Part shown: piece after piece, positions 1 to 64,000 of the stretch
Layout: each line of letters opens with the position of its first letter
Position numbering within the stretch: position 1 is the first letter of the stretch
NCBI GenBank assembly: GCA_037308085.1
Contig: CP147779.1
Location: forward strand, 672,001 to 736,000
Length of the DNA stretch: 64,000 nt
Reading direction: 5' to 3'
Source of the DNA: Promethearchaeati archaeon SRVP18_Atabeyarchaeia-1
GTDB lineage: Archaea; Asgardarchaeota; Atabeyarchaeia; Atabeyarchaeales; Atabeyarchaeaceae
Made by a program: the position numbers and the translations under genes
The notes under the pieces: generated by a model
Seen by the model: only the letters and a program-made list of their open reading frames with translations
Database searches by the model: none
Told to the model about the DNA's origin: nothing

Positions 1-263
1 GGGGCGATAGTCTCGCCGGTCACGTAGACTTGATAACCTAGATGCATAAGACGCATTGCGAAAGCCTTGCCAACAAGCCCTGATCTTCCCGCGCCTACGA
101 CAAGTATTTTCTTGTCTCTTGCCTCCATGAGATTGTCGACGATGGCTTCAACCTGCCCCGGGATTAGCATGGTCACCGCCTTCTTAACGGATTCTATTAT
201 TTCATCCATAGCTTTGGTTACGATGCTTGCCTCTCTCTCTTTTGGCATTCTATCAACTCGCAT
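1..263 (-). CDS. hxlB: 6-phospho-3-hexuloisomerase (SIS domain), runs off the window edge
   Basis: Hand translation: MRVDRMPKE...[38 protein letters not shown], the PHI signature. Alternative ATG at 248. Not in the ORF track. Confidence 0.9.
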   Translation of the reverse strand, partial: [87 protein letters not shown]

Positions 264-314
264 TAAGCCAATCGGATTAGCAGAAACATGCAATACAGGT
301 CACACTGCAGTCAG

Positions 315-632
315 CTACCCTCCATGTGAGATAGGCATTAGGATGACCTCGTCATTTTCAGATAGAGCTGTCTCGATTCCGTCGAGGGCGCCTATATCTG
401 TGTCATTGACTAGTATTAATATGTCATTCCTGATCGTCTTGCTATCGTTCTCGAACAGAAAACGCGAGATGTCCTTGCTGAATGTGGCTTGGATCAGTCT
501 TAGGAGATCTCCAATAGTCGCTTCGCCCTCAATCTCTAGGATCTTCTCGTCACGGTCAACGAGTTGCTTCAGCGTTGACACGAATCTTAGCCTTACCTTC
601 TTCCCCTGCACTGCCTTCAGCTTCTCCGACAA
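315..632 (-). CDS. Urm1/SAMP/MoaD-type ubiquitin-like protein
   Basis: Beta-grasp size; ILILVNDTD motif and C-terminal SHGG resemble Urm1 (LINDTD...LHGG). Confidence 0.85.
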   Translation of the reverse strand: MSEKLKAVQGKKVRLRFVSTLKQLVDRDEKILEIEGEATIGDLLRLIQATFSKDISRFLFENDSKTIRNDILILVNDTDIGALDGIETALSENDEVILMPISHGG

Positions 633-828
633 AAATGGTTAACGGTTAAGATGCCACCAAGTTGGTTGAGGCATCGAGGAATCAGAGGAACACTGAGAAG
701 TGACGCTTAGTTCACACATCGATTCCATCGCAGTGGAACTCTTCGTTGACTCTTGGACACCAAATCATGGGTCATTCGGACAGAAGAACTCTCTCAAAAC
801 ATTAGGCAAGAGCTAATAGGCGCACGAA

Positions 829-1077
829 CTAGCCGCTGTCTTCAAAGCTCTCCTGCTCGTCTCCGCCCCTTTCTCCCCCTTCACTTTCTTTCATCTTGAC
901 CCTCACGATGCGGGTTACATATCCAGCCACTCTGTTCCGGACGCCCTTTGAAACATCGACTAGGATTGTACGCAGCTTTTCCCTATTCTCCTGGAACACA
1001 GGGGTGAAGTAGGTGGGGTAACGGGAGTACAGATTACGCGAAACACGTTTTATGGCCTCTGTCCTTACCTTGCCCAT
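829..1077 (-). CDS. rps17e: 30S ribosomal protein S17e
   Basis: MGKVRTEAIKR...SKGVRNRVAGYVTR; ATG at 1077. Confidence 0.95.
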   Translation of the reverse strand: MGKVRTEAIKRVSRNLYSRYPTYFTPVFQENREKLRTILVDVSKGVRNRVAGYVTRIVRVKMKESEGGERGGDEQESFEDSG

Positions 1078-1094
1078 AAGTAACACCTTTAGTT

Positions 1095-1358
1095 AACAAA
1101 GATTCCTCGGTCATTATATGCTGAGGATTAGCTAGTAGGTATGGTTCCGTCAAGTCTTCGGTTGATGGCTCGACTGGCTCGCATCGACTTTCAGGATTAC
1201 CCTTCCTTCCGTTCCGGGGGTTCCTGTACCATCGCCTCACCTGCGAGTCCCTTCAGGCCGAACCACAGCCCTGCGCCTATGTCTACATGGGTTCTCTTGC
1301 CCCTCCGCCTTCAGCTATAAAGCCACATACCGCGGAGCGGAGAGATTCTTGGACTCAC
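1095..1358 (-). ncRNA. Candidate structured RNA or long 5' leader of rps17e (unidentified)
   Basis: Several nested stems whose G-U pairs favour the minus strand; TATA-like TTTATATA at 1380-1373; no convincing ORF. Confidence 0.4.
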
Positions 1359-1521
1359 AATCCCGTTCCCAATATATAAATCAACCGCAGACTTTGCAGA
1401 GTCTTGATCAGCAAGGAAGGAGCAGCGATTGTTGTGGCGTAAGGTGGCCCGATTTGATGGGCAAGGCTCACTTGTCTCGAACCGAAAGAATTTTGAACTA
1501 GATCTAACACTCTTAATCTGT

Positions 1522-1636
1522 GCTCCGGTAGTATAGTTCGGTCAAGTATAGCGGCCTCTCGAATCGAAGGAGAAAGTCGCGGACCCGGGTTCAAATCTCT
1601 CTAATGTCTAGAGTGGAACTCCCGGCCGGAGCACCA
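1522..1636 (+). tRNA. tRNA-Glu(CTC) with two BHB introns (37/38: 1562-1574; 59/60: 1597-1620)
   Basis: Acceptor stem GCTCCGG/CCGGAGC plus ACCA; anticodon arm GCGGC-CT-CTC-G^A-GTCGC; T-loop BHB with central helix TTCA/TGGA and bulges AAT/ACT. Confidence 0.93.
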
Positions 1637-1658
1637 ACCAATCAGGAAAGCCAGTCGG

Positions 1659-1898
1659 TCAGTATAGGAAGCCCCCGCCCAGTAGCCTTAGGAGTTCATT
1701 CTTGATTCTGTCAAGCTGTTGGTATATTGAGCCTAATGCATCCCCCGACCATCCGAGCACCTGAAGTACGAGTCCGATCAGTATTCCAACAATGATGAGG
1801 GAAAGGCCTATCAGCATCCCTTCCTCGACTAGAGGGGATCCTCTTTCGTCCTTAAGCATTCTTGATATGGTTCTTTCTTTCGACTTTTTTGCTTTCAT
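1659..1898 (-). CDS. Type IV/Flp pilin-like protein with class III signal peptide
   Basis: Basic leader ...KDERG|SPLVEE with E at +5, followed by a long hydrophobic helix; probable start 1898 (or 1907), shorter than the track ORF. Confidence 0.65.
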   Translation of the reverse strand: MKAKKSKERTISRMLKDERGSPLVEEGMLIGLSLIIVGILIGLVLQVLGWSGDALGSIYQQLDRIKNELLRLLGGGFLY

Positions 1899-2150
1899 AC
1901 GAAGCATCTCCTTAGTCGAGTTGCGAGGGGAGATATTTAAAGGGCAAGACTCGAGTGGCTGATCCTTGATCAGCAAAGAGCGTCTGCTCAATGGCTAGGG
2001 TTCTTAGAAGAAGAGGAAGTACATCTTCTTTGCCGGAGGGAATGAATCGCACTCTGCGACGACTCCTCGCACCGGTATGAGGAATACATATATCTCATAG
2101 TCGACTAACCGGACAGTACCGTGAAATGTGACTAAACGTAACCTTATTGA

Positions 2151-2316
2151 GCGGCCGTGGTCTAGACAGCTGGCGCCACATGAAGATTAGCTAATCTGCC
2201 TAGAATGGTCCAGGACAGAGGAGAGACTATGTTTACCGTCCAAAGGCTTCCCAAGCCTTTAACCCAGGCTTATGGTTCCTGGGGAGGAGACCCGGGTTCA
2301 AATCCCGGCGGCCGCA
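2151..2316 (+). tRNA. tRNA-Gly(CCC) with three non-canonical introns (17/17a: 2168-2205; 27/28: 2219-2243; 45/46: 2262-2289)
   Basis: Acceptor stem GCGGCCG/CGGCCGC-A; central helices CTAG/CTAG, GGAC/GTCC and CCTT/GAGG, each with 3-nt bulges; the spliced product is a normal cloverleaf. Confidence 0.9.
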
Positions 2317-2388
2317 CTTGTTTGGATCCACTCAAGAAGACACTTCACGAAAAAGGTTATTAGTTCTCGTTTCTTTAAGGAGAGGTCG

Positions 2389-2447
2389 ACGATGATGACT
2401 CTGACCCCACTGATATATGAATGAGTGAAGATCTTGAGTTCTGAGTA
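2389..2447 (+). ncRNA. Box C/D sRNA (2'-O-methylation guide)
   Basis: C box ATGATGA (2392-2398), 11-nt guide, D' CTGA (2410-2413), C'-like ATGAATGA, second guide, D CTGA (2441-2444); BRE/TATA-like AAAAAGGTTATTA about 25 nt upstream. Confidence 0.75.
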
Positions 2448-2617
2448 CTTCCTTGGGCTTGAGAGACGGTTTTTCAGAATAACTTTTACCTCTCTCTCCT
2501 CCTCTTTATAATATCGCCAAGCACTACTTCTAGTGAATCTAGTGATCTGCTGATCGGGCTCAGAATCTTGCTGCCCCTATTTGCTCTAAATCACCCCGCT
2601 GGTGGAGGAATTCAAGC

Positions 2618-2944
2618 ATGTTGATCGAGTCAGGGAAGACCTTCGATAGGAGTGAGATTAACGTTCCTATTGAGGAGATCTTGTCATCAAAGGGCCGCAT
2701 CAAGATCATGAGAATGTTGCTTAGGAGGGGTGAGCTGAACATATCTGAGATCGTTAAGCTGACAAAACTCAACCATAACTCTGTCGTGCAGCATCTGGAG
2801 CTACTGAAGCGGGCGGGGTTCGTTGACGAGAAGAACTTTGGCAGGATTCGGATATACAGCGTCAGAAATGAGAGCCTACTCGTCAAGGCGATGAGGAGTT
2901 TCGTCTCCCTGTGGGGACCTCCGAGAACGGAAATCAATAAATAG
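2618..2944 (+). CDS. ArsR-like winged-helix DNA-binding protein
   Basis: wHTH pattern SKGRIKIMRMLLRRGELNISEIVKLTKLNHNSVVQHLELLKRAGFV. Confidence 0.85.
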   Translation: MLIESGKTFDRSEINVPIEEILSSKGRIKIMRMLLRRGELNISEIVKLTKLNHNSVVQHLELLKRAGFVDEKNFGRIRIYSVRNESLLVKAMRSFVSLWGPPRTEINK

Positions 2945-2990
2945 CTTGGCGTGTTCTCATATCAAGCAAACTCTTTAGGAGGAAATCATT

Positions 2991-3149
2991 GTGCCATCGC
3001 ATGGCTCTGTTGCAAAAGCAGGCAAAGTGAGGAAACAAACTCCGAAAGTTGAAGGTGCAGACAGGAGCAAGGCTTCGCCAAGGGTTAGAGGCAGAATGAA
3101 CTACGTCAAAAGAATTCTTCACAATAGACCTATGGGTCAGACAATGTGA
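2991..3149 (+). CDS. rps30e: 30S ribosomal protein S30e
   Basis: Hand translation from GTG: MPSHGSVAKAGKVRKQTPKVE... (52 aa); SD AGGAGG at 2977-2982; below the ORF-track length cutoff. Confidence 0.93.
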   Translation: MPSHGSVAKAGKVRKQTPKVEGADRSKASPRVRGRMNYVKRILHNRPMGQTM

Positions 3150-3219
3150 ACTGGCCGGAACTTGCGAGAACTACTGATCGGTTCCAGAATTTTAGTCCGT
3201 TGCGTCAGGTTGATTAAGG

Positions 3220-4431
3220 TTGGAAGACAACGCCGTCGAAGAAATCCTGTTTGGGAAATCAGTCTTCAAGAATGAAGCCACACTACTCTCAGAGTATGTT
3301 CCTCCAAGACTTCCGCGCAGGCAAAGCGAGGTTATGCGGCTAGCTCAGGATTTTAGGCCTCTTCTCATAAGAGACGGTTCCTTCGCCGTAAACATAGCAA
3401 TAGTCGGCGATGCAGGTATAGGCAAATCGGCACTTGCGAAATCTGTCATGGAGAAGATAGTCCAAGCCGCAGCGAAAAGAAACGTGAAGATACTGTATGA
3501 GTACTTCAACTGCTATACTTTTCGCACGAAAAGCGCAATCCTAAGAAACTTGCTGACTGAACGCTTCCATATTCTGAGTCGCGGCTTCTCAGACGAGGAA
3601 TTGCTTAGCATGTTAGTAAAGCGACTTGTCAGTGAAAATGCGAAGCTTATAATCGTTCTTGACGAAGCCCCGATCTTGGGCGGAGGAGAAATACTGAGCA
3701 TGTTACATGCCTCTGAAGTATATGGATTTGGTCAGTCGCGAATTTCTACAGTCATTGTTAGTCGACCCTCCGAGTGGAGAGTAGTATTAAGTGCTCCTCT
3801 GTCAGGACATATACATGACCAGATAAACATGCGTAGTTACAGTAAGGAGGACCTTCTTGAAATACTGCGCTACAGGACGGACATAGCATTCGTTCCAGGG
3901 GCAATCCCCGAAGATATCCTGGATATGGTGGCGGAGATCGCTTCACAGACAAGGAACGCTAGGCATGGAATTGAAATACTCTATCAGTCGGGCAAGGAAG
4001 CCGACTCAGAAGGTAAGAGCCAGTTGACAGCTGACATGATCCGTCAAGCAAAGGAAAGCGTATACCCAGAACTGCGGTACGACGTGTTTTACACCTTAAA
4101 GCCACAGGAAATCTTGGTAGCCCTAAGCATAGCCAGGGTGCTGAGTTCTAAGGGATCAACTTCCACAACTATCGATGAAGCCTTCAGCAGCTACCGTGTA
4201 ATATGTGAGGAAGAGAATTTCCCACCCCAATTCAAAGCGAGTTTCAGAAAGAACGTCAATCTCCTGCTCAGCTTGGGTTTCATGGGGCTGATTGTGGGTC
4301 CCATAGAGAAAGGTAAACGGGGAAGGCACGGCAGAATAACGCTGTACGACATCCCGGCAAGCGTCCTTGAAGAAAGACTTCACGATATTCTGCGCAGACT
4401 GAAGAAAGGGGAACTGAGCGATTCAGGTTGA
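3220..4431 (+). CDS. cdc6: Orc1/Cdc6 replication initiator
   Basis: YVPPRLPRR, Walker A GDAGIGKS, Walker B IIVLDEA, C-terminal wHTH with GKRGRHG. Confidence 0.92.
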   Translation: MEDNAVEEILFGKSVFKNEATLLSEYVPPRLPRRQSEVMRLAQDFRPLLIRDGSFAVNIAIVGDAGIGKSALAKSVMEKIVQAAAKRNVKILYEYFNCYTFRTKSAILRNLLTERFHILSRGFSDEELLSMLVKRLVSENAKLIIVLDEAPILGGGEILSMLHASEVYGFGQSRISTVIVSRPSEWRVVLSAPLSGHIHDQINMRSYSKEDLLEILRYRTDIAFVPGAIPEDILDMVAEIASQTRNARHGIEILYQSGKEADSEGKSQLTADMIRQAKESVYPELRYDVFYTLKPQEILVALSIARVLSSKGSTSTTIDEAFSSYRVICEEENFPPQFKASFRKNVNLLLSLGFMGLIVGPIEKGKRGRHGRITLYDIPASVLEERLHDILRRLKKGELSDSG

Positions 4432-4494
4432 ATAATAGCAAATTGCGGGTGCCATCCCGATTCTTTGCTAAGACGGGCTTCTGGAGTGCCCTAC

Positions 4495-5325
4495 CTAGAA
4501 GTAGTCTGAGATCTCCTCTTCTTCATTCCTTTGAGTTTTGCGAAGTACCTCGGAGCATTTCCTGGGATTTAATCGCTTATATTCTAGATTAAGCAATGCT
4601 ATGCTTTTCTGGGTTCCCTTAGCCATGCTCTCTGCTATCAGTATCCCCCTTGCACTTGGGTCTCCTTTTCTAATGGTCTCCACGTATCTTGATAATTGCA
4701 GTGCAGCTTCTTTTGTTGCTTTTCCTCTCTTGATCTCGATAATTGTGTAGTTCCCGTTCCTGTCCTTTCCGAATATATCTGCGAAGCCAGTGGGCATTTC
4801 CTTCTCTGATGTTATGGGGACGAAGCCTTCCTCAATCAAACTGGGATCACAGAGGATCGCCTTCTTCATTTCCAACTCAGAGCCGTGCATGAGTATCTCG
4901 CTTTCGTCGGACAGTCCTAACACGCATACCAAGTAGAGTTTTGAAAAGGTGATCTTGACAGATTCCAGAGGCCTCATTCTTACAGCTGTAACCTCTAACC
5001 TGTTGTCTGAGTGTTGCTCAACTCGGAACCTGCATCCTGTTGGTTGCCAGTTCACGGGTCGATATCCGTGGCTACGGTGTATTATGAGGGCCTTGTCTGC
5101 GGTTATCAGTACGACCCTCTCACCCGCTCCCAGTGCTGAAGAGGCACGACCCTTGTAGAGTATCTCGCATAGCCCTATTATTATTACGGCTTTCGCCTTC
5201 CTTAAAGCATCTTGAACTAGGTTCTTTGCGTAATCAACGGAGGGATTCGCACTTATCTCAACAGGTCTTTTTGAATTCAAGCGATCAGATACACCTTCCT
5301 TTGATCGAAAAGGATCTTTCGGCAT
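4495..5325 (-). CDS. nucS: Mismatch-specific endonuclease NucS/EndoMS
   Basis: YKGRASS, RPVNWQP, nuclease motif ADIFGKD...IIEIKR...QLSRY; start uncertain. Confidence 0.92.
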   Translation of the reverse strand: MPKDPFRSKEGVSDRLNSKRPVEISANPSVDYAKNLVQDALRKAKAVIIIGLCEILYKGRASSALGAGERVVLITADKALIIHRSHGYRPVNWQPTGCRFRVEQHSDNRLEVTAVRMRPLESVKITFSKLYLVCVLGLSDESEILMHGSELEMKKAILCDPSLIEEGFVPITSEKEMPTGFADIFGKDRNGNYTIIEIKRGKATKEAALQLSRYVETIRKGDPSARGILIAESMAKGTQKSIALLNLEYKRLNPRKCSEVLRKTQRNEEEEISDYF

Positions 5326-5434
5326 GCGGCAAGACCATGGAGATACGAGAACAGGCTTCAATGGTTTCTGTGCTTATCCGTAATCAATACTTGGAGACTG
5401 GTCAGCGACAGGATGCGTAACACGTCTCGATATC

Positions 5435-6496
5435 TTAGCCAACGCGAATGCTGAAGACGTGGTTAATTAATTGATCGTTTGATAGGAAGACTTTTCTTCC
5501 GACTCGTGATCTCAATAGAATGCGTCCAACCCTGTTCATGGTTGACGAGCACCGCTCAATTCTAAGCACGCCCGCCCTAGTCGTGTCCTCCAGATCATTT
5601 CGTAGCTTCGTACAGGCCTCGTCAACGGTATCGACTTCTCTTGCGCCAACAACAAAGTACGGCGAGACTATCCAAGTGCGCCCGTGTTCAGCCCCATCAA
5701 TAAGCACATTCTCATTATAGGTTCTGTGCGCCTGTACATTGATCACGTAGGTTACACTTGCTTCTGAACTTCTCATCATTGAAACAAGCTTCTTCAGGTC
5801 TAGCTTTGCGAATAGAGGGTCCGTGGCAGTGAGCACAGCGAATCCGTATCCTTCGACACTTCCGCCGCAGTTTCGAACCGCAGCCTTGCTCGCGCCAATG
5901 AAAGATTCAAATTCCCCTCCGACTATGCTGAAGAACACGCTTCGAAGTTGTTCGCCGTCGACTATTCCTGGTCTAGGTTCTCCGTGGAGTTCTCGAACTA
6001 CTCTTAGCATTCTTTCCGCGGCAATCTCTGCTTTCTGGCAGGCATCGGATGCGGTTTTTGCCTCTGCAGATACAACATACCTAATGATAGACCCTCTGTT
6101 GCTGACCTCGATACTGTAAGTCCCGACATGCTCCGCAAGGATCCTGTTGGTCTTTAGAGCTTTGGATCTGTCAATCGAGGACTCGCTAGCCTCAGAACCA
6201 ATGGGCTGAGCGACTCTGATCTCGACGGCCGAAAGCGCGGTAAACCTCTTCCTCTTCTCATCTGAGAACACCATGCTCCTGCCGTTGCTTCTCATCGTTG
6301 AAATCTTGACTGTCGGCGTCTCTCCGTATATTAACCTGACTGAGGGCAAGGCACATAGAAGGAGAGAGATTACCAGAATTACGTTTGCCGAGGTTAGGAA
6401 TTCTATCAATGCCAGCAGAACGACAACTAGGAAAATCGGTGTCATAAGATCCTTTGAGGTCTTCAGTTTGGCTGCTAGCCCTTCAGCATGATTCAA
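5435..6496 (-). CDS. Hypothetical protein with two N-terminal TM helices
   Basis: Long ORF with a hydrophobic hairpin then an alpha/beta soluble region; no family recognised; start uncertain. Confidence 0.6.
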   Translation of the reverse strand: MNHAEGLAAKLKTSKDLMTPIFLVVVLLALIEFLTSANVILVISLLLCALPSVRLIYGETPTVKISTMRSNGRSMVFSDEKRKRFTALSAVEIRVAQPIGSEASESSIDRSKALKTNRILAEHVGTYSIEVSNRGSIIRYVVSAEAKTASDACQKAEIAAERMLRVVRELHGEPRPGIVDGEQLRSVFFSIVGGEFESFIGASKAAVRNCGGSVEGYGFAVLTATDPLFAKLDLKKLVSMMRSSEASVTYVINVQAHRTYNENVLIDGAEHGRTWIVSPYFVVGAREVDTVDEACTKLRNDLEDTTRAGVLRIERCSSTMNRVGRILLRSRVGRKVFLSNDQLINHVFSIRVG

Positions 6497-6658
6497 TTTC
6501 CTACCCCAGAGAGAAGTGTGATGAGATTCTTCGTCAAAACCAGTTTGATGCTGACGGTATATAAAATACACGAGGAGCCATTCTGGAGGCACCATTCAAT
6601 AAGGGACGGCAGAAAGACGATACTTTCTGCTGGTGCATTCTGTCTTGCCTTAGCGTGT

Positions 6659-8221
6659 CTAGACGAATTTCCTTGAATAGGACTCTGAAAGCAGGTCCAC
6701 GACATTCTTAACCTTTGTCGTAGCGCCGACTGATTGAAGAATATCCTGCAACTGAACGGTACAGAAAGGGCATGATGTCACGCAGATATCGGCCTCTGTC
6801 TCTCGTACCAGCTCAGCTTTTCTTCTAGCTATCGCCATTGAAAGAGCCCTCCGACCAGCCCTTACCCCCCCGCCGCTCCCACAGCATCTGTCAGCGTCCC
6901 TCATCTCAATTAGCTCGACTCCAGGGATCATCTGCAACAGCCTTCGGGGCTCGTCCTTTATTCCTTGACCTCTATTCAGGTGGCAAGGGTCGTGGTATGT
7001 CAAGCGCAGATTCAGCTCTCCGGTTGGTTTCACGAGTCTATTCCCCAATTCATTCATCAGATATTCGTTAATGTCATATACCTTGAAATCTGCTTTCCTG
7101 CCTCGCTCAGTCTCCAAGATTTCTCTGAAATTCGTCTTAAGGGTAAGCCCACAACCGGAGCACCCTACAACAACTTTGCCTATGCCAAGCTTCTCAAATA
7201 TCTCGGTGTTTTTGATCACCTGCTTCTTGGCGACTTCAATTGCACCCGTTCTAAATGCAGGGGAGCCACAACAGACCTGTTCCTTTGGTATGTGCACTTC
7301 GACTCCATTCGTCGCGAGAGTGTTAATCAGTGCTTTGCCGGTATTCTGCATCCTCAGATCGATCAGGCATCCAGTGAAAAACGCTACCTTATCAACGGGG
7401 TTCTCGACTCTTACGACCTCGGGAACCTGCTCAAGCAGAGAAGCATTCTTCTTTGTGACTGATCTTCCAGTCTCGTCAACTAGCCGAACGAACTCCATAT
7501 GGCCTGGCAGTGGTCCGAGTCCTTGGATGGCAGCATAGGCTCTGAGTTTCTCTATCGCCTTTGCTGGGATGTCAATTTCCTTTGGGCAAGCCTCCACGCA
7601 GGCTCTACAAGTAGTGCAATCATATAAGCCGTCAGCGACTGCCATCTTGACCCGATCCTCCAGATCGCGGGGATCGAGTTTCAGCCTCGCGAGTTGCCTC
7701 ATTGGTAGAGGGCCTGCAAATTCCTGCCAAGCATCGGCTATGGCAGGGCAAGCACTAATACAGGACCAGCACTCGATGCATTTTCTGAGATCCTTGATCG
7801 GCTCAATGTCACTCCTCATTATTACCTCCGGTCTCGCGACCGGGGCTTGCCTCTCCACGAAAGGTCTTATTCTCATTAGACGTCTGGTTCCTCTGCTAAT
7901 ATCGGTGACGAGATCCTTCACGACATCGAAATGCAGAAGAGGTGAAATAGTGAGGTCTTTTCCTTCCTTGACCAATGTCCTGCAAGCTGCACATGGCTTA
8001 GCATTCACAAGAACAGCACACGACCCACATGATCCTTGTCTGCAGGATTTCCTGTATGCCAGGGTGGGATCAAGATTCTCATAGACATAGTCCAACGCAT
8101 CAAGAACAGTCATGCCCTCAGAATATGGGACCTCATAGTTGTCATATCTCGGGGCATCTGCCTTCTTCGGGTCATATCGGTATACTCTCAACTCAATACT
8201 GCTTGCCACCATTTGATTCAC
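6659..8221 (-). CDS. tfrB: Thiol:fumarate reductase subunit B (SdhB-like Fe-S domain plus two CCG domains)
   Basis: SCRQGSCGSC (2Fe-2S), CIECWSCISACP, CTTCRACVEACP, HdrB/D-type CCG motifs (CCGSP, YHDPCHL, CCGSGGG). Confidence 0.9.
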   Translation of the reverse strand: MNQMVASSIELRVYRYDPKKADAPRYDNYEVPYSEGMTVLDALDYVYENLDPTLAYRKSCRQGSCGSCAVLVNAKPCAACRTLVKEGKDLTISPLLHFDVVKDLVTDISRGTRRLMRIRPFVERQAPVARPEVIMRSDIEPIKDLRKCIECWSCISACPAIADAWQEFAGPLPMRQLARLKLDPRDLEDRVKMAVADGLYDCTTCRACVEACPKEIDIPAKAIEKLRAYAAIQGLGPLPGHMEFVRLVDETGRSVTKKNASLLEQVPEVVRVENPVDKVAFFTGCLIDLRMQNTGKALINTLATNGVEVHIPKEQVCCGSPAFRTGAIEVAKKQVIKNTEIFEKLGIGKVVVGCSGCGLTLKTNFREILETERGRKADFKVYDINEYLMNELGNRLVKPTGELNLRLTYHDPCHLNRGQGIKDEPRRLLQMIPGVELIEMRDADRCCGSGGGVRAGRRALSMAIARRKAELVRETEADICVTSCPFCTVQLQDILQSVGATTKVKNVVDLLSESYSRKFV

Positions 8222-8425
8222 CTAATAAGGTTCATGATCAGCAGAACACCGCACGCCGCTTTCTCTTTGAGTTTCCTTTGGCGCTCCCTAGGAAATCAAC
8301 CTTCTAGGAGTTATCACGATTACTGCTAATTCAACCCTCACCAATTCTTTTTGATATATCCCTCAGTATAAAAGCAAAAAGCGTTGCTATCTGCTCGATT
8401 TCCAGCAATAGTGCTAAACTTCGTA

Positions 8426-10129
8426 TTATACTGGGGCCTTCAGTCTAGTTATTATGATCGGCTCGGTCCACAACTTCATTTCCCCATCGTCCCTGGCAAT
8501 ATGTATGTTGACCAACCAGTTCTTGTTGTCAGTTTTCGGAAAGTCTCTTCTATAATGAGCCCCTCTGCTCTCGCTTCTCATCAAAGCCGATCTAGCAACC
8601 ATCTCTGATGTCAAGAGCATGTTAGGGATCTCGAGGGATTCGATCCATTCCTTATTGTAGCTGAGACTCTTGTTCCGGGTAGATATGCTTGATACTTCTC
8701 CTCTCATCTTGGTGATGCCATTCAGGGCGGCTTTCAGCGCGTCTGCAGTACGGAACATGCCCACATTCTCCCACATGAGTTTCTGCAAACGTTTCCTTAA
8801 CTCGATCGCGCTTGAACCGCCTTCTCTTTCCAATGGAGAATATAATTCAGTTTGCGCCGAATTGACCTGGGCCCTATCAATGCCGACATTTCCCTGTATA
8901 AACTCGGCCATCGCAGCCGCATTCTCTCCGGCTATCTTGCCAAATACCTGAGTATCCGCAAGGGCATTCCCTCCGAGCCTGTTCCCTCCGTGTACACCAC
9001 CAGTGACTTCGCCAGCAGCGAAAAGTCCCTTAATCCCAGTTTCAGCACGTTCGTTGATCTCAAGACCACCCATTAGATGATGAGCAGTAGGACTTACCTC
9101 CATCGGGTCGTTCCTTATGTCTACTCCTATCTTGAGAAACAGTTCCAGCATCGATTCAAGTTTCTCTTCTATTAGAATTGAAGGAAGGTGCGACACATCA
9201 AGGAACACGCCGCGGTGCTTGGTGCCTCGGCCTTCAAGAATCTCGTTTGCAATGCTTCTAGCTACTTCATCCCTCCCAGCAACCTCCATGAGTTTCGGAT
9301 TGTAGTTTCTCATGAAACGATCGCCGAGCCCGTTATATAGGATGCCGCCCTCTCCTCTGACGGCTTCCGTGACCAGAGTTCCACGGGCAGACTCAGGATA
9401 GACTACGCCTGTAGGGTGGAATTGAAATTGCTCCATGTCTACAAGATGCGCTCCGACGCCGTACCCAAGAGCATACCCATCCCCCGTGTCCTGCATGGCG
9501 TTGGTAGTAATGGAGTATATCCTTCCCGTACCACCAGTAGCCAGTACCACTGCCTTCGCTCTTAGAACAATGAAGCTTCCATCCTTTAGCTTGACTGCAG
9601 TGGCGCCGACAACTGCTCCTTTGCTAACGATGAGGCGCGACACGAAGATTTCGTCCATGACTCTTATGTCTCTTCTCCTGACCTCTTCAGCCAGAGTTAC
9701 CATCATCTCATGCCCAGTTCTATCGCTAGCGTAACATGTTCGTCTGTAGGTTTGTTTCCCAAACAACCTCTGCGCAATCTTCCCTTCAGCAGTTCGATCA
9801 AACAAACCCCCAAAATTCTCCAAGTCAAGAACGCGTTCAACTGCATCTTTCACTAATACTTCGACAAGGCGCTGGTTGTTTAGGTAGGCGCCTCCCTCGA
9901 CAGTGTCTTTGAAGTGAACGTCGGGGGTATCAGAAGGATCGACATTACCGAGGGCGGCATTGTAGCCTCCTTCGGCCATAATGGTGTGGGCTTTTCCAAA
10001 AAGCTCTTTGCTAAGCAAGGTCACTGTGACGTTGTGGTTGGAGGCCTCTATAGCGGCTCGGCACCCTGCGCCCCCGGCGCCCACGACGAGCACATCTGTA
10101 TCGACAAGCTCATAGTTCTCGATCAACAA
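8426..10129 (-). CDS. tfrA: Thiol:fumarate reductase flavoprotein subunit A
   Basis: GAGGAG FAD motif, AHTIMAEGG, QFHPTG, HGGNRLGGN, ESRGAHYR. Confidence 0.92.
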   Translation of the reverse strand: MLIENYELVDTDVLVVGAGGAGCRAAIEASNHNVTVTLLSKELFGKAHTIMAEGGYNAALGNVDPSDTPDVHFKDTVEGGAYLNNQRLVEVLVKDAVERVLDLENFGGLFDRTAEGKIAQRLFGKQTYRRTCYASDRTGHEMMVTLAEEVRRRDIRVMDEIFVSRLIVSKGAVVGATAVKLKDGSFIVLRAKAVVLATGGTGRIYSITTNAMQDTGDGYALGYGVGAHLVDMEQFQFHPTGVVYPESARGTLVTEAVRGEGGILYNGLGDRFMRNYNPKLMEVAGRDEVARSIANEILEGRGTKHRGVFLDVSHLPSILIEEKLESMLELFLKIGVDIRNDPMEVSPTAHHLMGGLEINERAETGIKGLFAAGEVTGGVHGGNRLGGNALADTQVFGKIAGENAAAMAEFIQGNVGIDRAQVNSAQTELYSPLEREGGSSAIELRKRLQKLMWENVGMFRTADALKAALNGITKMRGEVSSISTRNKSLSYNKEWIESLEIPNMLLTSEMVARSALMRSESRGAHYRRDFPKTDNKNWLVNIHIARDDGEMKLWTEPIIITRLKAPV

Positions 10130-10200
10130 TATCTCCTTCCCTAAGGACTATTGAATATTAGTATTGGCCAGAAACACTGTTACTCCTTCCGGCTCGCCAG

Positions 10201-10794
10201 CTAGGGGCTTCTCAAGCCGATTCTCTCATATATGTGCTGAACGTTCCTGCGAACATCACGCGCGACCTGTTCGTGCAGACTGTTACCCTTGGAATCTATG
10301 GTCACAACTACTGGCCCAAATTTCTCAACCTCAAATATCCACATTGCCTCAGCCATACCTAGATCTGACCACTCGACTCCTTTTACTCTCTTGATGCCTT
10401 TCTTCGCGATCAGCGCCGCGCCACCTGTGAAGGCGCAGTAGACCGCGCCGAACTTCTGGCATGCCTTGACCGTCTTTTCACCCATTCCTCCCTTGCCCAC
10501 TATCACTCTTACACCAAACTTCTCTATGAACTGATCTTCAAACAGATCCATCCTGGTGCTGGTTGTGGGACCAGCCGCTACCACGACCCTCTCGCCCTTG
10601 CTTTCCGAGACTATCGGACCGCAATGATATAAGGCAAGACCCTGGAGCGACAATGGAAGTGCCTTGCCATCCTTATCATACTGTAGCGCCCTCCTGTGAG
10701 CCTGATCCCGGGCTGTCACAAGAACCCCGTGAAGATACACTGTGTCTCCAATATTGAGTTTGTCGATATCATTTCTGGTGATAGGCGTCTTCAA
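10201..10794 (-). CDS. Class I fumarate hydratase / tartrate dehydratase beta subunit
   Basis: TARDQAH, GPTTSTRM, GKGGM motifs. Confidence 0.9.
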   Translation of the reverse strand: MKTPITRNDIDKLNIGDTVYLHGVLVTARDQAHRRALQYDKDGKALPLSLQGLALYHCGPIVSESKGERVVVAAGPTTSTRMDLFEDQFIEKFGVRVIVGKGGMGEKTVKACQKFGAVYCAFTGGAALIAKKGIKRVKGVEWSDLGMAEAMWIFEVEKFGPVVVTIDSKGNSLHEQVARDVRRNVQHIYERIGLRSP

Positions 10795-10815
10795 TTCAAA
10801 TGTACCCGTAGGTCT

Positions 10816-11703
10816 TCACCTCCAAAGGCTGTGAGTAAGATAGGTCACAGAACCATTCTTGTCAAGTCTAGCTGTGGACTTCCTCGCTGCCCAACACTGG
10901 ATCGCGCATGCAACGGGTAAAGAGGCAGTGTGGCATGAGGAAAGAAGTATCTTAACGCTTAGCGCCGTGTACTTTCCACCAAGCCCCTGGGGGCCGATAC
11001 CTGTCTCGTTTATCAATTCGTAAAGTTCCTTCTCGAGGGAAGCGATCTCTGAATCTGGGTTGTCTTCATCTAGCGGATTCGTCAAGGCCCTCTTTGCTAG
11101 ACCCATGACAACATCAGCTGTCCCACCGATTCCAACTCCGACAATAATGGGTGGGCATGGTTGACCTCCAGCTTCGGCAACGCTGTCAATGACAAATTTC
11201 TTCACGCCCTGTACTCCCTCTCCAGGTTTTAGCATCTTGAAGGTGCACATATTTTCGCTGCCAGCGCCTTTGGGGAAAACTGTCACAATCAAGTCGTCAC
11301 TGGTCTTGTCAATTTCCCACTCAATGTGTGGAACCCTTAAACCAGTGTTGTCTCCCGAATTTGCCCTCGTGATAGGGTGAACAACATTCGGGCGCAGCGG
11401 GATTTCAGTTGTTGCGCGTCGAAGCGCTTCTGTAAGCGAATCCTCAATCATGCCAATGGCTGGAAACCTAGACCCTACCTTTACATAAAATGAGATTATC
11501 CCAGTATCTTGGCACATCGGTAGCTTCAGCTTGTCAGCCAATTCGATGTTATCCAAGATTGTTTCAAGCTGGGTTCTACCTATCTCACTTTTTTCATCCT
11601 GGTAAGCCTTTCTCAGTCGATTCCTAACATCTTGTGGAAGGTCGGTGACTGCAAAAGAGATAAGCTGAAAACCCATGTTCTCGATAACTTTCGGAAATTC
11701 CAT
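10816..11703 (-). CDS. Class I fumarate hydratase / tartrate dehydratase alpha subunit
   Basis: PMCQDTG, KGAGSEN, PCPP, CHTASLP, CWAARK motifs. Confidence 0.9.
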   Translation of the reverse strand: MEFPKVIENMGFQLISFAVTDLPQDVRNRLRKAYQDEKSEIGRTQLETILDNIELADKLKLPMCQDTGIISFYVKVGSRFPAIGMIEDSLTEALRRATTEIPLRPNVVHPITRANSGDNTGLRVPHIEWEIDKTSDDLIVTVFPKGAGSENMCTFKMLKPGEGVQGVKKFVIDSVAEAGGQPCPPIIVGVGIGGTADVVMGLAKRALTNPLDEDNPDSEIASLEKELYELINETGIGPQGLGGKYTALSVKILLSSCHTASLPVACAIQCWAARKSTARLDKNGSVTYLTHSLWR

Positions 11704-11834
11704 TCTGCCTCACCCTTCAATGAACAAGATTATTAGACCAAATAACGTTTTCTTTTCAGACTTATAAGTTATGGTTGCATAGGTCAGCGCAGACCCTTGA
11801 GTCTGTGCTGACGCGAGAGGAGAGACGAGTTCCC

Positions 11835-12497
11835 ATGGGATCTTCTGTTGGAGAGAAATATCAGAGCCACGTCCTCCCAGTGATAATAGAGCATCTGGAG
11901 CCTGTTCTTGGAGAATGGATTTGGCTGGAATACCAGCATGCTTCGAGAATGGTCGGCGACAAGAACATCACGTTTGCCAATGTCAAGAACAAAAGGGAAG
12001 CACACAAGCTTAGAGAGATCGGCAAAGTCACACACAATAGCGTAGTCGAACTGAGAAATATCATCGGCATCTCGTTGGTTGTCCTCGACCCTCAAGCACC
12101 CGTAGAACTATCGCCTCGAGATTTTTCCCTTGATATATCTCTCGTAGTTGGAGGCATCTTGGGTGATCATCCTGCCAGAGGAAGAACAAGACAATCGATA
12201 ACCACGAAGATCCCAGAATCGCAGAGCCGGAACCTGGGACCCCATCAGTTCTCTGTGGACGGCGCGATATACGTGGCCTTGCAAGTAGCCGCTAATAGAG
12301 ATATCAGTGAGATACCTGTCGAAGTGGGGATGGAGGTGACGGTCAGCAAACGCCATACCGATCTTCTACCCTTCGCCTATCCCTTGGTAGAAGGGAAGCC
12401 ACTTCTGACCCCTGGGCTCCGCGAGTATCTAAGAAGGGGGATATCAAGAGACGAAGAAGTTCTGTTCAGAACAGGAAGACCTCGGTCAGTTGCCTAA
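11835..12497 (+). CDS. SPOUT-family methyltransferase, Sfm1/DUF431-like
   Basis: IIEHLE...WIWLEY, VLDP, GGILGDHPARGRT, RNLG..QFSVDGA. Confidence 0.85.
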   Translation: MGSSVGEKYQSHVLPVIIEHLEPVLGEWIWLEYQHASRMVGDKNITFANVKNKREAHKLREIGKVTHNSVVELRNIIGISLVVLDPQAPVELSPRDFSLDISLVVGGILGDHPARGRTRQSITTKIPESQSRNLGPHQFSVDGAIYVALQVAANRDISEIPVEVGMEVTVSKRHTDLLPFAYPLVEGKPLLTPGLREYLRRGISRDEEVLFRTGRPRSVA

Positions 12498-12504
12498 AAT
12501 AAGA

Positions 12505-13236
12505 CTAAAGCCCTCCTCCAGGCATCACCGTTATTCCCCTCGAGCTGACCTCGAATGGGTATCTTCTTAGTGAATGTGAACTAGCCCTAAGCTTCTGGGC
12601 GACCAGTGACCTTCTCAGTTCACCATCTTCTTCCCTCAGATACAGCACTAGCACACCTTGGGCAACGTACTCCTCGACTCCGTATCTCGACATCTGAGAG
12701 GATTCGTAGGGCATCTCGCTTGTGATGACCGAGGTGACGTTGAGCTCCCTCAACAGAGTTGATAGTTTATAGATCGAAGTCCGGATTGCGGTCGTGTCCT
12801 CAAATTTCAATCCAATTGCAGACAGAGAGTCGATCGCAACTCTCTGAGCGTCCACCTTGCGCGTTGCTCTGTAAATCTCCTGCGCGAGAATGTTCATGTC
12901 GAGCTCACGGTGGATAGCGTAAGCCTCATCAGACGGGATGCTCGCCTTGCTGGACGCTGCATCAATTATGACAAGCTTGTTCTTTTCCTCAAGCGCCCTC
13001 AGATCCCAATTGAACTGCCTAGCCTCCAACCTCAGTTCCTTTGGTCTCTCCTCGAAGGTAACAAATACACCTGGTTCGTTGTAAAGAGTCGCGCCGTTAT
13101 ACAGGTACTGAGCGCAGAAAATCGTCTTTCCGGTCCCCGTGCCACCGAGAACTAGGATGTTTGTTCCTTTAATGAATCCCCCGTGAAGAATGCTATCTAG
13201 ACCCGGTATACCTGTGGCCACCCGCTGCGCAGACAA
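12505..13236 (-). CDS. KaiC/RadA-like (RecA superfamily) ATPase
   Basis: TGIPGLDSILHGG, GGTGTGKT, VTFEE, IDSLS, KLR..SH. Confidence 0.9.
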   Translation of the reverse strand: MSAQRVATGIPGLDSILHGGFIKGTNILVLGGTGTGKTIFCAQYLYNGATLYNEPGVFVTFEERPKELRLEARQFNWDLRALEEKNKLVIIDAASSKASIPSDEAYAIHRELDMNILAQEIYRATRKVDAQRVAIDSLSAIGLKFEDTTAIRTSIYKLSTLLRELNVTSVITSEMPYESSQMSRYGVEEYVAQGVLVLYLREEDGELRRSLVAQKLRASSHSLRRYPFEVSSRGITVMPGGGL

Positions 13237-13265
13237 CCCTTTTCCTCTCCAACGGTCATTCTTGG

Positions 13266-13820
13266 CTAGATTGCCTTGACAACCTGCTCCTGAACCTTCG
13301 CCTCTTCTACAGAACTCTTCTCCAGAACTTCTTTGAAACTCTCAGTCGGTGGGCTAACTAGCTCCTCACCTTTTATTAGTTTTGATATTCTCCAGACATT
13401 TAAGTCGAGGACGTCTGGATCGCTACGTAGCCGAGATAGGATCCTGTCGAGTTCAAAATTGTTGCGTGCAACAACTAGCGCATATACGGATGTCCCCCCC
13501 TCGCCTGATGCTAGCAATCGTATGCTCGAATTGTTGCGAAGCGAGCCAGTTATCTCTTCTGCCCTCTTTATGCTGATGCTCGGAATAATGTGTCCTCCAA
13601 CGCTGATCCTAACAAGTGCAAAAGTTTCATATCCCAAGCTTGAAGGAGGGATCGAGACGGTAAAAGCCTTAATCACGTTGTTTTCTCTCAATTTCCTGAC
13701 CCTAAAATGGACGGTGGTATCGGGAACCTTGAGAATGTCAGATATCTTTGTGAATGGGACACGAGAATCTTCCTGAAGTATTGCTATTATTTTTTTGTCT
13801 AACTCATCCAGCTCCATCAT
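13266..13820 (-). CDS. Lrp/AsnC family transcriptional regulator
   Basis: HTH: LDELDKKIIAILQEDSRVPFTKIS...TVHFRVRKL. Confidence 0.9.
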   Translation of the reverse strand: MMELDELDKKIIAILQEDSRVPFTKISDILKVPDTTVHFRVRKLRENNVIKAFTVSIPPSSLGYETFALVRISVGGHIIPSISIKRAEEITGSLRNNSSIRLLASGEGGTSVYALVVARNNFELDRILSRLRSDPDVLDLNVWRISKLIKGEELVSPPTESFKEVLEKSSVEEAKVQEQVVKAI

Positions 13821-13941
13821 TCTTCACCCTTCGCCCTCTTGTTTGTGAAAGTAACAACAGATAACTCATTTTACTACCGATGATATTAAATGTTTCGTAA
13901 ATCGCTGAACAGATCTGAAGGCAATTATGCTGTTATATATC

Positions 13942-14235
13942 CTAGTAGTTGATCAAGGTGAACAGTATACCCGAAGTGACCAGGAAGATGAACAGGTACG
14001 TAATCAGACCTGAGAGGATCATCTTCTGAATCACTTTCCAAGTGCCAGCTCCCTTCGGCTGGGGGACCTTCAACACGAAGACCGCCACAGGATAGGTAGC
14101 TAAGTATATCAGCAACGCTATTCCCAGACCGATCTTGCCTATAGGCGTTGGAGAAGTGGAGCATACTAGAGCAGCTATCAAAGCAAATACCGCTTTCAAC
14201 CAGAAAAGTTTGTCATCATCTGTCATTTCAAGCAC
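13942..14235 (-). CDS. Three-TM EMC6/Rab5ip-like membrane protein
   Basis: About 95 aa with three TM segments; the C-terminal GLITYLFIFLVTSGILFTL resembles the EMC6 TM3 region. Confidence 0.55.
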   Translation of the reverse strand: MLEMTDDDKLFWLKAVFALIAALVCSTSPTPIGKIGLGIALLIYLATYPVAVFVLKVPQPKGAGTWKVIQKMILSGLITYLFIFLVTSGILFTLINY

Positions 14236-14280
14236 ACCGCCTGGGTGGGGTTGAACGTTTTGTCAAGGCCCAAGCATTCT

Positions 14281-16263
14281 ATGTCAAACTTCGATATAGC
14301 CATTTTGCTAAACGAAGAGCGTGAGAGTGTTATAGGCGCTTTCATTAATAACATTTACCAAATCAAAGAGCTTTTCTTGTTTAGATTGAACACGAAGTCT
14401 GGAGATAAAACACTTTTGATTGACCCGGGAAGCAGGATCCATCTAACCAAGTATGAAAGGTCCACCCCAAAGGCGCCAACGAATTTCTGTGCAGCTCTTA
14501 GGAAGCATATCAGGAATGGGCAGATTGACAATGTCACGCAATACGATCTCGATAGGATCGTCACGATACAAATTACAGCACACTCCAAAGAATACAAACT
14601 GGTTGTTGAGTTATTTGGAATAGGCAACTTGATCCTATGCGACTCGGAGGACAGAATAGTTCTAGGAAGGCACTATAGAATGATGCGTGACCGATCGGTG
14701 AAGCCAAAAGAAGTACTTACCCCGCCTCCACCGAGAGGAGCTGACCTATCCAGCTTGTCGGACGATTCGGTGGTATCGATCCTCGACTCATCGTCTTCTG
14801 GGGTTGTGGAAACGCTGGCAAGCAGGCTCAACATAGATCCATTGTACGCGGAAGAGATCTGTTCCGTTTCAAACACAGACAAGGCGCAAAAAGCAAAAGA
14901 TCTAGATAGAACAGGAAAAATGAGAATCGCCCAAGCCATACGAGTTATGCTTGACAAGGTCAGAAACGGTCCGTATGAACCCAAGTTAATTAGCAGCCCG
15001 ATGGGCGATCCCATCTCAGCGACACCGTTCAACCTCACTGTCTATAACGGCCTTCCTGCAAAGAAAATGCCAAGTTACAGCGACGCATTGGATGAATTCT
15101 TCGGCAGTGCCGAGGAGGGTGCAGCGAGAGGTCTAAAGCTTAGTGGTCACAAACAAGGAATTGAAGAAATAGAGAACACAATGAAGGAGCAACAGAAGAA
15201 AATAGATGAAACAGAGAAACTTCAGTCAGAGTACAGAAAGTTCGCGGATCTGATATACTCGAATCTGGCTCAGGTCAGCGAAGTACTGCTGGCATTAAGC
15301 TCCGCGAGGAAAAGGGGGGTTTCATGGCAAGAGATAGGGGACAAACTAAAAGAAGCGAAGAAGTCGGGTATCGCGCTGGCAGACAAAATCGCTTCAATTG
15401 ATGCAAAAGAAGGGGAGATTACGCTGGAGCTCGGCGGAGAAAGGGTGAAATTAAAAATCGGGCTTTCCGCTGGTGACAATGCGTCTATGTTCTACGAAGC
15501 TGCAAAGAAGGCTGAATTAAAGAAGAAGGGAGCAGAGTCTGCTCTTCAGAATGCGCTCAAGAAACTCAAAACGCTGGAAAGCGATGAAGTGTTGGACAAG
15601 GACGAAATTCTGAGAGAGAAACGCCAGAAAAAGTGGTATGAACGCTACAGATGGTTCATCTCCTCTGATGGTTTCCTTGTCATCGGGGGAAGGGATGCAA
15701 AAACCAATGACATAATTGTCAAGAAGAGACTTGAGCCTTACGACATATTTGTTCACGCCGACGTTCATGGCGCGCCGGTGGTTATTGTGAAATCCGATGG
15801 GAAAGAAGTTCCAGAGAGCACAATAGCAGAGGCGTGCTTATTCACAGTGTCATACAGCAAGTTATGGAAGGCTGGCGTCGGAGCTGGAGATGCATATTGG
15901 GCGAAAGGGGAACAGGTGTCACTCACTCCTCCTTCAGGTGAATATCTTCAGAAAGGTTCTTTCATGGTTAGAGGTCAACGCAACTATGTCAAAGGGATAA
16001 CGCTAAGAATCTCGATAGGCATAGTAGTCGATAATGACGGGAATGTGATCGTAGTGGCAGGTCCACCTCCCTCGATAAACAAGCGAACCGAAACGAAAGT
16101 CGATCTTGCACCGGGGGATGATTCTGGGTCCAAGTTGGCGAACCTAGTCAAATTCAGATTGACAAGGCTAGCCCCCTCCAACCTGAAGTCAGAGGTCGAG
16201 CGCATACCAATCGATGAATTCCTACTTGTTCTTCCGTCAGGAGGAGCAAGTATGGCAGAATGA
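14281..16263 (+). CDS. rqc2: Ribosome quality control factor Rqc2/NEMF (archaeal RqcH)
   Basis: NFACT-N (LRKHI, DRIV, ELFGIGN), coiled coil, NFACT-R (WYERYRWFISSDGFLVIGGRDA, HADVHGAP). Confidence 0.93.
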   Translation: MSNFDIAILLNEERESVIGAFINNIYQIKELFLFRLNTKSGDKTLLIDPGSRIHLTKYERSTPKAPTNFCAALRKHIRNGQIDNVTQYDLDRIVTIQITAHSKEYKLVVELFGIGNLILCDSEDRIVLGRHYRMMRDRSVKPKEVLTPPPPRGADLSSLSDDSVVSILDSSSSGVVETLASRLNIDPLYAEEICSVSNTDKAQKAKDLDRTGKMRIAQAIRVMLDKVRNGPYEPKLISSPMGDPISATPFNLTVYNGLPAKKMPSYSDALDEFFGSAEEGAARGLKLSGHKQGIEEIENTMKEQQKKIDETEKLQSEYRKFADLIYSNLAQVSEVLLALSSARKRGVSWQEIGDKLKEAKKSGIALADKIASIDAKEGEITLELGGERVKLKIGLSAGDNASMFYEAAKKAELKKKGAESALQNALKKLKTLESDEVLDKDEILREKRQKKWYERYRWFISSDGFLVIGGRDAKTNDIIVKKRLEPYDIFVHADVHGAPVVIVKSDGKEVPESTIAEACLFTVSYSKLWKAGVGAGDAYWAKGEQVSLTPPSGEYLQKGSFMVRGQRNYVKGITLRISIGIVVDNDGNVIVVAGPPPSINKRTETKVDLAPGDDSGSKLANLVKFRLTRLAPSNLKSEVERIPIDEFLLVLPSGGASMAE

Positions 16264-16437
16264 TAGACCCACTAATGTATGATCGCAATCCTCCAGAGAA
16301 CCGAATATTAGAAATAGATTCAATGCTACTCTGTCTAGTATTGTGTACTTTTGGTTCAGGCGGGGAAACGCTTCCTTGTCGGGAAGCCACCGAGGAATTT
16401 GAATCGTCTGTATCAAGGAAGAGGAGGGAGAATCCGA

Positions 16438-17241
16438 TTGCTCGTAAAGGAATTGATGACGAAGGAACCGGTAACAATAGATAAGGATCAACTCGTTTCT
16501 TTTGTAATAGACTTGATGAGAAAGAATAGGGTGTCCCGCCTGCTAGTCATTGACGGGGGTAACCTTGTAGGCATGGTCACGGAAAAAGACATCGTAGCGA
16601 GATTGGCTTCTACTAGGGATGGCGGATTGTCATCATCAGGTCTACGAGTTTCAAGTATCATGACTTCAGATCCAAGAACAATCTCCCCAGAAGCTGGCGG
16701 GATCGAAGCGGCAAAAGATATGATAGCACACGGCGTCAGTGGTTTGCCCGTTGTCAACTCAGGGGGAAAGCTGGTTGGCATTGTAACTAAGACGGGGCTA
16801 ATGAGGCTGTGCCTCTCTGTCAATAAGATCTATGTGGGGCAAGTCATGGACAGAGATCCGATTTCGATCTCTCCAAACGGGCGTCTGGTTAATGCCACTA
16901 GGCTCCTTCTGGAAAAAGATCTAAGCCTGCTTCCGGTGGTCGACGACGGCAAGCTGGCAGGCATAATTACTTACGGCTTAATAGCTCTAGCCATGTCTGA
17001 GATTAGGGAGAAAACCGACGGCAAACATATAGACAAGCAGATTCGTCAGATTACCGTTGGCAACGCCATGAGACCTGCCCCTCCAATATGCCGACCTGAC
17101 TCTAAGATCAAAGACGGAACAAAACTCATGATTGACGAGCGACTAAAGGGGCTGCCGGTCTTAGACTACAATGAGAGACTATCTGGTATCCTAACCAAAA
17201 CGAACCTAGCACAGCTGATCTGCAAGGAACTCAGAGTTTGA
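16438..17241 (+). CDS. CBS-domain protein (four CBS repeats)
   Basis: Repeated LPVV..G.LVGIVT motifs; start uncertain. Confidence 0.88.
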   Translation: MLVKELMTKEPVTIDKDQLVSFVIDLMRKNRVSRLLVIDGGNLVGMVTEKDIVARLASTRDGGLSSSGLRVSSIMTSDPRTISPEAGGIEAAKDMIAHGVSGLPVVNSGGKLVGIVTKTGLMRLCLSVNKIYVGQVMDRDPISISPNGRLVNATRLLLEKDLSLLPVVDDGKLAGIITYGLIALAMSEIREKTDGKHIDKQIRQITVGNAMRPAPPICRPDSKIKDGTKLMIDERLKGLPVLDYNERLSGILTKTNLAQLICKELRV

Positions 17242-17276
17242 GTAATATAGAACCAAATTTCCATGGTAAGATCCAT

Positions 17277-18626
17277 ATGAGGAGAGTAGAACTCAAGATA
17301 GTGAATTCAAGGCTTCTCGTAGGAGACGATTTTGTCGAGGCGGGAGTGGCCATAGAAGACGGAAAGATTACCAAGGTAGCAAAGGAGCCAAACCTGCCAG
17401 ATTCCGATATGACTATAGACGCGCGAAGCGCGGTCATGCTACCTGGCGTGGTTGACGTGCATGTTCATATGAGAGACATGGATCTTTCGTACAAAGAGGA
17501 TTTCTCATCTGGGACACAAGCTGCCGTAGCCGGAGGCGTAACTACAGTCCTCGACATGCCGAACACATCTCCACCCACGACTAGTCTAGAAAGACTCAAG
17601 GATAAAATGGGCAAAGCTGCAGGTCGGACATTCTGCAACATAGGTTTCTTCGGAGCGCTTGCGCTGGAACCAAATGAGTCAGACAAGATGGCGCGTGAGG
17701 GGGCCATCGGCTTTAAACTCTATCTCAATGACCCAAAGTACGACCGGCTGATGGACGAGGGTCTTCTTGCAAGAGTACTGGAGCCGCTAAGGGTGCTTGG
17801 TTCCACTCTTTCGGTACATGCTGAATTTCCCGAAGGGCAAACTGAGACGGCGAATGTGACTGGTGCAAGAAACGAGATAGATGAGTTCATCAGTTTGCAT
17901 GACCCCATACTTGAGATTCGCGCCGTGTCAAAGTGCGTTAGAATGGCAAGAGACTCGGGCGTACACACCCACGTGTGCCACTTGAGCACGGAAGCTGCGC
18001 TGACCATGGTGACGAAGGGTAAACTTGACGGGATTCCCATAACTGCTGAGGTTACTCCTCACCATCTTCTCCTATCCGAGGAAGCGCTGTACCGCTACGG
18101 CTCGTATGCAAAGATGGTTCCTCCCCTAAGAAGGGCAAGTGACGTCCGCAGCTTGGTTCAGGGCCTCGCGGACGGGCGACTGGATGCGGTAGCTAGCGAT
18201 CATGCCCCACATTCAAACGAGGAGAAGAATCTTGGGTTCACAAGCGCACCTCCTGGAGTGCCTGGGCTAGAAACTATGCTCCCTCTTCTGCTCACCGAGG
18301 TGTCTGAGGGCAGGTTATCGCTGGGCAGAATTATGCAAACTATGTGCGAGAATCCGCCGAGGCTGTTCAGACTTGGGAATCTGGGCAGAATTGCTGAAGG
18401 CTACAATGCAGATATTGTATTGGTCGATCTTAGGAAGGAGAAAGTGATAAACTCCAGCGATTTCTTCACAAAAGCAAAATACACGCCGTTTGAGGGGCGA
18501 AAGGTGAAAGGTGTCCCAGTCTTGACCATAGTAAACGGAGTCCCAGTTATGAGAGATGGAGAACTCATTAAGGAACGCGCTACAGGAAAGGTAGTCAAGC
18601 CTGTGGTGGGTGTGCCACCGCACTAG
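17277..18626 (+). CDS. pyrC: Dihydroorotase
   Basis: DVHVHMR, GGVTTVLDMPNT, EVTPHHL, SDHAPH. Confidence 0.88.
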   Translation: MRRVELKIVNSRLLVGDDFVEAGVAIEDGKITKVAKEPNLPDSDMTIDARSAVMLPGVVDVHVHMRDMDLSYKEDFSSGTQAAVAGGVTTVLDMPNTSPPTTSLERLKDKMGKAAGRTFCNIGFFGALALEPNESDKMAREGAIGFKLYLNDPKYDRLMDEGLLARVLEPLRVLGSTLSVHAEFPEGQTETANVTGARNEIDEFISLHDPILEIRAVSKCVRMARDSGVHTHVCHLSTEAALTMVTKGKLDGIPITAEVTPHHLLLSEEALYRYGSYAKMVPPLRRASDVRSLVQGLADGRLDAVASDHAPHSNEEKNLGFTSAPPGVPGLETMLPLLLTEVSEGRLSLGRIMQTMCENPPRLFRLGNLGRIAEGYNADIVLVDLRKEKVINSSDFFTKAKYTPFEGRKVKGVPVLTIVNGVPVMRDGELIKERATGKVVKPVVGVPPH

Positions 18627-18652
18627 GGATCTGTGCTCGGACAGTCAACGAG

Positions 18653-19165
18653 GTGCCAACTGTGAAAGAGCAGAACCTAAAGAAGTTTCTTGTCGACGAA
18701 ATGCTAGGCGAGGTGGCGCGCTGGCTTCGCCTTCTTGGGTACGACGCCGACTACTTGAAGGATGTGACCGACCAAGAATTGATTAATCGCTCGAAAAGAG
18801 ATGGACGAGTGCTATTGACATCTGATCAAGAACTGCAAGCGAGGGCCACAAAAGAGGGCATCCATTCTCTTCTTCTTCAGTCCGGTAGCGTCACAAGTAA
18901 ACTTGTAGCATTGGCGAAGGCCTACAAGCTTGACTTGTGCCTTAATCCGACCAATTCGAGATGCCCGATCTGCAACGGCAAGGTTAGAGAAGTCTGCAAC
19001 ACCAAGGAACTGAATGACAGTGTTCCCTCAAAGGTCCTAGATAAGAATGATGAGTTCTGGGTCTGCACCAAATGCAATAAGGTCTACTGGGTCGGCGGGC
19101 ATTGGAAGAACATCACAAGAACAATCAACGAAGTCAAGGATCTTCTGCGTGAACAACTCGCATAG
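18653..19165 (+). CDS. Mut7-C RNase domain protein
   Basis: FLVDEMLGEVARWLRLLGYD, RCPICNG, CTKCNKVYWVGGH. Confidence 0.9.
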   Translation: MPTVKEQNLKKFLVDEMLGEVARWLRLLGYDADYLKDVTDQELINRSKRDGRVLLTSDQELQARATKEGIHSLLLQSGSVTSKLVALAKAYKLDLCLNPTNSRCPICNGKVREVCNTKELNDSVPSKVLDKNDEFWVCTKCNKVYWVGGHWKNITRTINEVKDLLREQLA

Positions 19166-19256
19166 CCTTTCGTTTTGGAATTGAGCATGCATACTGGCCG
19201 ACCACATACATTTTTAAAGGAGCAGCAAGTTATCAAGTTTCGGAGAGAGCGAGTAT

Positions 19257-20480
19257 ATGAGTTTGAGATTTCTAACGTTGGACGACGTCGAAGTCGAGTC
19301 GAAGAGAGTTCTTGTCAGGGTTGACATTAACTCGCCAATGAAACCGGGAACAGAAGAGATTATGGATGATTCAAGGTTTGTGGCAATCCTCGACACGCTC
19401 AAGGATCTGGAAAAGTCGAAGGTTGCCATTCTCGCGCATCAGGGCAGACCTGGGGAATCGGATTTCACCTCAATGCGATCTCACTTCCGGGTACTACAGA
19501 AGTACGTGGGTAGCCGCGCAAAGTTCGTCGAAGACATTATTGGTCCAGCCGCGATAGATTCAATCCAGAAGTTGAAGAAAGGGGACGTACTTCTACTAGA
19601 CAATGCTAGGCTGCTTTCCGAGGAAGTAATGGAGGGCACACCCGAGCTATTTGCGAGAACTCAACTTGTCAGGAGGCTTTCTCCTCTTTTCGACCTGTTT
19701 GTCAATGATGCCTATCCAGCAGCTCACCGAGCTCAAGCGTCAATGGTCGGTTTTCCCGAAGTTCTGACCGCCTTGGCGGGCAGATCAATGGAGAGAGAAC
19801 TTAAAGCGCTGAATAAGGCTCTGTACGAGCCTGATAGACCCAGCATCTTTGTGTTAGGGGGCGCAAAAGTACCAGACAAACTGAAGATTCTCGCCAACAT
19901 TCTGGAGAAGAAGAAGGTGGACAGGGTTCTGCTATCCGGTCTTATGGGAATAGTATTCCTCGAAGCCTCGGGCATCAACCTTGGTGAGGGCAGTAGAGGG
20001 AATCTAAAGGACTTCGAATCATTGAAGAAGCAGGCTAAGGATTTGCTGGCCAGGTACAGGGAAAACATAATGCTCCCAAGGGATGTGGCTGTTTCTATTG
20101 ACCACAAGCGGGTTGAAATCCCTGTCGACAAGATACCCAAGGACGCTGCTGTGAAGGATATAGGCGAGGCAACCATCAAAGAGTACACAGACCAAATATT
20201 GAAAGCAAAGACAATCCTCGCTAATGGGCCTCCAGGCGTCTTTGAGGATAAGGATTTCGCGAAGGGAACTCAACAGGTTCTTAAGGCAATGGCTCAATCG
20301 AAGGGTTTTTCGGTAATTGGAGGCGGGCACCTTGCAGTTCTGGCCAAGGAGGAGATGATCGAAAAATCTATAGGATATGTCAGCACGGGCGGAGGAGCCA
20401 CTATGGCAATGCTAGCGGGTCAGAAACTCCCTGGTGTCGAAGCCCTCTACAAAGCAGCGAAAAGGATCACCACAAAGTAG
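19257..20480 (+). CDS. pgk: Phosphoglycerate kinase
   Basis: RVDINSP, AHQGRP, LGGAKV, NGPPGVFE, STGGGA. Confidence 0.96.
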   Translation: MSLRFLTLDDVEVESKRVLVRVDINSPMKPGTEEIMDDSRFVAILDTLKDLEKSKVAILAHQGRPGESDFTSMRSHFRVLQKYVGSRAKFVEDIIGPAAIDSIQKLKKGDVLLLDNARLLSEEVMEGTPELFARTQLVRRLSPLFDLFVNDAYPAAHRAQASMVGFPEVLTALAGRSMERELKALNKALYEPDRPSIFVLGGAKVPDKLKILANILEKKKVDRVLLSGLMGIVFLEASGINLGEGSRGNLKDFESLKKQAKDLLARYRENIMLPRDVAVSIDHKRVEIPVDKIPKDAAVKDIGEATIKEYTDQILKAKTILANGPPGVFEDKDFAKGTQQVLKAMAQSKGFSVIGGGHLAVLAKEEMIEKSIGYVSTGGGATMAMLAGQKLPGVEALYKAAKRITTK

Positions 20481-20486
20481 CGGGAA

Positions 20487-20578
20487 TGGAGCCGCCGGCG
20501 AGAGTCGAACTCGCGACCACCAACTATCATGTTTCGTGATTACAAGGCTGGCGCTCTGACCGACTGAGCTACGGCGGC
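20487..20578 (-). tRNA. tRNA-Thr(TGT) with canonical 37/38 intron (20526-20540)
   Basis: GCCGCCG...CCAGC-CT-TGT-A^A-GTTGG...GTTCGACT...CGGCGGCTCCA. Confidence 0.93.
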
Positions 20579-20768
20579 AACGCAATCTCGCTTAAGATAG
20601 AAGAGTTATATATTATATAAATATTCTATAACTAATCCCATCTACATTCCTTGAGTGGTCGATTCCACAGGTAGATATAAGGAACCAAGAACAGTACCGA
20701 TCAGAAAACGAGAGACCTGCAAAATAAGTAACCTGGGCCCCTCTTTGCCTGCAAGTTGGAGCTTCGAT

Positions 20769-20926
20769 GGGCGGGTGGTCTAGATAGGAAGTTAAAAATG
20801 ACCCTAGGCTGGTTATGATTCCTGCCTAAGCGACTCTCCACCGTGGGAGTTGCTGCAGATTGGGAGCAGGAGATTGCCCTCAAAAGTAGCAACCTGAGGT
20901 CGCCGGTTCAAATCCGGCCCCGCCCA
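20769..20926 (+). tRNA. tRNA-Pro(TGG) with three non-canonical introns (17/17a: 20786-20809; 33/34: 20828-20860; 45/46: 20873-20898)
   Basis: Acceptor stem GGGCGGG/CCCGCCC-A; central helices CTAG/CTAG, CTGC/GCAG and CAGG/CCTG with 3-nt bulges; spliced anticodon arm CCTGC-CT-TGG-GA-GCAGG. Confidence 0.9.
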
Positions 20927-20979
20927 CATTTTGTTCTCTGACTGATCGACAGTATGCAGAACCTGCGAAGTGATATTTC

Positions 20980-21381
20980 GTGCTTAGAACCGATCCGAAC
21001 TTGGCCAACATCAAGAAAAGCGCCATGATCTCAGGCAAGGATCTGCAGTCTATCTCTTCTAGGTACGGAGAGAGATTCTGGAAGGGAATCAGAGCAGCGA
21101 TTGAAGGATGCGTCAAGAGATACGAGTTCAGTCCAAGCGAGCGGCAAGTCTGGACTGTCAAAGGAAAGAAGATGGATTACCTCGTGATAGATGATTTCTA
21201 CTGTGGTTGCGACGATTTCTATCTCAATGTAATCATTAGAAAGAAGTATCCGTCTTGCTACCATATTCTTGCCAAGTTGATTGCCGAAGCGTTAGGAACA
21301 TTCGAGGCTGTTGCGTCAGATGATGATAAATACCTGCCTCTGATGAAATCACTTAGAAGAGTCCCGAAGGGAGACTCCTAG
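20980..21381 (+). CDS. SWIM zinc-finger protein
   Basis: YCGCDDF...CYHILA (CxC-xn-CxH). Confidence 0.8.
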   Translation: MLRTDPNLANIKKSAMISGKDLQSISSRYGERFWKGIRAAIEGCVKRYEFSPSERQVWTVKGKKMDYLVIDDFYCGCDDFYLNVIIRKKYPSCYHILAKLIAEALGTFEAVASDDDKYLPLMKSLRRVPKGDS

Positions 21382-21478
21382 GGACTGGCAGAGGGCGCCT
21401 CGGTCAACTGATGTAGGGAAACGATAAATAGGTCAATCGTATCAATCTAACTGGGAACCGCAAAGGAGATGATGGACT

Positions 21479-21586
21479 GTGGACTTCAACTCTCTGCTAG
21501 TTATACTCCTAGTGCTGATAACTGCTGCCATCATATTTGTTCTGGTCTATCAGATAGTAGGCGAAGAAGAGAAGATTATCACCTAG
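21479..21586 (+). CDS. Small single-TM protein (35 aa), unannotated
   Basis: GTG start with SD AAGGAG about 10 nt upstream; MDFNSLLVILLVLITAAIIFVLVYQIVGEEEKIIT. Confidence 0.6.
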   Translation: MDFNSLLVILLVLITAAIIFVLVYQIVGEEEKIIT

Positions 21587-21665
21587 ACCTGTTTTCTGTG
21601 CCAGGATTTGGTCTGGCGTTGTTATTCTTTTACTTTTGATTAGGGACGAATGGGTGTACTCACAA

Positions 21666-21911
21666 ATGGTTTTGAAGAATGCTGAGAGATCGTGGCTTCT
21701 CGATGTCTTGGGTGAGGTCAGGTCCTACCTGGCCGAGGCGAATGAGGTTGACAAAATAGTTACCGATATCCTTGGATCTGCTGACTCAATGGATGACTTC
21801 ATGGAGAAAATGCAGAATAGGCATAGGCTCCTCCGCGATCCATTAATTCGCACTGATTTGAGAATCTATTTAGGACGCCTGCAAAGGCAAACTAGAACCC
21901 AGCAGGTCTGA
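21666..21911 (+). CDS. Hypothetical helical protein
   Basis: ORF with protein-like composition; no family recognised. Confidence 0.55.
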   Translation: MVLKNAERSWLLDVLGEVRSYLAEANEVDKIVTDILGSADSMDDFMEKMQNRHRLLRDPLIRTDLRIYLGRLQRQTRTQQV

Positions 21912-22041
21912 TTCATCAGCTAGAATGGCAGAGACGTCTCGAACCGGACCGCGAATATTGCGCCGGCACCTAGAGACCTTTAAGACTCCTCGTCTGCAAG
22001 TTTGTTTGTAGTGCACAGTTGAGAGATGAGGTCAGGCGAAA

Positions 22042-23805
22042 ATGAAGCCCCCAAGAATGGCATTGGAAGAGATAGTCGGGAGAATAGTCGAAGAGAAGGG
22101 ATTGTCAAGAAAGGAGGTTTTTGATCTGATTGAGAAGAAGAAGACCCTCCTCAGCCATATGATAAGTGATGAGGGGGCAGCTGATATTGTTGCCAAAGAT
22201 CTAGGTGTTAGAACCCACTCCGACTCTGAGGACGAAGAGCTGTCATTAACGGTCTCAGATCTCGTTGCTGGGATGAACAATGTTACAATCACAGGCAGGG
22301 CCATCAAGGTAAATCCAGCAAAAGAGTTCACCGATAAGGCAGGCAACAGGAGTCTTGTCGCCGGCTTGATAATGGCTGATAAAGGTGGCGAGATAAGGGT
22401 AGTGCTATGGGGGGATCTTGCAGGCCTTGTTGTACAAGGCAAAATAAAACGGGGAGGCATTATCAGAGTTCATGACGGTTACGTGAAAGAGGATCTTGGA
22501 GGAAAGACCGAGCTACACGTCGGCAGGAAGGGGCGCGTTGAAATAGAGCCACGAGATGTCGTGGAAAAGGATTTTCCTGACAAGCCCAGCAAACCGATGA
22601 AGATTAGCGAGATCAAAACCGAAATGTTTGAAGTTGATATCATTGGAACAGTTAAGACAGTGAATGCAACAAGAGTGGTCAAGACCAAGGATGGAAAGGA
22701 TGTGAAGGTATCGTCCCTGATTCTGGAAGACGATTCAGGAGCAACGGTCAGAGTTGTGCTCTGGGACGACAAGACATCTTCTGTTGAGAATGTGAAAAAG
22801 GGAGACAATATAGATATCGCATCGGGGCGAGTTCGATACAGTAATAATGGGGAGATTGAAGTTCATATCGGTTCAGGGGCATCAGTCAAGGTAACTCCCT
22901 CAAGCTCAGCAATCACCGGGGGTGGAAACAGCCAAATTACCCGGATAGATCAACTCAAACCCGGGATGCGAGACTTCTCGACGGAGGGCGTTTTGGTCGG
23001 AGGTCCCCAATTCAGAGAATTCGTCCGTAATGATGGAACAACGGGCAAAGTCCTGTCATTTGAGTTATCCGACGGCACGACAAGTATTAGGGTGGTCGGA
23101 TGGGAAGAAACTGCGGAGAACCTGAGGCACCTCAAGGCGGGAGACCCAATCAGGGTCAACAATGCAAACTTGAAAGCCGGAATTAGAGGGGACTTGGAGA
23201 TACACATCAGAGGTCCCGATGCAATCAGTCTGCTATCCAAGGAGGAGAATACTTATTCTGAGGGTGGAGAGCACAAGTACGAACCTGCGCTTGCCAAGGA
23301 AAAAGGCAGTAGAATCCTTCGGAAGGATATTTGCGAGCTGCAGGATGGAGAGATTGCCGAGATAAGGGGAATGATCACAAGAGTCCAGGACAAGAGCCCA
23401 GTTTATAGAGCATGCCCCAAGTGTCTGCGGAAAGTCACTGGAAAAGAAGGCGATTGGCTCTGTTCCAAAGACGGGAGCATAGTTAAGCCTATAGATAGAG
23501 TGCTGTATAGTCTTACCCTCGATGACGGCACGGGTATAATAGAATGCGTACTGTCCGGGTCATCTGGAGAAGAATTGCTGGGAATGAAATCCAGTGAGTT
23601 GTCGCCAAGCACGGACGAAAAAATGGATCATTCTCGGAAGATTTTGTCCAGCATACTCGGACTGGAAATAGTCTTTGTCGGAAGGCGAGTATTCAACCAG
23701 AGACAGAATAGGGGTGAATTGAGGGTTACAAAAGTGACTAGACCAGATCCTCGTGCCGAAGCCAGAATGCTTTTGGAGCATATAAGGAATGATCTTGGTT
23801 CCTAA
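22042..23805 (+). CDS. rpa: Replication protein A (multi-OB-fold ssDNA-binding protein)
   Basis: N-terminal helical domain, repeated OB folds (D..G.IRVVLW), C-terminal OB fold with CPKC Zn motif. Confidence 0.9.
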   Translation: MKPPRMALEEIVGRIVEEKGLSRKEVFDLIEKKKTLLSHMISDEGAADIVAKDLGVRTHSDSEDEELSLTVSDLVAGMNNVTITGRAIKVNPAKEFTDKAGNRSLVAGLIMADKGGEIRVVLWGDLAGLVVQGKIKRGGIIRVHDGYVKEDLGGKTELHVGRKGRVEIEPRDVVEKDFPDKPSKPMKISEIKTEMFEVDIIGTVKTVNATRVVKTKDGKDVKVSSLILEDDSGATVRVVLWDDKTSSVENVKKGDNIDIASGRVRYSNNGEIEVHIGSGASVKVTPSSSAITGGGNSQITRIDQLKPGMRDFSTEGVLVGGPQFREFVRNDGTTGKVLSFELSDGTTSIRVVGWEETAENLRHLKAGDPIRVNNANLKAGIRGDLEIHIRGPDAISLLSKEENTYSEGGEHKYEPALAKEKGSRILRKDICELQDGEIAEIRGMITRVQDKSPVYRACPKCLRKVTGKEGDWLCSKDGSIVKPIDRVLYSLTLDDGTGIIECVLSGSSGEELLGMKSSELSPSTDEKMDHSRKILSSILGLEIVFVGRRVFNQRQNRGELRVTKVTRPDPRAEARMLLEHIRNDLGS

Positions 23806-23915
23806 AAAGGAAACTTCTTAATCAAAATCGAAGCTAGTTATATCAGTAGGAATGACTCAACATTGCTCTCGAATCGACCTACATTAGCATTACTTTCAGC
23901 AGGGTTGTGGCCTTA

Positions 23916-24149
23916 ATGGGTAGGAGACGGAGAAAGGTTGTAAAGCGGGTATCTAAAAGGATACCGGCGCTCTTCACTTGCCCTTCGTGTGGAAACAGAT
24001 CCATCAAGATCACGTTGGAAAGGAATAAGCACGAAGCTACAGTCAGGTGCGGACACTGTGGCATCAATACCAAGCTGAATGCGGGCAAACTGACCGAACA
24101 GGTAGATGTATACGGCGAGTTCATTGACAAGTTCTATGGTTCGAAGTAG
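23916..24149 (+). CDS. elf1: Transcription elongation factor Elf1
   Basis: MGRRRRK...FTCPSCG...CGHCG...VDVYGEFID. Confidence 0.92.
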   Translation: MGRRRRKVVKRVSKRIPALFTCPSCGNRSIKITLERNKHEATVRCGHCGINTKLNAGKLTEQVDVYGEFIDKFYGSK

Positions 24150-24171
24150 TTCTTTTTCGGATTATGGGAAA

Positions 24172-25062
24172 CTAGTGCATGTACACTATCGGAAACTGGA
24201 TGCTAAAGTAGAACATAAGCAGACCAATACCCGCTCCACACAGAGATGAAATGAAGTTCACCCAGTTGTTTCCGAGAACTCTCCAACCTTTTACCAATTG
24301 TGCAGGCTCCCCACAGTGGGTGCTGTGTTCGGTCAACTTATGGCATTCCGTGCAGGTGTAGGTTGATTGAATTGAAGCGCCCAGTATGCTATCTATTGTG
24401 CTTCCGACGAAGGCCGACACAACGCATATCATCAAGAGGTTTGGACCAAACCCCAAGATTCCCTCACTGGGCACGAGATTTGTCGTGATAGCTAACAACC
24501 AAGCAACGCCTCCAATTAGGAGACCTCCTCCAACAACGGCTATCTCGCCGAGGGGAGAAACGCCCCCTGACGTTCCAGCAGGAACCTTCTTCCTTAGGCT
24601 TGTGATGAGTCTGGGGTCTCTTGGATACAGTAACCCGATTTCAGTCGCAAGAGTGTCGGCAGTCGTAGTTGCTATGGCTGCGATGAAAGCAGCAAAGAAT
24701 ATGTCGGCGCTCTGCCCGAAATAAGTGGGGTAGACCTTCTCAAAAAGTGCAAAGATCGCTGGAATACCTCCGTTAGCAAAGACATTTCCCCATGCCCGCG
24801 CTCCCTTTTTTCCTTCCGCCACCCCAAGTTTCCTTTTGTATTCGTATTTGAAGTGTGTGAACTGGGCCGCAACTAGATGGAAAGTCAGTATTATGATGAA
24901 CCAAGGCCAACCCCCAAAAACCCATATGAACAAGCCAACCACTAGCCCGGCGATTAGCCCAGAGAAGTTGACTGCCTTGGCTCTCATGGAGAAGAGACCG
25001 AATCCGCCGACGACTAGTAGACCAACTAGCAAATAGAGGATGTCAATTTCTGGCGAAGCCAT
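24172..25062 (-). CDS. DUF92/TMEM19 membrane protein
   Basis: NVFANG, ADTLATEIG, GTSGGVSPLG, DSILGA motifs. Confidence 0.9.
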   Translation of the reverse strand: MASPEIDILYLLVGLLVVGGFGLFSMRAKAVNFSGLIAGLVVGLFIWVFGGWPWFIIILTFHLVAAQFTHFKYEYKRKLGVAEGKKGARAWGNVFANGGIPAIFALFEKVYPTYFGQSADIFFAAFIAAIATTTADTLATEIGLLYPRDPRLITSLRKKVPAGTSGGVSPLGEIAVVGGGLLIGGVAWLLAITTNLVPSEGILGFGPNLLMICVVSAFVGSTIDSILGASIQSTYTCTECHKLTEHSTHCGEPAQLVKGWRVLGNNWVNFISSLCGAGIGLLMFYFSIQFPIVYMH

Positions 25063-25274
25063 TTAGCTCATCTCATCGAACCATTCTGCGCCAAAAAGCC
25101 CAGCAGGCTGGACGCTTATGCCATTTGCTCCGGAGAGTGCTAGACAAGTATGCAAATCGAAGTATATCGCTAGGTGCATTGAATAAAAGTGTTATGTAGC
25201 ACTGGGCGGTTCTGTTCGACAAACACCGAATAATCATCCTCTAGTCGTCAATTGGCTCTCAAAAATCACGACTG

Positions 25275-25697
25275 TCAGATGTCAAGTACGAATCGAATCC
25301 TAGATCCATCTCTATCCTCAGTTATCTGCATTTCAGCGTAGGTGATTGCCTTTACCTCGGTCTTTCTTCCGTGTTTCTTGGGGTCGTAGGTCTCCCCTCG
25401 CGCCTCGCCCATCCCCTTCAGTCCCCCACCTACTTTAACAAGGTGGAATCTGAACGCGGAAAACGCGATTCGGTCTACGCTAAACCTGAACAGAAGCTCC
25501 TCTAGCCAGGAGTACAGTAACGCCTCAATATCCTCCGCCGACACCTCGATCTTAACGCTCATTTTTTGGTCTACCTTCGATGGGTCAAGCATGACATTGA
25601 ACATGGCCTCCGCACCAAATGAGAAAGCCTCGCCTATTGACGCGCCACGAGCCTCTATCATCACATCGGCGGTGTGCTCCAAGTATCTATAACCCAA
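25275..25697 (-). CDS. Archease (RtcB tRNA-ligase activator)
   Basis: YRYLEHTADV...LLYSWLEELL...EVKAITY...FVLDI. Confidence 0.93.
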   Translation of the reverse strand: MGYRYLEHTADVMIEARGASIGEAFSFGAEAMFNVMLDPSKVDQKMSVKIEVSAEDIEALLYSWLEELLFRFSVDRIAFSAFRFHLVKVGGGLKGMGEARGETYDPKKHGRKTEVKAITYAEMQITEDRDGSRIRFVLDI

Positions 25698-25919
25698 CCC
25701 AATTACCTCATCACAAATCATACATGTCAAAGGTTTCAATCTACGTGGGCAAAGGTAGGTATGCGTCTGCGCACCTGCGGTGCTCCACGTAGATCTGGGA
25801 CTTCACGGCATCATGCAGGTGCCTCGCGAATTCGTCGGCACCCTTCCGCTCCGCCCACGTCAAGGTGTCAGCCCGCACGATACTAATTCAACTAGGTATC
25901 TTGTTTTTGAGTCATCGCT

Positions 25920-26050
25920 TGGCGCCGGGGGTGGGATTTGAACCCACGCGCCCTTGCGAGCACAGACTTAGCAGGCTTGAGCCTTTGTGTTCGTCTGCTC
26001 CCTACCAGGTTCCCCGAGTTCTTAGAGGACACTCCCTAGGACACCCCGGC
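25920..26050 (-). tRNA. tRNA-Ser(GCT) with two non-canonical introns (15/16: 26010-26035; 29/30: 25977-25994)
   Basis: Acceptor stem GCCGGGG/CCCCGGC plus GCCA; long variable arm; spliced anticodon arm CAGGC-CT-GCT-AA-GTCTG. Confidence 0.9.
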
Positions 26051-26112
26051 GCATACCCAACCAGATCCAAAGGCGGGGATGCCTGTGACAGAACCACTAG
26101 ATCTCCTCTCTG

Positions 26113-26134
26113 GAAAACTTTATATTTAAATTTT
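26113..26134. promoter_or_regulatory. AT-rich BRE/TATA element between the divergent tRNA-Ser and SRP RNA genes
   Basis: GAAAACTTTATATTTAAATTTT; the TATA lies about 22-25 nt upstream of the SRP RNA 5' end. Confidence 0.65.
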
Positions 26135-26147
26135 CGGTATGCAAATT

Positions 26148-26497
26148 GGGGTTATGGTCCTAGGCGGGGGGCTAGGGACTCAGGTCGAAACCTCGCTTGG
26201 GCTAGAACTCCCCTGTACCGCAAACGCCCTATACGGCGGGCCGAATGCCGGCTTGAGGGGCTCCGAGCGCCCACGCAGCCTTCACCAAGGAGCGTGAAGT
26301 CTCGCCCTGGAGGGTGTCTGGTGGTCGAACGTTTCCCGTAGGGGAAATGGAGAAGACTGTTACAGGCAAATCCGACTAGGGCCGGGAGGCAGCAGTCGTA
26401 AGCTTGGCTAGGTGCGCTTCCAGGATCACGGGATGGATTTCCTCGGAGAGGGTGTTGGTGGACGTGAGGGACTTCGAGAGTCGGGGGCCATAACCCC
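26148..26497 (+). ncRNA. ffs: Signal recognition particle (7S) RNA with a putative 30-nt BHB intron (26178-26207)
   Basis: Helix 1 GGGGTTATGGTCC / GGGCCATAACCCC; Alu UGUA motif; helix 6 TTTCCC-GTAG-GGGAAA; helix 8 CGACT-AGG-GCC-GGGA-GGC-AGC-AGTCG. Confidence 0.92.
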
Positions 26498-27445
26498 ACT
26501 TCTTTTGGCAGTCTCGTCAGTCGATAGCTCTGATAGCAGTTTGCACACATTGCATAATCTGTCTGAGGATGGCTCACCGCAATGCTCGCACAGGGTGAAT
26601 TCCCCGTCATTGACGTATTTGCCGAGAGCGGGTGCGAGATCATCCAGAAATTTGAGGACACTATACTTCAAGCCAGGTCTCTTTGCCTCCAGATTGTTTA
26701 GAAGTGATTCGATCTCACCTCTCAACAGATTGGATGCGTAAGGACATTCTTGAGAATGGAACTCTATATCTTTGAAATACGCGTAGAGAATTGTCTCTCG
26801 CTCGGGAATCGCTCTCAGAGGCTTGATTCTCGGAACAAATCTCTCATGGCTGCCCGACGCAACTCTCGAAAGTCTGGCCAACCGGTGTATGTCGGAACGG
26901 AATACGTTAAGAAGTATGCTCTGTGATTCATCGTCCAGGTTGTGCCCAACTGCCAATTTAGTTGCTCCGAGTTCTCTCGCTTTGTCATTTAACGCCCTTC
27001 TCCTAAGCGAGCCACAGAAAGAACACGCGGTGACACCTGATCTTATGACGTTCCCGTCTCGCATTATTTCGTCGATCGTGTGCCCAAAGAGGTCCTTAAA
27101 AGAGAAGATGTGGTGTTCAACCCCAAGAAGCGAGGCGTTTCTCTTTGCCACTTCAATACTTCCTTCGCGGTAACCTGATATCCCCTCATCAATTGTGATG
27201 GCCACTAGCTTGGAGCTCGGAAACCTCTCTTCGATCTTCATCATGATGTGCAGCAATACCACGCTATCCTTGCCACCAGAGAGACCTACGGCTATTCTAT
27301 CATCCTCTCTAAGCATGTCGCGACCGGAAATTGAACGCCTGACCCTATCGTCGATCGATCTAAGGAAGCAAGCTTTACAGAGGTACTCTCCAGAGTAGGG
27401 TCTATACATTACGGCTTGCTTGCCGCACTTTGAGCAGTTCCTCAA
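26426..27445 (-). CDS. ncs6: tRNA 2-thiolation protein, Ncs6/Ctu1/TtuA family
   Basis: N- and C-terminal Zn fingers, PP-loop SGGKDS, CSFCG, GHNLDD. Confidence 0.88.
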   Translation of the reverse strand: MRNCSKCGKQAVMYRPYSGEYLCKACFLRSIDDRVRRSISGRDMLREDDRIAVGLSGGKDSVVLLHIMMKIEERFPSSKLVAITIDEGISGYREGSIEVAKRNASLLGVEHHIFSFKDLFGHTIDEIMRDGNVIRSGVTACSFCGSLRRRALNDKARELGATKLAVGHNLDDESQSILLNVFRSDIHRLARLSRVASGSHERFVPRIKPLRAIPERETILYAYFKDIEFHSQECPYASNLLRGEIESLLNNLEAKRPGLKYSVLKFLDDLAPALGKYVNDGEFTLCEHCGEPSSDRLCNVCKLLSELSTDETAKRSGVMAPDSRSPSRPPTPSPRKSIP

Positions 27446-27656
27446 GGCAAGGACACCTCAAGATCTGTGAACGAAGTTACTTGCACTAAGCAGATAAAGA
27501 TCAATTAATAACAGCGTGGGTCGATTACGTTAAAGAGATGTTTGCGTGACAACTTAGTAGAGCAACATCGTGTCTGCAGTCTTCTCTGGTGAGAGTTTTC
27601 GGTAGTAGCGGACTATGGTAGTTGTTATAAACTTATTGGAAAAGGACCGACCCTAA

Positions 27657-28964
27657 ATGGTCAAGAAGATTAACCTATCCAGTTTCTTCCCCATCCGAGC
27701 AGGGATCGAAGATGGCAAGATTTCAATCCTTCTTCATGGAATAATAGCTGGCGAGATCTCTTTAAGCCAACTAAGGGCTCTGATCAGAAGGCAACTCGCA
27801 GCCGAGCAACTAGAACTGGATGTCTTGGTTAGTAATGGGGAACTCATGATTACAGTTAATGCTGAGCCCAAGACTATAATAGACGAACAGAAGGTTGCAG
27901 AGGTTGCAGGCAACTTGATTTCAAGACTCCTTCCTCCGACGCTAAGAAATAGGGTCACTGGAAAGAAGCTTGTCTACATAACAACGGCATCAGGTATCCC
28001 ATTAATGGGACGCATTGATTTCGGGATAATCGATAGAGGGACAAACCTCATACAAGTTAGACCCATCACGGGATGCGTCCTTGATTGTCCCTTCTGTTCC
28101 GTGGATAGTGGATTAAGTTCAAGGACGCGCGTCACTGACTTCATTGTTGACAAAGACTACTTGGTTGAGGAAGTAAGAAAGCTCTGCGAGTTCAAAGGTT
28201 CCGAATCCATCGAATTGCATATTGATGGGCAAGGTGAGCCTACTCTATATCCGTACTTGCCAGCCCTAGTGGAGGCACTATCGAAGATCAGCGGGGTAGA
28301 TACAGTGTCCCTGCAGACAAATGGGGCCTCTCTGACAGAGAGACTTGTAGATGACCTGCAAAAGGCGGGTCTTTCCCGGATAAATCTGTCACTCAATGCG
28401 TTGGATTCCCATAAGGCGACAGTGATGTCTGGTACGGCAAAATATGATCTCACGCATATTCTCGATGTCACTGAATACATCAGGGACTCAAAGATCGCGC
28501 TACTTGTGGCCCCTCTGTGGCTACCAGGCCTAAACGACGACGAAATCCCAAGAATACTTCAGTTCGTGAAGAAGATTGGAATCAGATCTAAATGGCCCGT
28601 TCTCGGGATCCAAAACTATCTGATTCATAGACGGGGGAGAAGAGTCAAGGGAATCAAACCCTGTTCGATGGCGCAGTTTCGGCATAAACTGAGAAACTTG
28701 GCAAGTTCTTTTAGCATGCCCAATCTTGTTCTAAGGAGAAGCGATTTTGGCATAACGCCTATGGAGAGCTACGATAGACCTTTTAAGATAGGCGAGACAG
28801 CGGAAATCGATATAGTCGCACCCGGGCGAATGATAGGAGAAATGGTTGGGGTTGGAAGAGAAAGAGCGCTTCACGTCCTAACGTTCGGGAAGACTACCGG
28901 TATACGGAAGTCGGCGCGCATTCTTCGTACCAAGCATAACATATTCGTCGCCGAGGCAAATTGA
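27657..28964 (+). CDS. Radical SAM protein (archaeal COG2100-like, C-terminal TRAM-like region)
   Basis: FGIIDRGTNLIQVRPITGCVLDCPFCSVD (CxxxCxxC), DGQGEP. Confidence 0.88.
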   Translation: MVKKINLSSFFPIRAGIEDGKISILLHGIIAGEISLSQLRALIRRQLAAEQLELDVLVSNGELMITVNAEPKTIIDEQKVAEVAGNLISRLLPPTLRNRVTGKKLVYITTASGIPLMGRIDFGIIDRGTNLIQVRPITGCVLDCPFCSVDSGLSSRTRVTDFIVDKDYLVEEVRKLCEFKGSESIELHIDGQGEPTLYPYLPALVEALSKISGVDTVSLQTNGASLTERLVDDLQKAGLSRINLSLNALDSHKATVMSGTAKYDLTHILDVTEYIRDSKIALLVAPLWLPGLNDDEIPRILQFVKKIGIRSKWPVLGIQNYLIHRRGRRVKGIKPCSMAQFRHKLRNLASSFSMPNLVLRRSDFGITPMESYDRPFKIGETAEIDIVAPGRMIGEMVGVGRERALHVLTFGKTTGIRKSARILRTKHNIFVAEAN

Positions 28965-29560
28965 GGACACGGCATGCTGGGAAGAAACCAATGACGACGA
29001 ATCACTCAACGGAAAGAAAGCGCGAACTGGTAAAACTCTACGATTCCACGGCACACACCTATGACAGAAGATACAAGGAGATCCAGCGCAGGAAGTACAG
29101 GAATTTCGGTAGTAAGTTCAAGAAAGTGGGCATCACACTCGATGTGGGATGTGGAACGGGGCTGCTTCTCTGCATGTTGGGCAACCGCGCGGGTCACATC
29201 GTCGGGGTTGATATCTCAACTGCAATGCTAAGAATCGCGTCGAAGAACTTGAGAAAGGAAAGTGTTAGCGGTAGCTTAATCAGGGCAGACGCGGAATCGC
29301 TACCGTTTCGCGGCAATGTCTTTGCAAATGTGGCGTCAGTCACAGTTCTTCAGAACCTTACTGAACCCAACAGAGCAATAAGTGAAATCGCTCGTGTCGC
29401 GGCCTGTGGCGCCCAAATAGCCCTGACGTGCCTAGGAAGGAAACACAGTACTGCTTGGCTCAGGAAAATTATCTCCTCTGCCACCTCGGATCTTGAAGTG
29501 ACATCAGAATGGGAAGATGGCGAAGAAGACATCGGGATAAATGCAGCAAAACCTATTTAA
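28961..29560 (+). CDS. Class I SAM-dependent methyltransferase
   Basis: LDVGCGTG, GVDIS..ML, ADAESLPF. Confidence 0.88.
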   Translation: MRTRHAGKKPMTTNHSTERKRELVKLYDSTAHTYDRRYKEIQRRKYRNFGSKFKKVGITLDVGCGTGLLLCMLGNRAGHIVGVDISTAMLRIASKNLRKESVSGSLIRADAESLPFRGNVFANVASVTVLQNLTEPNRAISEIARVAACGAQIALTCLGRKHSTAWLRKIISSATSDLEVTSEWEDGEEDIGINAAKPI

Positions 29561-29661
29561 ACAAACCTTAGAGTGCAGATTACTAAGTTCGGATTAAGGA
29601 ATCGATAACTACAATGTTTATATGCGAAAGCCTGCTATGATCGTTTCAACACTGAGACGAA

Positions 29662-29934
29662 ATGGATTTCTCGGGGATGAGGTCAATGTCTGAAAGACAG
29701 CCTTTGAAGCTACTGCTGCGTTCGATAAACAACATTGTGCTGGTAAAACTTAAGGATGGACGCGAATATAAGGGAAGGCTGATTGAGATGGACAACTACA
29801 TGAACCTAGTTTTGAGTGGGGCAGAAGAGATTGAGAATAATGAGCACGTTGCCAGGTTTGGAGAGGTTTTCATTCGCGGCAACAATATTCTCTTCATAAA
29901 GCCTGATGTGACAGCCTCTTCTAGTGAATCCTAG
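29662..29934 (+). CDS. Sm-like (Lsm/SmAP) protein
   Basis: Sm1 VKLKDGREYKGRL..MDNYMNLVL and Sm2 FIRGNNI. Confidence 0.93.
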   Translation: MDFSGMRSMSERQPLKLLLRSINNIVLVKLKDGREYKGRLIEMDNYMNLVLSGAEEIENNEHVARFGEVFIRGNNILFIKPDVTASSSES

Positions 29935-30142
29935 GGAAAGTGAGAAAGCCGAGGTAGAAGTACTAAGAAGCCAACAGGTTACGAGAACATAGACCCTGCT
30001 CATCATCCTGCAATCGGTGCTCGTTTTTGCGGCAACTGCGGGGCACCTACTGTTATTCAAGTAGGGGTGATCAAGTCAACTGAGGGATAATCAATTCTAC
30101 TGAGAGACATCGCTGCATTGTCGGCAACTAGGGGCCCTTCAC

Positions 30143-30574
30143 ATGAGAGGTATACGTTCTGCGGACAAACTAAGGATCGAGAAGGTACTAGATACGCTGA
30201 CGGAACTGGTTGACTACTCATCGAGGGGCGTTCCGATTCTGGTTGAAGGGAGAAAAGATGAGGATGCCCTCAAGGGGTTGGGGGTGACCGGCAGAATAAT
30301 CAGAGTAAGTCAGCCAGGCAAGAGACTCTTCGAAATAGCCGAAGAACTCAGATCATGCGAGACCGTTGTAATTCTTACAGACTTCGACCAAGAAGGGGAG
30401 AAATTGGCGAAAGAGTTGTCCAGGCACCTACATTCATGGGGTGTTCAGACAATACTGAGAAACAAGGTCAGGAATGCCGTGACGTGGGCCTCTAGGCAAA
30501 TAGAAGGGCTCACAAAAATAGAAGGGCTTCGAGAACATTTAAATAACAAACAATTTATAATAAACTCAGCATAG
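30143..30574 (+). CDS. Small TOPRIM-domain protein (RNase M5-like)
   Basis: ILVEGRKD, ILTDFDQEG. Confidence 0.88.
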   Translation: MRGIRSADKLRIEKVLDTLTELVDYSSRGVPILVEGRKDEDALKGLGVTGRIIRVSQPGKRLFEIAEELRSCETVVILTDFDQEGEKLAKELSRHLHSWGVQTILRNKVRNAVTWASRQIEGLTKIEGLREHLNNKQFIINSA

Positions 30575-30670
30575 AATAGATTAGCCGGGATTTTTCCTCA
30601 TCATTGAGGTTTCCCGAACCGGATAATGTAATGACGTCGTATCTGTTTATCGCCTTTTATGAAGTGTCAC

Positions 30671-30714
30671 TAGGAGTTGAAATATCTGATGATAGGAGTT
30701 GAAATATCTGATGA
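30671..30714 (+). repeat. Exact 22-bp tandem duplication spanning the dnaG SD and start codon
   Basis: TAGGAGTTGAAATATCTGATGA occurs twice in tandem. Confidence 0.95.
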
Positions 30715-32012
30715 CAGAAGATCACGAAGAGTATACTACAACGAAGTATGTTGTCAAAGCAAAGTTTGAGGTGGATGGTGTAGTTGAAAAGCCCGACGTT
30801 GTCGGCGCTATCTTTGGGCAGACCGAGGGGCTGCTTGGGGATGAGCTTGATCTGCGAGAGTTGCAGAAAACAGGTCGCATAGGACGGATAATAGTAAATA
30901 TCAACACACAGAGCGGAAAATCCAGTGGAGTAGTGATTATTCCCTCGAGCATCGACAAAGTTGAAACTGCAGTGCTTGCTTCGTCTATGGAAACAATTGA
31001 CAGGGTGGGGCCATGCACGGCTCGATTCTGGATTGACCGAATAGAGGATGTGCGGGAACTAAAGAGAAAGAAAATCACCAAAAGGGCATCAGAAATACTG
31101 CGTGAGTGGGAAGAAAAGATCGCCCCTGAAAGCAAAGAGATAACGGATATGGTTATGGATACTATCAAGGGCGGAGAAATCGGCAAGTACGGCTCGGAGG
31201 AACTGCCTGCAGGACCAGCGATAGAAGAATCGGATACCGTCATAGTTGTTGAGGGGAGAGCCGATGTTCAAAACTTACTTAGATATGGGTTCAAGAACGT
31301 TGTAGCTGTCGAGGGCACTCGGGTTCCTCAGTCAATAATAGACCTTAGCAGGAAGAAAACGATCATCGCGTTCCTAGATGGAGACAGAGGCGGGGATCTG
31401 ATTCTGAAGGAACTGATGCAGGTCGCTGATGTGGACTATGTCACTCGCGCTCCTGTGGGCAAGGACGTCGAGGAGCTCACGAGAAAGGAGATTGTGAAAG
31501 CGCTTAGAAACAAGGTCCCTGGGGAACAGGCAACTGTGGTTGCCGACAAGAATCAACATGTTGCTCAAGACAAAGCCAAGGAACCTCGTGTGACTGAGCC
31601 AAAGGTGACTGAGCCAAAGGTGACTGAGCCAAAGGTGACTGAGCCAAAGGTGACTGAGCCAAAGGTGACTGAGCCAAAGGAGACAGAGCCAAAGGAGACA
31701 AAAGAGAAAAAGGAGAAAAGCCCAGGCCATTCGGGCCAGCTCAAGAAGTACGTTGAGTCCGTTAATGGGACGCTCAAGGCAATGGTGCTCAATGACAAAT
31801 TGGAACTAGTCAAGGAAATCCCAGTAGGTGAAATAACCGAGGCCATATCATCCCTTGACAAAATACACGCAATAGTATTCGATGGCGTCATCACTCAACG
31901 GTTGATAGACTTGGCAAGTGAAAAGGGCGCAGGGCTCCTCATAGGCGCAAGAAGAGGTAATATCGCGAAACAGCCTGTAAATATGTCGGTGAAGACATTC
32001 AAGGACATATAA
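30711..32012 (+). CDS. dnaG: Archaeal DnaG (primase-like, exosome-associated)
   Basis: VEKPDVVGAIFGQTEGLLG, TOPRIM VVEGRAD and FLDGDRGG, C-terminal FDGVITQRL. Confidence 0.95.
   Translation: MTEDHEEYTTTKYVVKAKFEVDGVVEKPDVVGAIFGQTEGLLGDELDLRELQKTGRIGRIIVNINTQSGKSSGVVIIPSSIDKVETAVLASSMETIDRVGPCTARFWIDRIEDVRELKRKKITKRASEILREWEEKIAPESKEITDMVMDTIKGGEIGKYGSEELPAGPAIEESDTVIVVEGRADVQNLLRYGFKNVVAVEGTRVPQSIIDLSRKKTIIAFLDGDRGGDLILKELMQVADVDYVTRAPVGKDVEELTRKEIVKALRNKVPGEQATVVADKNQHVAQDKAKEPRVTEPKVTEPKVTEPKVTEPKVTEPKVTEPKETEPKETKEKKEKSPGHSGQLKKYVESVNGTLKAMVLNDKLELVKEIPVGEITEAISSLDKIHAIVFDGVITQRLIDLASEKGAGLLIGARRGNIAKQPVNMSVKTFKDI
31590..31700 (+). repeat. 15-bp coding tandem repeat (VTEPK)n in the DnaG linker
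   Basis: GTGACTGAGCCAAAG x6 exact, then GAGACAGAGCCAAAG and a partial unit. Confidence 0.95.
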
Positions 32013-32221
32013 GATGACGTCTGGCCTAGTCCCCGACAAAAAATCCCTATTTCGCCAACGATCAGACTACCAGATGTGCGAATTGCAGATTACGATGGAC
32101 TTCGCCGTCACCACTCGTGGATGTCAGATCGTCTGAATCCGCCAAGATCGCCATCTGGTTTCGCTTTTTTTCTCCTCAGCTCGAGCGTGCACCACACCGC
32201 TTCTTGCTTCAAAATAGTAGG

Positions 32222-32443
32222 TCATTTCTTCTTTTCCTTAGAAGTCCACCAGTCAAGATACTCCTTCTGCCTCTTGTCTTTCTCCTCTTTTTGCTTGCCA
32301 GAGCCACCGTATATATCGTCCATCAGTTTATCGTGGGCTTCATCGAGTTCTTCTCTCATCCATGTGGCGCCACATCTCGTACAGACGTATGAGCGGCTGT
32401 TTCTGTCATATTTCAATTCTCCAGCACATTCAGGGCAATTCAT
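32222..32443 (-). CDS. Small Zn-ribbon protein
   Basis: MNCPECAG...YVCTRCG; C-terminal EYLDWW motif. Confidence 0.8.
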   Translation of the reverse strand: MNCPECAGELKYDRNSRSYVCTRCGATWMREELDEAHDKLMDDIYGGSGKQKEEKDKRQKEYLDWWTSKEKKK

Positions 32444-32643
32444 CGCAGACTAACCTCACTAGCTATACAGCTCCTATCTCTACAAACGATACATTATGAT
32501 TAGACTTGAGAACTATAATGCTCTCCTACTAGATATTAATCGACAAACCTGATTTATAAGTTTGCTAAAGCGTTCCTGTTACCTCTGCGGTTGGCATGTT
32601 TTCATATGGATGGTTCTTATGTGGAGGCAAGCTTAGATTAGGT

Positions 32644-32720
32644 GTGCAAGCCTTCAAGGCGGTCAGGCAGAGCTACACGCCGTCTCCTGAACTACTCAGC
32701 CTCCTCGATAACACGTCGCA
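32644..32720 (+). pseudogene. Possible 5' remnant of an archaeal TnpB/IS605-type gene
   Basis: VQAFKAVRQSYTPSPELLSLLD resembles the N-terminus of archaeal TnpB-like proteins (from memory); similarity ends where the convergent pflX gene ends. Confidence 0.4.
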
Positions 32721-32722
32721 AT

Positions 32723-33835
32723 TCAACTCACCGGTCTCCATAAGAGTCCCAATTGATCAGCATATTTGTGTGCTTCCTGCACCTCATCTTGGGAAGGTCT
32801 TCTGTTTATTTCAATGAATTCCTTGTTACTCGGAACAAGATAGGCTGGGTGGTACTGCGCCATAACATTGACCAGAGCTTTGGGTAAATTCTTTGAGATC
32901 CATCCCAATATCGGCTTGGAACAGCACTCCACATGTCCAGGCATGACTAGGTGCCTGACGATCATTTCGCCACCGCCTCGGTCATGCACTGCCGTATGGT
33001 TGCTAGAGACGACACTCCAATAATTAGGAACGCGCGAGTACTTCAACGCACACTCGTCACCGTACCACTTCATGTCTGGGAGCCAGAAATCGAACAGATC
33101 CAAAAGCAATTCCATTGATTCAGTCGACATATAGAAATTTGAGTTCCAGAGTTGGCATATGTCAACTTCAAGATACTTCATTGACTCCACGATATTATGT
33201 AGATTGGGTGTGGGCGATCCCCCGACCCAGTTAATATTGCGGGCTCCCTCCTTCTTTAGGGCAGACGCCATATCTGCCAGATTCAGTGGACTGACAGCTT
33301 TTCCGTTATCTGGGTCGCCAGATATATCGTGGTTTTGGCAGAATACGCATGGACCGAAGTTGCAGCCAGAAAGAAATATGGTTCCAGAGGGAACTAGTAC
33401 ACTCTCCTCTCCCATATGTAGGAAAGAAGTCGAGACTAGTGCCTGCCTTCCCACTCTGCAAAAGCCTTTCTCGTCCTTCAACCTGTTTATGCCGCATCTA
33501 CGCTCACACAGATGGCAATTCTGCGCTATTCTCCTGCCGAGTTCTATCTTCAAGTCCAAATAAGTACTGCGCAATGGCGCCTCTATGTCGGCGGGACTTG
33601 ACTTCCCCTCATCAAGATCTTTCAGCAACTCATTGAAGATCCTCGACACTCTGCGGTGTTCGCTCCACAGTACTTCCTCAGACGAATCCATTGAGACACT
33701 GACAGGTATAAGCTTCGTCAGTTTGAACTTGGGCAGGAAAATCCCTTTAAGGATGCCATAGTACCTTGAGAGTCTAGATCTGACGAGTTCATTGCCCCAC
33801 ACTTCCAGAGAATCTGGACGAACTATTCGCCACAT
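32723..33835 (-). CDS. PflX-like radical SAM protein (COG1313)
   Basis: CHLCERRCG, HMGEESVLVPSGTIF, GCNFGPCVFCQN, VRHLVMPGHVECC. Confidence 0.88.
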   Translation of the reverse strand: MWRIVRPDSLEVWGNELVRSRLSRYYGILKGIFLPKFKLTKLIPVSVSMDSSEEVLWSEHRRVSRIFNELLKDLDEGKSSPADIEAPLRSTYLDLKIELGRRIAQNCHLCERRCGINRLKDEKGFCRVGRQALVSTSFLHMGEESVLVPSGTIFLSGCNFGPCVFCQNHDISGDPDNGKAVSPLNLADMASALKKEGARNINWVGGSPTPNLHNIVESMKYLEVDICQLWNSNFYMSTESMELLLDLFDFWLPDMKWYGDECALKYSRVPNYWSVVSSNHTAVHDRGGGEMIVRHLVMPGHVECCSKPILGWISKNLPKALVNVMAQYHPAYLVPSNKEFIEINRRPSQDEVQEAHKYADQLGLLWRPVS

Positions 33836-33970
33836 TTTTCCGCTACACCGACAATATTGTATGCAAAATAAGAGAGATGCGTTGGGAATCATGCGCGTTA
33901 AATAGAAAACCGATCTAAGGTACCAAGCGGGCAGCAATTTAAGGACTTTTCGGTTCTCAACGGGTCTCAT

Positions 33971-35044
33971 TTGACAAGAAGAGGAATGAATAAGAACATG
34001 GATGACGGGACAAAGGAATTGGTATTCCTATTACTGGGGAACAACCCGACTCTGCCCTTCGCAGAATGCAGGGCAATATTGGAGAGCAATGGCGTGCCCT
34101 TCAAGGAGATAAGACGCCTTGACCAAGTTCTGATTATCTCAGCACCCTTTGAGGCATGCCGTCTGGTCGCAAGACAGGCTGGGCTAGTTAGAAGAGTTTG
34201 CGTTCTTCTGACCCAGTCTGCCAAGACTCCAGAGAGCATGCTTCGAGCCGTAGACAGTCTTGATATCAAAGGTGTACTAGGTCCCAAAGCTTCCTTCGCT
34301 GTAAGAATAAAAGGGGTGAGAGGGCATTCCAAGGGACTCAACATAAATGAGTTGGAGAGACGAATAGGTGGGCAAATACAAGAAAAGGCAAAGTGGGCTA
34401 GGGTTGACCTGGCAAAGCCCGATGTTCTCTTCTACACCATCATAACTGGTGACTCGGCTTTTGTTTGTCAGAGCGTCGAGGAAGTGGAGGAGAGGGGTTT
34501 TGGTCTGCGAAGACCTGGGTCAAGACCTTTCTTCCATCCAAGCTCCATGCATCCACGTTTGGCCAGAACGATGGTAAATCTATCGGAAGCACGACCAGGT
34601 AGCAGGTTCCTCGATCCGTTCTGCGGCTCTGGGGGAATATTAGTGGAAGCCGGGGTCATAGGTTGCAAGCTGATCGGAATGGATATAGATCCTAAGATGT
34701 CCAAGGGATCAAAAGAGAACCTAGACGCGCTTGGCATTGACTCGAAAAACATCTGCGTCGGCGACGCGCGGCACATTCCGATGAAGGAGATCGATTCGGT
34801 TGCGACGGACCCACCATATGGGAGATCATCATCGACAAAGGGCAACGAAACATTCAAGCTAGTAGAGGAGTCACTTGAAGACATGGCTTCCATCCTCAAG
34901 CTTCATGGTAGAGTGTGCATCTCTGTCCCATCTAACATCAATGTTGCAGACTTCAGGCTTAACGATCTAAGGATGGTAGAGAAACACTCATTCAGAGTTC
35001 ATAGAAGCCTTACCAGGAACATAGTCACCTTTGCAAGACTGTGA
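33971..35044 (+). CDS. trm11: tRNA m2G10 methyltransferase (THUMP + MTase)
   Basis: RPFFHPSSMHPRLAR, DPFCGSGG, TDPPYG, VHRSLTR. Confidence 0.88.
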   Translation: MTRRGMNKNMDDGTKELVFLLLGNNPTLPFAECRAILESNGVPFKEIRRLDQVLIISAPFEACRLVARQAGLVRRVCVLLTQSAKTPESMLRAVDSLDIKGVLGPKASFAVRIKGVRGHSKGLNINELERRIGGQIQEKAKWARVDLAKPDVLFYTIITGDSAFVCQSVEEVEERGFGLRRPGSRPFFHPSSMHPRLARTMVNLSEARPGSRFLDPFCGSGGILVEAGVIGCKLIGMDIDPKMSKGSKENLDALGIDSKNICVGDARHIPMKEIDSVATDPPYGRSSSTKGNETFKLVEESLEDMASILKLHGRVCISVPSNINVADFRLNDLRMVEKHSFRVHRSLTRNIVTFARL

Positions 35045-35055
35045 CTAGGTAGAGA

Positions 35056-35982
35056 TCAAGAGGTTGCGCCAGCAGCTGGTACCGTGATGTTAAGGAAGTC
35101 TTTGGCCACAATCGTGTTCCTGAATATGGCCCGAGCTTGCTCTAGCAAGATCTGATCACTACTGTACCTGTTTGATATGTGAGTCAGTACTAGGAGTCTG
35201 ACGTTTGCCTCCTTCGCTACCTTGGCCGCTTGGCTTGCGGTCGAATGTCCGTACTCAGCGGCTTTGTCCAGCAGGCTGTCGTCATAGGTCGAATCATGTA
35301 TTAAGATGTCTGCGTTGAGACTTAGCGAGACTATTTCATTGGTTGGTCTTGTATCACCTGAGTACACAACTTTCCTTCCTGGACGCCGAGGACCCACCAC
35401 CATTTCTGGATCTACGGTATTTCCGTTGGCAAGCGTTACTGATTCGCCATACTGGAGTTTCCTCCACAGAGGACCTTCGGGAACACCAAGCCGCGTAGCC
35501 CTTTCTGGAAAGAACTCTCCGGGTCTCCACTTCTCCTCGAGCGAATAGGCAAGCGAGAAAATGCCTTCGTGGTCAGTTTTGCATACCCGGATGACGTATT
35601 GGTCATTCTCAAAAATGTTACCTGCATCTCGGGTCTGGTTGACGACAAGGTCAAAACTCGGCGCGAAATGCAGTGTTTCTGCTAAGGCTTCCAAGAATCC
35701 GCCTATTCCCAGGGGGCCGAATATTTGTAGCGGTTTTGTTCTTCCAGACAGGGAAAGGGTTTGTAGCAATCCGCCCAAACCAAGGACATGATCTCCATGA
35801 AGATGTGTTATGAGTATTTTAGACAATCTGCCGTATCTCAGATTTGTGAAAGCAAGTTGTCTCTGTGTTCCTTCACCACAATCAAAGAAAATCAGCTCAC
35901 CATTTCTTTTCAATGCTACGCAAGGGGATCCCCTCTCCACTGTGGGTACGCTTCCACTAGTTCCGAGAAAGAGAATCTCCAA
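35056..35982 (-). CDS. rnz: Ribonuclease Z
   Basis: FLGTSGSVP, DCGEGTQ, THLHGDH, GP exosite, THISNRY. Confidence 0.95.
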   Translation of the reverse strand: MEILFLGTSGSVPTVERGSPCVALKRNGELIFFDCGEGTQRQLAFTNLRYGRLSKILITHLHGDHVLGLGGLLQTLSLSGRTKPLQIFGPLGIGGFLEALAETLHFAPSFDLVVNQTRDAGNIFENDQYVIRVCKTDHEGIFSLAYSLEEKWRPGEFFPERATRLGVPEGPLWRKLQYGESVTLANGNTVDPEMVVGPRRPGRKVVYSGDTRPTNEIVSLSLNADILIHDSTYDDSLLDKAAEYGHSTASQAAKVAKEANVRLLVLTHISNRYSSDQILLEQARAIFRNTIVAKDFLNITVPAAGATS

Positions 35983-36027
35983 ATTCCAATGCTCCCCACT
36001 TGCAATCGCGTCTTCTTAGCTCCAGAA

Positions 36028-36426
36028 TCACTCTATCTGCCCAGTGAGATAGTCAATTACCGACTTGATGTCATCTGACTCTATCTCAACGGTTATTGGC
36101 CCTAGGGGAGACTCGTTCTTGGTCTCGCAGAAATGTACAACTCCCATGAAGGCGGCTTGCTTGTTGAGGTAGAACCTGATGCGGTTCCCTTCGATCATAG
36201 ATTTCGATAGAGTTTTTCTAGCGAAAGTTGATATCGCTTGGTCTTTCAGGTGCCTTTGTATCTGCGACAGAGATACGGAGCCATCGGAGATGCCAAGCAG
36301 GTACTTCACTTGGCCCTCAACTCGCTCGCTAAAGCTAACTCCGAAAACGATGTTGGAAAGAGCCATTTTTACCTTATCAGGGTTCTCAGTGGGGTAGACT
36401 GGCACTTCCACGTGTACTTTGATCAT
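36028..36426 (-). CDS. UPF0201/DUF54 RNA-binding protein
   Basis: VYPTENPDKV, LNKQAA, SPLGPI. Confidence 0.88.
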   Translation of the reverse strand: MIKVHVEVPVYPTENPDKVKMALSNIVFGVSFSERVEGQVKYLLGISDGSVSLSQIQRHLKDQAISTFARKTLSKSMIEGNRIRFYLNKQAAFMGVVHFCETKNESPLGPITVEIESDDIKSVIDYLTGQIE

Positions 36427-36970
36427 TAGTCGCCACCTCTAGCAGGATTCTCTTCACGTTCTTTCTGAACACGGGTTGGTTCCCCTCGTTTGATACTACC
36501 GCATCAGCAAGCGCAATGGCGCCGCCGATGCCAACACTTAGCTCAATATTATCGCGTTCGCAGAACTGTTTCCATGTATCAGGGTCGTCTCCTCTGCGCC
36601 GATCCTGTAATCTGCGAAACCGCGTTCTCGGGGATGAATGAATCGCGATGACAAAGAAGCCCGGAAACTCCCGACGGAAGACGTCGATTTCTTCGGGGCT
36701 CCTGATCCCGTCTATTGCTACCATCTTGTGGGTGCTCAAGGCTCGTACTAGCGGCAGACACCTTTCTGCGACAACTCCCTTTCCATACTTCCTCCTCATT
36801 TCGATCATTGCTTTCCTCAGAGTTTCTGGAACGATTTCTAGACCTGTGCTCCTTACTTCTTTTCTGACGACATCGCCCATAATCACTACGGGAATTCCCA
36901 TCGATCTTGCGACGTCCGCCGCTTCTGATTTTCCGCAACCCGGCATGCCAACGAAGCCGACGACTTTCAT
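36386..36970 (-). CDS. UPF0200 nucleotide kinase (dephospho-CoA kinase-like)
   Basis: VGMPGCGKS, MGDVVR, IDGIRS. Confidence 0.85.
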   Translation of the reverse strand: MKVVGFVGMPGCGKSEAADVARSMGIPVVIMGDVVRKEVRSTGLEIVPETLRKAMIEMRRKYGKGVVAERCLPLVRALSTHKMVAIDGIRSPEEIDVFRREFPGFFVIAIHSSPRTRFRRLQDRRRGDDPDTWKQFCERDNIELSVGIGGAIALADAVVSNEGNQPVFRKNVKRILLEVATNDQSTRGSASLPH

Positions 36971-37036
36971 CCAGAATCCTCCAAGGAGCCCCCGGCATTC
37001 ACCCTCTATGACAGAAAGCAATGTTGCTGTGCACTA

Positions 37037-38209
37037 TTAGGTGAACAACTGCGACGGGAATGCACGGCTTGTGTGCTTTCTTATCTTGTCGAGGGATTCG
37101 CCCAGTAGATCATCGTCAATGACATTGGCGTCTCGCAGCATTGCAGCGTGAAGCGCACCCTTGAGAAACTTCTCCTTGATGTCACGCCCCGACGCGCCGT
37201 CCAGCTCTGAGGCGAACCTCTCAAGATTTGCCTTCACGGGAAGCGGCAACCTGACAGCATAATGCCGGAGCATCCTTATTCTTTCATCCAATGTAGGCAG
37301 CTTGAATTCTATCTCTTCTTCAAACCTGCTGCGGATGGCCGAATCCAGAAACATTGGTGCATTTGTTGCGCCCACGGTGACTATGCCCGTGTTGGGTTTA
37401 ATCCCATCCATCTCAGCTAACAATGCATTAACAACTTCTGAAACGTCTCCCCTTATCGCTTGGTATTTCCTGTCAAGACCGACAGCGTCGAGTTCATCTA
37501 TGAATACTATTGAGCGCTCCACGTTTGAAGCTTCAGCGTAGAGATCATGGACTCTCTTTGCCCCTTCACCAACAAATGTACCAATAAGTTCAGTCGCCTT
37601 GGAGAGGGATATTGGAACCTTGCTTTCATTCGCCAGCGCCAAAGCAGTCATTGTTTTTCCAGTCCCAGGTGGACCGTAGAAAAGAATGTTGCGCGGAGCC
37701 CAGTCACCAAACTTCTGTGGCGAAGCAAGGTACTTCTGTATTATCTTGCACTTCTCTTTCGCTGCCTCATTCCCAATTATATCATCAAAGGCCACCTTCG
37801 CCCTCAAATTGGTCGTGGTTCTTTGCAGACTCTCGAGAACCACCTTCGTAGTTGATGTAATACAGGCGCCGTCAGGAACGATGTCAACGACCTCAAATGC
37901 GAAATTAGGAAACGTCTCTTGGTCAAAGAGAAAATCGCCTTTTCTTACACTTTGACCTCGCCATTGATCAGTAGCGTACGCCTGGAATAAGAGAGGGTTG
38001 TCGGTGGTTATTCTAAGAGGCTTGTCATCTCCCGGCGTGCGTAAGGGAAACCCTGCGGGGTGTAGGACAACAACTTCAGCGGGAGTGAGCAGGGACTCTT
38101 CCCTCTCAGTCTCCCCAATAATAGATTCATCGCGGTCGATCGTGATTCTTTTGCTTCGCTTGGGCATGGTGATTCCTCCACCTAGATCTCCTAGATCATG
38201 ACTTATCAA
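37037..38209 (-). CDS. AAA+ ATPase (archaeal COG1223-like)
   Basis: WAPRNILFYGPPGTGKT, FIDELD, ATN...SRFEEE. Confidence 0.9.
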   Translation of the reverse strand: MISHDLGDLGGGITMPKRSKRITIDRDESIIGETEREESLLTPAEVVVLHPAGFPLRTPGDDKPLRITTDNPLLFQAYATDQWRGQSVRKGDFLFDQETFPNFAFEVVDIVPDGACITSTTKVVLESLQRTTTNLRAKVAFDDIIGNEAAKEKCKIIQKYLASPQKFGDWAPRNILFYGPPGTGKTMTALALANESKVPISLSKATELIGTFVGEGAKRVHDLYAEASNVERSIVFIDELDAVGLDRKYQAIRGDVSEVVNALLAEMDGIKPNTGIVTVGATNAPMFLDSAIRSRFEEEIEFKLPTLDERIRMLRHYAVRLPLPVKANLERFASELDGASGRDIKEKFLKGALHAAMLRDANVIDDDLLGESLDKIRKHTSRAFPSQLFT

Positions 38210-38376
38210 GAAGCAGAAATAAACTTATGCGAGTTCACCAATCAAGTGACCGTCTAAACACACTTATATTATCCATTCCGCTTGATAAGTACTTCCTGTC
38301 TCAATTGGCTTGTGCGCTATCAGAACGTGTTAAGCATAAAAGTTTTTGGTTAAAGGGTTGTGAGGCGAATCACCTG

Positions 38377-38937
38377 TTGGACAGGTTAAGAACATTCATA
38401 GCAGTTGAATTAGCCCCTGAACTTCTGCCGGGGGTTTTGGACATACAGCGAGAAATCTTGGGCACTGGGGGAGATATAAAGGGTGTCGAACCCGAGAACA
38501 TCCATTTTACCCTCAAGTTCTTAGGTGAGATTCCTCAGTCGACTGTGAACGAAGTAATGCAGTGTATGAATGGATTGGATTTCAAATCCTTTGAAATTGA
38601 GGTGTCGGGAGTGGGGTGTTTTCCGACGATCCGGAACCCTCGCGTCGTATGGATCGGAGTGACTGACGGATTGGAGGATTTCTCCTCGCTTTCAAAGCAG
38701 TTAGAGAACTGCCTCAAATCGATCGGTCTTCCACCTGAGCGAGAACGATTTACGGCTCACTTGACCATAGGTCGCGTGAGAAGCGGGCGGAACAAGGCGG
38801 AACTTATGAGGAAACTCGCCGAGGATCTGAATGTAAAGATCGGAAGGATGACGGTCAGCGCGGTCAAACTCAAAAAGAGCACGCTGACTCCAAAGGGGCC
38901 CATTTACACAACATTACACGAGGTTAGAGGAAACTAG
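38377..38937 (+). CDS. thpR: RNA 2',3'-cyclic phosphodiesterase (2'-5' RNA ligase)
   Basis: Two HxT motifs (HFTLKFLG, HLTIGR). Confidence 0.92.
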   Translation: MDRLRTFIAVELAPELLPGVLDIQREILGTGGDIKGVEPENIHFTLKFLGEIPQSTVNEVMQCMNGLDFKSFEIEVSGVGCFPTIRNPRVVWIGVTDGLEDFSSLSKQLENCLKSIGLPPERERFTAHLTIGRVRSGRNKAELMRKLAEDLNVKIGRMTVSAVKLKKSTLTPKGPIYTTLHEVRGN

Positions 38938-39005
38938 TCAAAAGGACTTTTGTACAGTCACGCGGGATTGCATACCCCGCCAGAACGGAGGGTTGGAATG
39001 AGATT

Positions 39006-40424
39006 TTGCCAAACTCTAAGATTGACCAAGTCTGTATAGAGATGCTTCGGGAAGTAAAACCAGGACCAGCAGAGAGAGCTAAGTTATCAGCGTCCGTGTC
39101 GAAGGTCATTGACCGGCTCAAGAACCAGATTCTGCAGCTGGGAATAGGTGCATACCCTGAACTGGAAGGATCAGTCGCGCACGGAACTTGGATTTCTGGC
39201 GTACGCGACATCGACGTGTTCATTATTTTCCCACTGCAAACCCCCTTGGACCAGATCAAAAAGACAGGTCTAGAGCTAGGCAAGCAAGTGTCTGACGGAA
39301 ATTGGAGAGAACGATATGCTGAGCACCCATTCATAGAAGCGGTAATTGACGATTACAGAATAGACATAGTACCGTGCTATAGAATCTCGAAATTCTCAGA
39401 AAGAGTCACATCAGTTGACAGGACACCACTTCACACGGAATACCTCGCAAAACGACTCACAGACAAGGAGAGAGACGAGACAATACTCCTCAAAGCATTT
39501 ATGAAAGGTATCGGAGTCTATGGAGCCGAATTGCGGGTGAAAGGTTTCTCAGGATATCTGTGCGAATTGTTGACGCTACACTACGGCTCATTGGAGCAAG
39601 TCCTAAGAGGAGTGCTCCGATGGAAGACCCGGGAAGTAATCGACATAGAGCAACACTACTCCGACAGTGATACTCTGGCAGAAGTATTTGGTGAGCCATT
39701 GATAGTTGTCGATCCAATTGACCCCACTAGGAACGTCGCCGCGGCCGTTTCAGCAGACAGAATCGCCGAGATAAAGGCTGCGGCCCGGTTCTTCCTCTCG
39801 GATCCTTCTGCATTATTCTTCAGACCACCGAAGATGAAACCGCTGAGCAATTCCAGACTTGGTGAAATTATTAGGGATAGAGGAACTGACTCGCTTTTCA
39901 TCCAGCTCCCTTGTCGCAACATATCCCCTGACATTGTCTGGGGCGAACTTGGAAAATCCTTGAAGGCGATAAAGAGGCTACTTGAGCTTCAAGACTTCCA
40001 AGTCATGAGCTGCGACGTGTGGTCTAACGAGAATGACTTGGCAGTAATGGCAATCGAATTGATGTCGGCAAGTCTTCCATCGGTCAAGATCCACGAAGGC
40101 CCTACAGCGGGGAATCCCAACCAAGGGAAATTCCTCGAAGCGCACGCCCATAGCGAGAAGACACTGGCTGGGCCATGGATCAAAGATGGAGAGTGGCAGG
40201 TTGAGCTAAAGAGGGATCACGTGAATGCAAAGAAGATGGTGGAAGGCAAGCTGGCAAAAGAAGAGCCGACTGCGATCGGGCTCTCTAAAGATGTGGGCAA
40301 GTGGATAAAAGAGGGCGGCAAGGTCCTCCTAAATGAAGAGATACTTCCGACATACTCAGCCGATGAGGGTTTCGCTGTGTTTCTTACGAAGTTCTACGGC
40401 AAGCGACCAAGCTGGCTTCGTTAG
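39006..40424 (+). CDS. cca: Class I CCA-adding enzyme
   Basis: GSVAHGTW..DIDVF, YAEHPF, VDRTPLH, GFSGYLCE, DPIDPTRNVAAA. Confidence 0.95.
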   Translation: MPNSKIDQVCIEMLREVKPGPAERAKLSASVSKVIDRLKNQILQLGIGAYPELEGSVAHGTWISGVRDIDVFIIFPLQTPLDQIKKTGLELGKQVSDGNWRERYAEHPFIEAVIDDYRIDIVPCYRISKFSERVTSVDRTPLHTEYLAKRLTDKERDETILLKAFMKGIGVYGAELRVKGFSGYLCELLTLHYGSLEQVLRGVLRWKTREVIDIEQHYSDSDTLAEVFGEPLIVVDPIDPTRNVAAAVSADRIAEIKAAARFFLSDPSALFFRPPKMKPLSNSRLGEIIRDRGTDSLFIQLPCRNISPDIVWGELGKSLKAIKRLLELQDFQVMSCDVWSNENDLAVMAIELMSASLPSVKIHEGPTAGNPNQGKFLEAHAHSEKTLAGPWIKDGEWQVELKRDHVNAKKMVEGKLAKEEPTAIGLSKDVGKWIKEGGKVLLNEEILPTYSADEGFAVFLTKFYGKRPSWLR

Positions 40425-41599
40425 ACTCTACTCAGTGCCAAAGCTCCCTTGGGGCAGACCTCCACGCATATCAGGCACCTGAAGCAGCTCTGGTTATTTA
40501 TTCTAGGGACGCCTTTCTCGATACTAATATTGTTCATTTTACACGATTTAACGCATACCCCGCAACCATCACAGTTCCCGGCAAGGATGATCGAACCAAC
40601 CCGACTGCTTCTCAAATCTCTCTCAACAGTATGAAAGGTCTGAATCTTGGGACCCCCCAGAACTTTCGCCAGAGGATGGACCAACGGATTCGTATACCGA
40701 GAAGTCCAGAAGGGCTGGATAACCTGAAGGATCCTCCCGAGGAAGCTTTGGCTCAACAACCTGGGGCTAATCCTGTCTCCAACCAGTTTCACATCCTTGA
40801 CTTCGCCGAGTCCCCTGGCATGGGCTAGCTTGGTCAACTTGACCTCCGACGGATTCAACCCAGCGATTCTCTCGGAAACGGCATCGACAGCTACAAGATC
40901 CTTTCCAGCGATCAGCATGTCCAGCTTCAACGGTTTTCCCTCAGTTGGTCCAAAGTAGGGACCAGAAGAGCGGACAGATTCTGAGCCTACTGTGCCATCA
41001 ACGAGACCAAATATCACCTTGTCCTTGAAGACCTGAAATAGGTCAATAATAGGATCATACAAACCGATCACATGAATCTTAGTTCGCTGATCCTGCCAAG
41101 TCAACCCTTTCAAGTTCTTGATGCACAGACTCATACCTGTGAAGAAGTGGGGTTTGAAGACCGCAACCGATACAATCTTGTCTACGGTCAGCGCTGTTTT
41201 CACGACTTTAACCTTGTTCATTACCTTAGCGTTTGGAATGTGAATGGTCACAGCCTCATCTCTCGAAAAGTCCACAAATTGGCCACCTGCATGCGTGACA
41301 GCTTTCTCCATGCCTATTGTGCGATAAGTTTCCTCGGGATCCCACCCTACAATAGGCAGGTCGCCGACGAGTGGCTGACCGCCAGCGTCTTTAACCAATC
41401 TGACTAATGAAGCAACAACCTCTACACTTGTGACCAGCCCGCTCCCTGACGGTTTGGCGCAGCTCATGTTCGGCTTGATCAGAACACTCTCACCGCGCTT
41501 GATATCGATTCCACCCGCGAGCTCAACGACTCTTCGAACCGACTTGTCTACTCCATTAGCTGTTTTCACCGTCGCGACCAATGATGTCAAGCTGCTCAA
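40421..41599 (-). CDS. DUF362 domain protein with C-terminal 2x[4Fe-4S] ferredoxin
   Basis: VLIKPN, K.H...G.SL.IKNLKG, CDGCGVCVKSC, CFRCLICVEVCP. Confidence 0.88.
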   Translation of the reverse strand: MSSLTSLVATVKTANGVDKSVRRVVELAGGIDIKRGESVLIKPNMSCAKPSGSGLVTSVEVVASLVRLVKDAGGQPLVGDLPIVGWDPEETYRTIGMEKAVTHAGGQFVDFSRDEAVTIHIPNAKVMNKVKVVKTALTVDKIVSVAVFKPHFFTGMSLCIKNLKGLTWQDQRTKIHVIGLYDPIIDLFQVFKDKVIFGLVDGTVGSESVRSSGPYFGPTEGKPLKLDMLIAGKDLVAVDAVSERIAGLNPSEVKLTKLAHARGLGEVKDVKLVGDRISPRLLSQSFLGRILQVIQPFWTSRYTNPLVHPLAKVLGGPKIQTFHTVERDLRSSRVGSIILAGNCDGCGVCVKSCKMNNISIEKGVPRINNQSCFRCLICVEVCPKGALALSRV

Positions 41600-41890
41600 A
41601 CCTCCGCAAACAATATCCGCAAAGACTCCAGTGCCACAGAGAAGAAGTCAAGATGCGCGTCTTCTTGTAGGACCTAGTTACTTCGAATATTAAAGTATTA
41701 GTGTGGCGACTAGGATTGCTGCGGGTTTTAAAAGAGACTGGGTCTCTAAGGAGGTCACCTGCCCGCAATGGTGGATCGATCTGGACCAAGATAAGTCAGT
41801 CACATCTTCTTCTGTGATGAACTGGTCTGCACAGATTAGGAAATCAAAAAAGGGGAAGTTAAGTTAGTGGGCTCCGGTCCTTCTATATTC

Positions 41891-42166
41891 CTATCTCCCC
41901 CTTCCTTTAGCTTTTCCTTTGGCATGCTCCGGGAAGGGTTTCCTGGCCTCCTTGGCTGGCTTAGCCTCATGCATTCCGTGTTCCTTGTGCTCCTCGCCAT
42001 GCATTCCGTGTTCCTTGTGCTCCTCGCCATGCATTCCGTGTTCCTTGTGCTCCTCGCCATGCATTCCAGGTCCCCTATGCTTCTCACCATGCATCCCTGC
42101 TCCTTCTTTTACTTCTTCAGGCTCTTCTTTCTCGACTTCCGTATCTTCCTCTTCTTCTTCTCCCAA
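41891..42166 (-). CDS. Small His/Glu-rich repeat protein
   Basis: Strong SD GGAGGTGA before the TTG start; (GMHGEEHKEH)3; oligo-T tract downstream. Confidence 0.75.
   Translation of the reverse strand: MGEEEEEDTEVEKEEPEEVKEGAGMHGEKHRGPGMHGEEHKEHGMHGEEHKEHGMHGEEHKEHGMHEAKPAKEARKPFPEHAKGKAKGRGR
41971..42090. repeat. 30-bp coding tandem repeat
   Basis: GCATTCCGTGTTCCTTGTGCTCCTCGCCAT x3 exact plus one diverged copy. Confidence 0.95.
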
Positions 42167-42678
42167 GTTTGGCTTTCACCTCCTAAAGGATTTGAGCAAT
42201 CAACTATCGGCGCTTCTTGTTTATCAAATGCACCTATCTATTGACAGTCCCATTAATGAATAGTGTGGGATTCTTGCTTCCTGTTGAGCCTTCATGACGG
42301 GTCTTGTTCAGACAAAACCACAATGAGCCATCTCTACCTATTCCGTTCTCAGGTACGTTTTGTCTCTTCTCTTTACTTTTCAAAACAAGTCTGCCCGAAG
42401 CCTAGCGTGAGTTACCCCTCCCAATTCATTATAACTCTACTGGCACAGTAGATAGTCATAACTCCGTCGGTAGGCGCGTTTGGCGAAGTCAAGGGTTTGG
42501 AGGGTCGCATGAGACAACTCCAAGCTGCAAGCCCACCACCCCACGCGGTTGGTAACTGACCAGTCTTCAAAGTGGAACAGAACCATGAAGCATACAGGCG
42601 CCAAGACGATCATACGGGAAACAAAGATTAAATATGAAACCAAGCAGAAACTACATGTCAGAATGCGAAGAGTAATGC

Positions 42679-42780
42679 GGGGCCGTAGTCCAGACCCTAG
42701 GTCTAGTTGCCTGGCTGGAATGGTAAGATGCCTCCCCGGGGCGGAGGTGATCGTGGGTTCAAATCCCACCGGTCCCACCA
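42679..42780 (+). tRNA. tRNA-Pro(GGG) with D-loop intron (17/17a: 42696-42720) and C at position 33
   Basis: Acceptor stem GGGGCCG/CGGTCCC plus ACCA; BHB central helix CCAG/CTGG; anticodon arm CCTCC-CC-GGG-GC-GGAGG. Confidence 0.9.
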
Positions 42781-43038
42781 CTTTCCGTGTTGACTGGTTC
42801 TCTCGGCACCGGTCATCCTCTCACTTACGCAAGGAAGCTTCTAAGCTTTCTCTATTAGAAGGAGAGAGACTAGGTTTGAGTATCCTAGCGCAGATGAGAG
42901 GGAGCTCCCTTCGTCAAAGAAACTTTATTAGTCCTTGTCGATCGTTCACTTCTCTTGGCAGAGCTTCCGCTTAATATCCCGATGATCCCGTGTCGGTTAC
43001 ATGTGCAAGATTAGTCAGATTGTTGGGTGATCAGATAG

Positions 43039-44250
43039 ATGGTGAAAAGTGTTCGCTTGTTTCTGTACGCGACTGATGATGAGATCAAGAAATGTGAAAC
43101 GGCTGACATCTACCTATTCAGAACCAAGGAGATACTTGAGAGAAAGGGGCTAGCCGACAAGAAGGTCGTCGTCGAGGTGACCACGGGGGAACTCCCTGAC
43201 GCGATTGAGTGGGGAGTCTTGTGTGGTGTCGGCGAGGTTGCCAGGCTTCTTGAAGGTTTGCCAATAAACGTCTACTGCATGCGCGAGGGAACTATCTTCC
43301 ATTCAAGAGACTACGAAGGCATAAGGGCCCCAGTAATCGTGGTTGAAGGAGCCTTCTCGAAGTTTGTCTTATATGATACCTCAATGCTGGGTCTGATCTG
43401 CCAGTCATCAGGCATCGCTACTAGAACCGCCAGACTCCGGAAGATCATTGGAAAAGACAAATCCCTTCAGAGTTTTGGAATAAGGAGGATGCATCCAGCC
43501 ATTTCTCCGCTAATTGACTACGCCGCTTACATTGGGACCGCAGATGGAGTCAGCGGCGTCGCGGGTGCGCACCTCATCGGGATTGAGCCATCGGGCACAA
43601 TTCCTCACACTCTGATTCTCTTATTCTACGATGCTTTCGGTAGTCAGGTTGCGGCCTGGAAGGCTTTCGACGAGATCATGCCGCCTGAAGTTCCTAGGGT
43701 CGCTCTTTGCGACACTCTGTATGATGAGAAGATCGAGTCTCTCATGGCGGCTGAGGCACTGGGGAAGCGCTTGGCGATGGTCAGACTTGATACTGTTGGG
43801 AGCCGCAGAGGCAACATGCCTGACATTGTAAGGGAAGTTCGGCATGAGCTTGATCTCAGAGGATACAATCACGTCAAAATAATGGTTTCAGGGGGCCTGA
43901 ATGAGCAGTCAGTCAAAGAGCTCGCTCAGCTCGCTGATGGGTTCGGTGTGGGTACCTACATCAGTAATTCTCCGACGGTTGATTTTTCTTTCGACATCGT
44001 TGAAATCGAAGGCAAGCCCATTGCCAAGCGTGGCAAGGTGTCGGGCAAGAAACAAGTGTACCGGTGTCCGAACTGCTACATTGACTTGGCTGCCCCATTC
44101 GGCAGGTCACCCGCATGCCCAAGATGCCAAGGAAAGATGGAACCACTACTACTGCCTCTGATCAAAGAGGGAAAGGTTGTCGCGAAACTACTAAGCGCAC
44201 GGGAAATAAGGGAACAGGTGCTGAAGCAACTCGGAAAAGTGCCCCTGTGA
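43039..44250 (+). CDS. pncB: Nicotinate phosphoribosyltransferase
   Basis: ADIYLFRT, SFGIRRMHP, GTIPH, VRLDT, SGGL, GFGVGT. Confidence 0.9.
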   Translation: MVKSVRLFLYATDDEIKKCETADIYLFRTKEILERKGLADKKVVVEVTTGELPDAIEWGVLCGVGEVARLLEGLPINVYCMREGTIFHSRDYEGIRAPVIVVEGAFSKFVLYDTSMLGLICQSSGIATRTARLRKIIGKDKSLQSFGIRRMHPAISPLIDYAAYIGTADGVSGVAGAHLIGIEPSGTIPHTLILLFYDAFGSQVAAWKAFDEIMPPEVPRVALCDTLYDEKIESLMAAEALGKRLAMVRLDTVGSRRGNMPDIVREVRHELDLRGYNHVKIMVSGGLNEQSVKELAQLADGFGVGTYISNSPTVDFSFDIVEIEGKPIAKRGKVSGKKQVYRCPNCYIDLAAPFGRSPACPRCQGKMEPLLLPLIKEGKVVAKLLSAREIREQVLKQLGKVPL

Positions 44251-44278
44251 GGTACGCGTCTCCCCCTGAGAGCCCAGG

Positions 44279-45361
44279 CTAGAGATCCCAGTAGCTCGAC
44301 TGAATTCTTTTGACTTCCTTCAGCAGCCTCTCGACGTAGCCTTTAACCCGTTCATCAGGATTTGGCTGTGGGTCATTCACTTCCATCTTAATGCCTGTGA
44401 GCTGGGAGAGAACGCTTAGTATGCAACCAGGCAGAGCCTCCAGACTATACCCACCTTCCAGCGTGACAACGAGTCTTCCGGCGCAGAGCTCATCCGCTAG
44501 GTCCATGGCAACCCTCATTATTTCTCTGTAGGTGGTAGCAGTCAACTGCAGTGATGATATTGGATCAAGGTGATGCGCATCAAACCCATTTGACACAAGG
44601 ACTATCTGCGGTTTGTACTCTCTTGCAATGGGAACAGCAATTTCATTTACGGCCTTCAGGTAAGACTCATGGCCTGTGAGAGGCGGCAGCGGCACATTGA
44701 CTGTATACCCTTCGCCTTCTTTTTCACCAACCTCATCTTGAAACCCTGTTCCAGGATACAGTGTTCTTCCGTCTTGATGGAAGCTGATGTACAAGACGTA
44801 CTGTTTATCATAGAAGATGTCCTGCGTACCATTTCCATGGTGGCAATCGCAATCAAGTATCAGTATTCTATCGTATTTTTTCTCTGAGTGTAGTTGCTCC
44901 GCCAAAACTGCAATATTGTTGAAGAAGCAGAACCCACGTGCCGAAGTTGCGTTCGCATGGTGTCCAGGCGGTCTAACCATCGCATAAGCGTTCCTTGCCT
45001 TACCGCCAACCACCTCTTCCCCGGCAAGCAGTATACCACCGACTGCCAAGAGAGCGGCTTCATATGTTCCCAACGAAGCAGGTGTGTCCGGATCAGCATA
45101 GGAGCCGCTAGCAGAGATCTTCTTCACAAAATCGATGTGGGACCTCGGGTGGACTCTCAGGATGGCTTTTTCAGAGTTGTCCATAGAGGGTTCAAGAAGT
45201 CTAATAGCCTCATCCTGTCCGAGCAGCCCACTTTCCTTGATAGCCTTCATCATGACTTCTAGCCTTTGCCTAGACTCCGGGTGACCTGCCCCAGTGTCAT
45301 GGTTCAGATACTTCGCGTGGTAGATTAGGGCAGTGTTCATCTTATCTGGCATAAGTATCAT
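44279..45361 (-). CDS. Histone deacetylase-family amidohydrolase
   Basis: HPES..RL, RPPGHHA, GFCFFNN, DCHHGNGTQ, LEGGY. Confidence 0.92.
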   Translation of the reverse strand: MILMPDKMNTALIYHAKYLNHDTGAGHPESRQRLEVMMKAIKESGLLGQDEAIRLLEPSMDNSEKAILRVHPRSHIDFVKKISASGSYADPDTPASLGTYEAALLAVGGILLAGEEVVGGKARNAYAMVRPPGHHANATSARGFCFFNNIAVLAEQLHSEKKYDRILILDCDCHHGNGTQDIFYDKQYVLYISFHQDGRTLYPGTGFQDEVGEKEGEGYTVNVPLPPLTGHESYLKAVNEIAVPIAREYKPQIVLVSNGFDAHHLDPISSLQLTATTYREIMRVAMDLADELCAGRLVVTLEGGYSLEALPGCILSVLSQLTGIKMEVNDPQPNPDERVKGYVERLLKEVKRIQSSYWDL

Positions 45362-45374
45362 CTGGGGGAAGCTC

Positions 45375-46760
45375 TTACAAGGCAGTCCTCCGGTCTTTTT
45401 CTTCGAGTGTCCGCTTGACTGCCCGGTCTATGATCTCGCCGGTCTTTCCAAGGTACTCGTCTGGGTTCAAGGCGTCCTCGATATCCTTTTCAGAGAGATA
45501 CGATCTCACAGTCCTGTTTTCGGCAAGAACTTGTTTGAAAGGCTTCTTCGTTCTTATGGAGTTCATTGCACACTGCCTCACTAATTCATGCGCGTCTTGC
45601 CGGCCCATTCCCTTCTTTGCGATGAGGAGTGTGATGCTCTCCGACATTATCAGTCCTTGTCCCAGCTCCAGATTCCTTTCCATATTATCCTTCTGAATAG
45701 TAAGTCCCATGAGTATCTTCGTCATGGTTCTCAGCATTTCATCCATCAGTATGCATGATTGCGGGATAATGAATCTCTCATTAGCCGAGTTCGTTAGATC
45801 GCGCTCATGCCAAAGCGGGATGTTCTCAAGCGAGACTATAACGAGTGATCGCATAAGCTTAGCTAAGCTGCATACTCTTTCACATTTCACAGGGTTAACC
45901 TTGGCGGGCATGGTCGAGGAACCGACCTGCTTATCCATCCGGAAAGGCTCCACAAGTTCCTGTATCTCCGTTCTCTGAAGGTTACGGACTTCCGTGGCAA
46001 ACTTATCCAGTGACGAAGCTATCAACGCCAACAGTGAGATGAATTCCGCATGTCTATCTCTCTGCACAATCTGGGTGGAGACTTCCACTGGCTTCAGGCC
46101 AAGCTCATCCATAACCATCTCTTGGATTTCAAACATCTTGGAGCCAAATCCAGCTCCGGTTCCAACTGCCCCCGACATCTTGCCAACCAGTATCCTCTCC
46201 CTGCATTGGCTGAGCCTCTGAACATGTCGCGATATTTCCCTCATCCAGACGGCGAACTTCAATCCCAAGGTGATTGGAGCAGCATGAATGCCATGTGTGC
46301 GCCCGGCCATTGCCTGATCCTTGTACTTCACAGACAGATCGATAAGGATTGACTCGAGTTCAACTATCTCCTGAAGAATGATCGTGAAAGCATCCCGTAT
46401 CTGTAGGGCGAGCGCTGTGTCTTCGATATCGTAGCTCGTCGCCCCGAAGTGAACCCACTTGCCACTCTCTCCGCAAACCTCAGAGAGTGCTCTTACCATC
46501 GCCATGAGGTCGTGGTCGATCTCCTTCTCAATGGCCTTTACCCTTTCAAGTTTCACCAGATCTGTAGAAGCTTTCTTCTCAATTTCATCTGCCGCTTCGA
46601 CGGGGATGTTCCCTACTTTGGCGTTAGCCTTAGCCAGGGCTGCCTCGACGAGAAGCCACTTCTGAAGCCTGTTCTCCTCATTGAATATTCTGCGTATCTC
46701 TTCCGAGCCATATCTCCCAGAGTCTATAGGACAAATCGCCAAGGTTCTCTCAACCCTCAA
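45375..46760 (-). CDS. purB: Adenylosuccinate lyase
   Basis: HFGATS, GRTHG, GSSTMPAKVNP, HERDLTNS. Confidence 0.95.
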   Translation of the reverse strand: MRVERTLAICPIDSGRYGSEEIRRIFNEENRLQKWLLVEAALAKANAKVGNIPVEAADEIEKKASTDLVKLERVKAIEKEIDHDLMAMVRALSEVCGESGKWVHFGATSYDIEDTALALQIRDAFTIILQEIVELESILIDLSVKYKDQAMAGRTHGIHAAPITLGLKFAVWMREISRHVQRLSQCRERILVGKMSGAVGTGAGFGSKMFEIQEMVMDELGLKPVEVSTQIVQRDRHAEFISLLALIASSLDKFATEVRNLQRTEIQELVEPFRMDKQVGSSTMPAKVNPVKCERVCSLAKLMRSLVIVSLENIPLWHERDLTNSANERFIIPQSCILMDEMLRTMTKILMGLTIQKDNMERNLELGQGLIMSESITLLIAKKGMGRQDAHELVRQCAMNSIRTKKPFKQVLAENRTVRSYLSEKDIEDALNPDEYLGKTGEIIDRAVKRTLEEKDRRTAL

Positions 46761-46851
46761 ACTTCATGCGAATCAGTCGTTTCCTCAGCCAAATCGCGAG
46801 ACGACAGCTCTCCAGGCACAGTCTCTACTGTACGCCTCCTTTTGAAAAGCT

Positions 46852-49800
46852 TTACTCCTTGTCCCTGTCTTCTTCGAGAGTTAGAAGCTGCTGTTGTGAT
46901 TCCTTCGGTCTCCCCGATTTCAGGTTGCTCCATTCTGATTCTTCAAGCGTCACCCCAACTTGCTCGTAGATGCTCTTGGCGATCTCGCGTCCGATAGTCG
47001 GTATTGAGAGAAGCTGGGAAGGCTTTGAATTCCTTAGGTCACCAACAGTCTTGAAACCGGCGTTGAACAGCATTCTCGCTCTCACCCTGCCTATCCCCTT
47101 CAAGTTCACGAGCTCAAGCAGTTCCTCCTTTACTCCTTCCACGATACGTCTTCTCAGATTCATCGCAAGCGGTAACACATCCTTCCTGCCTAGGAGTTTT
47201 GCGATCTCATAGGTTGAGTAGAGAAGCCAATCCGCTGATTCCACATATCTGAAAATATCTCCTGAGCCAACATCGAAGTTCTCGATGATGCCCTCTTCAG
47301 GGGACTCCTCCATCCATGACAATAGTAACCGAGTCGTCTTGACTTCCGAGAGGAACTGTTCATACTCCACCGGATTGCTCCAAGGATCAGGGACATCCAC
47401 AAGGAATTCGCTGACCGACTCATCCACGAAGGACTCCATCTCCTTGTAGTCCTTCCTTCTCAGGAAAATTGGCTCCATGTCAGGAGTGTGACACATCATG
47501 TGAATCACGCCGATTGCCGTCTTGATCCTGCTACTCTGTATGCTATCTCTAATGATCACAGCCGACTTCGGATCGATGTACAGTTCAGACACCCTGCTCC
47601 CAAAGGGGGTTGCCGCTAATCTTCTTCCCCTCGACTCCTTGAGCATGTTCTCGGAAACCAGAAACTCCAGGACAGTCTCAATCACACCTTCGATGTCCTT
47701 AGGATCATATTGATGACCATAGAAGGTCCTGCCGATGAAACTCAGGATTTCCTCTTGGCTGTTTGCCAGACCCATAGCTACAGACGAAAGAATGTGCGAC
47801 CTGAGGACCGACTCCTTACCAAGCTTCGACCATATCTTCTCAGGCTCCCCGTAAACGTACGTTTCAAGCAGAGTCGCCCGCTCCTCATGCCCGCGCGCAA
47901 CCAGAACAGCCTCACCAATCCTGTCATACTTCGGCCTACCCGCCCTCCCAGCCATCTGCTTATACTCCAAGACCGGGATCGGGTAATACCCAAGACCAGT
48001 CTCATACCTCCTATAATTATCAATTATCACCATTCTAGCAGGAAGATTAACGCCGGCAGAGTTGTGGACTATGAAGCCATTTGCCACAAACATATGATCG
48101 TTTTCGGGTGTGTCTGGCAAAGCCACATCATAAACGTATGAATCTTGCTTGCTATTGCCTATTCTCTTGATGAAATCCCAATAAATATCTCCTTGAAAGT
48201 CATTTGCACGCCATGTTCCACGTATTCTTTGCTCCAATCTGGTTCCACATTGTGGACAAGTTTCAGGCTTGAAGAACTCATCGATATCTCTATTCTGAGC
48301 GATATAGTTCGAGAAAATCCATTTTCCGATCGGATTAAGGCTCCAGAACCATTCGTTCTTGTCGATTGTGCCGATTCTTCTCTTACTAATTAGATGGTAA
48401 TGTTGATTGAGTCTTGTTTCGTTTTTCCTAGGTTCTCTCCCAAGAATATTTCTTATTTCTCTTGATCCTAGTTCTCCTCTTTCGCCCAAGAGTTTGATAA
48501 CCAAGAGTTTCGTTTTACCCCATTGTTTTTGGACTTTGGTTCTCCCAGTGAAAAGCGATCTGTGTATCTTGTAGCCGCACTCCCTGCAAGATACGTATAG
48601 AAGGTTAGCCTCTATTCTTGATACTAATGAGTCGATTTCTCTCTGCTTGGCTGCAACATGGAACCCGACATTTCTTCCAAAATCCACAATACAGCGCCCG
48701 TCAGCAATTATCAATTCATAACTTGGCTTGGTCGAGTATTCTTTCCCTGCGGTTTTGATTACTCTCCCTCTTCTTTTCCTGATCCAAGTGACTATCCCGA
48801 ATCTTAGAAGCAGTTTTTGAACTTGGTCAATAAGCTTTCTGGAGGTGTTAGCAAATCCTACGTTTCTTCCCTTATTGACATATCCGTCGCTATCAAACAA
48901 CCCCTGCAGTAAGCTACCTATGTTTCTCTTGCTCATTGACATGAGCTCATTGTTGATGTACTTGTGTGAGCCTACTTCTACGCCGCATCGGACTAAGAAC
49001 TCTCTGAACCACTTGTTCTTGCCGAGTATGAGTTGAGGAGTTCCGTAGAAATTCACTGTTCTTCTACAACTAATTCCGAGTCTTGAACAAGTTTCTTCGA
49101 CATAAGGAAAGATCTCGGTCTTCGTGCCGACTATAGATGGGGTGCCCTTATAGTGAACCACCCCTCTCCATGTTTCAGCGCCTGAGTAACCATCTCCCAA
49201 CATTACGCCAAGGAAATATGATAATTCAGAGGAAAAGGCTAGGTCAGGGGATTCGGATCGATTATCAATAACGAAGTCGCTGATTGATGGTTGGCTAACT
49301 CTCTCTGTTTCCAAGTTTCGTACCGTAGCTATCTTGTCGGTCTCTCTTACTTCATTGGCAGGAATAACTAGTGGTCTAGTTCCACGCTTGATTAGGATCC
49401 TATGATTAGGGGTGACCTTGATAGAGCGACCTGACACTGATGATATCTCAACTAGAGGAGATGCAGAAGGGAGTCTGCTGATTTGCGAGGCTCTCACTTC
49501 GACTAGCTTGGTTCCGTTCAAGGCGTATAGGGGGTCGGAGGCGCGTAGTTCTGAGACCTCTGTTTCAGCCATTCCGTGCCATATCTTGGTGTCAGGTGAA
49601 AGGCAGAGTGTTGGGGTTGCGCATATGATCTTGACCTTGTTTTCCCTGAAGGCGGCCTCTATGATTCTCCGTTCTTGATACCTTAGGCCTGCGTGGTGGA
49701 ATGCAACGTTCCTTGATGTGAGCTCTGAGAGCATCTCAGTGACCTTGGTGACCTCGCCTGTTCTCAGGATCGAGTTTGATACCTGTTTGAGTGCTCTCTT

Positions 49801-50631
49801 CTCGGGAAGCGATATGATCGGGGCGGTGTGTTTGGCTATTCTGGATGCAAGATTCACGGACTTCTTTCTCGTGTCGGTGAATATGAGCACTTGCCCTCCA
49901 TCTCTCACCGCCTTCAACGCCAAGTCTATCGCTGCTACTCCAATCGTGTTTCGGATCTGCCTCTTCTCGCCATCGCCGAAATAGATCGCCCCTGAATCAT
50001 ATACGCCCTCCCTGAGCTTCACAGGTCGCCACCCGCTTGTTACGAGATCGGCTTTGAGCCACTTCGCTATCTCGTCAGAGTTGCTTATTGTGGCGCTCAG
50101 CGCAAGGACCTGCGCTGATGGGTTCAGCTGCATAAGCCTTGCAAGAACAACCTCGAGTGTAGGCCCTCTCTCATTCTCATTAATCAGGTGAACCTCGTCT
50201 GCAACTATCGTCGTCAGGCTACCCATCCAGTCAGCATGGTGGCGAATCAGCGAATCAACCTTCTCCGTCGTGGACACCACGAGATCAAAGTTGCGCAACC
50301 ACTGGTCCGAGCTATCCAGATCGCCGGTGGACTGCACAACCCGGACACCGATCTTCTCGTACTTCTTGAACTCCCTGTTCTTCTCGTCTGCCAGAGCCTT
50401 GAGCGGAACGAGGTAGATGGCCTTACCACCCGACTCCAATATCGATTTGACCATGCACAATTCTGCGACAAGCGTCTTACCCGACGCCGTAGGAACCGCT
50501 AGAACAAGGTTCTTACCTTCAAGAACCCCTTTCCTGATCGCATCTTCCTGAGGCGGATAGAGGTCCACATAACCCTCCTTCTCCAAGATGGCTTTGACTG
50601 ACTCGGGTACTGCTAGCTCACTGATCTTCAA
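46852..50631 (-). CDS. hel308: Ski2-like helicase Hel308/Hjm containing one intein
   Basis: PTASGKT, DEVH, LSAT, FHHAGL, ATPTL|intein|SAGVNLP, QMAGRAGR, C-terminal HhH. Confidence 0.93.
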   Translation of the reverse strand: MKISELAVPESVKAILEKEGYVDLYPPQEDAIRKGVLEGKNLVLAVPTASGKTLVAELCMVKSILESGGKAIYLVPLKALADEKNREFKKYEKIGVRVVQSTGDLDSSDQWLRNFDLVVSTTEKVDSLIRHHADWMGSLTTIVADEVHLINENERGPTLEVVLARLMQLNPSAQVLALSATISNSDEIAKWLKADLVTSGWRPVKLREGVYDSGAIYFGDGEKRQIRNTIGVAAIDLALKAVRDGGQVLIFTDTRKKSVNLASRIAKHTAPIISLPEKRALKQVSNSILRTGEVTKVTEMLSELTSRNVAFHHAGLRYQERRIIEAAFRENKVKIICATPTLCLSPDTKIWHGMAETEVSELRASDPLYALNGTKLVEVRASQISRLPSASPLVEISSVSGRSIKVTPNHRILIKRGTRPLVIPANEVRETDKIATVRNLETERVSQPSISDFVIDNRSESPDLAFSSELSYFLGVMLGDGYSGAETWRGVVHYKGTPSIVGTKTEIFPYVEETCSRLGISCRRTVNFYGTPQLILGKNKWFREFLVRCGVEVGSHKYINNELMSMSKRNIGSLLQGLFDSDGYVNKGRNVGFANTSRKLIDQVQKLLLRFGIVTWIRKRRGRVIKTAGKEYSTKPSYELIIADGRCIVDFGRNVGFHVAAKQREIDSLVSRIEANLLYVSCRECGYKIHRSLFTGRTKVQKQWGKTKLLVIKLLGERGELGSREIRNILGREPRKNETRLNQHYHLISKRRIGTIDKNEWFWSLNPIGKWIFSNYIAQNRDIDEFFKPETCPQCGTRLEQRIRGTWRANDFQGDIYWDFIKRIGNSKQDSYVYDVALPDTPENDHMFVANGFIVHNSAGVNLPARMVIIDNYRRYETGLGYYPIPVLEYKQMAGRAGRPKYDRIGEAVLVARGHEERATLLETYVYGEPEKIWSKLGKESVLRSHILSSVAMGLANSQEEILSFIGRTFYGHQYDPKDIEGVIETVLEFLVSENMLKESRGRRLAATPFGSRVSELYIDPKSAVIIRDSIQSSRIKTAIGVIHMMCHTPDMEPIFLRRKDYKEMESFVDESVSEFLVDVPDPWSNPVEYEQFLSEVKTTRLLLSWMEESPEEGIIENFDVGSGDIFRYVESADWLLYSTYEIAKLLGRKDVLPLAMNLRRRIVEGVKEELLELVNLKGIGRVRARMLFNAGFKTVGDLRNSKPSQLLSIPTIGREIAKSIYEQVGVTLEESEWSNLKSGRPKESQQQLLTLEEDRDKE
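48061..49605 (-). mobile_element. Intein (515 aa) with LAGLIDADG homing endonuclease, in Hel308 motif V
   Basis: Starts CLSPDT, block B VTPNH, LGVMLGDG and LQGLFDSDG motifs, ends IVHN followed by S. Confidence 0.93.
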
Positions 50632-50675
50632 GAGTGTCGCTGACCTCTAACAAAACCTTCAGTGGCTCGGATTAC

Positions 50676-53600
50676 TCAGGCCTTCTTCACGATCCCCTGC
50701 CTTGGCTCAAAGAGCACGCCCTCCTTGACCAACTTATTGATGGCATCCAATGCAAACTGCTTCTCTATCCCCTGAGCCGCGGCCGCTGCAACGATCTTAT
50801 CCACTTGCACGAATCCCTCCTTCGCCCCCTCCCCCAACTCGCGAACCAAAGTGATTATAAGATCAAACCTCTCACGCTGCGACTTCGTCTTCCCCACCAT
50901 GATCGTGTCAATATCAGCCCGCATGGTCTCCCTATCTATCCCCACCATCTTCAGCGAAGTAGTCATAAGGCGGATCACAGCCTCAGCGTCATCCACAGTA
51001 ATCTCCCGCTTCAATGCCATCTTCGCCCTAGACTCAGCCAACCTAACAAGAGCCTCAAGCTGCCTAGCCGTAATCGGCACAGGAGACTCAGGGTTCTCAC
51101 CCATAGCACGAGTCTCCAAGTAGAACTCCTCTATCTTCTTGGCGGCCTCATCAGTCAGCACCGGAGGCACATTCTTCTTAGCATAACTAATATACTTCCT
51201 CAAAAGCAAAGGAGCAATAGGAGCCTCATTACCAGTCGCCTTCGACGAATGCAAAGAAATCACATGCTCCGCCATCTTCCTATCCCTCTCAGACTCAGGC
51301 TTATCCACCATCACGAAAATCAAGTCAAACCTAGAAAGAACCGTAACCGGCAAATTGATGTTCTCAGCAGGATTCTTAAAACTATTATACCTACCCAGCG
51401 CCGGATTCGCAGCCGCGAGAATAGCAGTCCGAGCATTAAGCGTCGCAACAATCCCCGCCTTAGCAATCGAAATAGTGTTATGAAGCACAAGCCCGTGACT
51501 GATAAAGCAGTGATCAGGCTCTACCGTTACATCGTAAACGTATGGGCAAGACCATTTTCCTGTGTTTCTTACCTCCTCATTCCTCCTAACGCGAAGCAGA
51601 CAAATATCGCTTTGGAGCAATGCGTCAATCGCATTGATCTCCGGTTCAATAGCTGCGAGAGTCTTGCGTGCTGATTCTGTGATTGCCTCAGCCAGTTTTT
51701 TGCGGTACTCCTGCGTGTACCCTTCGTGCTCTGCATGGTATATGCGGAACTCGGTGACCCCGATCTTTCGAGCGGCAGTCACCTGAGACCAGCGGAGGAT
51801 GTTTCTTGCACTCCTAACATCTTCCGGAGCGGGATCGAGCGATTCCTTGGTCTTCAGGTATGCCTCCCTGACCTCGCCTAAGCAGGACTCAAGTAATGTG
51901 CGCGTGATGCCGTGCCCTTTCTTGGCAGCAGTCGACAAGACACCTCGGTAGGGGCGACTCAACTCCTGATATAGCTTCTTCACCCGGTCGCCGACCCCTG
52001 GCGGAAAGACATCATGGTCATAGTTAGATGCCTCAGATCGGGCCACAAGCCTGGCTATCCTTTCCTTTCGAGCGTCCCAAGGTTCAATGATAGTTCTAAA
52101 GAAGAGCGGAAGACTACTGCCGCAGATGTATACTTTGAAAGAGTCGTTATGAATATCCCGAACAATTCGGCTCTGAATGCCTGCGCACAACAGCAGATCC
52201 TGATAATCGCAGGCAAGTCCATTCGAAGCTGTCCGATAACATATGCTATCAGTTTCGACACTTCCGTCTCCCAGAAAAGCGGATTGCAGAAAGTTCAAAA
52301 CAACTTGCCTCCCAGAGGTAAACAGCTGAGGGGGAAGTCTCTTGTCGCGGGAGAGAGCTAGAACTTCTCGGAAATTGGATCTAAGCAAATCGCGTATTTG
52401 TGCAGATATATAGCGGATCTCCCTCCTCTTTTCATCATATTCTGGAGGGTCTAATCCAAAGACTTGTTTCATCAGTGTAGTGATGTCGTCTAGGATCTCA
52501 GGTGACGTATTCGAGAAACCAAACTCTGCGGACGAGCCAAAGTGGCTGAACCCCTCCGTAACAAAGTATCCCAAGATACGGGCTAACTGAGGTATCATAC
52601 GCTCTGGCAGAAGAACTGGTTTTGCATTGAAATGGACAGAGTACGGAGCGGCAAGGACAGCCCCCGGATTATGCCCGCTTGGCATCAGACGAAAGGCAGG
52701 CACAAAATCCCCGACTTCGAGCTCCGCAGCCTGCACAGTATACGACTTGTAACCGTCATAGAGAAACATCGGATGCTCGGGTGTGACAACAACCTCACGC
52801 CCATTGCTGAACCTAATCCTACGGAAACGGTCAGGAGCTCGATGCCGACTCACACGGTCTATTCGGACAGACCGAACATTACGGAGGTCAGACGTAAGGA
52901 TCTCCACACCCCGAGATCGCACATCCAAGATCTCACAATTGACTCCTTTGACCACCTCGCCTCGGCTAGCCACAAAAAGTGAGTCAACCAACTCACCAAT
53001 CGGAGTACGTACGCCATTCGCAAGTGCCACCTCCACCACGCGGTGGTACGATTGTTGCTCCATCGCTTGATGTATTGCAACCCTGTCTTGCGGATTCATT
53101 TTGTCAAACTCGTCCACCGCGGCGATGCCCCGATCTGCGAGCACAAGCGCACCGGCTTCCAAGGTCATGTCCCCGGTGTCCGCATCGCGGAGGACCGCCG
53201 CCGTGAGGCCCGCTGCTGTGGAACCCTTCCCCGAGGTGTAAAGACCTCTGGGTGCCAGCCCCGCCGTATACATTAAGAGCTGGCTGTTATGTACTATGAG
53301 GTTCCCTTCAGCGAGGATGAAATGTCCGTTTGAGGTTCCGATGTCATATACAGTTGTTTGCTCGTTCAGAAGGTCAACTTTGGTGACTTGGTCCCAGAAG
53401 ATGTCGGATTCGGCTAGTGTTTCTAGCCAGTCAAGGCAAGGAGATGCGTCGCTATCGTTCTTATCCGGGTCTAATCGTGAGATCACATTTTGCAGGTAAA
53501 CTCGACCTACGTGCTGTCTCTTTTTCTTACCTCTCAGTTCCGCTATGAAGTTCCTAGTCCAGGAATCGCGCTTACTTGTCATTCCCAGTTCTCGTGCGGC

Positions 53601-55928
53601 GCGTACCAACATTGAGCCATAGTTTGGTACTATGTCACGGGACTGGTAGCGTTTCCGAGTGCGCATGCGCTTTACGATTGATTCCAGTTTGTCTTGCTTG
53701 TTGGTTGATACAAGTCTAACCTGTTTGTGGAATGTCAGGAGGTCGGTGCCCTGTATCCTCACATGGTAGTATATGTAACCTTTGTATGGTTCCTTAGTCA
53801 CAGTGGTCTTGAAGATGCTAGCAAAGATGCCCAATGTTGCCAGTAGATCGCTCAATTGGTACGCAAGGGTTCGGCTTTTCGTTGTGCATTGTACCGCCGA
53901 TCCCTTCATGTCAATCGTTCCGTCTCCGGAGAAACAACCAGAGAGTAGTGAAAGGCGCAGAGGGTAAGGTGCAGTGAAGAATTCAGTTGGAATCTGTTTA
54001 TTTTCTGCTCCCGTTCCGAATTTCCGTTCAAACCAGGTGGCTAAGCTTGACTGGCATAGCAGGATAGAATCGTCAGTCGCTGAGAATTTACCGAAGACTG
54101 TTTCAAGATCACTCTTTAGGGAGCTTCTGATCGAATCATTACAGGCGGAAAAACGCACCGTGGTTCCTTCTACGTTGCCTTCGGCGAGATACAAGCCGAC
54201 GATTCGGCCCAATGCTGGTCCGAGTTGCAGCCATCTTGGGAACCACGTGGTGTCTCTTTTTCTGCGGAGCCATGTGCCTTTCGGGATCGAAGCGTTTCCG
54301 TTGACGATTCCGCACATCGTGTTGGCTGATATATTGCATATGGTAGCCGCTGCTCTGGCACTAACGAGATTTGACTGAATGAGGACAAGTTGTGTGTTGA
54401 TTTCCTCAGCGCTTACCAAATCTGTTTCTGGGAACTCTTCGGCTAGATCTATGAAGGGTGATCCTTCCTCTACGTCAACCTGGCGCGCTACTGGAAGGTA
54501 TGTGCCTGGGCGGAGATCTTGACCAACGATCACCTGCAACTTGCCGTCAATAATCGTTGTAAAAGAGTGATCTGGGGTAGCTAGTACCGTTCGCCCTGAT
54601 CTGGTGTGAATGCGGATTAGTCGGTCGGTTCTGTGGCGGCTAACCTCACAGATGAGTGATGACCTAGTCTTCAGGGAGAGTGGATCCATTGTCTGAGTAA
54701 ATATGGTAGCTGGGTCTCCGAGTGGAAGGATCTCTGAATCTCCTCGAAAGACCATCTCATCTCGGTGTGCTGACATCAAGCCATCGACAAGAGATCCTAT
54801 TGACTCTCTATTCCATCGCAAGGTTGAACCGCATTCTCTTCCTACATAGACCTTTTCCGTACCGTGCACGCTCTTTGCAGTTCCTGGATCCCCTATGAGG
54901 AGTACGTTTATTTCTCCTCGGATCTTGACTCCGTCTGGGAGGGTTTTTGGTACTCCTCCGAATAGGGCGAGGGCTATGGCTTCTTTGACGTCTTCGAGGC
55001 CGTAGATGGATGGGGCGATTGATTTTATTATTTTCTGGTGGATCCACTCGTCTTTGGCGAGTTCGATTATGAAGCGTTCTTCTTCTGGTGTGATCTCGAC
55101 TTTCTCGCTTTCCTTGTCCATTGTGTCGACGTAGTTTGAGTCGATGTAGGTTCTGAAGGTGGTTAGGCGGCCTCGTTTCGGGGCGAAGTCCTGTAGGGAC
55201 ATTAGTGCTCCGGTTATTGCTACGCGGTCGCCGGGTCTTGCGATGTCGACGAGGTCGTCCTTTATGATGGCGTCTAGGGATCTTGGCATCTGTCCTGGGG
55301 GGAGTTCCTCTGGCATCTCCTGTATTCTTATTTTTTGCCAGTCTACGAACTTGGAGTCTTCGACTATTAGGTTGAAGGGTCCTTCTCGTTTGCATGCGGG
55401 GCAGGTGACGGGAGGCAGGTACCTTCCCTCAAACTGCTCGACGGTTATCTTGTTGCCGCAGCTGCACTCGAATAGGGCTACGAGGAGTTGGGGCTTGACT
55501 TCGCTAACTCTTGTGATGATGCCGTCAACCATGATTAGTTTGCCAATGTGGTTCGCCCGGATCATGCGAAGCTTGACTTTTCCGGTCGTTACGTTCCTGA
55601 ACCTTGCTTTGAATTCGTGTCCGGATTCGGTAATCTTGGTGACGTAGTCGCGGTCCTCGAGTTCGACTATGGTTTTGACTGAGTCGGAGGCTGCTTTGAC
55701 GCAGTCTTCAGGATCATCGATTATCTGCCTGGCAAGCTGAGGGTCGAAGTCGAGGAGCTCATTGTAATCAATTATGACTGATCTTTCCCCGGTTACTGGA
55801 AGCCTCTGGATCGTCTCACGGTATTTCAGTGACCCAGACTCGGTGCGGAATGACTTTAGGAAGTTCTGGAATCGCTGGAACAAGTCCGCTTGTTCATCAG
55901 TGATGTCTGCGGCACTCTCATTAGCCAT
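50676..55928 (-). CDS. mcm: MCM replicative helicase containing two inteins (about 696 aa after splicing)
   Basis: Zn finger, GDPGTAK|intein|SQLL, VDEFDKM, AMEQQ|intein|TISIAKAG, SRFD, ARQLE. Confidence 0.95.
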   Translation of the reverse strand: MANESAADITDEQADLFQRFQNFLKSFRTESGSLKYRETIQRLPVTGERSVIIDYNELLDFDPQLARQIIDDPEDCVKAASDSVKTIVELEDRDYVTKITESGHEFKARFRNVTTGKVKLRMIRANHIGKLIMVDGIITRVSEVKPQLLVALFECSCGNKITVEQFEGRYLPPVTCPACKREGPFNLIVEDSKFVDWQKIRIQEMPEELPPGQMPRSLDAIIKDDLVDIARPGDRVAITGALMSLQDFAPKRGRLTTFRTYIDSNYVDTMDKESEKVEITPEEERFIIELAKDEWIHQKIIKSIAPSIYGLEDVKEAIALALFGGVPKTLPDGVKIRGEINVLLIGDPGTAKSVHGTEKVYVGRECGSTLRWNRESIGSLVDGLMSAHRDEMVFRGDSEILPLGDPATIFTQTMDPLSLKTRSSLICEVSRHRTDRLIRIHTRSGRTVLATPDHSFTTIIDGKLQVIVGQDLRPGTYLPVARQVDVEEGSPFIDLAEEFPETDLVSAEEINTQLVLIQSNLVSARAAATICNISANTMCGIVNGNASIPKGTWLRRKRDTTWFPRWLQLGPALGRIVGLYLAEGNVEGTTVRFSACNDSIRSSLKSDLETVFGKFSATDDSILLCQSSLATWFERKFGTGAENKQIPTEFFTAPYPLRLSLLSGCFSGDGTIDMKGSAVQCTTKSRTLAYQLSDLLATLGIFASIFKTTVTKEPYKGYIYYHVRIQGTDLLTFHKQVRLVSTNKQDKLESIVKRMRTRKRYQSRDIVPNYGSMLVRAARELGMTSKRDSWTRNFIAELRGKKKRQHVGRVYLQNVISRLDPDKNDSDASPCLDWLETLAESDIFWDQVTKVDLLNEQTTVYDIGTSNGHFILAEGNLIVHNSQLLMYTAGLAPRGLYTSGKGSTAAGLTAAVLRDADTGDMTLEAGALVLADRGIAAVDEFDKMNPQDRVAIHQAMEQQSYHRVVEVALANGVRTPIGELVDSLFVASRGEVVKGVNCEILDVRSRGVEILTSDLRNVRSVRIDRVSRHRAPDRFRRIRFSNGREVVVTPEHPMFLYDGYKSYTVQAAELEVGDFVPAFRLMPSGHNPGAVLAAPYSVHFNAKPVLLPERMIPQLARILGYFVTEGFSHFGSSAEFGFSNTSPEILDDITTLMKQVFGLDPPEYDEKRREIRYISAQIRDLLRSNFREVLALSRDKRLPPQLFTSGRQVVLNFLQSAFLGDGSVETDSICYRTASNGLACDYQDLLLCAGIQSRIVRDIHNDSFKVYICGSSLPLFFRTIIEPWDARKERIARLVARSEASNYDHDVFPPGVGDRVKKLYQELSRPYRGVLSTAAKKGHGITRTLLESCLGEVREAYLKTKESLDPAPEDVRSARNILRWSQVTAARKIGVTEFRIYHAEHEGYTQEYRKKLAEAITESARKTLAAIEPEINAIDALLQSDICLLRVRRNEEVRNTGKWSCPYVYDVTVEPDHCFISHGLVLHNTISIAKAGIVATLNARTAILAAANPALGRYNSFKNPAENINLPVTVLSRFDLIFVMVDKPESERDRKMAEHVISLHSSKATGNEAPIAPLLLRKYISYAKKNVPPVLTDEAAKKIEEFYLETRAMGENPESPVPITARQLEALVRLAESRAKMALKREITVDDAEAVIRLMTTSLKMVGIDRETMRADIDTIMVGKTKSQRERFDLIITLVRELGEGAKEGFVQVDKIVAAAAAQGIEKQFALDAINKLVKEGVLFEPRQGIVKKA
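51477..53051 (-). mobile_element. MCM intein 2 (525 aa, Ser-initiated, LAGLIDADG), after AMEQQ
   Basis: SYHRV..., VTPEHP, LGYFVTEG, FLQSAFLGDG, ends VLHN followed by T. Confidence 0.92.
53286..54872 (-). mobile_element. MCM intein 1 (529 aa, Ser-initiated, LAGLIDADG), in Walker A
   Basis: SVHGTEK..., ATPDHS, VGLYLAEG, LLSGCFSGDG, ends IVHN followed by S. Confidence 0.92.
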
Positions 55929-55939
55929 TACTGGTCACC

Positions 55940-56521
55940 TTACCTTTGGAGTATTCCTTTCTCCCAGCCCCTCAGCAACTTGGCCAAGCGCTGGTAGAGC
56001 CACGCTTCCTCACCTGTCATCAGGTTTGAGGTTCCAAGTGCATCGCCGCCTCGCAACGATATTTTTACAATCTTGGATATGCGGACGGATACGAGATCCC
56101 TTAGAAGCGTTTCAAACTGAGCAAGTCTCCTGACGCTATCGAGGTCGCGAGCAGCGTTACTGACTTTCTCCTGGAAGGATTTTGCGAGTTCCTTAGCAAG
56201 CACGTAGAAGTCTTCGGGTAGTTTCTGAAGTGGGGTCTCCAGTTGTTCCTTCCAGAGGATGTTTTCAAAGTCCTTGTAAGCTAGTTTCTGCTCTTCCCTC
56301 ATCACTCCTGCATTTGCTTTGGCGAGAGCCTCTGCCGCCCAAAGTGGGAGAGTGACGTCTTGGCCTTTTGCGACTGAGGCCAGATCCTTTCCCGCAATCA
56401 CTAGGTCTTCCAGAGGTTTCGTTATGGTCAGTTTTACCTGCTTGTTATTTCTCTCAAATTCGTAAGATTCTGGGTTGAACTCAAGATCGTCCACGATTAG
56501 CACCGATCTTCTATTAGACAA
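55940..56521 (-). CDS. GINS complex subunit, Gins23 (Psf2/Psf3-like)
   Basis: LPLWAAEAL, LQKLPEDFY, RISKIVK, NLMTGEE; lies directly upstream of mcm. Confidence 0.85.
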   Translation of the reverse strand: MSNRRSVLIVDDLEFNPESYEFERNNKQVKLTITKPLEDLVIAGKDLASVAKGQDVTLPLWAAEALAKANAGVMREEQKLAYKDFENILWKEQLETPLQKLPEDFYVLAKELAKSFQEKVSNAARDLDSVRRLAQFETLLRDLVSVRISKIVKISLRGGDALGTSNLMTGEEAWLYQRLAKLLRGWEKGILQR

Positions 56522-56782
56522 GGGCGCTTCTTAAATGTTCCATTCGAGTTCCGCTTGGAAGATCCAAGATTCGGTCTGCACGCGTAGTGCTCTGGGCAAT
56601 CGGATGTCATCTAGAATGACGATAGGCGATGGTGAGTGACAGTCCTAGTCCTGAGTTCGACTTCAATCGATCTTGAGTCTGGGTTCCTCAGGAATCGGAA
56701 CTGGAAGTGGGTTTAGTATTCCAGTTCGTAGGCTATAGTCTTATTAGTTTCTATCACCTTGCGGGGTAGTTGACAGCTCGCC

Positions 56783-57544
56783 TTGGTTGGCGATGGGATC
56801 TTCGGTGGTAGAGGATGGGAAGCAAAAGTGCCGAGAAGTGACTTTATCGGTGGTTCTTCGGCAAGGTTTACTGCAGTCACGGCTATTATGACCGCAAGCG
56901 TGATGGTGGCGACCATTGCTTTTCAGCTCTCCATACCTGCGACGGGAGGCTACTTCAATTTTGGCGAGTCCTTGGTCTATATCTCGGCCCTTCTCTTCGG
57001 ACCGCTGGTTGGCGGTTTCGCTGGTGGCATTGGCTCAATGCTAGCCGACGCGGCGACGGGGTACTTGGTCTTTGCTCCTGGAACCTTGGTGAGCAAGGGC
57101 GTAGAAGGGTTGGTCGCGGGATTTCTATCTGAGCGAGCAAGGTTGAGGAAGGCGAGAAAAGTCGGCAAGAAGATTTCCTTGGTAGTCGGCTCAGCCATAG
57201 GTCTTTCGCTCGCAGCATTAGGTATCACGGGCGTTGCCATCCAGCCCACGTGGCCGCCAGTGGCGATTACGCTGGAGCCCCTCATATGGGTTCTTGTGTC
57301 GATTCTTGCCGGAGTACTGGTCGGGTACGTGGTCTATCGCTCCGAAGTCAACGGAGTCATCATAACTCTCTCAATGCTGGCAGGCGGCGCATGCATGGTG
57401 ATCGGGTATTTCCTCTACGAGCTGTTCCTTGTGGGATACATATACGCGGCTGCCGAGATCCCGTTCAACATAATGCAGTCCTTGACGGGCATCGTCATCG
57501 CTTTTCCGGTCTCCAATAGAGTTAGGCGCGCGATCATGGTCTAG
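56783..57544 (+). CDS. ECF transporter S component
   Basis: IPATGGYFNFGES...LLFGP..GG..GGIGSMLAD...KGVEG; multi-TM; start uncertain. Confidence 0.88.
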   Translation: MVGDGIFGGRGWEAKVPRSDFIGGSSARFTAVTAIMTASVMVATIAFQLSIPATGGYFNFGESLVYISALLFGPLVGGFAGGIGSMLADAATGYLVFAPGTLVSKGVEGLVAGFLSERARLRKARKVGKKISLVVGSAIGLSLAALGITGVAIQPTWPPVAITLEPLIWVLVSILAGVLVGYVVYRSEVNGVIITLSMLAGGACMVIGYFLYELFLVGYIYAAAEIPFNIMQSLTGIVIAFPVSNRVRRAIMV

Positions 57545-57698
57545 AGGGTATGAGAACCGATCTATGCTTGGTGGCACCAAGTAAGTGTTCCTTCTTTCCG
57601 AGCGGCGGGGCTTCTCTGGGGATTCCTAGGGAGTTCTTATAACTAATACCGCTTTCTCCTACTTCACCTACGGGTCTGTATAAGTTGTCAGCTGGTGG

Positions 57699-58457
57699 AT
57701 GCACTTACATTACGTAGTCATGATGGGAACGGCTGGGTCTGGGAAATCAACACTTACATCGACTTTGGAATCCTTCATGAAGAACTACAACTTGGATGTT
57801 ATTACGGTGAATCTTGACCCAGCCGCCAGAAGGCTGCCTTATGCGCCAGAGGTCGACATTCGGGATTTCGTGGACATCAATGAGATCATGAATCAACTCG
57901 GCTTGGGGCCGAATGGGGCGCTTATAGCAGCTGTCGACATGGTTGCTGGTCAGGTTGACCAGATCAAGGAGGCTGCCGAGGGCTCAAAGGCCGATTATGC
58001 TATTGTTGATACGCCGGGTCAAATTGAGTTGTTCGCCTATCGTTCGACCGGTCCGTTGATCATATCCGCGCTGGAAGGCGCAACAACTACTAGCCTGCAT
58101 CTACTCGACCCGAATCTGGCAAGAAGCGCTGTGGGTTTTGTTTCTCTCGCTCTGCTGGGTCTTTCCTTGCAGTATAGGTTTACAGCGACTCAATTCACGG
58201 TCCTTGCAAAGTCAGATTTGCTCTCAGAGCAGGAGATTGACCGAATCGTAAACTGGTCGGTGAATCCGGTAGACCTTTGCGACGACGTTGATGCCACTGG
58301 GAAAGGGGTCACGCGGGAATTGAGCAAGATGATCTGCGAGATGTTCGAGCAGTTGGAATCTAAGACTGAAGTCATCCCAGTCTCAGCACAGCGCAATGAG
58401 GGAATGGACACTCTTTACGCGGAGCTTGAGCGCGTCTGGACAACAGAAGTAACCTGA
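57699..58457 (+). CDS. GPN-loop GTPase
   Basis: GTAGSGKS, NLDPA, LGPNG, DTPGQIE. Confidence 0.92.
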   Translation: MHLHYVVMMGTAGSGKSTLTSTLESFMKNYNLDVITVNLDPAARRLPYAPEVDIRDFVDINEIMNQLGLGPNGALIAAVDMVAGQVDQIKEAAEGSKADYAIVDTPGQIELFAYRSTGPLIISALEGATTTSLHLLDPNLARSAVGFVSLALLGLSLQYRFTATQFTVLAKSDLLSEQEIDRIVNWSVNPVDLCDDVDATGKGVTRELSKMICEMFEQLESKTEVIPVSAQRNEGMDTLYAELERVWTTEVT

Positions 58458-58647
58458 GCACGCTCGTACTCCCCCTGAAAACAATTATACTGATTTTCCG
58501 GCATCAGAGCATGGAGCCAGCTTCTTCTCGACCTAGTCATTCTGAAGCGGATGCTCGGCAATTCACTTTTACCTTAGTCCCCCCCAATACTTACACGCGT
58601 TTCCCCCTAAGAAGTAGGCGTGAATGTGGTGTCTCGTAGTGATTGGT

Positions 58648-58854
58648 ATGTGTGAAATCGAGGGTATCTGCCTAGACTGTGCCGACGCGTCAAGTTGCCC
58701 AATGCTTGCTGCTCACAGGAAATTCCCTGGCACGTTGAAATCTGTTATGTGTATCGGATACAGGCATGCGACCCCAGTTGGAGCAGTCAAGGATTCCCCC
58801 AGCATCTTATCTTCTGCCGAGGTTCTTGGAACATCATCCCAGTTCCAGCAGTGA
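58648..58854 (+). CDS. Small Cys-rich hypothetical protein
   Basis: MCEIEGICLDCADASSCPM...VMCIGY; occupies an otherwise empty intergenic gap. Confidence 0.4.
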   Translation: MCEIEGICLDCADASSCPMLAAHRKFPGTLKSVMCIGYRHATPVGAVKDSPSILSSAEVLGTSSQFQQ

Positions 58855-59150
58855 TCGTCTTTGTGCGGACGATTCCACCGGTCTGTTCATTATCTTAGCC
58901 TCGCCGCAGGAGACATAGATCGGAGAGTCCTTCTTGGATCACCTTTTCCGATAGGATCTGCTGGGTGTTGCTAGGACGGCGGGCCGACGAAAGGGATTTT
59001 CTAGAGTCAATCTCGCTTGACCGCCGATTGATACCTGCCCTGATTTAGATCTGGCTTCCTTTTTTCCGAAAATCCTTATAAATGAAGGGCTTCAACCTTA
59101 AGCAAGGGTTTCACCTGACAGCTTGGTCACCTTTCGCTTGGTGATTCTTC

Positions 59151-59876
59151 ATGCCTGCTAACAGTGTTGAAAAGATCATTCATAATGCTTTGTCAGACGG
59201 AAGAACTTTTTTGCTCGAGCCCGAGTCGAAGGAAGTCGTGGGCGCCTATGGTATGCCTGTAACAAAGTTCAAGGTCGCGAAGTCAGTTGAGGAGGCAGTG
59301 AAATTCTCTAGCGAAATCGGGTATCCGGTTGTGATGAAGATTGTTTCTCCCGACGTCCTTCATAAGAGTGATGCGGGTGCGGTGAAGGTCAATCTTAAGA
59401 ATGGGAATGAGGTCAGGGCGGCTTTTGCCGAGATCTCTGAGAACGTCAAGAGATTCAAGAGCAATGCGAAGGTTGTTGGATATATCGTAGAGCAGCTTGC
59501 TCCTCCGGGCAACGAAGTGATTGTGGGAATGGCCAAGGATCCCCAGTTTGGCCCTGCGCTGATGTTTGGCTTGGGCGGGATCTTTGTTGAGGTCTTGAAA
59601 GATGTATCGTTTCGAATAGCTCCTCTGACAGAGTACGATGCGCGGGAAATGATACAAGAGATCAAGGGGTACCCAGTGTTAACCGGTATCAGGGGGCAGA
59701 AGCCTGCAGACGTCAACTCGCTTGTTGACATAATTCTCAAGGTATCGAAACTAGTTACAGAGCATGCTGAGATAGAGCAACTCGATCTTAATCCAATCTT
59801 CGTCTATGAAAAAGGCGCAAGAATTGTTGATGCGAGAATAATACTATCTACAGACGGGGAGAAAAGCTCGGCTTAG
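59151..59876 (+). CDS. acdB: Acetate--CoA ligase (ADP-forming) beta subunit (ATP-grasp)
   Basis: GYPVVMKIVSPDVLHKSD, DPQFGPALMFGLGGIFVE, LDLNP, VDARI. Confidence 0.9.
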   Translation: MPANSVEKIIHNALSDGRTFLLEPESKEVVGAYGMPVTKFKVAKSVEEAVKFSSEIGYPVVMKIVSPDVLHKSDAGAVKVNLKNGNEVRAAFAEISENVKRFKSNAKVVGYIVEQLAPPGNEVIVGMAKDPQFGPALMFGLGGIFVEVLKDVSFRIAPLTEYDAREMIQEIKGYPVLTGIRGQKPADVNSLVDIILKVSKLVTEHAEIEQLDLNPIFVYEKGARIVDARIILSTDGEKSSA

Positions 59877-59884
59877 ATCGATGA

Positions 59885-60130
59885 GTGGAGGGTTGCCCGA
59901 TTAGCAGTTTCAGATTGGCTGGGACTATAGGCAAAGACGTTTACACAACAAAGGGAAAGTACGTTGGTCGCGTTACAGACATCTCGGTTGATATTGACGC
60001 GAAATCTGTCTCGGCGTTGGAAATGAAGATTGCACGGGGAAAAGGCGCGTCGGGGACCGAAATAGTTCTTGTTCCATATGACTTGGTTGTCGCTGTTGAT
60101 GATATCGTCTTGATTGGGATGAAAAGATGA
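59885..60130 (+). CDS. PRC-barrel domain protein
   Basis: IGKDVYTTKGKYVGRVTDI...VPYDLVVAVDDIVLI. Confidence 0.85.
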   Translation: MEGCPISSFRLAGTIGKDVYTTKGKYVGRVTDISVDIDAKSVSALEMKIARGKGASGTEIVLVPYDLVVAVDDIVLIGMKR

Positions 60131-60192
60131 GTTCTCCTATTATGAGTTGATTCATAGTCTATTCTAACTGATCGCCTATCGGGGTCAAGGAA

Positions 60193-61095
60193 TTGTCAGA
60201 GACCACACACGAGAACATCGGTCAAGAGTTAGCCAATTTGCGCAGGCAGCTAAGCGAACTTAGGAATCAGGTCGAAAAACACTACAACGAGGCGCTTGAC
60301 TGGAAGGCCAAGAGGGATGAGTTCAATAAGTCGATGGGTCAGCTAGTTGCCAAGCTGAAAGAAGAGCGGGAGTTGCGCAGACTTGCCAATGAGAAAGTGG
60401 CGGAGCTCAAGGGCTTTACGCTGGGGTTCAATAAAGAACTTGAGGAGAGAGAGGCACTAATAGATGAGCTTGAGGCAAAGAAGAAGGAGTCACTCGTTTC
60501 CGTCAAGGACGATCCGGAGTATGTGAGGGAGAGAATAAGGCGACTCGAGTGGTATTTGCAGACGAATGTCCTACCGTTGGACAGGGAGAACGTGGTTGTA
60601 AAGGAGATCACCTCACTTGAGAAAAAGCTGCAGGGTGCCAAGGTGGTCGATGTGATAGAGACTCAACTCTCGCAGGTTGTCGGTCAGGCGCGAAGCATTG
60701 GCAACAAGGCTAATGAATATAGAAATCAGATGCTTGAGCACGTTAGGAATTCTCAAAGCCACCATGCGGCGATCATTGAACTGGGGAAGAAAGCCACAGA
60801 TATGAAGAAGGAGGCCGATTCTGCTCATCAGAGATACATTGAGCTGTTTGGTCTTGCAAGTCAGTCATTGTCGGACTCGAGGAAGATCCAAGACAGAATA
60901 GGGGAGCTGAGTGACAAGATGAGGCTTGAGCAAGAAGGCAAGAAGACTTACAGGACTGATGATCGGCGGGAGAAAATAGAGAAAGTGGCGGCGCAAGCAT
61001 TCGAAAAAGTCAAGAAAGGTGACAGAATAACGATGGATGAACTGTCAGTTCTCGTCGAGAAGGGCTACTTCAACGAGAGCGAGAGACCGCCCTAG
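60193..61095 (+). CDS. Archaeal coiled-coil protein (COG1340-like)
   Basis: Heptad-rich; LEWYLQTNVL..DRE; C-terminal KKGDRITMDEL. Confidence 0.8.
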   Translation: MSETTHENIGQELANLRRQLSELRNQVEKHYNEALDWKAKRDEFNKSMGQLVAKLKEERELRRLANEKVAELKGFTLGFNKELEEREALIDELEAKKKESLVSVKDDPEYVRERIRRLEWYLQTNVLPLDRENVVVKEITSLEKKLQGAKVVDVIETQLSQVVGQARSIGNKANEYRNQMLEHVRNSQSHHAAIIELGKKATDMKKEADSAHQRYIELFGLASQSLSDSRKIQDRIGELSDKMRLEQEGKKTYRTDDRREKIEKVAAQAFEKVKKGDRITMDELSVLVEKGYFNESERPP

Positions 61096-61108
61096 AGATA
61101 ATGGGATT

Positions 61109-61561
61109 CTATGTTTCCGCTTCTGGTTTCGTGAGATCTAGCATTATAACGATGTCAGCAGTATTTTCTAGTGCCTCGTTTGATTTGGTCGGCGTACGTA
61201 GCAAGATGGTTTCCTTGCCGAATTCCTTGGCTTTTGTTAGGGCTGGCAAGATATTCGGGTCCGTCGTTAGGAGGACCACTGCGCTTAGTTTTGGATTGAA
61301 AGCCATGTCCGCTGCTTCGACGGCGACATAAACGTCGATTTCGCCTGGAACGACTATCGGACTGTAGCCTTGTTGCGTAATCTGTTTCACGGTTTCTTCA
61401 CGGGAGTTTTGCTGGTTGATTACTACCTTGGCTACCTTTGTGACTCCAAGGTCTTCAATAAGATCCTTAACTTTGCTTACCAGATTGTATTGCTCCCTAG
61501 GATCGATGCTCGATCCATCGATGAGCACTCCTATTCTCTTCCCTTTTCTTCTAAGTCTCAA
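61109..61561 (-). CDS. NYN-domain protein (TIGR00288-like, divergent)
   Basis: IGVLIDG, QGYSPI, DVYVAVEA, LLTTD...KAKEFGKET. Confidence 0.75.
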   Translation of the reverse strand: MRLRRKGKRIGVLIDGSSIDPREQYNLVSKVKDLIEDLGVTKVAKVVINQQNSREETVKQITQQGYSPIVVPGEIDVYVAVEAADMAFNPKLSAVVLLTTDPNILPALTKAKEFGKETILLRTPTKSNEALENTADIVIMLDLTKPEAET

Positions 61562-61623
61562 GATTCTAGCGAGCTTGCCAATTCTACTAATATTGCCTCT
61601 ACCTCTTCCACCTTTCTATTCGT

Positions 61624-62388
61624 CTAACGACCGAAACGTCTTTCCCTTTGCTGATAAGATCTTATCGCCCTCAGCAGATCTATCTTCCTAAACGCGGGCC
61701 AGAACACGTCACAGAAATAAAGCTCGGAGTAGGCCGCTTGCCATAGTAAGAATCCCGATAGCCTCTCCTCTCCTGAGGTGCGGATTATTAGGTCTGGGTC
61801 TGGCATGCCTGCCGTGTAAAGATGCCTATCCACGACTTCTTCGTTTATCTGCATAGGAGCCAGTTCCCCACCAGAGATCTCTGTCGCAATATCCCTAAAA
61901 GCGTCAACTAGTTCCGTTCTTCCCCCATAACTTATGGCGATATTCAGGAAGTGTTCATCGTATTTCTCCGTCGCTTTCTCCAGTTTTCGAAGCGTGTCTC
62001 GTATGCTTTTCGGAAGCAGGGAAAGGCGCCCAATGGCTTTCACTCTTACCTTATACTTGTGAATGAGGGGATCTTCGATTATTTCCATGTATCTTTCCTT
62101 GATTATTGAAAAGATCTCTTTTACCTCGCGAGGCGGTCTCGTGAAGTTCTCTGTCGAGAAGGCATACATTGTCACGATCTTTATTCCTGCGGCAAAACAC
62201 CAAAGCAAGAAGTCCTTCACTTTGTCAGCTCCAAGGCGATGGCCCATCCAAGGCACGAGACCTTGGCTTCGGGCGAACCTCCTGTTTCCATCTAGAATGA
62301 TTCCCACGTGCTTGGGCCCATTGCTGGAGCTAACCTGCCTCCAGAGGAACCATTCGTAGAATCTATAGAGCGGTTCTAAAACTCTCAA
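61624..62388 (-). CDS. uppS: cis-prenyltransferase (polyprenyl diphosphate synthase)
   Basis: HVGIILDGNRR, YAFSTEN, PDLIIRTSGEERLSGFLLWQ, RRFG. Confidence 0.95.
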   Translation of the reverse strand: MRVLEPLYRFYEWFLWRQVSSSNGPKHVGIILDGNRRFARSQGLVPWMGHRLGADKVKDFLLWCFAAGIKIVTMYAFSTENFTRPPREVKEIFSIIKERYMEIIEDPLIHKYKVRVKAIGRLSLLPKSIRDTLRKLEKATEKYDEHFLNIAISYGGRTELVDAFRDIATEISGGELAPMQINEEVVDRHLYTAGMPDPDLIIRTSGEERLSGFLLWQAAYSELYFCDVFWPAFRKIDLLRAIRSYQQRERRFGR

Positions 62389-62604
62389 TTCGACTTCTTC
62401 CTTTAGTCATTTTTCACGAGCCCCACAAAGCAGGCGCGCAATAAGGCCTTCCGGGTCAAACTACTTTGTTCATCGAGCTCTTTAGCATTTCTCAATGGGG
62501 AAAGCAGTCAAGCCACTATACTCTCGCTAAAACAATCGGAACCTTAAGAATTACGCTTAACCCTAGGCACGCTCAAAAACCTCAGACTGAGATCCCCACT
62601 TTCA

Positions 62605-62985
62605 TCAGATCAGTTCAGCAACCCGGTCGGCCGCCCTCTTCATATCGAGAAATACGAGCCCGAGCTTGACATCCTTTCTAGCAGAAACCGTTAGTACCGC
62701 ATTAGCCCCTGCCCCCATGGCTATTATATAGCCTTCCTTCCCCTTCACAAAGATTTGCTCTATTTCTCCCTTTCCTAGTTCGGTCGAAGCACGTTCCCCT
62801 AGAGACAACATGGCCGCCGTCATGGCTGCAATCTTCGTCTCATCAACATCTGCTGGAAGAGCCGAAGCTATCGGGAGTCCTTCTATGCTCACTATTATTG
62901 CCGCCTCGATCTCAGAAACCGAGGCTTCAAGATCCTTGAGAACCTGTTCGAGCGTTCCAGCCTTTGCGCCAGAAGCTGATTCCAA
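62605..62985 (-). CDS. Roadblock/LC7 (MglB-like) protein
   Basis: IVSIEGLPIASALP...IAAMTAAMLSLGER...KLGLVFLDMKR. Confidence 0.92.
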   Translation of the reverse strand: MESASGAKAGTLEQVLKDLEASVSEIEAAIIVSIEGLPIASALPADVDETKIAAMTAAMLSLGERASTELGKGEIEQIFVKGKEGYIIAMGAGANAVLTVSARKDVKLGLVFLDMKRAADRVAELI

Positions 62986-63076
62986 GTTGCTAGTCTACCC
63001 CCGCCGTGTTTCTAAAGGTGCTCGAAGCTACTACATGAACAAGCAGATGCATTTGTGGTATGACCTATAGCTCGTT

Positions 63077-63655
63077 CTAGACTGTTGGTAGCGATCCCTT
63101 ATAAAGTCTCTTAAGAAGTACCTCCCGCGCGATTGCTTGAAAGGCTCTGCGAACGCCAACTCCCTTCGTGGCTATCGTCTCAAATATCGGCACGTCCTTC
63201 AATCCCAAAGATTCGATTAGGACCTTTCTTTCTGCCGCACCAGGCTCGTCTCTCTTGTTGAGCATGATGACCAATGGGATGCTGTTGTTCAAGTTGTCAC
63301 CAAGCATCTGCTTCAGCTCACTGAAGCTTTCCGTGTTCTCGTTTAGCATTGAGGTTAGTGAATCTGCAACAAATATGATTCCATCGGTTCCCTGGATCAC
63401 AATTCTTCTCTGATGTCGGTGTCTCCTTTGACCCGCCACAGTGAAGACATCGAATATGACCTTGCCACTTGCGGAGAGTGGAGTGTAGTCAAAGTAGAGG
63501 GTTCTCCCAGTAGGGTCCTCCACGGAGGTGAATCCTCCCTTGGCGAGCCCCTCAATATTGTCATAGATCCATCTCAGAGCGGTGGTTTTCCCTGAAAGCG
63601 TTGGGCCCCAGAAAACTATTTTGAAGTGCATTCTTCCTTCAGAGTCTTTGTTCAC
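63077..63655 (-). CDS. MglA-like small GTPase
   Basis: G1 GPTLSGKT, RTLYFDY, G3 TVAGQ (lacking the Asp, as in MglA), G4 NKRD. Confidence 0.9.
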   Translation of the reverse strand: MNKDSEGRMHFKIVFWGPTLSGKTTALRWIYDNIEGLAKGGFTSVEDPTGRTLYFDYTPLSASGKVIFDVFTVAGQRRHRHQRRIVIQGTDGIIFVADSLTSMLNENTESFSELKQMLGDNLNNSIPLVIMLNKRDEPGAAERKVLIESLGLKDVPIFETIATKGVGVRRAFQAIAREVLLKRLYKGSLPTV

Positions 63656-63681
63656 GGGAGATCAACCTTCTCCATAGAAGC

Positions 63682-64000
63682 TTATGGAACTTTTTCGAGT
63701 TCACTGAGAGCCGCTTTGAGCTCCTCTTCTTCGGATTTCCTTGCTGTGGGAGCCGCTGTCCGCGATTCTAGGAATTCGTCAAGAACTTTCTGGAGTTCAT
63801 CCGTAGATTTCTTCAATACCAGCCTAATCATTCCTATGTTTATTTCGCCATCCGTAATGACGCACAAGACGCCCTTCCCGCAACTGGCAGCAAAGATCTT
63901 ACCGCTGTCAAATTCGGAAGTGACTATTCTTAGATCTCCAATTTCTAGGCTCTTCCCCTGTTCCTCACTTGCACAAAAGACGGCACTAGCTATGGCTCCG
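63682..64000 (-). CDS. Second roadblock/LC7 protein (5' end outside the window)
   Basis: Frame is open to the window edge: GAIASAVFCASEEQGKSLEIGDLRIVTSEFDSGKIFAASCGKGVLCVITDGEINIGMIRL... Confidence 0.8.
   Translation of the reverse strand, partial: GAIASAVFCASEEQGKSLEIGDLRIVTSEFDSGKIFAASCGKGVLCVITDGEINIGMIRLVLKKSTDELQKVLDEFLESRTAAPTARKSEEEELKAALSELEKVP

Follow-up and report, generated by a model that had tools for sequence, protein, structure and literature searches.

Does the SRP RNA gene of an Atabeyarchaeia genome contain an intron of the tRNA type, and would its removal give the SRP RNA loop seen in intron-less Asgard relatives? We addressed this question in a 64,000-nucleotide stretch of contig CP147779.1 from SRVP18_Atabeyarchaeia-1, an Asgard archaeon of wetland soil (the window), to which the coordinates below refer. 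We conclude that positions 26178-26207 are a real 30-nt insertion in the loop of helix 3 of the Alu domain and very probably a spliced tRNA-type BHB intron, with cleavage and ligation in vivo being inferred.

The SRP RNA gene and its insertion

The Rfam model RF01857 (Archaea_SRP) matches 26152-26493 on the forward strand, with model positions 1-317 in order (125.5 bits, E 3.8e-28). This score exceeds the curated gathering score of 96.5 over the full model, and the match is the only one to SRP RNA in the 2,808,651-bp single-contig genome. Within the S-domain, which holds the helix-8 SRP54 site and the helix-6 tetraloop region, AGGGCCGGGAGGCAGCAG aligns to the consensus CAGGCCCGGAAGGGAGCAG with high posterior probabilities. 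The sole long insertion relative to RF01857 is 31 nt in length (26177-26207) and is located in the helix-3 loop. A T-rich run beyond the 3' end of the RNA was found by direct reading. The gene is divided as follows.

26119..26129, + strand: TATA-like A/T-rich box TTTATATTTAA, inferred from its position approximately 25-30 nt before the RNA 5' end, the spacing common in archaeal promoters
26152..26493, + strand: SRP (7S) RNA gene (RF01857), single copy, with a predicted mature length of 312 nt once spliced
26152..26177, + strand: predicted 5' exon, ending ...GGGGGGCUAGGG, from the EndA rule on bulge B1 (GGA, cut after GG)
26178..26207, + strand: putative BHB intron of 30 nt, ACUCAGG...GGGCUAGAA, inside the Rfam insertion and bounded by the BHB cut sites; interior divergent and ends kept in three species
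26208..26493, + strand: predicted 3' exon, starting CUCCCCUGUACC..., from the EndA rule on bulge B2 (AAC, cut after AA)

A canonical BHB motif at the insertion boundaries

The insertion lies within a motif made up of the following elements.

26166..26171, + strand: 5' strand of the outer helix h, GGGGGG, which is mature helix 3 and pairs with 26209-26214 (Rfam structure line; h=8 with extension)
26172..26175, + strand: 5' strand of the central helix H, CUAG, exonic, paired with 26202-26205
26176..26178, + strand: bulge B1, GGA, left unpaired by both MFE and RNAalifold; predicted to be cut between 26177 and 26178
26179..26201, + strand: intron hairpin h', CUCAGG (26179-84) with CUUGGG (26196-201), interior variable
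26202..26205, + strand: H', the 3' strand CUAG, near the 3' end of the intron
26206..26208, + strand: bulge B2, AAC, with the predicted cut between 26207 and 26208; slipped to a 2-nt AA bulge in the MFE structure
26209..26214, + strand: 3' strand of the outer helix h, UCCCCU (Rfam structure line)

We calibrated the orientation of the motif on the window's canonical 37/38 intron, in tRNA-Thr(UGU) at 20578-20490 on the reverse strand. The SRP insert has the same order of elements as this tRNA, 5'-h-H(4 bp)-B1(3 nt)-h'...h'-H'(4)-B2(3)-h-3', where the rule is to cut each bulge after its second base. The outer helix of the SRP motif (G66-G71 with U209-U214) keeps the register of Rfam helix 3. An exhaustive scan of four-pair H candidates in the region gave h=8 and h'=7 for the SRP motif and values of no more than 3 for all others. 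The SRP motif thus meets the flanking-helix criterion for a BHB, at least 2 bp in each of h and h'. When folded in isolation, the slipped outer helix with the 2-nt AA bulge (-21.9 kcal/mol) is favored over the strict 3-nt register (-19.3 kcal/mol), which is less stable by 2.6 kcal/mol.

How often would such a motif be met by chance? Requiring four Watson-Crick pairs in H, h>=5, h'>=6 and a length of 24-110 (87 lengths), we counted 49 motifs this strong in 5.6 Mb over both strands (29 + 20), or approximately 1e-7 per site and length. The genome-wide scan showed no enrichment of BHB motifs over a Markov control at any stringency and serves as a background rate only; the motif without its placement is therefore weak evidence. 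At this rate, however, chance placement at the one spot that restores the consensus loop is negligible. BHB-like shapes are not rare in general, but chance falls far short of explaining one this strong placed exactly at the limits of the Rfam insertion.

The exon end (26169-26175) and the intron end (26199-26205) have a 7-nt direct repeat, GGGCUAG, in common. Since CUAG is palindromic, the repeat itself forms the central BHB helix. Such a repeat is reminiscent of a target-site duplication, and alignment programs are misled by it when placing reads at the junction. A blastn-short search of the BHB and intron against the genome itself returned no significant second copy (best match 15 nt, E 0.065), and there is thus no evidence for transposition from a tRNA intron.

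The predicted product restores the loop-3/loop-4 contact

Cutting in silico by the EndA rule, between 26177 and 26178 and between 26207 and 26208, removes 30 nt and leaves GGGGGG-CUAGGGC-UCCCCU, with a predicted junction of GGGCUAGGG joined to CUCCCCUGUA. The resulting loop, CUAGGGC, is that of the intron-less Asgard relatives G011 (GGGGAG-CUAGGGC-UUCCC), G026/G073 (GGGAAG-CUAGGGC-UCUCC) and G005. Its putative tertiary partner lies a short distance downstream.

26226..26231, + strand: helix-4 loop GCCCUA, partner of the spliced helix-3 loop UAGGGC (direct reading; the complementarity covaries across Asgard families)

Loop 3 and the helix-4 loop are complementary over a stretch of 5-7 nt and covary across more than ten Asgard families, as in the loop-3/loop-4 pairs UAGGGG/CCCCUA, UAGCGG/CCGCUG, ACCGG/CCGGU, UAGGCC/GGUCUA, UUGCCG/CGGCAA, UCGGGC/GCUCGA, UAGCGC/GCGCUA and UUGGGC/GCUCAA. 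This complementarity is the known loop-loop contact of the Alu domain. No intron-less gene has an interrupted loop-3 strand. In the genomic sequence studied here it is split by the insert between UAGGG and C, with four of its bases held in helix H, and a contiguous UAGGGC appears only after splicing in silico.

The original prediction, made from sequence alone, had identified an SRP RNA at 26166-26235 interrupted by a strict hBHBh' motif, the splicing of which would give a normal helix 3 and six UAGGGC/GCCCUA pairs, the sixth across the junction. The letters were as quoted, the identity was borne out by RF01857, and the product claim held in silico. The motif claim also stands, as the geometry is canonical, with the caveat that the MFE favors the slipped register in isolation.

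The motif is fixed while the intron interior varies

Our collection contains only three Atabeyarchaeia species genomes. The exons over the 5' domain and the motif CUAG-GGA...CUAG-AAC (H, B1 and B2) are identical in all three, and we confirmed the insert and its BHB motif directly in Atabeyarchaeia-2 (CP147780.1). The interior of the intron shows point changes within the genus (G001), and in the other genus (Atabeyarchaeia-2, G002) it is unalignable and 1 nt longer. A fixed motif around a free interior is what one would expect from selection on the splicing motif rather than on the content of the insert. RNAalifold recovers H, B1 and h', with one double change in h' (C-G to U-A) and three one-sided changes, pairing being kept. 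The covariation support is limited, comprising one compensatory pair in three species.

RNA and metagenome contigs

Ten metatranscriptome runs, from wetland, sediment and soil, contain part of the SRP RNA gene, and the RNA contigs covering it come from three studies. We aligned four of these runs (X1-X4) to the locus. No splice joint is reported in the contigs of the four runs, and X2, X3 and X4 cover only 26226-26497 and so are uninformative on the junction. X1, a wetland metatranscriptome, provides one contig of 236 nt with a depth of 4.5, which is aligned without gaps to 26199-26430 from its fifth letter onwards. It has 3 differing letters, and only that at 26234 is away from the ends.

A spliced molecule would align as X1 does, because of the similarity between the exon end, GGGCUAG-GG, and the intron end, GGGCUAG-AA. 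We simulated a spliced 236-mer (26165-26177 + 26208-26430), and its letters 5-236 were aligned to 26199-26430 with 2 mismatches under three scoring schemes, while a simulated unspliced 236-mer aligned from letter 1 with no mismatches. The simulated spliced contig agrees with X1 in all four numbers, and the X1 layout thus fits a spliced and not an unspliced molecule. This evidence is strong but indirect: it is a matter of alignment bookkeeping for one low-depth contig, the X1 sequence itself was not inspected, and the prediction was post hoc.

The spliced junction together with its helix-4 context gave 0 matches in JGI metagenome contigs, and a shorter pattern, GGGGGGCTAGRGCTCCCCT, gave 2, both in unrelated sequence. 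Neither an intron-less allele nor a spliced sequence was found in these contigs.

Splicing enzymes and neighboring tRNA introns

The genome encodes the proteins that splicing would require. The EndA family (PF01974) is present twice (104.5 and 65.5 bits), each copy having N- and C-terminal domains. The two paralogues are located at genome positions 202619-202873 on the reverse strand and 624258-624518 on the forward strand. The paralogue of 209 aa keeps the catalytic Tyr/His/Lys context, whereas the paralogue of 241 aa is without the His, as judged by eye, as in (alpha-beta)2 enzymes. This two-paralogue pattern has been described in 44 of 60 Asgard genomes (bioRxiv 10.64898/2026.10.13.758758), and BHB recognition is described as most relaxed in heteromeric EndA enzymes (PMC4731332). 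RtcB is encoded once (PF01139, 583.5 bits), as is archease.

25275..25739, - strand: gene for archease, a cofactor of the ligase RtcB, 413 bp upstream of the SRP RNA (PF01951, 144.7 bits, E 2.2e-42), single copy

Archease adjoins the SRP RNA gene in all three Atabeyarchaeia and not in Hermodarchaeia. We rejected this adjacency as functional evidence, since the synteny is restricted to Atabeyarchaeia, whereas a ttuA-like gene lies beside the SRP RNA gene Asgard-wide. The original prediction had placed archease about 450 bp away and inferred that maturation depends on EndA and RtcB/archease. The distance was close to correct and the enzymes are present in the genome; a functional reading of the linkage was not supported, and excision is supported by RNA only indirectly.

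Introns are a feature of the tRNA genes of these organisms: 92-95% of tRNA genes in Atabeyarchaeia have them, often several, and many at non-canonical sites (PMC11291895). The gene between archease and the SRP RNA, a type II tRNA-Ser(GCU) with encoded CCA (25920-26050, - strand), has two non-canonical BHB introns. One, in the D-arm, is about 29-31 nt (about 26003-26033), and the other, in the anticodon stem, is 18 nt (25977-25994), with H GAGC/GCUC, bulges AGA and AAG (cut after AG and AA, respectively) and an h of 7 bp. ARAGORN and Rfam both missed this gene, and ARAGORN calls tRNA-Ser(gct) once it is spliced in silico. The canonical 37/38 intron of tRNA-Thr(UGU) (20490-20578, - strand) is 15 nt in length and has a central helix with 3/4 pairs (U-U mismatch) and an h' of a single pair; thus, relaxed BHBs serve here even at the canonical intron position. 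ARAGORN assigns this tRNA the wrong anticodon. We rejected ARAGORN with its intron option for a census of tRNA introns, as it returned only 22 tRNA genes, several of them wrong.

A different helix-3 insert in Hermodarchaeia

Hermodarchaeia (family f12; 16 distinct sequences aligned) also have a helix-3 insert, of 31 nt and unrelated in sequence to the Atabeyarchaeia intron. A model with canonical geometry can be drawn, with H GGCU/GGC(U/C), B1 AGA cut after AG, B2 AAG cut after AA, and h' AGCCC/GGGCU. It is paired in 208/208 cells, with four one-sided changes that all keep pairing; no double compensatory change is seen in the alignment of 16 distinct sequences. The predicted cuts are 2 nt upstream of the Atabeyarchaeia site and again yield CUAGGGC (CUAGAGC in G109). 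In G117, a loop-3 C to U change is accompanied by a loop-4 G to A change. No outer helix adjoins the BHB conformer (type HBh'), which lies approximately 10.5 kcal/mol above the MFE. We rejected the MFE "mirror" structure of this insert as a BHB, since its bulges are 5' of the H strands and its A12-U39 pair is broken in five species. On balance, we lean towards the Hermodarchaeia insert being a second, relaxed (HBh') BHB intron that gives the same loop, without regarding the case as settled.

Freyarchaeia, published as the sister group of Atabeyarchaeia, have SRP RNAs without a helix-3 insert, and TtuA identity does not place Hermodarchaeia close to Atabeyarchaeia. Two intron gains are possible, as is one old gain with sliding and losses. 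In both groups a (quasi-)palindromic tetranucleotide of the exon is directly repeated and so builds the central helix, with GGGCUAG...GGGCUAG in Atabeyarchaeia and GGCUA...GGCUA in Hermodarchaeia. A bolder reading, which we think improbable, is that the same 7-nt loop was invaded twice, in Atabeyarchaeia and in Hermodarchaeia, by unrelated BHB introns 2 nt apart, as insertions with target-site-like duplication. Were this true, it would offer a rare, datable view of BHB intron gain, a matter left open by the 2026 Asgard tRNA-intron preprint, and would supply the "simple BHB intron" stage from which, in the proposal of Plagens et al., permuted SRP RNA genes arose.

One Hermodarchaeia MAG (G125) contains two slightly different intron-bearing SRP RNA genes (L043 and L044) on separate short contigs. 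This pair is likely to reflect a mixture of strains in the bin rather than a true duplication.

Splicing model and alternative explanations

We propose that in the primary Atabeyarchaeia transcript the exon CUAG would fold onto the CUAG at the 3' terminus of the intron, forming a 4-bp helix flanked by the bulges GGA and AAC. An (alpha-beta)2-type splicing endonuclease would then cut after the second base of each bulge, and the exons would be joined by RtcB, assisted by archease. The predicted product has a helix 3 of GGGGGG/UCCCCU with a 7-nt loop, CUAGGGC, from which UAGGGC would pair with GCCCUA of helix 4, allowing the Alu domain to fold. The gene identity, the motif and its conservation, the fit of the product to relatives and the presence of the enzyme genes are all shown. 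It is very likely that the SRP particle depends on the tRNA-splicing enzymes, because the only SRP RNA gene carries the intron in a loop needed for folding.

The main alternative is that the insert is a retained expansion segment, giving a longer helix 3 and a mature SRP RNA of 342 nt, with the BHB-like shape being incidental. In its favor, the MFE structure forms one stable, uninterrupted hairpin (-21.9 kcal/mol), all Atabeyarchaeia and Hermodarchaeia examined have the insert, and no joint is reported in the RNA contigs. In other Asgard families the Alu domain has additional hairpins without a BHB between helices 3 and 4, and the unspliced UAGAAGC of Hermodarchaeia could pair with GCUCUA if one A bulges. 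Against it, retention would lock four of the six loop-3 bases in helix H and leave the sixth 30 nt away, disrupting a covarying contact. Furthermore, the interior evolves freely and the BHB parts alone are kept, and the cuts dictated by the motif yield exactly the loop of relatives. The compensating base in the Hermodarchaeia sequence G117 is the 3'-exon base and not the one that the retention model would use, and the X1 layout, as indirect evidence, fits the spliced form. We regard retention as very unlikely.

A second alternative is that the RNA is cut at the BHB and not rejoined, so that the SRP RNA would function as two pieces (26 nt + 286 nt) kept in place by helices 2 and 3. There is a precedent in rRNA maturation, where EndA cuts without the exons being ligated, and the 26-nt 5' piece could be retained by these two helices. 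However, the genome has genes for archease and for RtcB, which by default joins exons cut at a BHB, the X1 layout needs 13 letters upstream of the junction to be contiguous with the 3' exon, and the sixth loop-loop pair needs a continuous strand. Together these points all but exclude a two-piece RNA. An assembly or annotation artefact, in which the insertion is absent from the real genome or the copy is a pseudogene, is suggested only by the metagenomic origin of the genome and is likewise virtually ruled out, since the same architecture occurs in three Atabeyarchaeia assemblies, two of them closed chromosomes that were long-read validated by their authors (PMC11291895), this is the only SRP RNA gene in the genome, and RNA contigs from three studies cover it.

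Comparison with known BHB-processed RNAs

The closest precedent for a spliced Atabeyarchaeia SRP RNA is the permuted SRP RNA of Thermoproteus tenax and T. uzoniensis (Plagens et al. 2015, eLife, PMC4731332), in which EndA likewise acts on a BHB and RtcB then ligates. The host is similar in its exceptional load of tRNA introns and its heteromeric EndA (PMC4731332). The gene arrangements differ: the Atabeyarchaeia gene is collinear (model 1-317, with normal helix-1/2 termini) and its BHB is internal, with a predicted linear product, whereas the Thermoproteus gene is permuted, its BHB is formed from leader and trailer, and its SRP RNA is circularised. The site is also different, the helix-3 loop of the Alu domain as opposed to the tip of helix 8, as is the lineage, Asgard archaea as opposed to Thermoproteales. 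The locus would link SRP RNA and tRNA splicing in another lineage and at another site.

Non-canonical tRNA BHB introns, including those in the multi-intron tRNAs of Atabeyarchaeia and Freyarchaeia, have the same hBHBh' geometry, cut rule and enzymes (Marck and Grosjean 2003; PMC11291895; bioRxiv 10.64898/2026.10.13.758758). They are similar in length (15-40 nt) to the SRP RNA intron and are found in nearly all tRNA genes of the same genome. In the SRP case, however, the exon contributes a tertiary-contact loop to the motif, in place of a tRNA stem. EndA and RtcB also act on non-tRNA BHBs in the cbf5 pre-mRNA of Crenarchaeota (PMC2738675) and in rRNA introns and processing stems, where the host RNA is different. 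The rRNA processing stems release or circularise whole rRNAs, whereas the SRP RNA intron is an internal segment that would be removed.

We found no published internal intron in an SRP RNA in the literature searched, in which the only relevant items were the Thermoproteus permuted SRP RNA and a circular-RNA paper; the statement in the original prediction that none was known held to this extent. SRP RNA is not mentioned in PMC11291895 or in the 2026 preprint on Asgard tRNA introns (bioRxiv 10.64898/2026.10.13.758758).

SRP RNA is a universal, essential non-coding RNA, and its sole known tie to tRNA splicing is the permuted Thermoproteus gene. If the Atabeyarchaeia RNA is spliced, the substrate range of EndA and RtcB extends to a new essential RNA, and, in an archaeon closely related to eukaryotes, co-translational protein targeting depends on the capacity for tRNA splicing. 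Splicing here would also supply the "simple intron" stage hypothesised as the ancestor of permuted SRP RNA genes. Covariance-model annotation gives such genes depressed scores and the wrong mature sequence; thus, BHB-aware curation is needed for SRP RNA, and probably for other ncRNA and mRNA, in intron-rich Asgard genomes.

Other features of Asgard SRP RNA loci

Many Asgard SRP RNAs have an extra hairpin of 12-25 nt between helices 3 and 4, where the consensus has GUAA only. An example is UGA-GAGAGG-UUCU-CCUCUC-GACC, and such hairpins were seen at L013, L014, L023, L026 and L054-L058 (families f7 and f18), L045-L049 (f19), L012 (f10) and L067 (f9). We rejected these hairpins, of the Freyr/Jordi type and from other families, as introns, since no BHB could be drawn by eye. 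As inferred by eye, they resemble what may be a lineage-specific structural helix.

The ttuA-like gene, for a tRNA 2-thiouridine synthetase (PF22082 and PP-loop), lies at 26426-27445 on the reverse strand, convergent to the SRP RNA gene. Nearly every Asgard family that we sampled has the same convergent arrangement (Atabey, Hermod, Odin-size genomes, Freyr-type and others). The last approximately 19 codons of the ORF in the window, which are not conserved, overlap the 3' end of the SRP RNA on the opposite strand.

What the first reader, a model, noticed from the sequence alone, without database searches (positions are those of the whole stretch)
50676..55400. Mirror-image synonymous-site skew centred on the MCM intein sites
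Seen (hand counts): 35 of the 40 extein codons just upstream of intein 1 end in A/C, while 37 of the 39 codons just downstream of intein 2 end in G/T. The short extein between the two inteins is mixed. The skew is strong enough to create stop-free shadow ORFs (50634-51674 + and 54808-55395 -). On the + strand the DNA is A/C-rich left of the inteins and G/T-rich right of them, like a local origin-type keto-skew switch. Inference: this is a mutational footprint of repeated homing-endonuclease cutting and strand-asymmetric repair synthesis, or of break-initiated replication. It would record intein homing history in the flanking DNA. I do not know of this pattern being described.
Basis: partly seen in the sequence, partly recalled or inferred. 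Interest (0 to 1): 0.78.

Follow-up and report, generated by a model that had tools for sequence, protein, structure and literature searches.

The report
Mirror-image codon skew flanking inteins
In this Asgard archaeon, silent codon positions are almost all A/C just before inteins and almost all G/T just after them, in mcm and several other genes; this pattern has apparently not been described and looks like a DNA-repair scar left by these selfish elements.

Summary
In mcm (window 50676-55928, minus strand; two LAGLIDADG inteins), 82% of third positions in N-extein codons 81-352 are A/C. In the first 200 C-extein codons 91% are G/T. The inteins are neutral, and the switch falls on the splice-junction codon.

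It is not peculiar to mcm. Across the genome's 15 inteins the mean skew is -0.30 upstream, -0.05 inside and +0.31 downstream. In seven genes, intein-free alleles of sister genomes show no flip. The same mirror pattern flanks MCM inteins in Baldr-, Hermod- and Loki-like Asgard MAGs. About 35 intein-bearing Heimdall, TACK and DPANN loci lack it.

Both arms have the same base composition on the strand that runs 5'->3' away from the intein. A- and C-ending codons are used equally, TTA is avoided, and the arms leak into neighbouring genes. All of this points to a DNA-level process, not codon optimisation.

The best reading is a strand-asymmetric break-repair footprint at homing sites. The sign rules out deamination of the 3' tails. 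The biochemistry is inferred only. Rare intein-free flips in EF-2 and AtpB remain unexplained. Nothing comparable was found in the literature searched.

The parts
50676..55928 (-). mcm gene (1750 codons plus stop): an MCM helicase interrupted by two LAGLIDADG inteins
   Evidence: ORF and translation. Pfam hits MCM_N, MCM_OB, MCM, MCM_lid, Intein_splicing and LAGLIDADG_3.
54873..55688 (-). N-extein A/C run (codons 81-352). Third positions are A .35, C .47, G .15, T .03. It ends about 7 codons before intein 1.
   Evidence: No TTR leucine codons (0/21).
55689..55928 (-). First 80 codons of mcm: no skew, marking the outer end of the right arm
   Evidence: 21:19 and 24:16 A/C:G/T.
53286..54872 (-). 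Intein 1 (529 aa, inserted after GDPGTAK in the Walker A motif): composition near neutral (K-M -0.25)
53052..53285 (-). 78-codon extein between the inteins: mixed (53% G/T), as expected if two opposite arms overlap
51477..53051 (-). Intein 2 (525 aa, inserted before TISIAKAG): composition near neutral (K-M +0.12)
50679..51476 (-). C-extein G/T run (codons 1485-1750). Third positions are G .50, T .36, C .11, A .04. It starts at the +1 codon and fades towards the stop codon.
   Evidence: 91% G/T over the first 200 codons, against 56-61% in intein-free orthologues.
50634..51674 (+). Antisense 'shadow' ORF (346 aa): a by-product of the lack of A/C at the sense third positions
   Evidence: No Pfam family.
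54808..55395 (-). Same-strand out-of-frame 'shadow' ORF (195 aa): a by-product of the lack of T at the sense third positions
   Evidence: No Pfam family.
46852..50631 (-). Neighbouring Hel308-type helicase gene with its own LAGLIDADG intein (48061-49605). It shows the same pattern: an A/C run before the intein (about 49606-49914) and a G/T run after it (about 47752-48060). Its first 180 codons (50092-50631) carry a milder G/T excess that continues the mcm left arm.
   Evidence: Pfam. Skew -0.40 upstream and +0.70 downstream. Intein-free orthologues read -0.13 to -0.27 on both sides.

Best explanation
The skew is a DNA-level, strand-asymmetric footprint of recombinational break repair anchored at the intein homing sites.

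Geometry (established knowledge plus inference). After a break at the insertion site, 5'->3' resection leaves the two 3' tails. These are the strands that run towards the break. The complementary strands, which run away from the break, are rebuilt. Within the intein both strands are copied anew from the donor.

Observed. The outward-running strands are G/T-rich with one and the same composition on both sides. The inward-running strands are A/C-rich. The intein is neutral, and the boundary lies on the junction codon.

Most likely chemistry (inferred, not tested).
- (i) Mismatch-type-selective correction in the heteroduplex between diverged alleles. Archaeal EndoMS/NucS attacks G/T, G/G and T/T mismatches but hardly A/C, A/A or C/C. 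G or T on the invading tail would therefore be replaced from the donor, while A or C would survive. Only sites that differ between alleles would change, which means synonymous sites. Three or four events with diverged partners would give over 90% purity.
- (ii) Alternatively, G.T misinsertion by the gap-filling polymerase over very many events.

The process is lineage-specific (Atabey-, Baldr-, Hermod- and some Loki-like Asgard archaea). It is not an automatic result of carrying an intein.
For: 1. Association within the genome. For 15 inteins in 13 genes the mean K-M is -0.30 upstream, -0.05 inside and +0.31 downstream. Mann-Whitney p = 2e-4 and 1e-5 against 11,702 null windows.

2. Paired control within the family. 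In 7 genes, 10 intein-bearing alleles give -0.32/+0.40 and 11 intein-free alleles give -0.05/0.00, p = 0.0014. The RNR N-extein run is present only where intein A is present.

3. Independent replication. MCM loci L217, L218, L164, L160, L161, L169, L094 and L096 show an A/C run up to the first intein and a G/T run after the last, at GC3 values from 0.23 to 0.74. Among 65 intein C-junctions of relatives, 7 reach +0.5 or more, none reaches -0.5 or less, and none does so inside an intein.

4. The pattern is DNA-level.
- The two arms are reverse-complement images: the outward strand is G .47-.50, T .35-.36, C .11-.15, A .03-.04 in both.
- A- and C-ending (or G- and T-ending) codons are used about equally in every four-fold box.
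- The synonymous first position of leucine follows the rule: TTR 0/125 in A/C runs.
- The RNR arm continues into a convergent gene on the other strand, and the mcm arm into hel308.
- Genome-wide, + strand skew is correlated between divergently oriented neighbours, r = 0.21, p = 1e-4.

5. The arms fade within 0.3-1.2 kb, the scale of resection and co-conversion tracts.

6. Non-synonymous positions are barely shifted, as expected if only sites polymorphic between alleles are converted.

7. A NucS homologue is present in this genome (window 4495-5361) and in every family that shows the flips. Its published mismatch preference splits exactly along G/T versus A/C (PMC4838380). Strand-directed mismatch resolution set by break geometry has been shown experimentally in mouse cells (PMC9001825).
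Against: - No cutting, homing event or intein-free allele of this species was observed. The read contigs that skip the inteins come from other organisms.
- Flips of the same kind occur without inteins in EF-2 and AtpB, at positions conserved across genera. No intein was found at the EF-2 site in 400 Asgard genomes.
- Most inteins lack the skew. These include the RpoA' intein of the sister genome, which is shared by descent, and inteins of other NucS-bearing lineages.
- A 170-aa mini-intein without an endonuclease (G019) keeps the G/T run.
- LAGLIDADG domain scores do not track skew strength.
- The correlation with NucS is not significant (7/52 against 0/13).
Confidence: 0.55

Rival explanations
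1. A DNA-level strand-asymmetric process that is not triggered by the homing endonuclease. Candidates are a lineage-specific bias tied to single-strandedness or repair synthesis in general (transcription-linked in highly expressed genes) or to recombination hot spots. The inteins would then only create or mark the boundaries.
For: - EF-2, AtpB, a RuBisCO-like gene and some ribosomal protein genes carry near-pure A/C runs on their coding strand whichever chromosome strand they lie on.
- The EF-2 and AtpB flips are conserved in position in 3-5 genomes without inteins.
- Four-fold sites there are saturated for A<->C change yet stay A/C, so the process is continuous.
- The EF-2 arm crosses an intergenic region (67% G/T) into the oppositely oriented hypF gene.
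- There is a genome-wide regional correlation of strand skew.
Against: Intein-free alleles of the seven intein genes in the same family show no flip at all. At these loci the intein itself is therefore needed. The switch sits on the junction codon and the intein interior is neutral. A transcription- or replication-based process does not predict either point.
Confidence: 0.25
2. Selection on translation speed. A/C-ending codons would be Watson-Crick-read 'fast' codons and G/T-ending ones wobble-read 'slow' codons. The ribosome would then run fast up to the intein and slowly afterwards, to allow co-translational intein folding and splicing.
For: - The rule follows the reading frame (third positions).
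- The G/T run begins at the +1 codon.
- It persists next to a mini-intein that lacks an endonuclease.
- The same lineages use A/C-ending codons in probably highly expressed genes.
- The pattern is independent of genomic GC3, as universal wobble rules would allow.
Against: - The arms are strand-complementary in base composition, which selection on one mRNA does not predict.
- There is no preferred codon per amino acid, and ATA makes up 41/92 isoleucine codons in the A/C runs.
- TTA is avoided although it ends in A.
- The skew leaks into neighbouring genes of opposite orientation and into intergenic DNA.
- It is absent from about 88% of inteins and from the orthologous RpoA' intein allele, whose flanks are 95-98% identical in protein.
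- A 270-codon 'fast' stretch before the intein has no obvious use.
Confidence: 0.1
3. Mosaic origin. The extein flanks came in with the inteins by co-conversion from a donor whose mcm already had this composition.
For: Co-conversion of flanks with homing elements is well documented (PMC3192709 and PMC10643990). The C-extein of G000 is slightly more diverged than expected (0.83-0.84 against 0.88 protein identity).
Against: - The exteins are 76-82% identical to the sister genomes and only 42-61% to all other MCMs, skewed ones included.
- No ordinary genome has 90-95% G/T- or A/C-ending codons, so a donor only moves the question elsewhere.
- The same pattern appears around eight different host genes.
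Confidence: 0.05

Closest known systems
Replication-origin strand skew (leading strand G/T-rich; skew switch at oriC)
   Same: The sign switches at a point, and the strand running 5'->3' away from that point is G/T-rich on both sides.
   Different: It is local (fades in 0.3-1.2 kb), near-saturated at silent sites and present at many sites per genome. It is centred on inteins and does not sit at the chromosome's cumulative-skew extremes.
Co-conversion and mutagenic repair tracts beside homing introns and inteins (plant cox1 intron PMC3192709; yeast mitochondrial introns 10.1101/092585; haloarchaeal MCM inteins PMC10643990)
   Same: Altered silent sites in the exon or extein flanks of an endonuclease-bearing element. 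They decay with distance and are absent from empty alleles.
   Different: Those reports describe donor-derived sequence or raised SNP density. None of the three mentions a compositional or strand skew. Here the change is directional, mirror-symmetric and almost complete.
GC-biased gene conversion at recombination hot spots
   Same: A repair bias acting like selection on silent sites around recurrent break sites. GC3 is also about 0.10 higher in the arms than in intein-free orthologues.
   Different: gBGC favours G and C on both strands. Here G and T are favoured on one strand and A and C on the other, and the sign flips across the break.
Strand-directed mismatch resolution in break-repair heteroduplex (mouse single-strand annealing assay, PMC9001825) combined with EndoMS/NucS mismatch selectivity (PMC4838380)
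   Same: Break geometry decides which strand's base survives. EndoMS separates G/T-type from A/C-type mismatches. Together these predict the observed sign and its restriction to polymorphic sites.
   Different: Neither was studied at homing sites, in Asgard archaea or over evolutionary time. The link made here is an inference.
Strand-coordinated mutation clusters on resected DNA around breaks (ssDNA deamination; recalled from memory, not looked up)
   Same: The affected strand switches in mirror image at the break.
   Different: Deamination (C->T, A->G) of the 3' tails would make the inward strands G/T-rich. The observed sign is the opposite.

Membership tests
Replication-origin skew switch | Coincides with the chromosomal origin or terminus (a cumulative-skew extreme) | tested here: not met
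   Cumulative extremes lie at about 0.21, 1.37 and 2.14-2.16 Mb. mcm lies at 0.72 Mb.
Replication-origin skew switch | The skew persists along the replichore | tested here: not met
   The arms fade within 300-1200 nt.
Replication-origin skew switch | The strand leaving the switch point 5'->3' is G/T-rich on both sides | tested here: met
Repair or co-conversion tract of a homing element | Abuts a mobile element that carries a homing endonuclease domain | tested here: met
   LAGLIDADG_3 and Intein_splicing hits in both mcm inteins and in the other skewed genes.
Repair or co-conversion tract of a homing element | Absent from empty (element-free) alleles | tested here: met
   11 intein-free alleles of 7 genes give -0.05/0.00, against -0.32/+0.40 in 10 intein-bearing alleles. 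Intein-free MCMs agree.
Repair or co-conversion tract of a homing element | Decays with distance from the insertion site over roughly a kilobase or less | tested here: met
Repair or co-conversion tract of a homing element | The endonuclease is active and cuts the empty site; homing occurs | not testable with these tools
   Only contigs were available, and no intein-free allele of this species was seen.
Translational codon-optimality pattern (ramp or pause) | One tRNA-matched preferred codon per amino acid | tested here: not met
   A- and C-ending (or G- and T-ending) codons are about equal in all eight four-fold boxes. ATA is 41/92 of isoleucine codons.
Translational codon-optimality pattern (ramp or pause) | Confined to the gene's own reading frame and strand | tested here: not met
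   It continues into opposite-strand neighbours and intergenic DNA. The arms are strand-complementary.
Translational codon-optimality pattern (ramp or pause) | Conserved among orthologous intein-bearing alleles | tested here: not met
   For the RpoA' intein shared by G000 and G001, the flip is present only in G000.
GC-biased gene conversion | Enrichment of G and C irrespective of strand | tested here: not met
   The enrichment is G+T on one strand and A+C on the other. GC3 is raised only modestly, 0.61 against 0.49-0.51.
ssDNA-deamination clusters at resected breaks | The retained 3' tails gain T and G (C->T, A->G) | tested here: not met
   The tails (coding strand upstream, template strand downstream) are A/C-rich. 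The geometry comes from the established 5'->3' direction of resection.

The most novel reading that the evidence does not exclude
Several Asgard lineages possess a previously undescribed, strand-asymmetric form of biased gene conversion. During recombination started at a fixed break, G/T-type mismatches are corrected against the invading 3' tail, plausibly by EndoMS/NucS, and A/C-type mismatches are left alone. A few events would then rewrite hundreds of silent sites into mirror-image A/C and G/T runs. If so, the runs are a readable record of which inteins, and which intein-free hot spots such as EF-2 codon ~591 and AtpB codon ~320, are or were recombinationally active. The process would also be a force that can override codon usage in core genes.
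Probability: 0.3. Interest if true: 0.9.

Novelty: new variant of a known kind. Interest (0 to 1): 0.8.

Why it matters
If the runs are repair footprints, they give a sequence-only readout of intein homing activity and of tract length and polarity in organisms that cannot be cultured. They would also reveal a repair bias strong enough to fix over 90% of silent sites in core replication, transcription and energy genes of the closest archaeal relatives of eukaryotes.

There are practical consequences too:
- The runs create long false ORFs.
- They distort codon-usage-based expression and horizontal-transfer predictions.
- They could mislead nucleotide-level phylogenies of marker genes such as mcm, EF-2, atpA/B, rpoA and polB in Asgard archaea.

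If the cause is translational instead, it would be the first evidence that hosts tune codon speed around inteins.

Tried and rejected
- **Ghost-intein idea for the intein-free flips.** No EF-2 with an insertion in the C-terminal third was found among 400 Asgard genomes. The only AtpB intein found (G031) sits at residue ~270, not at the flip (319-356), and shows no skew.
- **RNA or DNA pairing between the A/C-rich and G/T-rich arms.** There are no inverted repeats longer than 15 nt in 50600-55950.
- **Read evidence for intein-free alleles.** Contigs of four wetland runs reproduce the intein-bearing sequence. The joints that skip 1.7-3.6 kb have 26-35 nt sides at 85% likeness and high foreign depth, so they come from other organisms' mcm genes. 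No verdict on polymorphism is possible from contigs.
- **Polarised substitution counts with two sister genomes.** Silent sites are saturated, so the counts mirror composition only.
- **Shift at non-synonymous positions.** All four comparisons lean the predicted way, but only by 1-5% and not significantly.
- **NucS presence against skew.** 7/52 junctions in NucS-bearing families against 0/13 in families where NucS was not found; not significant.
- **LAGLIDADG domain score or intein size against skew strength.** No clear relation. About 1 of 14 mini-inteins and 7 of 51 large inteins carry the run.
- **Chromosomal origin.** Rejected.
- **Shadow ORFs as real genes.** No family hits, and they are explained mechanically.
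- **Peak-finder for flips without gaps.** My first version was a poor tool, because inteins separate the arms by 1.5-3.6 kb.
Full report
**What is there.** Window 50676-55928 (minus strand) encodes a 1750-residue MCM helicase. Pfam finds MCM_N, MCM_OB, the MCM P-loop domain split into three pieces, MCM_lid, two intein splicing domains and two LAGLIDADG domains. Intein 1 (529 aa, codons 353-881) sits after GDPGTAK in the Walker A motif. Intein 2 (525 aa, codons 960-1484) sits before TISIAKAG.

The window is G000:C1:672001-736000 of a single-contig genome of 2.81 Mb. Its family-level relative G002 has the contig length of CP147780.1, Candidatus Atabeyarchaeum deiterrae (Atabeyarchaeia-2). The sequence occurs in freshwater-sediment and wetland metagenomes. 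G000 is therefore most likely the other complete Atabeyarchaeial genome; this is an inference. The two genome papers never mention inteins or this skew.

**The observation.**
- Over the whole N-extein from codon 81 to 352, third positions are 82% A/C (T only 3%).
- Over the first 200 C-extein codons they are 91% G/T (A only about 4%).
- The inteins and the 78-codon extein between them are close to 50:50.
- The switch occurs on the junction codon.
- None of 11,702 control windows from intein-free genes reaches the downstream value.
- Independent metagenomes contain the same sequence across the junctions.
- The two shadow ORFs are real open frames with no family match. They exist because stop codons start with T.

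**It is not special to mcm.** A frame-free scan of the genome found about 45 strongly skewed period-3 tracts. The genome has 15 inteins in 13 genes.
- With junctions fixed from HMM coordinates and orthologue alignments, the 60 codons upstream average K-M = -0.30, the intein interiors -0.05 and the 60 codons downstream +0.31. Mann-Whitney p = 2e-4 and 1e-5.
- Strong cases are RNR, AtpA, Hel308 (the gene next to mcm in this window), RpoA' and UvrB. PolB and PolD-DP2 are weaker. NrdD and three other genes show nothing.
- The pattern is its own reverse complement. It is therefore the same for genes on either chromosome strand: the strand that runs 5'->3' away from the intein is always the G/T-rich one.

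**Controls with and without inteins.** The sister genomes G001 (same genus) and G002 (same family) lack most of these inteins.
- At the orthologous positions of seven genes, 11 intein-free alleles give -0.05 upstream and 0.00 downstream. Ten intein-bearing alleles give -0.32 and +0.40 (p = 0.0014).
- The N-terminal A/C run of RNR is present in G000, which has intein A, and absent in G002, which does not.
- Carrying an intein is not sufficient. The RpoA' intein is shared by descent between G000 and G001 (86% identity), yet only G000 has the flip.

**Other lineages.**
- Among 30 MCM loci of 40 phylum-level relatives, G/T runs after this site occur in intein-bearing alleles or at contig-truncated loci of unknown intein status (L026, L028). 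Intein-free G002 shows only a mild excess.
- In 72 MCM loci drawn from all archaea, seven have a run of +0.7 or more. Each of the seven is next to an intein, five at this site and two at a site 22 codons upstream. All seven belong to Baldr-, Hermod- or 'Promethearchaeota' MAGs.
- Full profiles of eight such genes show the complete mirror image. One example reads -30 -30 -30 -30 | inteins near 0 | +22 +30 +30 per 30 codons.
- About 35 intein-bearing alleles from Heimdall-, Bathy-, Thermoproteota, Nitrososphaerota, Micr- and Nanoarchaeota show nothing.
- Over all kinds of inteins in the relatives, 7 of 65 C-junctions reach +0.5, none reaches -0.5, and no intein interior does.
- The phenomenon is therefore real, recurrent and lineage-restricted.

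**DNA strands or codons?** Several results point to DNA.
- The two arms have the same composition when read on the outward strand: G .47-.50, T .35-.36, C .11-.15, A .03-.04. Selection on one mRNA has no reason to produce that.
ATA supplies 41 of 92 isoleucine codons in the purest runs. That is unlike tRNA-adapted codon choice.
- The synonymous first position of leucine obeys the same rule: no TTR among 125 leucines in A/C runs, although TTA ends in A.
- The RNR arm continues into a convergent gene on the other strand, which is among the most A/C-skewed genes of the genome. The mcm arm continues into the first 180 codons of hel308.
- Genome-wide, + strand skew is positively correlated between divergently oriented neighbours (r = 0.21).
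- Non-synonymous positions are hardly affected.
- No complementary pairing exists between the arms.

**Sign and mechanism (inference).** With 5'->3' resection at a break in the homing site, the retained 3' tails are the coding strand upstream and the template strand downstream. These are the A/C-rich strands. The strands rebuilt outward are G/T-rich. Inside the intein both strands are new, which explains the neutral interior and the sharp edge.
- Deamination of the exposed tails predicts the opposite sign and is rejected.
- Two chemistries fit. The first is G.T misinsertion during gap filling, which needs very many events.
- The second is mismatch-type-selective correction of the heteroduplex formed between diverged alleles. 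Thermococcus EndoMS prefers G/T, G/G and T/T and hardly cuts A/C, A/A or C/C (PMC4838380). Break geometry is known to direct which strand is corrected (PMC9001825).
- If G or T on the invading tail is replaced from the donor while A or C persists, every silent difference ends as A/C on the tail strand. On that scheme three or four events with diverged partners would give over 90% purity, and conserved (non-synonymous) sites would stay untouched.
- A NucS homologue lies in this very window (4495-5361) and in all families that show flips. The correlation is not significant, however, and NucS is clearly not sufficient.

**What does not fit.** EF-2 flips at codon ~591 and AtpB at codons 319-356, from almost 100% A/C to G/T, without any intein.
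- The positions are conserved in G000, G001 and G002, and for AtpB also in G037 and G028.
- Four-fold sites there are saturated for A<->C change yet remain A/C, so the pressure is continuous.
- The arms are longer (2-4 kb). They cross an intergenic region with 67-68% G/T and, for EF-2, enter hypF on the other strand.
- No intein occupies these sites in the genomes searched.
- A RuBisCO-like gene and some ribosomal protein genes are also A/C-skewed on their coding strand.
- The underlying bias may therefore also act in highly expressed genes or at other hot spots. The endonuclease link, although the best-supported reading for the intein sites, is not proven.

**Novelty.** The closest literature was opened: homing co-conversion in plants, mobility-associated SNPs in yeast mitochondria, haloarchaeal MCM inteins and the Atabeyarchaeia genome papers. 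None of it reports a mirror-image compositional skew around inteins. I class the finding as a new variant of known kinds: strand compositional asymmetry, biased gene conversion and co-conversion tracts. There is a realistic chance that it reflects a new repair bias.

Noticed in passing
window 46852-50631 (-): The gene just downstream of mcm is a Hel308-type helicase with its own LAGLIDADG intein (48061-49605). It shows the same A/C-before, G/T-after pattern. Both sister genomes have the gene without the intein and without the flip.
   Followed up: yes
window 4495-5361 (-): A NucS/EndoMS-family mismatch endonuclease homologue (288-aa ORF, 88.7 bits to NucS_C) lies in the same window. The genome has only one weak MutS_V hit (47 bits, at G000:289869-290294).
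   Followed up: partly
G000:C1:103465-105669 (EF-2) and 605055-606536 (AtpB); loci L005, L001: Intein-free genes with almost 100% A/C third positions that flip to G/T near the 3' end (codon ~591; codons 319-356). The flip positions are conserved in sister genomes and, for AtpB, in a second family. Unexplained.
   Followed up: partly
L001:3736-7497 (-) = G000:606735-610496: A 1253-aa HerA/DUF87-like ATPase gene sits between atpA and atpB, interrupting the usual A-ATPase operon order.
   Followed up: no
L139:8471-9665 (-) = G000:2712470-2713664: A RuBisCO-large-subunit-like gene, identified by eye from conserved motifs in the translation, is the most A/C-skewed gene of the genome (-0.76). It appears split by a frameshift between two ORFs (296 aa + 82 aa).
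   Followed up: no
L137:5465-7890 and 11868-13001 = G000:448464-450889, 454867 onwards: The 16S rRNA gene spans 2426 nt for a 1478-nt model, an insertion of about 950 nt that overlaps a 251-aa ORF. A 4-kb 16S-23S spacer holds ORFs, one of them with a LAGLIDADG hit (451720-451962). The flanking genes are skewed in the 'divergent' sense (A/C on the left at 444021-446177, G/T on the right at 453131-454036).
   Followed up: partly
L096 (G019:C1:25013-25522) against L094 (G029:C9:59738-61291): At the same MCM site, one Baldrarchaeial genome has a 170-aa mini-intein and its congener a 518-aa intein. Both keep the G/T run (+0.73, +0.83).
   Followed up: partly
G000:C1:1066991-1069402 (-) and 817264-818313 (+); loci L003, L039: Two further skewed genes look like mobile-element genes. 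One is an 803-aa HTH_3 protein next to the ribosomal protein S12 gene. The other is a 349-aa RRXRR + HNH (IscB-like) nuclease.
   Followed up: no
relatives' EF-2 loci, e.g. G038:C38, G029:C9, G014:C1, G003:C1, G020:C200: Most Asgard relatives have two EF-2 paralogues. Several matches contain a single in-frame TAA or TAG, possibly recoding, frameshifts or assembly errors.
   Followed up: no
G031:C88:30024-33188 (L156): An AtpB (A-ATPase B subunit) allele with an intein at residue ~270 and no flanking skew.
   Followed up: partly

What the first reader, a model, noticed from the sequence alone, without database searches (positions are those of the whole stretch)
50676..55400. Mirror-image synonymous-site skew centred on the MCM intein sites
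Seen (hand counts): 35 of the 40 extein codons just upstream of intein 1 end in A/C, while 37 of the 39 codons just downstream of intein 2 end in G/T. The short extein between the two inteins is mixed. The skew is strong enough to create stop-free shadow ORFs (50634-51674 + and 54808-55395 -). On the + strand the DNA is A/C-rich left of the inteins and G/T-rich right of them, like a local origin-type keto-skew switch. Inference: this is a mutational footprint of repeated homing-endonuclease cutting and strand-asymmetric repair synthesis, or of break-initiated replication. It would record intein homing history in the flanking DNA. I do not know of this pattern being described.
Basis: partly seen in the sequence, partly recalled or inferred. 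Interest (0 to 1): 0.78.

Follow-up and report, generated by a model that had tools for sequence, protein, structure and literature searches.

The report
Mirror-image codon skew flanking inteins
In this Asgard archaeon the host DNA on either side of inteins (selfish protein-splicing elements) has had nearly all its silent codon positions driven to A/C on one side and G/T on the other, an apparently undescribed footprint that may record endonuclease-provoked DNA repair.

Summary
In the minus-strand mcm gene (50676-55928), 265 codons before intein 1 have 17% G/T at third positions. The 236 codons after intein 2 have 88%. The genome mean is 48.5%, and the inteins and the extein between them are near neutral.

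It is not an mcm oddity. Eleven of 15 intein sites in this 2.8-Mb genome show the same flip, against 0.65% of control positions. At seven genes the intein-free alleles of the two closest relatives show no flip at the same sites. Similar mcm flips arose independently in two other Asgard families.

The skew belongs to the DNA strand rather than to codon optimisation: A- and C-ending codons are used equally, and Leu first positions follow it. At intein-free flips it also covers a pseudogene and an opposite-strand neighbour gene. The strand running 5'->3' away from the element is G/T-rich.

Best reading (inferred): recurrent, intein-anchored, outward DNA repair synthesis or biased heteroduplex repair, filtered by purifying selection.

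Caveats: a few intein-free genes (EF-2, atpB) carry conserved flips, some inteins carry none, and the mechanism is untested. I found no prior description.

The parts
50676..55928 (-). mcm gene (1750 codons) interrupted by two LAGLIDADG inteins
   Evidence: ORF and translation. Pfam finds MCM_N, MCM_OB, MCM P-loop, MCM_lid, Intein_splicing x2 and LAGLIDADG_3 x2.
54894..55688 (-). Upstream tract, N-extein codons 81-345. Third positions are 83% A/C in the sense strand, so the + strand is G/T-rich.
   Evidence: A93 C127 G38 T7, GT3 0.17, binomial 6e-27. The last 7 codons before the intein (P-loop) are mixed.
53286..54872 (-). Intein 1 (529 aa, Ser1...HN|S, at the Walker-A lysine, the MCM-a site)
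   Evidence: Boundaries from the extein motifs GDPGTAK|S...HN|SQLL. GT3 is 0.37. Its last 50 codons, which face intein 2, have 0.26.
53052..53285 (-). Middle extein, 78 codons, with mixed third positions
   Evidence: 41 of 78 end in G/T. This is as expected if the opposing flank effects of the two inteins cancel.
51477..53051 (-). Intein 2 (525 aa, Ser1...HN|T, at MEQQ|TISIAKAG)
   Evidence: GT3 is 0.56 overall. The first 50 codons, which face intein 1, have 0.66, and the value declines further in.
50769..51476 (-). Downstream tract, C-extein codons 1485-1720. Third positions are 88% G/T in the sense strand, so the + strand is A/C-rich.
   Evidence: A7 C21 G117 T91, binomial 7e-38. It is the longest such run in the genome.
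50634..51674 (+). Shadow ORF (346 aa) antisense to the downstream tract; a by-product, not a gene
   Evidence: Its codon position 1 is the complement of mcm position 3, which is A/C only, so no stop codon can form. No Pfam match.
54808..55395 (-). Shadow ORF (195 aa) in another frame of the upstream tract; a by-product
   Evidence: Its codon position 1 is mcm position 3, which is A/C only. No Pfam match.
48061..49605 (-). Intein (515 aa, LAGLIDADG) in the neighbouring Hel308-type helicase gene (46852-50631)
   Evidence: CLSPDT...VHN|SAGVNLPA.
47806..48060 (-). G/T third-position tract directly after the Hel308 intein: a second instance of the flip in the window
   Evidence: GT3 is 0.84 in the 50 codons after the intein and 0.30 in the 50 before it. 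The intein-free orthologues of G001 and G002 have 0.40 and 0.40.

Best explanation
What is shown:
- The skew is a real, dyad-symmetric property of the DNA strands, anchored at the outer intein-extein junctions.
- On each side, the strand that runs 5'->3' away from the element has been enriched in G and T. A->G is nearly complete and C->T is less so. The complementary strand is enriched in A and C.
- In the mcm, atpA and Hel308 comparisons the enrichment arose in situ, in the lineage that carries the inteins. It decays over roughly 0.5-0.8 kb, and the intein bodies are spared.

Inferred mechanism:
- The inteins' homing endonucleases provoke recurrent breaks or nicks. This could happen during repeated homing within a polymorphic population, or by nicking at the occupied junctions.
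- Each event re-synthesises only one strand of each flank, outward from the junction.
- Synthesis that escapes mismatch correction mostly makes G.T mispairs, so the new strand gains G and T.
- The intein itself is copied on both strands, so its errors cancel.
- Purifying selection removes amino-acid changes, so in the intein-flanking exteins the bias shows mainly at silent sites.
- Where two inteins are close, their opposite flank effects cancel in the extein between them and leak into each other's facing ends.

A closely related variant gives the same polarity. EndoMS/NucS cuts only G/T-type mismatches in recombination heteroduplex, which would give a G/T-biased gene conversion on the outward strand.
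For: 1. Intein association within the genome. The measure D is GT3 in the 50 codons after an intein minus GT3 in the 50 codons before it. Over 15 inteins the mean D is 0.33. Eleven of 15 reach 0.26 or more, against 0.65% of 22,343 control positions (Mann-Whitney p 3e-7). Genes on both strands are included.

2. Natural controls. At seven genes (mcm, atpA, Hel308, rpoA', polB, polD, uvrB) the intein alleles have D of 0.26 to 0.84. The intein-free alleles of G001 and G002 have -0.10 to 0.18 at the same sites.

3. Step at the junctions and decay. GT3 is 0.32 just upstream, 0.44-0.56 inside both intein ends and 0.66 just downstream. It returns to about 0.5 by 250-300 codons.

4. Strand-level rather than codon optimisation.
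- A- and C-ending codons are used about equally in four-fold boxes.
- Leu TTA occurs 0 times against 50 CTA in A/C tracts, while TTG is enriched in G/T tracts.
- atpA of the relatives is unbiased, while the co-expressed atpB is about 100% A/C.
- At intein-free loci the skew covers all three codon phases and the intergenic gap at a RuBisCO pseudogene.
- In G002 the atpB tract continues into a divergently oriented neighbour gene.
- Adjacent genes of opposite orientation have negatively correlated sense GT3 (r -0.12, p 6e-4).

5. The changes look like transitions. Purine/pyrimidine class at four-fold sites is as conserved between G000 and its relatives (0.60-0.65) as between the relatives themselves.

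6. The flanks are native. Amino-acid identity over the first 100 C-extein residues is 0.84-0.86 to the own family and 0.66-0.68 to other flip-bearing families. The skew therefore evolved in place, and convergently in families f1, f12 and f14. In G019 and G029 (f14) the upstream tract ends exactly at each genome's own first intein.

7. Interaction between neighbouring inteins is as predicted. The last 50 codons of intein 1 have GT3 0.26 and the first 50 of intein 2 have 0.66.

8. There is a biochemical reason for a keto/amino axis. G/T mispairs far outnumber C/A mispairs (PMC6159521). EndoMS cuts G/T, G/G and T/T but not A/C, C/C or A/A (PMC4838380). G000 encodes NucS and a Y-family polymerase.
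Against: - No event of cutting, nicking or repair was observed. The mechanism rests on polarity and geometry only.
- Near-saturation (0-5% versus 95-100% over 140 or more codons in G013, G019 and G029) needs the biased process to outrun background mutation by 20-50 fold or more. That is plausible only with frequent events or very error-prone synthesis.
- Intein-free genes (EF-2, atpB) carry equally strong flips that are conserved in three genomes. No intein was found at the EF-2 site among the EF-2 matches listed from 250 Asgard genomes, 136 further matches being unlisted.
- Four of 15 inteins here show no flip. So do intein-bearing mcm alleles of seven other genomes and polB of G001.
- In G013 the upstream tract stops 62 codons before its present intein.
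- No intein-less allele was seen in the metagenome contigs, so ongoing homing is not demonstrated.
- Presence of a Y-family polymerase or of NucS does not track the flip.
- The shift at non-synonymous positions is small.
Confidence: 0.45

Rival explanations
1. Mismatch-type-specific heteroduplex processing, that is, biased gene conversion rather than new mutation. Recombination starts at the junction. In the resulting heteroduplex, EndoMS/NucS cuts only mismatches made of G and T and leaves A/C mismatches alone. Alleles with G or T on the outward strand are therefore always converted, while A/C alleles segregate 50:50. Repeated recombination in a polymorphic population drives silent sites to G/T on that strand.
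For: - The skew lies exactly on the keto/amino axis that EndoMS discriminates (PMC4838380).
- NucS is encoded in G000 (inside this window), G001, G002, G013, G023 and G029, so in every family that shows flips.
- A drive-like process reaches near-fixation more easily than mutation pressure does.
- It would also explain flips at intein-free recombination hot spots.
Against: - NucS is also present in families whose intein-bearing mcm shows no flip: f2, f3 and f4.
- No polymorphism data support it. Only a few variants were seen in contigs.
- The action of NucS on recombination heteroduplex in Asgard archaea is untested.
Confidence: 0.2
2. Local bidirectional DNA synthesis of another kind. Examples are break-induced or recombination-dependent replication starting at the element, or a cryptic initiation site. 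This would produce an ordinary leading-strand keto skew at very high local intensity.
For: - The polarity is origin-type: the + strand is A/C-rich on the left and G/T-rich on the right, and the reverse never occurs within a gene.
- Around EF-2 the skew spans about 10 kb of neighbouring genes on both strands.
- Intein-free flips exist and are conserved.
Against: - The skew decays within 1 kb at inteins rather than running along a replichore.
- Genome-wide keto skew is weak, and the locus is not at its turning points.
- Intein bodies are spared, which a fork passing through them would not do.
- The intein-free alleles of the relatives lack it.
Confidence: 0.15
3. Selection on translation or on the mRNA. 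Fast A/C-ending codons before the intein and slow G/T-ending codons after it would give the intein time to fold and splice. Alternatively, some RNA-structure requirement acts.
For: - The pattern is described equally well relative to the direction of translation, because it is dyad-symmetric.
- It is visible mainly at synonymous positions.
- The flips of EF-2 and atpB are stably conserved, as selection would predict.
Against: - There is no single preferred codon per amino acid; A and C are used equally.
- atpA and atpB, made in equal amounts, differ totally in the relatives.
- The skew is present in a fragmented RuBisCO pseudogene at all codon phases and in intergenic DNA.
- It continues into a neighbour gene of opposite orientation, where it has the opposite codon meaning.
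- Cas1, an integrase and an HNH gene are among the most A/C-biased genes.
- Sense GT3 of adjacent opposite-strand genes is negatively correlated.
Confidence: 0.08
4. Coincidence or artefact. Inteins sit in highly conserved motifs, and the flip is a property of such motifs, of donor DNA brought in by co-conversion, or of assembly or polishing.
For: - Insertion sites are the most conserved parts of the proteins.
- The genome is metagenome-derived (PMC11291895).
Against: - The same motifs in intein-free alleles show no flip.
- The flanks are phylogenetically native.
- Protein sequence is intact, so sequencing error is excluded.
- Contigs of an independent wetland sample match across all junctions.
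Confidence: 0.03

Closest known systems
Replication-associated strand compositional asymmetry (GC/keto skew switching sign at an origin; own knowledge, Lobry 1996 and later)
   Same: Same polarity: the strand running 5'->3' away from the switch point is G/T-rich. The same kind of signal at silent sites. Some regional spread across genes of both orientations.
   Different: Here the amplitude is near saturation, the reach is under 1 kb at inteins, and there are many switch points per genome. The switch points lie inside genes at mobile-element junctions, and the element itself is unaffected. The flip is absent from intein-free orthologues. The true genome-wide skew is weak and turns elsewhere.
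Co-conversion tracts flanking homing introns and inteins (e.g. plant cox1 intron, PMC3192709; phage T4 elements, PMC2988022)
   Same: A footprint of a homing element in the adjacent host sequence, a few hundred bp long and fading with distance. It could in principle record homing history.
   Different: Co-conversion imports donor substitutions on both sides alike and makes the flank look foreign. Here the flanks are native. The change is a mirror-image base-composition bias, not a donor haplotype.
Strand-coordinated mutation clusters at double-strand breaks and break-induced replication (kataegis-type clusters; own knowledge)
   Same: Changes are coordinated on one strand and switch strand at the break point, over a sub-kb to kb scale.
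   Different: Those clusters are single events of C deamination on the exposed 3'-tailed strand. The polarity here is the opposite of 3'-tail damage. A->G is at least as complete as C->T. The state is an evolutionary equilibrium filtered by selection.
Transcription-associated strand asymmetry (G+T excess on the non-template strand; own knowledge)
   Same: The same keto excess with a prominent A->G component. The downstream tract fits it.
   Different: The upstream extein of the same transcript has the opposite sign. The 5' part of atpB is A/C-rich in sense, while its divergent neighbour is G/T-rich.
EndoMS/NucS mismatch repair specificity (PMC4838380, PMC6159521)
   Same: It partitions mismatches along exactly the keto (G, T) versus amino (A, C) axis seen here. 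The gene is present in this window.
   Different: It is known as a replication-error corrector. No local, element-anchored compositional effect has been attributed to it.

Membership tests
MCM replicative helicase gene with homing inteins | MCM N, OB, P-loop and lid domains, plus intein splicing blocks and an endonuclease domain, with the extein motifs restored on removal of the inteins | tested here: met
   Pfam matches. Removing the inteins restores GDPGTAK|SQLL and MEQQ|TISIAKAG, as in the intein-free orthologues.
Replication-origin skew switch | The sign change persists along a replichore and coincides with the turning point of the cumulative genome skew | tested here: not met
   The skew decays within 250-300 codons. 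The extremes of cumulative keto skew lie near 0-0.3 Mb and 2.1-2.3 Mb, while the window lies at 0.67-0.74 Mb.
Replication-origin skew switch | The strand that runs away from the switch point is G/T-rich | tested here: met
   No reverse flip occurs within any gene.
Homing co-conversion tract | The flank adjacent to an endonuclease-bearing element is altered over hundreds of bp, fading with distance | tested here: met
Homing co-conversion tract | The altered flank carries donor-derived substitutions, so it is phylogenetically foreign and alike on both sides | tested here: not met
   Amino-acid identity over the first 100 C-extein residues is 0.84-0.86 to the own family and 0.66-0.68 to other flip-bearing lineages. 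Silent-site identity to those lineages is modestly above composition expectation, 0.55-0.65 against 0.42-0.44. The two sides are opposite, not alike.
Translational codon optimisation or a codon ramp | One preferred codon per amino acid, scaling with expression | tested here: not met
   A- and C-ending codons are used equally. atpA is unbiased and atpB is extreme in the same relatives. Cas1, an integrase and an HNH gene are among the most biased genes.
Translational codon optimisation or a codon ramp | Confined to the reading frame and orientation of the translated gene | tested here: not met
   The skew is present in a pseudogene, at all codon phases and in an intergenic gap. It continues into an opposite-strand neighbour.
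Transcription-associated strand asymmetry | G+T excess on the non-template strand along the whole transcription unit | tested here: not met
   The upstream extein is A/C-rich in the sense strand.
Break-associated damage of resected 3' tails | C->T (and A->G) on the strand whose 3' end points at the break | tested here: not met
   The G/T-rich strand is the one whose 5' end points at the junction. This is the opposite polarity.
Repair-synthesis (new-strand) error footprint | Direct evidence of breaks or nicks at the junction and of error-prone one-strand resynthesis | not testable with these tools
   Only geometry, polarity and the transition character of the changes are consistent with it.

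The most novel reading that the evidence does not exclude
Homing-endonuclease elements leave a saturating, mirror-image transition footprint in the host DNA beside them. A->G and C->T accumulate on the strand leaving the element. The cause would be error-prone one-strand repair synthesis or EndoMS-type biased heteroduplex repair. The footprint would be a readable record of endonuclease activity in uncultured archaea. The same signature at intein-free sites (EF-2, atpB and others) would mark otherwise invisible, long-lived sites of recurrent DNA breakage or initiation in Asgard genomes.
Probability: 0.45. Interest if true: 0.9.

Novelty: new variant of a known kind. Interest (0 to 1): 0.85.

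Why it matters
If the skew is a mutational or conversion footprint, three things follow:
1. It gives a sequence-only readout of how often, and how recently, a selfish element has provoked DNA repair at its site. This has been inferred only indirectly, from presence/absence phylogenies.
2. It shows that repair near such elements can dominate silent-site evolution of essential genes (mcm, RNR, ATP synthase, polymerases). That distorts codon-usage, dS and horizontal-transfer inferences, and it creates long spurious ORFs that gene callers may annotate.
3. It offers a handle on break repair and mismatch handling in Asgard archaea, the uncultured relatives of eukaryotes.

The conserved intein-free flips would point to fixed break or initiation sites that nothing else reveals.

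Tried and rejected
- Chromosomal origin: rejected.
- Assembly junction or sequencing artefact: rejected. Proteins are intact and independent contigs bridge all junctions.
- Intein-less alleles in the population: laying metagenome contigs showed none. The only joint had a 26-letter side and is unreliable. This is no evidence either way.
- Variants in those contigs were too few for a substitution spectrum.
- Codon optimisation: rejected.
- Real overlapping genes in the shadow ORFs: no support.
- Donor-derived co-conversion from other families: rejected.
- 'Ghost intein' at the EF-2 flip site: no EF-2 frame longer than 840 aa among the matches listed from 250 Asgard genomes; 136 further matches were not listed. 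The equivalent search for atpB was not done.
- Parsimony spectrum using G001 and G002 as outgroups: silent sites are too saturated to be decisive. Transitions dominate: T>C 17 against T>A 4, and A>G 10 against A>T 6.
- Shift at codon positions 1 and 2 of variable residues: in the expected direction but weak (0.405 against 0.46-0.55 upstream; 0.516 against 0.46 downstream).
- Presence of a Y-family polymerase or of NucS as a predictor of the flip: no clean correlation.
- Strength of the LAGLIDADG match against size of the flip: no evident relation.
- Literature: three searches for intein or homing terms together with codon, skew or strand-asymmetry terms found no description of this pattern. 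The papers describing the organism do not mention it.
- One Pfam call failed on a wrong frame, and two paper look-ups failed on term syntax.
Full report
**What is there.** The finding lies in a minus-strand gene, 50676-55928, that encodes a 1750-residue MCM helicase precursor. Pfam finds the MCM N, OB, P-loop and lid domains, two intein splicing domains and two LAGLIDADG endonuclease domains. Intein 1 (aa 353-881, window 53286-54872) follows the Walker-A lysine (GDPGTAK|S). Intein 2 (aa 960-1484, window 51477-53051) splits MEQQ|TISIAKAG. Both begin with Ser and end in HN. The next gene downstream (46852-50631, minus strand) is a Hel308-type helicase with its own LAGLIDADG intein.

**Organism.** The genome is one 2.81-Mb contig, and the window is 672001-736000. 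A family-level relative, handle G002, is 'Candidatus Atabeyarchaeum deiterrae' Atabeyarchaeia-2. The organism is therefore an Asgard archaeon from wetland soil, of the group described in PMC11291895. That paper reports whole-genome GC skew but nothing about inteins or local skews.

**Check of the observation.** Below, GT3 means the fraction of codons ending in G or T.
- The hand counts are exact: 35 of 40 codons before intein 1 end in A/C, 37 of 39 after intein 2 end in G/T, and the middle extein is mixed at 41 of 78.
- Against the genome mean GT3 of 0.485, the tail probabilities are 1.7e-6 and 4.9e-10.
- The tracts are far longer than reported. Codons 81-345 have GT3 0.17 (A93 C127 G38 T7). 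Codons 1485-1720 have GT3 0.88 (A7 C21 G117 T91). The binomial values are 6e-27 and 7e-38.
- The first 80 codons, the inteins (0.37 and 0.56) and the middle extein are near neutral.
- The two shadow ORFs are mechanical by-products. Their first codon positions fall on mcm third positions, so no codon can begin with T. Neither has a family match.

**Generality in this genome.** A frame-independent scan found about 27 regions where one codon phase is at least 85% keto or amino over 60 codons.
- Oriented by gene, sense G/T runs of 0.85 or more occur 20 times. Six of them lie directly after the C-terminal splice junction in 5 of the 13 intein-containing genes. The mcm run is the longest in the genome. 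Fisher's exact test gives p 1.5e-8.
- I then fixed the boundaries of all 15 inteins. D is GT3 in the 50 codons after an intein minus GT3 in the 50 before it. Its mean is 0.33.
- Eleven of 15 values are 0.26 or more, a level reached by 0.65% of 22,343 positions in intein-free genes (null mean -0.006, sd 0.105; Mann-Whitney p 3e-7).
- Genes on the plus strand (rpoA', polB, rpoB) behave the same way, so the pattern is rotationally symmetric.
- The averaged profile falls from 0.49 to 0.32 on approaching the intein. It is 0.44-0.56 inside both intein ends. It jumps to 0.66 just downstream and returns to about 0.5 by 250-300 codons.

**Natural controls.** The two closest relatives are G001 (same genus) and G002 (same family). 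They carry intein-free alleles of mcm, atpA, Hel308 and polD, and G002 also of rpoA', polB and uvrB.
- At the homologous sites their D is -0.10 to 0.18. The intein-bearing alleles here have 0.26 to 0.84. The paired Wilcoxon test gives p 0.008.
- The mcm alleles inspected in other Asgard families that lack an intein at the MEQQ|TISIAKAG site show no G/T tract after that site.

**Independent origins.** The mcm genes of G013 (family f12) and of G019 and G029 (f14) show even purer tracts. Third positions are 0% G/T for 140-160 codons before the first intein and about 100% G/T for 80 codons after the last.
- G019 and G029 carry their first intein at different sites. In each, the upstream tract ends exactly at its own junction.
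- The flanks are phylogenetically native. Amino-acid identity over the first 100 C-extein residues is 0.84-0.86 within the family and 0.66-0.68 to those other lineages. Silent-site identity to those lineages is modestly above composition expectation, 0.55-0.65 against 0.42-0.44.
- The skew was therefore not imported with the intein. It arose in place, convergently.

**A property of the strand, not codon optimisation.**
- In A/C tracts, A- and C-ending codons are used about equally in every four-fold box.
- Leu TTA occurs 0 times against 50 CTA in A/C tracts, although it makes up about 28% of TTA plus CTA genome-wide. TTG is enriched in G/T tracts. Silent first positions therefore follow the skew.
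- atpA of G001 and G002 has GT3 about 0.5, while the co-expressed atpB has about 0% over 240 or more codons.
- Cas1, an integrase and an HNH nuclease gene are among the most A/C-biased genes.
- A fragmented second RuBisCO copy still carries the skew, at all three phases and in the adjacent intergenic gap.
- In G002 the plus-strand G/T-rich tract runs from the 5' part of atpB into a divergently oriented peptidase-like gene, where it appears as a sense G/T bias of 0.78.
- Genome-wide, adjacent genes of opposite orientation have negatively correlated sense GT3 (r -0.12, p 6e-4), and same-orientation neighbours have a positive correlation (r 0.23).
- Purine/pyrimidine class at four-fold sites is as conserved between this genome and its relatives (0.60-0.65) as between the relatives themselves. 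The extra changes were therefore transitions.
- On the G/T-rich strand, A is depleted more completely (3%) than C (9-11%).

**Polarity and what it excludes.** In plus-strand terms every flip is A/C-rich on the left and G/T-rich on the right. No reverse flip occurs within any gene. Equivalently, the strand running 5'->3' away from the element is G/T-rich.
- This is the polarity of leading strands leaving an origin. It is also that of the strand re-synthesised after 5'->3' resection of a break, and of nick translation running outward from the junctions.
- It is the opposite of what deamination of the exposed 3' tails would give.
- Simple transcription-associated asymmetry fails, because the upstream extein of the same transcript has the opposite sign.
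- The chromosomal origin is excluded. Global keto skew is weak, and its turning points lie elsewhere.

**Most likely mechanism (inferred).** One-strand, outward DNA synthesis recurs at the junctions and escapes mismatch correction. The newly made strand gains G and T, because G/T mispairs greatly outnumber C/A mispairs (PMC6159521).
- The intein is copied on both strands during homing, so its errors cancel. This accounts for the step at both junctions.
- With two inteins the opposite flank effects cancel in the 78-codon middle extein and leak into the facing intein ends. The last 50 codons of intein 1 have GT3 0.26 and the first 50 of intein 2 have 0.66, as observed.
- Events could be frequent if the intein persists by continual homing against a fitness cost, or if the endonuclease nicks the half-sites left at occupied junctions. 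Neither is shown.
- A close variant replaces misincorporation by biased heteroduplex repair. EndoMS/NucS cuts G/T, G/G and T/T but not A/C, C/C or A/A mismatches (PMC4838380). That would favour G/T alleles on the outward strand.
- NucS is encoded in this window and in all three flip-bearing families, but also in some families without flips. A Y-family polymerase is present here but was not found in G019 or G029.

**What does not fit neatly.**
- Four intein-free genes carry contiguous flips: EF-2 at codon ~618, atpB at ~388, an EtfB-like gene and an acyl-CoA dehydrogenase.
- The flips of EF-2 and atpB are conserved at the same codon in G000, G001 and G002 despite saturated silent divergence. 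They are therefore actively maintained. They are absent in other families.
- No EF-2 with an intein appeared among the matches listed from 250 Asgard genomes; 136 further matches were not listed.
- Conversely, four inteins here, polB of G001 and the intein-bearing mcm of seven other genomes show little or no flip.
- In G013 the upstream tract stops 62 codons before the present intein, at the Walker-A site. This may mark a lost intein.
- RNR fits partly. An HNH-type intein shared by all three family members has A/C-rich codons upstream in all three. The downstream G/T bias is strong in G000, moderate in G001 and near neutral in G002.
- Metagenome contigs from an independent wetland sample bridge all four junctions and show no intein-less form. 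Contigs drop rare variants, so this says little about ongoing homing.

**Comparison with what is known, and verdict.** The pattern shares its polarity with origin skews and its location and scale with homing co-conversion tracts. It shares its strand-switch geometry with break-associated mutation clusters and its base axis with EndoMS specificity. It fails a defining feature of each (see the membership table). Three literature searches found no description of compositional skew flanking inteins or other homing elements.

I judge the observation confirmed, and the link to inteins well supported by natural controls. A mutational or conversion origin is more likely than selection. The specific repair mechanism remains open.

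Noticed in passing
window 46852-50631 (-); intein 48061-49605; tract 47806-48060: The neighbouring Hel308-type helicase gene has its own LAGLIDADG intein and the same flip. GT3 is 0.30 before the intein and 0.84 after it. The flip is absent from the intein-free orthologues of G001 and G002.
   Followed up: yes
window 4495-5361 (-), NucS_C match at 4537-4878: The window contains a gene for the EndoMS/NucS mismatch endonuclease. Its known specificity (it cuts G/T, G/G and T/T, but not A/C, C/C or A/A) lies on the same keto/amino axis as the skew.
   Followed up: partly
genome 103468-105735 (-) EF-2; 605058-606734 (-) atpB; outside the window: These intein-free genes have about 93-100% A/C third positions over 300-575 codons, then flip to G/T. 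The flip is at codon ~618 of EF-2 (the diphthamide loop) and at codons ~385-440 of atpB. It is conserved at the same codon in G000, G001 and G002 and absent in other families. The cause is unknown.
   Followed up: partly
genome 2712325-2713700 (-), outside the window: A second RuBisCO large-subunit copy is broken into out-of-frame pieces. Even so, it is the most A/C-biased ORF in the genome (GT3 0.12). The + strand there is 63-69% G/T at all codon phases and in the adjacent intergenic gap.
   Followed up: partly
genome 606738-610499 (-), between atpA and atpB: A 1254-aa ORF with a HerA-like (DUF87) ATPase domain separates atpA from atpB. The relatives G001 and G002 also have 6-7 kb between the two genes, whereas G013 has about 1 kb. 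The G/T-rich tract of atpB runs into this insert.
   Followed up: partly
whole genome: G000 carries 15 inteins in 13 genes: RNR x2, mcm x2, atpA, Hel308, polB, polD, rpoA', rpoB, uvrB and others. Its family relative G002 has only one or two. This suggests a recent intein expansion in this lineage. There are also about ten free-standing LAGLIDADG-like ORFs.
   Followed up: partly
genome 445076-446174 and 450819-453880, outside the window: The 3' end of a class-I (Val/Ile/Leu-type) tRNA synthetase gene is strongly A/C-rich, with all-position G/T as low as 0.29. About 4.7 kb of ORF-poor DNA with a LAGLIDADG-like ORF follows, and then G/T-rich genes. This is the same left-A/C, right-G/T arrangement around a possible inserted element.
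   Followed up: no
genome 2224190-2225161 (Cas1), 817255-818310 (RRXRR+HNH), 2015084-2015968 (integrase): Genes typical of mobile or defence elements are among the most A/C-third-position-biased in the genome (GT3 0.24-0.31). This argues against an expression-driven bias.
   Followed up: no
L092 (G019) mcm, codons 1067-1244: In G019 the intein at the MEQQ|T site is a 178-aa mini-intein without an endonuclease domain. Its sister genome G029 has a 526-aa intein there. The downstream G/T tract is still present in G019, but shorter.
   Followed up: partly
window 26152-26493 (+) and 20490-20578 (-): Archaeal SRP RNA and one tRNA gene are the only Rfam matches in the window at gathering threshold. 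Both are ordinary.
   Followed up: no

What the first reader, a model, noticed from the sequence alone, without database searches (positions are those of the whole stretch)
50676..55400. Mirror-image synonymous-site skew centred on the MCM intein sites
Seen (hand counts): 35 of the 40 extein codons just upstream of intein 1 end in A/C, while 37 of the 39 codons just downstream of intein 2 end in G/T. The short extein between the two inteins is mixed. The skew is strong enough to create stop-free shadow ORFs (50634-51674 + and 54808-55395 -). On the + strand the DNA is A/C-rich left of the inteins and G/T-rich right of them, like a local origin-type keto-skew switch. Inference: this is a mutational footprint of repeated homing-endonuclease cutting and strand-asymmetric repair synthesis, or of break-initiated replication. 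It would record intein homing history in the flanking DNA. I do not know of this pattern being described.
Basis: partly seen in the sequence, partly recalled or inferred. Interest (0 to 1): 0.78.

Follow-up and report, generated by a model that had tools for sequence, protein, structure and literature searches.

The report
Strand-flipping DNA footprint at intein sites
Around the spots where selfish 'homing' enzymes cut this archaeon's DNA, silent bases are pushed to A/C on one side and G/T on the other, a footprint we found no description of, most likely left by a mismatch-cutting repair enzyme that favours some alleles during repair.

Summary
It is not a one-off. In this complete Asgard genome (probably Atabeyarchaeia-1), 11 of 15 inteins show the same flip with the same polarity, including the Hel308 intein next door. 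Intein interiors are flat. Intein-less mcm alleles are flat in the congener and weakly skewed in the confamilial. It is not a replication origin, an assembly join or codon selection: it follows the DNA strand into neighbouring genes and affects Leu first positions. The few intein-free flips (EF-2, atpB, etfB, rps12 region) lie near free-standing endonuclease-like genes. Across archaea the mcm flip occurs in 12/32 intein-bearing genomes with EndoMS/NucS versus 2/37 where NucS was not found; Thermococcus is a flat exception. Its purely mutational mechanism is less likely than biased gene conversion: EndoMS cuts only G/T-type mismatches, so in homing heteroduplex it would remove G/T alleles from the recipient's 3'-ended strand. 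That mechanism is inferred, not shown. I found no description in the paper library.

The parts
50676..55928 (-). mcm gene (replicative helicase precursor, 1750 aa) carrying two inteins
   Evidence: ORF; Pfam MCM_N, MCM_OB, MCM, MCM_lid, Intein_splicing, LAGLIDADG_3
54873..55688 (-). 5' extein flank, A/C-rich at synonymous sites (codons 81-352; 223/272 A/C; strongest next to the intein, fading towards the start codon)
53286..54872 (-). intein 1 (529 aa, just after Walker A Lys), two LAGLIDADG motifs with acidic residues present; mildly A/C-rich (it lies in intein 2's 5' flank)
53052..53285 (-). middle extein (78 codons), mixed 41/78 G/T: 3' flank of intein 1 and 5' flank of intein 2, so the two biases would cancel (inference)
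51477..53051 (-). intein 2 (525 aa, after MEQQ), two LAGLIDADG motifs; its 5' part is G/T-rich (it lies in intein 1's 3' flank)
50829..51476 (-). 3' extein flank, G/T-rich at synonymous sites (codons 1485-1700; 194/216 G/T); skew continues into the start of hel308
50634..51674 (+). shadow ORF, in-register antisense frame; by-product of the skew, not a gene
   Evidence: no Pfam hit
54808..55395 (-). shadow ORF in the frame starting on third codon positions; by-product of the skew, not a gene
   Evidence: no Pfam hit
46852..50631 (-). hel308 (Ski2-like helicase) gene with its own intein and the same flip
48061..49605 (-). Hel308 intein (515 aa, LAGLIDADG); flanks 17/59 G/T before and 49/58 G/T after (flip z 6.2)
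4495..5361 (-). nucS/endoMS gene, candidate trans-acting cause; base-recognition and catalytic residues match T. kodakarensis EndoMS in the alignment
   Evidence: Pfam NucS_N and NucS_C; alignment to 5GKE, E 7.5e-48

Best explanation
It is a strand-polarised composition footprint of repeated homing-endonuclease cutting followed by homologous repair (this link about 0.9). The most likely engine is biased gene conversion by EndoMS/NucS. At every homing event the cut (recipient) allele supplies the 3'-ended strand of the heteroduplex: the top strand left of the cut, the bottom strand right of it. EndoMS cuts G:T, G:G and T:T mismatches but hardly A:C (PMC8228993). A recipient G/T facing a donor G/T would therefore be cut out and recopied from the donor, giving A/C, while a recipient A/C is left alone. 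Repeated over many events this ratchets each strand to A/C 5' of the site and G/T 3' of it, over the length of the heteroduplex (about 0.5-1 kb). The intein itself has no homologue in the recipient, forms no heteroduplex and stays flat. Shown: the pattern, its polarity, extent, tie to cut sites and the taxonomic association with NucS. Inferred: the heteroduplex geometry, EndoMS action during homing, and that free-standing endonucleases cut at the intein-free flips.
For: Tie to cut sites: 11/15 inteins have flip z 3.1-7.3 against a null of sd 1.06, none strongly reversed. It decays from about 0.29/0.23 in the first 150 bp to about 0 by 600-900 bp, and intein interiors are flat at <=0.04. It occurs at both LAGLIDADG and HNH inteins. 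Intein-less mcm is flat in the congener (z 0.6) and weak in the confamilial (z 3.2). DNA-level, not translational: opposite-strand neighbouring genes z 8.7 and non-genic DNA z 3.8 follow the same polarity; Leu first position T in 14% upstream, 54% downstream, 36% genome-wide. 7/21 free-standing endonuclease-like genes have a flip within 3.5 kb versus 5% of controls. Related genes lie on the same side of EF-2, the RuBisCO-like gene and atpB in the confamilial genome, 4-11 kb away. NucS link: mcm flip z>=2.5 in 11/27 NucS-only, 1/5 NucS+MutL, 0/18 MutL-only and 2/19 with neither found; 12/32 versus 2/37, Fisher p 0.002. This genome has a nucS with the key residues and no MutL. Spectrum: no 5' or 3' context effect. 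G is more depleted at 4-fold than at A/G 2-fold sites upstream (fold 0.077 versus 0.199, z -2.8), which suggests G->C removal. The A+T share of favoured bases is 0.76-0.79 in family f14 and 0.02-0.18 in three of four Hermodarchaeota-like genomes (0.39 in the fourth), not the 0.5 a simple transitions-only model predicts. nucS deletion severely impairs gene conversion in Haloferax (PMC11276520).
Against: NucS is not sufficient: Thermococcus sp. is flat at 8 inteins and at mcm, Odinarchaeia are flat or weak, and 20/32 NucS+ genomes show no mcm flip. Four inteins here (Ogg, RmlB, NrdD, IscU) are flat although endonuclease motifs are present. In the congener only 1 of the 6 shared inteins scored is strong. 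The NucS association uses incomplete MAGs and related genomes, so the p-value overstates. A plain state-bias model did not beat transitions-only models in total likelihood (-537 versus -524 and -520); the Hermod-like C/G excess needs an extra assumption. The downstream transversion test was not significant (z -1.1). Free-standing endonuclease genes are themselves mildly skewed, which heteroduplex with an endonuclease-less recipient would not explain. The atpB flip also occurs in G037 and G015, where no such endonuclease was found with my queries. No cleavage or conversion was observed directly.
Confidence: 0.5

Rival explanations
1. Error-prone or uncorrected repair synthesis. The strand newly made during repair (top-right, bottom-left) accumulates G:T wobble errors or single-strand damage, giving C->T and A->G.
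For: It predicts the observed polarity and decay. It explains mild skew inside free-standing endonuclease genes. Absence of MutL is also associated with the flip (13/46 versus 1/23, p 0.025). Mutation tracts at break-induced replication are known (PMC8366565).
Against: Genomes with neither MutL nor NucS found are mostly flat (2/19). Intein interiors, which are newly synthesised at each event, show no gradient. The C->T class on the G/T strand is the weakest, not the strongest, and has no context, which argues against cytosine deamination. There are signs of transversion-class bias. Reaching 0-5% G/T over hundreds of codons by mutation needs very many events per lineage, whereas conversion acts on standing variation (inference).
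Confidence: 0.25
2. Biased resolution of heteroduplex by something other than EndoMS, for example a proofreading exonuclease, a glycosylase or a mismatch-sensitive strand-exchange step. The EndoMS association would then be a lineage correlate.
For: It fits the flat intein interiors and strength as well as the best explanation, and accommodates the flat NucS+ Thermococcus and the lineage-specific C/G flavour.
Against: I know of no other enzyme with keto:keto selectivity (from memory); EndoMS specificity matches the rule directly (PMC8228993); the flip tracks NucS across several separate lineages.
Confidence: 0.13
3. The cut sites act as recurrent break-initiated replication origins, and the skew is ordinary leading/lagging asymmetry.
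For: The polarity is the same as at the true origins. Recombination-dependent replication is reported in archaea (PMC11409957, abstract seen, not read).
Against: Fork-related skew in this genome is <=0.06, versus 0.3-0.44 at mcm. The signal dies within about 1 kb and skips the intein interior.
Confidence: 0.07
4. Codon, tRNA or mRNA selection, or selection to escape cleavage, in conserved highly expressed genes.
For: The intein-free flips are in conserved, probably highly expressed genes (EF-2, atpB), and the 5' side is the stronger one there.
Against: The flip is inside single genes. Opposite-strand neighbours and non-genic DNA follow DNA polarity. Intein-less orthologues are flat. The extent far exceeds a recognition site.
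Confidence: 0.03
5. Assembly chimera or chromosomal origin.
For: None found.
Against: Contigs from other sequencing runs (one study) tile the region with 0 differences in run X2, and X3 covers its gap. The reading frame is intact. The pattern recurs in other genomes. Cumulative-skew minima are at about 2.15 Mb and 641 kb, and the cdc6 genes are 50 and 85 kb from mcm.
Confidence: 0.01

Closest known systems
GC-biased gene conversion at meiotic recombination hotspots (PMC8366565)
   Same: A composition change centred on recurrent double-strand breaks, plausibly from biased repair of heteroduplex mismatches, and leaking into non-synonymous sites.
   Different: The rule here is amino versus keto and flips sign with strand across the break. 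GC content need not change (A:C fold 0.88 in this genome). It is archaeal and driven by homing, not meiosis.
Co-conversion of flanking markers during intron/intein homing and by free-standing endonucleases such as T4 SegG and MobE (cited in PMC10643990)
   Same: Flanking DNA is converted around the cut site; free-standing endonucleases act on a neighbouring gene.
   Different: Known co-conversion transmits donor alleles regardless of base identity; here the outcome is base- and strand-specific and near fixation.
Replication-origin GC/keto skew switch
   Same: Same polarity: A/C-rich 5' and G/T-rich 3' of the point on each strand.
   Different: 5-7 times stronger than this genome's origin skew, confined to about 1-3 kb, inside genes, at cut sites, and skipping the intein.
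Mutation tracts of break-induced replication / kataegis (PMC8366565)
   Same: Strand-coordinated changes flanking breaks.
   Different: No TpC or CpG context; the T->C class on the A/C strand is strongest; it is a population-level equilibrium, not a single-event scar.
EndoMS/NucS non-canonical mismatch repair (PMC8228993; PMC11276520)
   Same: Its substrate hierarchy (G:T, G:G, T:T far above A:C) matches the keto/amino rule; it is needed for efficient gene conversion in Haloferax.
   Different: I found no report of a genomic footprint or of a role in homing; NucS-bearing Thermococcus shows no footprint.

Membership tests
Canonical LAGLIDADG (DOD) inteins | In-frame insertion starting with Cys/Ser, ending His-Asn, followed by Ser/Thr/Cys, with a Hint domain | tested here: met
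   absent from orthologues at the same positions
Canonical LAGLIDADG (DOD) inteins | Two LAGLIDADG motifs with acidic catalytic residues | tested here: met
   both mcm inteins
Canonical LAGLIDADG (DOD) inteins | Active cleavage of the empty allele | not testable with these tools
   Contigs that skip intein 2 exist in two runs but may come from another organism
Chromosomal replication origin (skew switch) | Coincides with the cumulative-skew minimum, next to cdc6, intergenic, long-range | tested here: not met
GC-biased gene conversion | Strand-symmetric bias towards G+C | tested here: not met
   The bias is strand-polarised; A:C fold 0.88 and T:G fold 1.31 here. Extra C/G enrichment is seen only in Hermodarchaeota-like genomes
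Biased gene conversion (general) | Confined to regions that form heteroduplex | tested here: met
   Flanks are skewed and intein interiors are flat; mild skew in free-standing endonuclease genes is a caveat
Biased gene conversion (general) | Transmission distortion of existing alleles rather than new mutation | not testable with these tools
   Only contigs, no read-level polymorphism; orthologues are saturated at 4-fold sites, identity 0.33-0.39 in unskewed regions
EndoMS/NucS pathway | Gene present with recognition and catalytic residues | tested here: met
EndoMS/NucS pathway | Footprint restricted to, and general in, NucS-bearing lineages | tested here: inconclusive
   12/32 versus 2/37, but Thermococcus and others are flat; MAGs incomplete, kin not independent
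EndoMS/NucS pathway | Transversion classes G<->C and T<->A biased as well as transitions | tested here: inconclusive
   z -2.8 upstream, -1.1 downstream; model likelihoods mixed
ssDNA deamination / kataegis | C->T dominant with sequence context; on resected 3' overhangs the polarity would be G/T-rich 5' of the break | tested here: not met
   The C->T class is weakest and context-free; the observed polarity is opposite to overhang damage
Free-standing homing endonucleases (intein-free flips) | Endonuclease-fold gene next to the conserved target gene | tested here: inconclusive
   Structure and feature leads only: PD-(D/E)XK-like C-terminus beside EF-2 and LAGLIDADG-like beside rps12 and atpB; proximity enrichment; cleavage untested; not found in G037 or G015
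Former intein sites (intein-free flips) | Flip coincides with an intein site known from homologues | tested here: not met
   atpB inteins map after residues 271, 296 and 340, the flip at 321-326; EF-2 inteins map after residue 33, the flip at 589-595 (best 120 hits each)

The most novel reading that the evidence does not exclude
EndoMS/NucS creates a previously unrecognised evolutionary force: strand-polarised amino/keto biased gene conversion at any recurrent break. It drives synonymous sites near fixation and shifts amino-acid sequences in core genes (MCM upstream 32 amino versus 11 keto changes, downstream 23 versus 29, against the congener; p 0.004). It also lets one read past and present homing sites, including targets of uncharacterised free-standing endonucleases, from a single genome to within a few codons.
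Probability: 0.45. Interest if true: 0.92.

Novelty: new variant of a known kind. Interest (0 to 1): 0.83.

Why it matters
The footprint gives a sequence-only map of where, and how intensely, homing endonucleases have cut, and it predicts cut sites for unknown free-standing endonucleases to within a few codons. If EndoMS is the cause, it shows how an EndoMS cut is resolved in vivo, which is an open question because the enzyme cuts both strands, and it defines a prokaryotic counterpart of GC-biased gene conversion. Practically, it can distort codon-usage, dS and phylogenetic signals in marker genes (mcm, EF-2, atpA/B, rpoA'/B) of Asgard and other archaea, and it creates long false ORFs.

Tried and rejected
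Origin or assembly artefact: rejected. Shadow ORFs as genes: rejected (frame arithmetic). Damage on resected 3' overhangs: predicts the opposite polarity. Translational selection: rejected. Intein-free flips as lost inteins: I noticed a Thr near all four change points, but homologue intein sites do not coincide for atpB or EF-2; not tested for etfB or the RuBisCO-like gene. Dead endonucleases as the reason four inteins are flat: motif inspection does not support it. Polarising substitutions with congeners: saturated, uninformative. Read-level polymorphism: only contigs were available; the empty-site joints at 82% likeness may be other organisms and are not used as support. Phage inteins: no actinophage hits were obtained; four phage intein genes from other hosts showed no clear flip by eye. 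Mini-intein versus full intein: too few NucS+ cases to test; Odin mini-inteins are flat. First BHB-intron scan timed out and was rerun. Nine paper searches, four aimed at this pattern, found no description; the library lacks most subscription journals. My gene calls are home-made (no Prodigal), so some background ORFs may be wrong.

Full report
SOURCE. The window is positions 672001-736000 of a single-contig 2,808,651-bp genome. Its confamilial relative G002 has the length of CP147780, Ca. Atabeyarchaeum deiterrae Atabeyarchaeia-2, and Atabeyarchaeia-1 is reported as 2.81 Mbp (PMC11291895). I infer this is Atabeyarchaeia-1, an Asgard archaeon.

OBSERVATION. mcm runs 55928->50676 on the minus strand, with inteins at 53286-54872 and 51477-53051. 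The skew is larger than reported: 223/272 A/C over codons 81-352 and 194/216 G/T over codons 1485-1700. The two shadow ORFs are consequences of missing A- or T-ending codons and have no Pfam match. The adjacent hel308 intein shows the same flip (z 6.2).

GENERALITY IN THIS GENOME. There are 15 inteins. After correcting for amino acid, 11 have a flip of z 3.1-7.3 with the same polarity, against a null of sd 1.06; Ogg, RmlB, NrdD and IscU are flat. Pooled, the residual is -0.29/+0.23 in the first 150 bp and near zero by 600-900 bp, and intein interiors are flat. One strongly flanked intein carries an HNH rather than a LAGLIDADG nuclease. The bias is on the DNA, not the message. Neighbouring genes on the opposite strand (z 8.7) and non-genic DNA (z 3.8) follow it, as do Leu first positions. 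It appears to leak into protein sequence: p 0.004 against the congener, p 0.15 against the confamilial.

CONTROLS. The intein-less mcm of the congener is flat (z 0.6); the confamilial's is weakly skewed (z 3.2), like two Freyarchaeia-family alleles. These weak cases may record past invasion (inference). Chromosome-scale fork skew is at most 0.06, with minima near 2.15 Mb and 641 kb; mcm is 50-85 kb from the cdc6 genes and its local skew is 0.3-0.44. Contigs from other runs of one wetland study tile the region without differences.

INTEIN-FREE FLIPS. Among 1987 intein-free genes, three flip at z>6: EF-2, atpB and etfB. A RuBisCO-like gene and the rps12 region join them in a wider scan. The EF-2, atpB and RuBisCO-like change points fall within a few codons of each other in family members, with about 0-9% G/T on the 5' side. 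The atpB flip also occurs in Freyarchaeia and G015. They do not match intein sites known from homologues. Instead the genome holds about 21 free-standing endonuclease-like genes in four families. The gene behind EF-2 is a multi-HTH protein whose C-terminus resembles phage endonuclease I; those near rps12 and atpB are LAGLIDADG-like. Seven of 21 have a flip within 3.5 kb, against 5% expected. In the confamilial genome, relatives of these genes again sit downstream of EF-2, the RuBisCO-like gene and atpB. That these proteins cut there is inferred, and none was found in G037 or G015.

ACROSS ARCHAEA. In about 100 mcm loci the flip is extreme in Hermodarchaeota and Asgard family f14 (z up to 13). 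It is moderate in some Desulfurococcales, Bathyarchaeia and Thermoprotei, and absent in most others, including many with full-length inteins. Scored by repair genes: 11/27 NucS-only, 1/5 both, 0/18 MutL-only and 2/19 neither. Both 'neither' cases are incomplete MAGs; one has a NucS+ congener, and the other's mcm codon counts closely match a NucS+ genome's. Kin are not independent, so p 0.002 overstates. Thermococcus sp. has NucS yet is flat at all nine sites examined.

MECHANISM. At a break repaired by homology the recipient's 3'-ended strands are top-left and bottom-right (established knowledge). Damage to those overhangs would make the 5' flank G/T-rich, the opposite of what is seen. Two models give the right sign. 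(A) EndoMS cuts G:T, G:G and T:T but hardly A:C mismatches (PMC8228993), so in heteroduplex it would remove recipient G/T alleles and keep A/C ones. nucS loss impairs gene conversion in Haloferax (PMC11276520), and this genome's nucS lies at window 4495-5361 with key residues aligned. (B) Errors or damage on the newly made strand. Favouring A: flat intein interiors, near-fixation strength, flat genomes lacking both systems, no sequence context and weak C->T class, stronger G loss at 4-fold than 2-fold sites upstream, and favoured-base A+T shares far from 0.5 in several genomes. Favouring B or a third route: mild skew inside free-standing nuclease genes, Thermococcus, and mixed model likelihoods. 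I put the link to cutting at about 0.9, A at 0.5, B at 0.25, another heteroduplex bias at 0.13 and break-initiated forks at 0.07.

COMPARISON AND VERDICT. It works like GC-biased gene conversion at hotspots and like homing co-conversion, but fails membership of gBGC (strand-polarised, amino/keto), of origin skew and of deamination tracts. The inteins themselves are ordinary. No paper in the searched library describes the pattern; subscription literature is largely missing from that library. It is a robust, surprising, multi-lineage signal with a specific and testable mechanism that is not yet shown. Novelty: new variant of a known kind (repair bias at break hotspots). Interest 0.83.

Noticed in passing
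L045:3069-3109 (+) (genome 2219068): gatE is interrupted by a 41-nt insertion with a bulge-helix-bulge layout; removing it restores the frame. It looks like an archaeal mRNA intron.
   Followed up: partly
L041:3762-3783 (-) and about L041:3460-3490 (-): The RuBisCO-like gene is interrupted by a 22-nt frameshifting insertion about 12 codons past its skew flip, and probably by a second one; removing the first extends the frame to 390 aa. The first is absent in G002.
   Followed up: partly
genome G000:C1 about 383798 (+): A 41-nt BHB-like insertion at the GTLDP motif of cbf5/truB, which from memory is the known archaeal mRNA-intron site.
   Followed up: no
window 3220-4431 (+) and 4495-5361 (-): A cdc6/orc1 gene lies tail-to-tail with nucS/endoMS.
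   Followed up: partly
genome G000:C1 658255-659655 (-): The PolD large-subunit intein appears to end in Asp rather than Asn.
   Followed up: no
L038:2541-4313 (+), L039:3-725 (+), L042:4995-7409 (-), L038:10474-11724 (-), L040:7120-8103 (-): About 21 free-standing endonuclease-like genes in four paralogous families (three LAGLIDADG-like, one multi-HTH with a PD-(D/E)XK-like end), often next to conserved genes.
   Followed up: partly
L045:8191-9162 (-): A gene that looks like cas1, beside a CRISPR-like array, is A/C-rich at third positions along its whole length (G/T 0.1-0.3), as if a cut site lay just 3' of it. Unexplained.
   Followed up: no
L185:821-3019 (+) (G037 EF-2): Freyarchaeia EF-2 has a flip near codon 90, a different position from the Atabeyarchaeia EF-2 flip and with no intein.
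   Followed up: no
L015, L078, L131 mcm flanks: In Hermodarchaeota-like genomes the flanks are specifically C-rich upstream and G-rich downstream at 4-fold sites (for example 70 C of 75; 55 G of 62), a different flavour of the bias.
   Followed up: partly
L047 about 8300-9050 (genome 451330-452022): A LAGLIDADG ORF in two pieces inside what appears to be the rRNA region, probably intron-encoded.
   Followed up: no
L042:7734-10001 (+) (genome 1069733-1076779): A 2349-aa Lhr-type helicase with no intein detected by my HMMs; its 5' part is G/T-rich as the right flank of the rps12-region flip.
   Followed up: no
window 55940-56521 (-): A GINS-like gene directly upstream of mcm, with hel308 directly downstream.
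   Followed up: no
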